Source: Promethearchaeota archaeon
Lineage (GTDB): Archaea > Asgardarchaeota > Odinarchaeia > Odinarchaeales > JBHLKK01
NCBI GenBank assembly: GCA_048939465.1
Contig: JBHLPL010000115.1
Span: 1 to 6,017 of the forward strand
Reading direction: 5' to 3'
Length of the DNA stretch: 6,017 bases
Numbering within the stretch: position 1 is the first letter of the stretch; each line of letters begins with the position of its first letter. The position numbers were made by a program, and so were the translations under genes. Positions 1 to 6,017 of this stretch are shown here, piece after piece. Below the pieces are notes generated by a model. That model did not search any database, was not told the origin of the DNA, and saw nothing but the letters and a program-made list of their open reading frames with translations.

Positions 1-244
1 CATGAATCAATGAGAATGGCGAAGAATTTTCTCCTGGATTTGATGAAGAAGGTATTCGATTGAAGAGAATAGATTACGCTGAACAGCGGCCTGCAAGGGA
101 GCCCTGTTGTGAAACTAAGCGCTGCATCTATTTCTTGTTTCAGAACATCGCTTTTTGAAGGTTAAGATTCATGTTGCAGCGACTGATATTCTTTTGTCGA
201 TGGATAAGCCAAAGCTGACTTACGAACGCCATTTTTCACCGGTT

Positions 245-742
245 TCATCCGGACGGGCGCTTTTCGTTGCGGACCAGTTCCTCAAGAGATTTTCTGCTCT
301 TTGCAGGTTTTTCAGCAGGGTAGCCTAGGGGGAATACGGTTAGCAAGTGCTTCTCCTTTGGAATGTCAAGAATCTCTTTGACAGATTCACGGTTCATGGT
401 GCCTATCCAGCAAGTTCCTAGGCCTAAGGCCCAGGCTGCCAGCTGGAGGTTCTGAGAGGCCAAGCTGCCATCTACGATGTGCCATCTAGAGGCTCTCGGA
501 TCTGTTACAATCGCTATGGCCAGTGGCGCATCGGCTATGAAGGACCCGTATGCGGCCTCAGAAGCGATTTTCACCAGTAAATCTTTGTCTCTGATAATTA
601 TGAACTCCCAAGGCTGGCTATTTCCAGCAGATGGAGCCCATCTCATGGCGTCCAGCAAAACTGTAATTTTCTCTTCTTCCACTTTCTTCTGCTCATATTT
701 TCTGATACTTCTTCTCTCTCTTATGCAGTCAACGACATCCAT
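245..742 (-). CDS. Nitroreductase family (FMN-dependent NAD(P)H oxidoreductase) protein, about 165 aa
   Basis: Family motifs RRSIRKY, APSAGNSQPWEF and D-x5-QNLQLAAWALGLGTCW. Start moved from the ORF-track GTG (751) to ATG 742, because GAGGTG (minus strand, 749-754) lies 6 nt upstream as an SD. Confidence 0.93.
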   Translation of the reverse strand: MDVVDCIRERRSIRKYEQKKVEEEKITVLLDAMRWAPSAGNSQPWEFIIIRDKDLLVKIASEAAYGSFIADAPLAIAIVTDPRASRWHIVDGSLASQNLQLAAWALGLGTCWIGTMNRESVKEILDIPKEKHLLTVFPLGYPAEKPAKSRKSLEELVRNEKRPSG

Positions 743-867
743 AACCAACACCTCTTCTAATTCAAGACAAGGCAGACACTTCTATGTCTCGGCAAAGCTA
801 TTACTTATCGCAAAAGATGGAATATTTTACCATATGCTATTCCAGTTGGCCAATTCACTCAGATAAG

Positions 868-1461
868 TCACTTGCTTTCAGATGATGTGTTTAGGCGGCT
901 CTTTACCTCTTTCTCAAGCTTCTCAAACTCCTTCAGCTTGTCAGATAGGATAAGTTCGAATAATCGACCGATATCACTCTCTCCACTCTTCTCATCAAAC
1001 TGGGTGATCTTCTTGAAGTATTCACTTCTCTTGCGCACACTCCCCGATGTTGCTTTGAGTCTATCAAAGACCTTCATCAGAGGAACAATGCGACTGTCAA
1101 CTATTTCTGATTCACGCATCAGGCTGTCAACGTAGCGTTCAAATTCCGGAATTAGGAATATCCTTATTCTATCTTTCACTTCTTTTACACTTTCAGACTC
1201 TTCAGCAGAAGTCTCTAAGTGCCACAGCAAGGACCTGGCCGCAGTTAGAAGAAGCAGTATTTCACTGAGCCAGTTTTTCAGAGAGTTTAGAGCCTCTTCA
1301 ATACGTTTGGACGCCTTATCGGCCTTGGCCATACGCTCCTTTAGATTCTTTCCATCCACGATGAAAGGGAAGACGTTGAAAAGCCGTTGTGTGAATGTCT
1401 CCAGTATCTCTCTAAGCTTTTTTAGGGCGTCTATATACTTCTCCAAGGTCGGTCTCCCCAA
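868..1461 (-). CDS. Hypothetical all-alpha-helical / coiled-coil-like protein, 197 aa
   Basis: Long ORF rich in E/K/L with heptad-like stretches (LKKLREILETF, LKEFEKLEKEVKSRL). TTG start preceded by GGGAGTAGG. Same strand as its neighbours with no overlap. No family motif recognised. Confidence 0.75.
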   Translation of the reverse strand: MGRPTLEKYIDALKKLREILETFTQRLFNVFPFIVDGKNLKERMAKADKASKRIEEALNSLKNWLSEILLLLTAARSLLWHLETSAEESESVKEVKDRIRIFLIPEFERYVDSLMRESEIVDSRIVPLMKVFDRLKATSGSVRKRSEYFKKITQFDEKSGESDIGRLFELILSDKLKEFEKLEKEVKSRLNTSSESK

Positions 1462-1504
1462 TAAGTTACCTACTCCCTGGATTAGGTTTCTAGTCTAGTA
1501 ACGA

Positions 1505-1511
1505 TATTTAA
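1505..1511 (-). promoter_or_regulatory. Candidate TATA box (TTAAATA) for the helical orphan gene
   Basis: Minus-strand TTAAATATC in the 52-bp gap after the mch stop, about 45 nt upstream of the TTG at 1461. The same TTAAATATC occurs at 2601-2609 upstream of fae-hps. Confidence 0.35.
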
Positions 1512-1513
1512 GT

Positions 1514-2473
1514 CTATTCTTTGAACCCTAGACTCTTCTTGAGGGTTCCGCTATTGATATGTCCGGCCTTGTATGTTACCCCCGTTCTCATATCATTGAC
1601 CACGATTAGAGCTGGGGCAAAGATTCCAGGATCTATCTTGTAAAAGTCTCCACCTACTGATTTGAAGATTTCATAAAAAGGTCTGCCATAATCTTTGGAC
1701 GCAGAAGAGGGAGTTTTATCAACAATACTCTTCAATTCATCCTTCTCTTTGCTTCGGACATAAAGGACTACTGAACCGGCGAAAAGCATTGCGTCATTAG
1801 TCATTCCCATAGCCTTTGAGTCTTTTTTCCCAACTGGTACAATCGGACAGTTTCCAAATCCGTGCAGAATACGATCAGGATTCAAACCCACTTCTGTAAT
1901 CTTGTGAATTCCTGTTTCAACTATTCTTGCGGCGATTTGGACTGACCCCGAAATGCTGGCAGTCGGCGTTACAACAGCGTAGGTCTTAGAGACATCTACA
2001 TTGCATTTTTCGGCTACGAACTGCATAACTTCTTCATTGGGAAGTTCCCGAGTCTCTAAAACTATCACTGCCGAATCCATTTTATCCTTGTAGCCAATTT
2101 TCCTGAAAAGTTTTTCTTCGACCTGCGCCAGAGCCCTGGCGGGACCAGAACCCATTACAAAGTAATCCCTTACCCTGATTCTCCACCCGGCAAATTGAGA
2201 TGCCAAACATGCAACGACGGGTTGGTCGGTATATACACTTACGGAAGGGAGCAGAATGTCATCGAGCCAATGAGGATACAGCGATACTTCACCCAGACCT
2301 CCCAAGCAGATCTCACCAATCAAAACCCCAGCCTCGAGTCCACCTTTGGCTTGGACCCCCGCATCAATCACCGTAGCGCCGTTGGTTAATTCGCCGACGT
2401 CAATGCTAAGCTGTTCGGCATTCTTGATCATATTCTTTACAATTCTCAAAGCTTCACGATTAACGCTTAACAT
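1514..2473 (-). CDS. mch: Methenyltetrahydromethanopterin cyclohydrolase, 319 aa
   Basis: Typical Mch sequence: MLSVN...GATVIDAGV..KGGLEAG..IGEICLGGLG, ACLASQFAGW, MGSGPARALA, LETRELP, PTASISGSVQIAARIVETGIHK, MGMTNDA, PSSASKDYGRPFYEIFK, FYKIDPGIFAPA. Confidence 0.97.
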   Translation of the reverse strand: MLSVNREALRIVKNMIKNAEQLSIDVGELTNGATVIDAGVQAKGGLEAGVLIGEICLGGLGEVSLYPHWLDDILLPSVSVYTDQPVVACLASQFAGWRIRVRDYFVMGSGPARALAQVEEKLFRKIGYKDKMDSAVIVLETRELPNEEVMQFVAEKCNVDVSKTYAVVTPTASISGSVQIAARIVETGIHKITEVGLNPDRILHGFGNCPIVPVGKKDSKAMGMTNDAMLFAGSVVLYVRSKEKDELKSIVDKTPSSASKDYGRPFYEIFKSVGGDFYKIDPGIFAPALIVVNDMRTGVTYKAGHINSGTLKKSLGFKE

Positions 2474-2475
2474 GA

Positions 2476-2505
2476 TTCATCCCTCTAAACTTCATCCCTC
2501 TAAAC
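2476..2505. repeat. Perfect 15-bp tandem duplication (TTCATCCCTCTAAAC x2) immediately upstream of mch
   Basis: 2476-2490 and 2491-2505 are identical. On the minus strand the unit reads GTTTAGAGGGATGAA and contains the SD-like GAGGGATGA of mch. Confidence 0.95.
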
Positions 2506-2535
2506 CATAAGCTGGAACGTGTCTCTGTCATCTTT

Positions 2536-2549
2536 GCTTATAAGCTTTA
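2536..2549 (-). promoter_or_regulatory. Candidate BRE/TATA promoter of mch
   Basis: Minus strand reads TAAAGCTTATAAGC (purine-rich AAAG then TTATAA), about 65 nt upstream of the mch ATG. GCTTATAAGC (2536-2545) is a perfect palindrome. Confidence 0.5.
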
Positions 2550-2636
2550 GACCTCAGAAGATTAGTCGATATCCAATCAATCACAGAAGAAAAGGAGCAG
2601 TTAAATATCAGGTTGCTTGATATGAAAACACTCTGT

Positions 2637-2656
2637 TGGTAAACCTTAAATTACCA
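2637..2656 (+). promoter_or_regulatory. Candidate BRE/TATA of fae-hps (AAACCTTAAAT) enclosed by inverted repeat TGGTAA-N8-TTACCA
   Basis: TATA-like TTAAAT preceded by AAACC, about 65 nt upstream of ATG 2715. The 6-bp inverted arms are directly visible. Confidence 0.4.
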
Positions 2657-2714
2657 TAGAAATAAGATGTATATGTAGAGAAGAAGTAGTTTTTCCTTGG
2701 GAGTGAGAGCTGAG

Positions 2715-3911
2715 ATGTATTTAATAGGTGAAGCTTTAATCGGCAAGGGAGACGAAGTTGCTCACGTAGATTTGATAATCGGAGACAAAGAAGGTCCAGT
2801 TGGACAAGCTTTCGCTAATAGCCTGGCCCAGCTCTCAGTAGGACACACGCCTCTATTGGCAGTAATCAGACCGAATCTTCCCTCAAAGCCCATGACACTG
2901 GTAATACCTAAGGTTACCGTGAAAAATCTGAATCAAGCCTCAAAGATATTTGGACCGGCGCAATCGGCAGTCGCTAAGGCCATAGCAGACGCAGTCGAGG
3001 AAGAGATCATACCAAAGAACAAGATTGATGAGTGGGTGATCATATGCAGTGTATTCATTCATCCCAATGCTCAAGACTACCGGAAGATATATCACTACAA
3101 TTACGGCGCAACAAAACTCGCTCTGAAGCGTGCAATGATAGGCTATCCGTCCATAGATAAGATACTGTACGACAAAGACAGAGCCACACACCCGATTATG
3201 GGATTCAGAGTGCCAAGGTTATGGAGACCACCATATCTTCAAATAGCTCTCGACGTCCCGTCACTTAAGAAAACAACGGAAATTATTAAGCAAGTACCCC
3301 ATAGCGACAGAATCCTGCTTGAAGCAGGCACGCCTTTAGTTAAAAGATATGGCGTTGATGTTCTCAAAAAACTGAGAGAAGTCGCGAAAGATGTGTTTAT
3401 AACTTGCGATCTAAAGACGCTTGACGTCGGAAAGGTCGAAGTTGACATGGCTTACGAAGCAACATCAGATGCGGTAGTTGCCTCAGGACTAGCTGCAAAG
3501 GAAACCCTTGACAGTTTCATTCATGAGGCACAAAGGCTTGGGATCTATGCGATAGTAGACATGATGAACGTCGAGAATCCCGTTGAGAAGCTCACCAGCC
3601 TTAAGGAGAAACCGGATGTCGTGATTTTGCACCGAGCTATAGACGCAGAAGCTTCGGAAAAGCCTCGCTGGGACTTCATCAAAGAAATCAAAGCGCTTTA
3701 CAAGAAGAAAAAGGTCCTATTAGCTGTTGCTGGCGGCGTGGTTCCTGAAACAGCAAGTTTGGCTTTGAAGAGTGGTGCGGACCTATTAATTGTAGGAAGG
3801 TATATCACACAATCTCTTGATCCAGAGAGAGCAGTCAGAGAGTTCCTAAAAGTCTTTGAAGAGATGAAATACTGGAGTGACATCGACCTGTTCAGAGTTC
3901 ACGTAGAATAA
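2715..3911 (+). CDS. fae-hps: Bifunctional formaldehyde-activating enzyme / 3-hexulose-6-phosphate synthase (Fae-Hps), about 398 aa
   Basis: N-terminal Fae domain ([53 protein letters not shown]) fused to a C-terminal Hps domain ([43 protein letters not shown]). ATG 2715 (MYLIGEA...) matches the N-terminus of known Fae proteins better than TTG 2697. Confidence 0.96.
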
Positions 3912-3935
3912 ACCAACTCTGGAGTTTTATTCTTT
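3905..3935 (+). terminator. Possible terminator after fae-hps (imperfect hairpin plus T-rich tract)
   Basis: AGAATAA...AACT-CTGG-AGTT-TTATTCT can pair with a 3-nt bulge, and overlaps the T-rich TTTTATTCTTT (3925-3935) just after the stop codon. Confidence 0.35.
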
Positions 3936-4039
3936 GGGGAATATATCAAACAGCATATTCTTATAGTGAAAAGACCTCAGGTGTTAGTGCCTGATTTCAC
4001 ATAATCAATAATCCGAGGAATGATGGTTCCGAAAACAAG

Positions 4040-4055
4040 TAGATTTATTTATCTA
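4040..4055 (+). promoter_or_regulatory. Candidate TATA (TTTATTTA) of the p25/p62-like unit, framed by TAGAT-N6-ATCTA
   Basis: AT-rich box about 40 nt upstream of TTG 4091, preceded by A-rich GAAAACAAG. The inverted 5-bp arms are visible. Confidence 0.4.
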
Positions 4056-4090
4056 TTTGCGTTGAATAGCTTTTCCGGAGTGTTTGGATA

Positions 4091-4630
4091 TTGTGTCCTG
4101 TTTTGAAACATAGAGGTGTAGAACCGCAGATTCATGAGAGCGTATACGTAGATGAACTTGCAAGAATAATAGGTGACGTGAGAATAGGTAAGCACTCGTA
4201 TATTGGCCCAGGCGCAACAATAAGAGGCGATCTGGGAAGGGTGACCATAGGAAACTACGTAGTCATCCAAGACAATGCTATAGTCTATCCGCCAGAGGTC
4301 TTTCTTGACGGCAGCCTAAGCCATGAAAGTATAATAATCGGAAACTATGTCTTAATTGGAAAAGGGGCGGTGATTCAGGGGACCTATATTGGAGATTATT
4401 GCTTTGTGGGAAACAATGCTGTGGTAGAACGTGAGTCACAACTTAATCGAGGAGACGTTATTCTGCCTGGTTCAGTAGTCCCAAATAAGGCCATAGTTCC
4501 ACCAGAATCCGTCATGGTGGGTAATCCAGCCAATTTGCTAAGGAAGTTGAGTCACGGAGAACAGGAAAGACACGGGGAATTTATTGAAGCGTATATTCGA
4601 TTTGCAGAGACCTTTGAGAAAACTAAATAG
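4091..4630 (+). CDS. Left-handed beta-helix protein of the gamma-carbonic anhydrase superfamily lacking Zn ligands; dynactin p25 (DCTN5)-like, 179 aa
   Basis: Hexapeptide repeats, gamma-CA-type PQIHES..IIGDV.IG, RGD, IQD, GNPA and a C-terminal helix. The three His ligand positions read Y66, K91 and Q96. RGDL-x18-PP and the downstream turns match p25 spacing. TTG start with GGAG 10 nt upstream. The LbH fold is high confidence and the p25 relationship moderate. Confidence 0.8.
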   Translation: MCPVLKHRGVEPQIHESVYVDELARIIGDVRIGKHSYIGPGATIRGDLGRVTIGNYVVIQDNAIVYPPEVFLDGSLSHESIIIGNYVLIGKGAVIQGTYIGDYCFVGNNAVVERESQLNRGDVILPGSVVPNKAIVPPESVMVGNPANLLRKLSHGEQERHGEFIEAYIRFAETFEKTK

Positions 4631-4640
4631 GTGGGAACTA

Positions 4641-5759
4641 TTGCCCGTAGAATACATTTGCTCTCGGTGTGGAGAATTCAAATCTGGATTCCACAGCTTT
4701 TTCTGCTTGCCCTGCCAGGAAGTTGTTTGTGAGAAATGTGCGCATAAAGTACCCATAAGCTACAAATGCTACCGATGCGGTTGGACGACGGATGTCCAGA
4801 CTGCCAGAGAGTACTTTACGGAATGTCCAAACTGTTTCAAATGTCCCGTCTGCAACAGCGACCTACAGATGGAGACTGGAGAGAAATACTTCCTCCGCTG
4901 TCCGTTTTGCGGATGGGATTCCAAAACGACTAGCCTTAGAATAGAGGGGTCGTCGGAAGAAGAAGTCAGAGGGCGGGCCAGAAAGGAGTTACATCAAGAA
5001 CGCCTGTTCGAGGCAGTCAAGCTTTATTGTGATAAGTGCGGTGAAAGCTTAGTTCATCCTAGGCAAGATATATCTACCTTGATTGCAAATGTCTTTCCAC
5101 GATTTGTTTTTTACACAGTAGCCATCAGACAAGGACAGCGAACAGAAATACCGTACACCGTTAGGAATCCCAGACCAGAAGGATGTGAAATACGGTTTGA
5201 TTGGTACACTGACACACCCTGTGAGATTGAGCCATATACCAAGGGAGTTGACTTTGATTTTCACTCTCCCTACATAAACACCCCCAAGAAGGGTGAATTG
5301 ATAATCAACGCAAAAGAGAGAGGCGAGATGTATTTGATGGCGGATTTGTCTTACAAGTTCGATGAGATATACTTCGGCATAGGCAGAACCAAGGTTCGGG
5401 TAGGACCGATTTTTGTGTGCCCCAATATAGAGGTGAGACGTGAGGTACAATCTCCCATAAAGCGGGACGGGATGAACACAGTTAAGGTCATCATTGCAAA
5501 TAAATCAGATCAAACAGTCACTCAGGCAATAATATCAGATATGATTCTGGAAGGCGTGGAGGACATGAAGCGCAAATTCTGGGAAGTCAGGAGTTTGAAG
5601 CCGGATGATGAGAGAGCTTTTGAATATGCGTTTACACCGGCAGAGGATGCTAAGTACCTTAGATTTGATGGATTGAGATCCAAAGTAAGATTCAAGAGAT
5701 TTGCACCCCAAAAATTCTTTGATTTTGTATCCAAACTTCTTACAGTGGATATGGACTAG
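4641..5759 (+). CDS. Dynactin p62 (DCTN4)-like zinc-binding protein with an additional C-terminal Ig-like domain, about 372 aa
   Basis: Eight CxxC pairs (C7/10, 22/25, 30/33, 43/46, 62/65, 68/71, 87/90, 130/133), including FFCxxC, CxNCFxCPxC, YxLxCxFCxWxS and LxCxKCxxxLxxP, in the order and spacing of p62. These are followed by a beta-sandwich (..TVRNP..GE..VGP) and a second beta-rich domain. Start placed at TTG 4641 (SD AGGTGG at 4629-4634) instead of 4584. Confidence 0.82.
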   Translation: MPVEYICSRCGEFKSGFHSFFCLPCQEVVCEKCAHKVPISYKCYRCGWTTDVQTAREYFTECPNCFKCPVCNSDLQMETGEKYFLRCPFCGWDSKTTSLRIEGSSEEEVRGRARKELHQERLFEAVKLYCDKCGESLVHPRQDISTLIANVFPRFVFYTVAIRQGQRTEIPYTVRNPRPEGCEIRFDWYTDTPCEIEPYTKGVDFDFHSPYINTPKKGELIINAKERGEMYLMADLSYKFDEIYFGIGRTKVRVGPIFVCPNIEVRREVQSPIKRDGMNTVKVIIANKSDQTVTQAIISDMILEGVEDMKRKFWEVRSLKPDDERAFEYAFTPAEDAKYLRFDGLRSKVRFKRFAPQKFFDFVSKLLTVDMD

Positions 5760-5789
5760 ACGTTTCTGCTATTGTAGAGGATAGCCAAG

Positions 5790-6017
5790 ATGAGTGAACC
5801 CGGAGCTGTTATCTTCGACCTCGATGGGACTCTGGTGTGGTTTAAGATAGATTATATGAGTGCAAGAAAGGAGGCTATCGAACGGCTCAGAGAACATAAC
5901 ATAGATGCTAGATTCCTGTCAACTACTGAGCCTATCTTCACAACCTTAGGGAGAGCATTTGATTATCTCAGGAAACAAGGAGCAAGAAAAGAGGAGCTTG
6001 ATAGAATAAGAGAGGCA
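5790..6017 (+). CDS. HAD-superfamily hydrolase (phosphoglycolate phosphatase-like), 5' part only
   Basis: ATG 5790 after GAGGA. It translates as MSEPGAVIFDLDGTLVWFKIDY..., containing HAD motif I (hhhDxDGT). The frame is open to the window end. Confidence 0.88.
   Translation, partial: MSEPGAVIFDLDGTLVWFKIDYMSARKEAIERLREHNIDARFLSTTEPIFTTLGRAFDYLRKQGARKEELDRIREA

Follow-up and report, generated by a model that had tools for sequence, protein, structure and literature searches.

A dynactin p62 homologue encoded beside a predicted non-catalytic beta-helix protein in Odin-related Asgard archaea

To our knowledge, dynactin is regarded as a machine of eukaryotes only. At its pointed end, p62 (DCTN4) works with a catalytically dead beta-helix of the kind encoded by one of the two genes described here, and the beta-sandwich of p62 contacts Arp11/actin. 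Actin is present in the archaea considered below, and the Odinarchaeia have tubulin as well. The closest comparisons among described systems include p62 itself (PF05502; about 460 aa; solved in 6ZNL chain Y and 9B7J chain K), the beta-helices p25 and p27 (DCTN5/DCTN6, PF21711), and 6SC4, a CamH-type gamma-class carbonic anhydrase with an acidic loop from a Red Sea brine-pool organism (PMC7199487).

In the literature that we searched, the link between Asgard archaea and dynactin is one line of a supplementary table. Supplementary file 7 of Eme et al. (2023, Nature; PMC10307638) lists a 'putative dynactin p62 family' cluster, S1SH2070019254, comprising two proteins assigned to arCOG07221 and found in Odin only; the same table assigns arCOG07221 to a 'steadiness box (putative ESCRT-I)' cluster. 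The p62 cluster is a table annotation there, with no main-text analysis and no beta-helix partner listed. Because each Odin-order genome has a single gene of this type, the cluster is almost certainly the same protein family as our gene B. The p62 likeness pointed out in a first-pass annotation of this locus is therefore not wholly new, being already in that table. Our search found no main-text description of an archaeal or Asgard dynactin p62 (DCTN4, PF05502), and no paper describing a p62-like gene paired with a beta-helix gene.

Layout of the two-gene locus

The window, that is, the whole stretch of DNA analysed, comprises positions 1 to 6,017 of contig JBHLPL010000115.1. The first-pass annotation had singled out two adjacent genes on the same strand, here called A and B, as p25-like and p62-like, respectively (Table 1). 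Its reading of the layout proved exact: the genes are separated by 10 nt (4631-4640), the Shine-Dalgarno-like motif of B lies over the stop codon of A, and a spacer of 179 nt (3912-4090) containing a TATA-like box lies ahead of A. The gene upstream of this spacer is Fae-Hps. The BRE/TATA-like block is kept in an approximately 80%-identical relative (L002), and the remainder of the spacer has diverged. Because the motif AGGTGGG overlaps the stop codon of A, translational coupling of the two genes is likely, and a short spacer of 10-35 nt is present between them at every orthologous locus.

Table 1. Positions of the genes, candidate signals and protein domains in the window
Feature	Positions	Strand	Details
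Putative archaeal promoter	4025-4051	+	GGTTC-GAAAACAAG-TAGATTTATTTA
BRE-like purine-rich element, GAAAACAAG	4031-4039	+	Part of the putative promoter; read from sequence
TATA-like element, TTTATTTA	4044-4051	+	About 40-47 nt 5' of gene A start; read from sequence
Candidate Shine-Dalgarno-like motif of gene A, GGAGTG	4077-4082	+	9-14 nt 5' of gene A TTG
Gene A	4091-4630	+	179 aa; TTG 4091 to stop TAG 4628-4630
Shine-Dalgarno-like motif of gene B, AGGTGGG	4629-4635	+	Overlaps gene A stop codon
Gene B	4641-5759	+	372 aa; TTG 4641 to TAG 5757-5759
B residues 1-105, Cys-rich zinc domain	4641-4955	+	Seven CxxC pairs and CxxCGWDS motif; homologous to p62 N-terminal zinc domain
B residues 106-261	4956-5423	+	Helix, eighth CxxC pair (C130/C133), first beta-sandwich
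B residues 262-372 and stop, second Ig-like beta-sandwich	5424-5759	+	Without counterpart in eukaryotic p62
HAD-IA phosphatase gene, 5' part	5790-6017	+	Identified by Pfam; begins 30 nt after gene B and runs off the contig

A longer reading of gene B from TTG 4584 is unsupported, since eight homologues all begin with MPVEY or MTVKY at the position of 4641, and it was rejected. For gene A, one public record uses an alternative start at TTG 4103; the N-termini of the orthologues favour 4091. Purifying selection on the two genes is strong: against a 79-81% identical relative, dN/dS is 0.065 (A) and 0.087 (B), in a comparison whose dS of about 1.3 is near saturation. No RNA run was listed among the sequencing runs containing the A-B pair or gene B alone.

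Two of the flanking genes, Mch and Fae-Hps, are archaeal, the stretch is also present in metagenome runs from several studies, and the same gene arrangement is found in other Asgard genomes, including those assembled as a single contig. The contig is thus neither chimeric nor eukaryote-derived, which disposes of an objection that the first-pass annotation had raised against its own interpretation. Downstream of B, the HAD-IA neighbour is conserved in Odin-order genomes, as judged from full-length orthologues and tblastn across loci, and is absent in the third family that carries the pair. It overlaps B by 4 nt at locus L004, and at L012 a GNAT gene stands in its place.

Gene B and dynactin p62

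Sequence profiles, profile-profile alignment and structure all identify gene B as a genuine homologue of dynactin p62. The single sequence gives a faint signal: B matches Pfam PF05502 at 13.9 bits (E 0.023, residues 19-100) and its orthologues at 8.9-18.4 bits, all below the gathering cut-off of 25.3, and an NCBIfam search of gene B returned no match. When B was searched with phmmer against 1.84 billion proteins, 44 matches were found; with the Asgard orthologues set aside, 28 of the 34 matches scanned carry the Pfam Dynactin_p62 domain. A profile of ten Asgard B orthologues places DCTN4 first in the PDB with an E-value of 7e-9, the next match being at 0.023. In a profile-profile alignment of Asgard B with 16 eukaryotic p62 sequences, hhalign reports a probability of 99.5% and an E-value of 2.9e-22, with 34% identity over 97 columns, and the zinc-domain cysteines are invariant across both sets. 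Sixteen conserved cysteines in the zinc domain probably form four Zn sites.

The significant sequence signal is limited to the zinc domain; for the remainder of B, the match to p62 is one of predicted structure. The AF2 model of B has a pLDDT of 89.9. In a Foldseek search of the PDB its best four matches are p62 chains (E 6.7e-14, TM 0.57/0.59), with the next family at TM 0.25, and in AFDB Swiss-Prot the top five are all DCTN4. VIA-align superposes residues 1-261 of the model on p62 residues 8-460 with Z 15.3 and an rmsd of 2.5 A over 248 aligned residues, so that the zinc domain and residues 106-261 together are the counterpart of the entire resolved p62 chain. Thus the p62 likeness that had been read from the sequence is well founded.

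B and p62 share the zinc-domain cysteine pattern with its CxxCxW(D/T)S motif, and both have a further CxxC pair ahead of the beta-sandwich. They differ in that B is the shorter protein and lacks the long, mostly unresolved insert that eukaryotic p62 carries between zinc domain and sandwich. B also has an additional C-terminal Ig-like domain, which falls outside the p62 superposition, is kept in all orthologues and, as a model, separately matches TRAP-beta-like and transglutaminase C-terminal Ig domains with Z of about 11. Finally, B is encoded in what appears to be a coupled operon, in a genome in which Arp1 and Arp11 were not found.

Zinc ribbons and hexapeptide repeats often cross-match, and the single-sequence Pfam match of B is below threshold, as would be expected if Cys-rich proteins and proteins rich in repeats had matched by chance, or if the contig were eukaryotic contamination. 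We give this explanation almost no credence. No other family comes within orders of magnitude of p62 in the profile, profile-profile and structural matches, which already contradict chance. Contamination is countered by the archaeal genes on the flank, Mch and Fae-Hps, and by closed Asgard genomes that show this synteny too.

B has other relatives in Asgard archaea, some of them beside ESCRT-like genes. Its zinc domain is common to proteins of about 800 aa with winged-helix/PCI/EAP30-like domains, and the arCOG07221 zinc-ribbon proteins (winged-helix/'steadiness box', putative ESCRT-I) share the p62-like N-terminal zinc domain. A group of relatives of about 500 aa (f28) has the whole architecture of B in common, both beta-sandwiches included, and one distant full-length relative (24% identity, E 8e-17) is part of a run of genes in the same orientation that also includes an EAP30/Vps36-family gene and an SPFH/Band-7 gene. 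Unlike B, the arCOG07221 and f28 relatives have other C-terminal domains or additional zinc ribbons, and they adjoin ESCRT-like genes rather than a beta-helix gene. Against the Odin-type profile, their zinc domain scores below that of eukaryotic p62.

These relatives, together with the presence of arCOG07221 in both the p62 and the 'steadiness box' clusters of Eme et al. (2023), raise the question of whether the A-B pair might, as a structural module, belong not to the actin cytoskeleton but to a sorting system of the membrane-remodelling, ESCRT or ubiquitin-like type, with p62 recruited to actin-related filaments only later. Such a role strikes us as distinctly unlikely. No ESCRT gene adjoins the Odin-type pair, and in a tree of the zinc domain the Odin type groups with eukaryotic p62 and not with the winged-helix/ESCRT-like Asgard proteins, although the support for this grouping is only 91/52. 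In addition, the beta-sandwich, which makes the Arp11/actin contact in dynactin, is within the part of B that matches p62 structurally.

The same tree separates an Asgard clade (97/89) from a eukaryote clade (96/86); in other words, B is not nested within eukaryotes. This bears on whether a stem or early eukaryote could have passed the pair to Odin-like lineages in an ancient horizontal transfer; the pair would then reveal little about the archaeon from which eukaryotes arose. The patchy distribution of B, with orthologues in nine of 400 Asgard genomes from three families, is what such a transfer might leave behind. We nevertheless consider it very unlikely: the Asgard B clade lies outside the sampled eukaryote clade, and Asgard B is compact, free of the eukaryotic insert, equipped with an extra domain and placed in a prokaryote-style operon that appears coupled. 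More distant paralogues of its zinc domain are widespread in Asgard. Joint transfer would moreover predict a gene A closer to DCTN5 than to archaeal gamma-carbonic anhydrases, and the opposite is seen.

Gene A, a beta-helix without zinc ligands

Gene A belongs to the gamma-carbonic-anhydrase family of left-handed beta-helices and, to judge from its residues, is non-catalytic. The three positions of the Zn-ligand histidines are occupied by Y66, K91 and Q96, while a paralogue in the same genome keeps all three histidines. The K and Q at the second and third positions are invariant in ten of ten A orthologues, and the first position is Y in nine and H in one. With its zinc ligands lost, gene A cannot be a carbonic anhydrase. 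The best match in both sequence and structure is 6SC4 (Foldseek TM 0.82), which agrees with A in length and loop position. In a pairwise alignment 6SC4 keeps the three histidines, whereas K and Q stand in place of the second and third in the A orthologues, so A is not expected to bind a catalytic metal.

How close A stands to p25 depends on the comparison made. Pfam assigns it a Hexapep match of 72 bits and a DCTN5 match (PF21711) of 58.7 bits against a cut-off of 40; every A orthologue tested lies above that cut-off (46-59 bits), as against 21-29 bits for other Asgard gamma-carbonic-anhydrase-like proteins. The model is unspecific, however, matching in four of 14 ordinary prokaryote control genomes (once above cut-off) and in 11-19% of the members of some bacterial gamma-carbonic-anhydrase clusters. 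Against the PDB, gene A finds 6SC4 at E 3e-29 and DCTN5 at E 7e-14. As a single sequence it scores 105 bits to a gamma-carbonic anhydrase and 55 to DCTN5, and the A-type profile gives 125 bits to its top gamma-carbonic anhydrase, 80 to DCTN5 and 50 to DCTN6. A control profile of 15 ordinary Asgard gamma-carbonic-anhydrase-like proteins yields 200 bits and 66 bits (top enzyme and DCTN5, respectively). That is, the A type is shifted towards DCTN5 relative to its ordinary Asgard counterparts, yet by single sequence and by profile it remains closer to the enzymatic gamma-carbonic anhydrases than to DCTN5/6.

DCTN5 ranked tenth in a short-query PDB search, the protein-language-model neighbours of A are bacterial gamma-carbonic-anhydrase clusters, and the NCBIfam gamma-carbonic-anhydrase model scores 87 bits, far under its cut-off of 250. 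With the AF2 model of A (pLDDT 79), no dynactin chain appeared among the best 50 Foldseek matches listed from the PDB, all of which are chains of gamma-carbonic-anhydrase type; the ranking means that these enzymes score higher and says nothing of the p25 fold being different. The alignment of DCTN5 to A covers 142 residues without a net indel and takes in the 8-residue loop that follows the first ligand position and has the same length in both. We had considered this loop as a p25-specific signature and rejected it, since the true gamma-carbonic anhydrase 6SC4 has the loop too.

With p25 and p27, gene A shares the left-handed beta-helix and the C-terminal helix, a non-enzymatic character suggested by its lost zinc ligands, and, by synteny, partnership with a p62 homologue; dynactin has two paralogues where a single A gene is found here. 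Because the DCTN5 Pfam model is unspecific and A is closer to real gamma-carbonic anhydrases, A can be called no more than a candidate orthologue of p25, if a plausible one. The first-pass annotation had argued that two resemblances to dynactin subunits in neighbouring genes were unlikely to be due to chance. For B the resemblance is far above chance; for A the resemblance is real, resting on a beta-helix without catalysis that scores above the PF21711 cut-off, but it is unspecific and the sequence lies nearer to the enzymes.

The pair and its possible relation to dynactin

A survey of 400 Asgard genomes found a B orthologue in nine, full-length in eight. Full-length B and A-type genes occur only together and adjacent, in those eight genomes and three families, and A is always directly 5' of B on the same strand. 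Scores of the A-type profile are bimodal over the 400 genomes: values of at least 295 bits are confined to the eight genomes with full-length B, and the next score is 166. The family extends beyond the Odin order (family f33), and the genes flanking the pair vary between lineages. Every related genome that has either gene has the two as neighbours. One other genome (G309) contains a beta-helix of the K/Q type that is close to A and has no B neighbour.

If gene A were just a degenerate member of the gamma-carbonic-anhydrase family with a role of its own, for example in small-molecule or acyl-CoA-related metabolism with the HAD phosphatase, then B would still be a p62 homologue and the likeness of A to p25/p27 would exist at the superfamily level only. 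The closeness of A to gamma-carbonic anhydrases in sequence and in protein-language-model features fits this account, as do the unspecific PF21711 model, the HAD-IA gene that follows B throughout the Odin order (with the 4-nt overlap at L004) and the K/Q-type relative without B. We judge it unlikely, though worth weighing. All three catalytic zinc ligands are gone in A, the A type is found only beside B in the 400 genomes with a spacer of 10-35 nt, the third family lacks the HAD neighbour, and eukaryotic p62 works with the same kind of dead beta-helix.

The explanation that we favour, with somewhat better than even confidence, is that A and B, as a two-gene unit conserved in Odin-related Asgard archaea, encode a non-enzymatic structural module, an archaeal relative of the p62-p25/p27 part of dynactin. 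It is based on the homology of B to p62, the loss of the zinc ligands from the active site of A, the strict co-occurrence and adjacency of the two genes, and purifying selection on both. Under this explanation the two genes would be co-transcribed and translationally coupled, and their products would bind each other and assemble into a module related to the p62-p25/p27 portion of the pointed-end complex. The genome has a single actin homologue, with no second Pfam Actin match and no Arp, so no Arp1/Arp11 partner is evident; the module would probably dock on this one actin, or on another filament or a cargo, and p25/p27 may descend specifically from the A lineage. A complex prediction of B with A, run without controls, gave a score of 0.01 (mark 0.32) and returned no answer.

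A more specific form of this explanation is held only tentatively. It would see in the pair the surviving archaeal core of the pointed-end complex, with B straddling the pointed end of the Asgard actin filament and A bound to it as a platform for cargo or adaptors; duplication of an A-like gene would have given rise to p25 and p27. If true, a filament-end cargo adaptor would have preceded the last eukaryotic common ancestor as well as dynein and Arp1. The first-pass annotation had likewise proposed a pair that predates dynein-dynactin, which is compatible with the tree; the distribution in Asgard is narrow. Its observation is confirmed and its interpretation partly supported.

Since a real p62 relative is always preceded by a dead beta-helix gene, the roots of the pointed-end complex of dynactin probably lie, in part, in archaea. 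The pair would also suggest that p25/p27 came from a loop-bearing gamma-carbonic anhydrase through loss of the metal site. Should A and B prove to have no contact with actin, p62 would have been recruited from another archaeal system. In either case, an archaeal p62 homologue with its strictly paired dead beta-helix is a concrete, clonable two-protein system, one with which to ask whether filament-end or cargo-adaptor complexes are older than eukaryotes.

Gene B and dynactin p62

A resemblance between gene B and p62 (DCTN4), a pointed-end subunit of dynactin, had been noted in the first-pass annotation, and it was borne out by a profile search of the PDB, hhalign, Foldseek and VIA-align. As a single sequence, gene B makes a grazing match to Pfam Dynactin_p62 (13.9 bits) and reaches DCTN4 in the PDB at E 1.7. 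An exhaustive phmmer search of 1.84 billion representatives returned 44 matches; those other than Asgard orthologues are eukaryotic-length proteins, 28 of the 34 matches scanned contain Dynactin_p62 (best E 2.8e-51), and one match adjoins formin genes on a eukaryotic scaffold. With a profile of ten Asgard orthologues, DCTN4 was the top PDB match (E 7e-9), followed by a zinc ribbon (0.023), and hhalign of the Asgard profile against 16 eukaryotic p62 proteins gave 99.5% probability (E 2.9e-22, 34% identity over 97 columns). None of the sixteen cysteines, which form eight CxxC pairs, varies within the Asgard set; in the joint alignment with eukaryotic p62, the CxxCxW.S motif and most cysteines are invariant or nearly so.

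The AlphaFold model of gene B is confident (pLDDT 89.9). Its best four Foldseek matches in the PDB are p62 chains from dynactin structures (E 6.7e-14, TM 0.57/0.59), the next family reaching a TM of only 0.25, and the best five Swiss-Prot models are DCTN4. VIA-align superimposed 248 residues on p62 (Z 15.3, rmsd 2.5 A), mapping model residues 1-261 onto p62 residues 8-460, so that the Asgard protein contains the p62 core to its full resolved extent and lacks the long insert seen in eukaryotes. Residues 262-372 of the model form a further Ig-like sandwich, which has no counterpart in p62. Because the stronger tests (profile, hhalign and structure) all agree, we conclude that gene B is a p62 homologue.

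A check against published eukaryotic-signature lists found what is almost certainly this family in Supplementary file 7 of Eme et al. 2023 (PMC10307638), where two proteins make up a cluster named 'putative dynactin p62 family' (arCOG07221, Odin column only); the file lists no beta-helix partner for it. Our searches of the literature found no main-text treatment of the Asgard p62-like family, and the public records of these proteins are annotated as hypothetical.

The beta-helix of gene A

The claim that gene A is p25-like stood only in part: it passes the PF21711 (DCTN5) cut-off and has lost the metal site, but gamma-class carbonic anhydrases (gamma-CAs) score higher and PF21711 is unspecific. 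Gene A matches Hexapep, and scores 58.7 bits with PF21711 against a cut-off of 40, which all orthologues tested also exceed (46-58 bits). PF21711 also has matches in 4 of the 14 ordinary genomes used as controls, and in certain gamma-CA clusters of bacteria. Against the PDB, the single sequence scores 105 bits with the gamma-CA 6sc4 and 55 bits with DCTN5, while the A-type profile scores 125 bits with gamma-CAs, 80 with DCTN5 and 50 with DCTN6; all of the 50 Foldseek matches listed for the A model are of gamma-CA type. Gene A is a dead beta-helix of gamma-CA type, whose likeness to p25 is real but unspecific. A control profile of 15 ordinary Asgard gamma-CA-like proteins scores 200 bits with gamma-CAs and 66 with DCTN5, which, set against the A-type values, is modest evidence that the A lineage has shifted towards DCTN5.

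What sets gene A apart from the enzyme is the metal site, where the genome's paralogue has H, H, H and gene A has Y, K, Q, as do its orthologues, one of which keeps the first H. Gene A and its orthologues carry in addition an 8-residue loop; the DCTN5 loop is of equal length, and such a loop is present also in 6sc4, a true gamma-CA. A metabolic role for gene A is a rival reading. The genome retains an ordinary paralogue, so any carbonic-anhydrase function is likely to be served elsewhere in it. A beta-helix of the same subtype in another Asgard genome (G309, 80% complete) has no p62-like neighbour, and no B match was found in that genome.

Features of the window and of compared loci
Feature	Position	Strand	Remarks
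Gene A	TTG 4091 to TAG 4630	+	179 aa; read in sequence
Gene B	TTG 4641 to TAG 5759	+	372 aa; read in sequence
Spacer upstream of A			179 nt, between Fae-Hps gene and gene A
Candidate promoter block	4031-4051		GAAAACAAG-TAG-ATTTATTTA
Predicted coiled-coil protein	868-1461	-	197 aa; conserved at same position in relative (L002:2218-2796)
Gamma-CA-type paralogue, window's genome	contig C20:3167-3637 (L007:1486-2007)		all three histidines, no loop
Beta-helix, G309	L055:2001-2552		K/Q, loop-bearing, first His kept; A profile 166 bits, PF21711 51 bits
Roadblock/LC7 cluster before pair	L004:3586-5351 (also L018, L019, L022)		4/4 sister-family genomes
Distant B relative, genome G307 (family f28)	L072:2823-7093		495 aa, full-length; 24% identity, E 8e-17
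Proteins with p62-like N-terminal zinc domain	L035:1480-3426 (similar loci L030-L040, L049)		roughly 650-800 aa

Layout and distribution of the pair

The window is an entire 6,017-nt contig of an Asgard genome bin (1.96 Mb, 91% complete), and the stretch was found again in metagenome runs that several studies had made on mangrove and sediment. Exact coordinates confirm the earlier description of two genes on one strand 10 nt apart, with an SD-like AGGTGGG run overlapping the stop codon of gene A. A start of gene B at TTG 4584 was rejected because the homologue N-termini (MPVEY...) match 4641. Gene A has a second in-frame TTG at 4103, used by one public protein record. The TATA-like box reported in the spacer was found as a block kept in the 80%-identical relative, the remainder of the spacer having diverged; it would fit an archaeal BRE/TATA promoter. 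In a comparison with the nearest relative, gene A has a dN/dS of 0.065 and gene B one of 0.087, so both are constrained genes. The flanking genes (by Pfam, nitroreductase, methenyl-H4MPT cyclohydrolase, Fae-Hps and HAD phosphatase) are plainly archaeal. A family search with the predicted coiled-coil protein gave no match, only weak Rad50/SMC-like noise.

Orthologues of B occur in 9 of the 400 genomes of the phylum: all three of the window's genus, all four of a sister family within its order (whose records bear the names Odinarchaeia/Odinarchaeota) and two of one other family. Eight of the nine are full-length; the one in G299 is truncated by a contig end. Scores of the A-type profile over the 400 genomes are bimodal, reaching at least 295 bits only in the eight genomes with full-length B; the next is 166 bits and the others are at most 146. 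The expectation that A and B are neighbours in related genomes held in all eight, where A directly precedes a co-oriented B, with a gap of 10-35 nt, and the outer neighbours vary. An HAD-IA phosphatase lies 3' of B throughout the Odin order and not in the third family (f33). Only in the sister family is the pair directly preceded by a cluster of three or four Roadblock/LC7 genes, one of which also matches MAPKK1_Int (LAMTOR3-like); the window has Fae-Hps in their place. The submitters label the nearest named records (L017/L021) 'Candidatus Hodarchaeota archaeon', and the third family's proteins are labelled Hodarchaeota or 'Asgard group', whereas the genome collection puts the window's genus in one order with MAGs named Odinarchaeota; the labels and the kinship codes thus disagree.

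Origin and possible role

Ancient transfer of the genes from eukaryotes is a rival reading of their origin. In the zinc-domain tree, Asgard (97/89) and eukaryote (96/86) proteins form separate clades, so the Asgard genes are not a recent gain from a modern eukaryote; the two clades are joined apart from other Asgard zinc-domain proteins with weak support (91/52).

An ESCRT-linked role for the pair, a further rival reading, is suggested by distant B relatives that adjoin EAP30/Vps36 and SPFH genes. The relative in G307, which has extra zinc ribbons at both ends, is first in a co-oriented run with one EAP30/Vps36-family gene and one SPFH/Band-7 gene that has a zinc ribbon; no beta-helix gene was seen at that locus. 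In the 650-800-aa Asgard proteins, the zinc domain (E 1e-6 to 1e-9 against the p62-like profile) is followed by winged-helix/PCI/EAP30-like domains, and these proteins are probably those that Eme et al. 2023 cluster as 'steadiness box (putative ESCRT-I)', likewise under arCOG07221.

In the mechanism we propose, A and B would form a co-transcribed, translationally coupled structural module, in which gene B probably serves as a scaffold with four zincs and two sandwiches, and gene A would be a metal-free beta-helix bound to it. The genome's cytoskeletal genes are one actin and three tubulin/FtsZ, and its single actin is therefore the obvious candidate partner; both an interaction between A and B and any effect on actin are what we infer. 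This archaeal module would be related to the p62-p25/p27 portion of the dynactin pointed end.

Follow-up and report, generated by a model that had tools for sequence, protein, structure and literature searches.

The carbonic anhydrase CA_D (PDB 6sc4) is a zinc-binding, homotrimeric enzyme of the gamma class, whose ligands His64, His89 and His94 are contributed by two subunits of the trimer and follow each other at spacings of 25 and 5 residues (Vogler et al., 2020; PMC7199487). The same fold has been re-used for structural subunits, as in the gamma-carbonic anhydrase-like (CAL) subunits of complex I in plant and protist mitochondria and in CcmM of beta-carboxysomes. The CAL subunits are not known to have the His ligands; some CcmM and complex-I subunits retain theirs. 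Scaffolds built on a dead gamma-carbonic anhydrase (gamma-CA) fold are already known as a kind, and they include p25 and p27 of dynactin as well as complex-I subunits. The CAL and CcmM proteins belong to other assemblies and other lineages than the protein described here, and none of them is known to be paired with a p62-like protein.

In dynactin, p25 (DCTN5) is held mainly by p62 (DCTN4) through an interface of 2746 Å2, in which the beta-helix of p25 sits on the saddle of p62 and its C-terminal helix on the beta-sandwich, and a loop extending from p25 serves as an adaptor site (PMC8047447). Dynactin is regarded as exclusive to eukaryotes, with pointed-end subunits of unknown origin. Within the literature searched, Asgard papers mentioned dynactin only in passing, an evolutionary survey of dynactin mentioned neither prokaryotes nor carbonic anhydrases, and no main-text claim connecting dynactin with Asgard, Odinarchaeota or archaea was found. 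The only trace of the archaeal p62 family was one line in Eme et al. (2023), whose supplementary file 6 lists an Odin "putative dynactin p62 family" with 2 members; the main text of that paper does not mention it. For the beta-helix partner described below, no description was found in the literature searched.

The window analyzed here, 6,017 bases long, is an entire contig (C57) of an Asgard archaeal genome of 1.96 Mb that is 91% complete. Its reverse strand carries genes for a nitroreductase (245-751), an unknown coiled-coil protein (868-1461) and the methenyl-H4MPT cyclohydrolase Mch (1514-2473), and its forward strand carries a Fae-Hps fusion gene (2697-3911), followed by the beta-helix gene under study (4091..4630), a dynactin p62-like gene (4641..5759) and the 5' part of a HAD-family hydrolase gene (5790..6017). 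The beta-helix gene (product P0001) starts at TTG 4091, ends with TAA at 4628-4630 and encodes 179 amino acids without interruption; an alternative start is possibly TTG 4103, as called in the orthologue at locus L006. The p62-like gene encodes a Cys-rich protein of 372 amino acids with a Zn-ribbon and a beta-sandwich. A Shine-Dalgarno-like AGGTGG (4629..4634, forward strand) precedes it and overlaps or abuts the stop codon of the beta-helix gene. The ORF lister placed the start of the p62-like gene at 4584, overlapping the beta-helix gene, but TTG 4641 fits all homologues and is taken as the start because the junction of stop codon, GGTG, about 7 nt and TTG is kept in Odin-type loci (L003, L005, L006 and L007, as in the window).

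The closest solved relative of the beta-helix protein is CA_D, which matches with an E-value of 3e-29 and without gaps over 172 residues, and is the best match both by sequence and by structure. In this gap-free alignment, the three His of CA_D correspond to Tyr66 (codon TAT, 4286..4288, replacing His64), Lys91 (AAA, 4361..4363, replacing His89) and Gln96 (CAG, 4376..4378, replacing His94), at the same spacings of 25 and 5 residues. The original prediction had named exactly these three replacements, along with an intact reading frame, an Asn changed to V58 and the retention of R45, D47, Q60 and D61; all of this held when the codons were read and the protein was aligned to CA_D. The AlphaFold2 (AF2) model (pLDDT 92.5) shows a left-handed beta-helix with a C-terminal alpha-helix of residues 157-175 (4559..4615, assigned by DSSP) packed upon it, and superposes on 6sc4 with a TM-score of 0.93-0.94, an rmsd of 1.3 Å and a Z-score of 30.5 (Foldseek and VIA-align). 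Thus, the protein has the fold of a gamma-CA with all three metal ligands replaced. A protruding loop, Pro67-Ser80 (4289..4330), constitutes an 8-residue insertion relative to ordinary gamma-CAs. Among profile models, Pfam Hexapep scored 72 bits, and none of the NCBIfam equivalog cut-offs was met: gamma-CA reached 87.4 of 250 bits, PaaY 85.6 of 319.6 and CaiE 64.2 of 305. The acyltransferase models all remained far under their cut-offs, the best being NeuD with 52 of 160.8 bits.

The loss of the ligands is not a peculiarity of this copy. A family profile search recovered 11 close orthologues at 266-331 bits before falling to gamma-CAs at no more than 129 bits, and two further orthologues came from a distinct family (f33). 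The orthologue alignment (A4) holds 14 sequences from three GTDB families of Asgard archaea. When they were placed in one alignment with gamma-CA-like relatives, H/H/H occupied the ligand columns in 135 of the 151 relatives and in none of the 14 orthologues, whose triads read YKQ in ten cases and ARQ, HKQ, IKQ and IYR in one case each, so that no orthologue has more than one His there. The first column is His in 98% of the gamma-CAs and Tyr in 10/14 orthologues; the second is Lys in 12/14, with one Arg and one Tyr; the third is Gln in 13/14. K91 and Q96 are therefore conserved replacements, and the loss of the metal ligands is complete and conserved. Position 58 is Asn in 67% of gamma-CAs and Ile, Val or Ala in the archaeal family, which keeps R45, D47 and mostly D61. 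The check on His conservation that accompanied the original prediction is hereby done, and the alternative of a one-off degenerate copy fails.

Between the beta-helix gene and its 81%-identical orthologue at L006, dN is 0.086 and dS is 1.42 (dN/dS about 0.06), and the neighbouring Mch gives 0.089 and 1.48, so purifying selection on the beta-helix gene is about as strong as on Mch. A functional but non-catalytic reading stands because the triad is absent across the orthologues and dN/dS is about 0.06; the lack of enzyme activity itself is inferred, as no activity has been measured. The proposal of a non-catalytic scaffold is supported to this extent. The same genome encodes a second gamma-CA with an intact H/H/H triad (G000:C20; L002:1411-1932). 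In DCTN5, K91 and Q96 are conserved much less strongly than in the archaeal family; one possible explanation is that the trimer interface has been kept and that a lysine now occupies its former metal site. An H/K/Q relative from another Asgard family (G309, L023:4600-5151) scores 175 bits; it has no p62-like neighbour, and no p62-like gene was found in its genome, which is 80% complete.

The downstream gene gives a concrete meaning to the word scaffold, because this conserved partner, which the original prediction did not link to the beta-helix gene, resembles dynactin p62. Only about 9 homologues of the p62-like protein are found, all in Asgard archaea. With a profile of these homologues (A1), the top two PDB sequence matches were dynactin subunit 4 (p62), at E-values of 1e-4 and 5e-4. 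The motifs NCF.CP.C and Y.L.C..C.W.S and eight Cys were in register, and Pfam Dynactin_p62 was touched by 4 of 8 family members. The AF2 model of the p62-like protein (pLDDT 84.9) retrieved as its top four Foldseek matches the DCTN4 chains 9b7j_K, 7z8f_Y, 8pr4_Y and 6znl_Y, over the full length (E 1e-12 to 8e-10, TM 0.50-0.55), below which there was only Ig-domain noise at a TM-score of about 0.23. At the level of models, DCTN4 is the only full-length match. With 372 amino acids, the archaeal protein falls short of DCTN4 (460-467) by about 90 residues.

The order of the beta-helix gene and the p62-like gene is kept at L003, L005, L006, L007, L016 and L017. When 400 Asgard genomes were surveyed with the beta-helix profile, scores above 270 bits were reached in all 8 genomes with a full-length p62-like gene and in no others, and in 8/8 of these the beta-helix gene lies directly upstream of it, on the same strand and 11-40 nt away; in a ninth genome, a contig ends within a fragment of a p62-like gene. 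The strict adjacency and the coupling signals of the pair are thus established, while physical binding is inferred, as only the genetic linkage supports it. A complex prediction for the two families gave a median of 0.31 against a mark of 0.32, with one control at 0.21, and is counted neither for nor against binding.

The other neighbours are not conserved. Genes upstream of the pair vary by locus and include Mch/Fae-Hps, four Roadblock genes, tRNA-Thr-ED or an MtrH-like gene. The original prediction had mentioned the C1 neighbourhood, and this part needs correction: Mch and Fae-Hps stand beside the gene only in the window and at L006, different neighbours are present at L003, L005, L007, L016 and L017, and a functional link to the C1 genes was rejected, their presence being incidental. 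The four Roadblock/LC7 genes, upstream at L003 and L004, were likewise rejected as a conserved feature, being absent from the window, L005, L006 and L007. The HAD gene follows the pair in Odin-type loci and lies outside the conserved core because it is missing in the f33 lineage.

Several features of the beta-helix protein are those of p25. With the Pfam model DCTN5 (PF21711), the protein reaches 58.7 bits, above the gathering cut-off of 40 (57.5 bits in the genome search), and residues 41-161 align without gaps to residues 45-165 of p25 (121 residues). For comparison, 150 representatives of DCTN5-like proteins were collected by searching with the eukaryotic match P0012 (105 bits on PF21711), and the HHH triad is found in 0/150 of them. 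The segment 66..84 has a length of 18 residues in all 14 orthologues, a length shared by 99/150 DCTN5-like proteins; in most gamma-CAs it has 10-11 residues, and only 3/151 of them, the 6sc4-like ones, have 18. P67, directly after the first ligand position, occurs throughout the archaeal family (100%) and in 97% of DCTN5, but in only 3% of gamma-CAs, and L48, A49 and G74 are likewise common to the archaeal family and DCTN5 and rare in gamma-CAs. Conversely, 11 positions, mostly N-terminal, are common to the archaeal family and gamma-CAs and not to DCTN5, and the position-by-position comparison found none common to DCTN5 and gamma-CAs against the archaeal family. From sequence, this would be the pattern expected of an intermediate between gamma-CA and p25.

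Relative to gamma-CAs, family-specific conservation falls on the loop (P67, E69, F71, D73, G74, L76 and H78), on the start of the C-terminal helix (G156, E157, E159, R160, H161 and E166) and on Y99, Q117 and G121. The loop and the C-terminal helix, which are conserved surfaces of the archaeal protein, are among the surfaces that p25 uses for protein contacts. The adaptor contacts differ: by the alignment offset, V70 and L72 correspond to p25 residues 74 and 76, which carry a positive charge and are often aromatic in p25 (PMC8047447). In structure, both proteins are non-catalytic beta-helices (for the archaeal protein, by inference) with a C-terminal helix, and the model compares with DCTN5 at a Z-score of 25.4 and an rmsd of 1.5 Å (p25 chains from 6ZNL and 7Z8F). 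The partner in both cases is of the p62 type, within dynactin for DCTN5 and by gene adjacency for the window protein, where binding is inferred. The window protein differs from CA_D in having Tyr/Lys/Gln at the ligand positions, in lacking Asn58 and in adjoining a p62-like gene, and it differs from DCTN5 in keeping gamma-CA-type N-terminal turns and in having no p27 partner gene. No p27-like second beta-helix gene was found in the genome (91% complete), whose only two gamma-CA-like genes are the one studied and the HHH type. The literature searched contains no account of dynein or of other dynactin components in the source organism.

The overall sequence and fold of the protein are nevertheless nearer to gamma-CAs than to p25. 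Eukaryotic DCTN5 was not among the best 120 matches of the archaeal-family profile search, and p25 and p27 were absent from the Foldseek top 50 of the model, which consisted entirely of gamma-CAs or complex-I carbonic anhydrase subunits, with complex-I gamma-CA and CAL chains among the top matches. The expectation that fold ranking would favour p25 was not borne out, since VIA-align gave Z-scores of about 23-25.4 for dynactin chains vs. 26-30.5 for gamma-CAs, although Cam itself scores as the dynactin chains do. The Pfam DCTN5 match was also rejected as proof of p25 identity: the His-retaining archaeal gamma-CA P0067, which has the same loop, reaches 46.8 bits, and matches occurred in 4/14 control genomes.

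A tree of 109 sequences (14 archaeal, 40 DCTN5-like and 55 gamma-CAs) was inferred under LG+C20+F+G4 with PMSF and a careful search. The split of the archaeal and DCTN5-like sequences from the gamma-CAs received support of 100/98 and persisted without the loop and triad columns (SH-aLRT 93). Furthermore, the archaeal family and DCTN5, each analyzed without the other, attach at the same node, which adjoins P0085 and the loop-bearing archaeal gamma-CAs P0065-67. The stem of DCTN5 is long (1.6), and that of the archaeal family is short (0.2-0.8) and lies outside the DCTN5 clan (support 100/100). On present evidence, it is likely that the archaeal family shares its branch of the gamma-CA tree with DCTN5; exclusive common ancestry is an inference and remains unproven. 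The AU test did not exclude an affinity with gamma-CAs alone: a tree that unites P0065-67 with the archaeal family and leaves DCTN5 outside was not rejected (delta lnL 2.5, p 0.46). The nearest gamma-CA in the tree, P0085 from Promethearchaeota, is long-branched and partly His-less (H/T/Q), and long-branch or convergent attraction is possible because of this sequence and of the long DCTN5 stem. The locus of P0085 was checked for a p62-like neighbour and has none, but thioredoxin genes and a peptidase instead. The gamma-CA sample was picked by likeness to the archaeal family and contains no p27 and no mitochondrial gamma-CAs.

On balance, and by no wide margin, we favour the reading that the protein is a non-catalytic, p25-like partner of the archaeal p62. 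On the present tree evidence, no better candidate than its family is available for the archaeal equivalent of p25, with exclusive ancestry unproven. According to this reading, the protein would derive from an archaeal gamma-CA of the subfamily with a protruding beta10-beta11 loop, as seen in 6sc4. It has lost all three metal ligands and, by inference, its catalysis, and would have been retained as a rigid, metal-free building block. It would be co-translated with the adjacent p62-like protein and, most probably, would bind it as p25 binds p62, although this rests on analogy and on genetic linkage. By the same analogy, the side of the beta-helix would contact the saddle of the Zn-ribbon and the C-terminal helix would contact the beta-sandwich. 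Together, the two proteins would make up a small scaffold that may dock on an actin-family filament; such a role is possible because the genome has one eukaryote-like actin gene (445 bits, G000:C38), and the link to actin is itself inferred.

A bolder reading takes the pair as the direct archaeal forerunner of p25-p62, a module that would have capped or decorated the pointed ends of Asgard actin before eukaryotes existed and that Arp11, p27 and the dynein machinery would have joined later, with the present protein as a preserved gamma-CA/p25 intermediate. This version is tentative, and we hold it to be rather more doubtful than probable.

The strongest rival is that the protein is a gamma-CA paralogue whose metal site decayed independently and which was taken on as a structural or regulatory subunit, without exclusive p25 ancestry, in which case its likeness to p25 would reflect convergence and a tree artefact. 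It might then still be a homotrimer and still be partnered with the p62-like protein. In its favour, profile, sequence and structure all point to loop-bearing archaeal gamma-CAs as the nearest relatives, and grouping the family with them is not rejected by the AU test. His loss has been repeated in the superfamily, with HHN, HHQ, KHE and HTQ patterns in the sample. The conservation of K91 and Q96 above that of DCTN5 hints at another use of the old active-site face, such as a metal-free trimer interface, and the G309 relative lacks a p62-like neighbour. Against it, the product of the adjacent gene matches p62 in structure over its full length, and it is p62 that keeps p25 in place within dynactin; the rival would need the coincidence of the same rare pair of folds being recruited twice independently. 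The split with DCTN5 is supported at 100/98 under a site-heterogeneous model and survives removal of the loop and triad columns, and both groups attach at the same node when analyzed separately. The evidence leans modestly away from this rival without disposing of it.

An unlikely rival is that the protein is still an enzyme, or that it binds small molecules or metal by means of other residues. It could be a carbonic anhydrase whose ligands are not His, or a hexapeptide-superfamily acyltransferase or thioesterase, and its link to the neighbour would then be metabolic. The hexapeptide-repeat fold, the retention of R45, D47 and mostly D61, the non-random conservation of Y66, K91 and Q96, and the HAD hydrolase after the pair in Odin-type loci speak for it. 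However, the NCBIfam enzyme models all fall far short of their cut-offs (gamma-CA does best, at 87 vs. 250 bits), all three ligands and Asn58 are gone, the HAD gene is absent from f33 loci, and the eukaryotic homologue of the conserved neighbour is purely structural. R45, G46 and D47 mark the fold rather than catalysis because they are equally conserved in the non-enzymatic DCTN5 (89%, 81% and 90%).

The third rival, acquisition of DCTN5 and DCTN4 from a eukaryote by an Odin-type ancestor, which would make the pair uninformative on the origin of dynactin, draws on the restriction of full-length copies to three small families among 400 Asgard genomes and on the universality and antiquity of the eukaryotic pair, but it is very unlikely in view of a gamma-CA-type N-terminus kept at 8 positions that DCTN5 has lost, a short archaeal stem outside the DCTN5 clan, zero positions common to DCTN5 and gamma-CAs against the archaeal family (which fits an intermediate and not a derived eukaryotic copy), the shorter p62-like protein, and the coupling of the two genes in prokaryotic style, through a Shine-Dalgarno site and a TTG start.

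If the p25-like reading is true, the loop-bearing archaeal gamma-CAs would be the enzyme ancestor of p25, and the archaeal family would be a living intermediate that combines a gamma-CA-type N-terminus with the loop and the ligand loss of p25. The pair would also offer a tractable two-gene system for the roles of p25 and p62 before dynein. The automated miscalling that was foreseen for this protein does occur, as public names for orthologues read "gamma carbonic anhydrase family protein" or "phenylacetic acid degradation protein". Such carbonic anhydrase and PaaY names in databases mislead metabolic reconstructions of Asgard archaea, especially beside C1 genes. As for the labels of the organisms themselves, the closest named relatives are Odinarchaeia, and one homologue with 79% identity carries the submitter label Hodarchaeota.

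An AT-rich stretch, TTTATTTATCTATTT (window 4044-4058), lies 33-47 nt 5' of TTG 4091, where the beta-helix gene begins, within the 179-nt spacer downstream of Fae-Hps. It is possibly an archaeal TATA box, in which case the pair formed by the beta-helix gene and the dynactin p62-like gene would own a separate promoter. The GGAG at 4077-4080 is a candidate that may serve as the Shine-Dalgarno site. For the p62-like gene, the mechanical ORF start is TTG 4584, which creates a 47 nt overlap with the beta-helix gene and adds the stretch 4584-4640. All homologues of the p62-like gene start at the equivalent of TTG 4641 (M-P-V-E-Y), and therefore annotation pipelines may over-extend this gene at its 5' end.

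Other genes have been observed around the pair. A 197-aa protein with a predicted coiled coil is encoded between the nitroreductase and Mch genes (window 868-1461, minus strand) and gave no family match. The equivalent position in L006, another locus holding the pair, is occupied by a 192-aa gene (6218-6796) without Pfam hits. In one Odin genome, four Roadblock/LC7-family genes are located directly 5' of the pair (L003:7586-9351, L004:206-1426); none occurs at that position in the window or in the pair-bearing loci L005, L006 and L007.

In larger Asgard genomes of the families f21, f22 and f23 (G139, G141, G143, G163, G281-G283 and others; loci L020 and L021), the N-terminal part of ORFs of ~700-825 aa matched the Zn-ribbon region of the p62-like profile (positions 5-140), with E-values from 1e-4 to 2e-8. 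These could be p62-type proteins that are longer and more distantly related, or just Cys-rich look-alikes.

A 183-aa beta-helix protein is encoded in G309, a genome of a different Asgard family (contig C275, L023:4600-5151). It scored 175 bits against the profile of the window's beta-helix family, and has the triad H/K/Q at the metal-ligand columns and a slightly longer loop. No p62-like gene adjoins it in L023, and a 178-aa Lys/Glu-rich coiled-coil ORF (3982-4518) lies just 5' of it. Another relative, the Promethearchaeota gamma-carbonic anhydrase (gamma-CA)-like protein P0085 (L008:995-1519/L009:972-1496), is encoded downstream of two thioredoxin genes. Its triad is H/T/Q, two of the three His ligands being lost, and its sequence contains the 'VIQG.Y.GD' motif that is also present in the window's beta-helix protein. 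In every tree, P0085 was the gamma-CA nearest to the group of archaeal proteins and DCTN5 (eukaryotic dynactin p25).
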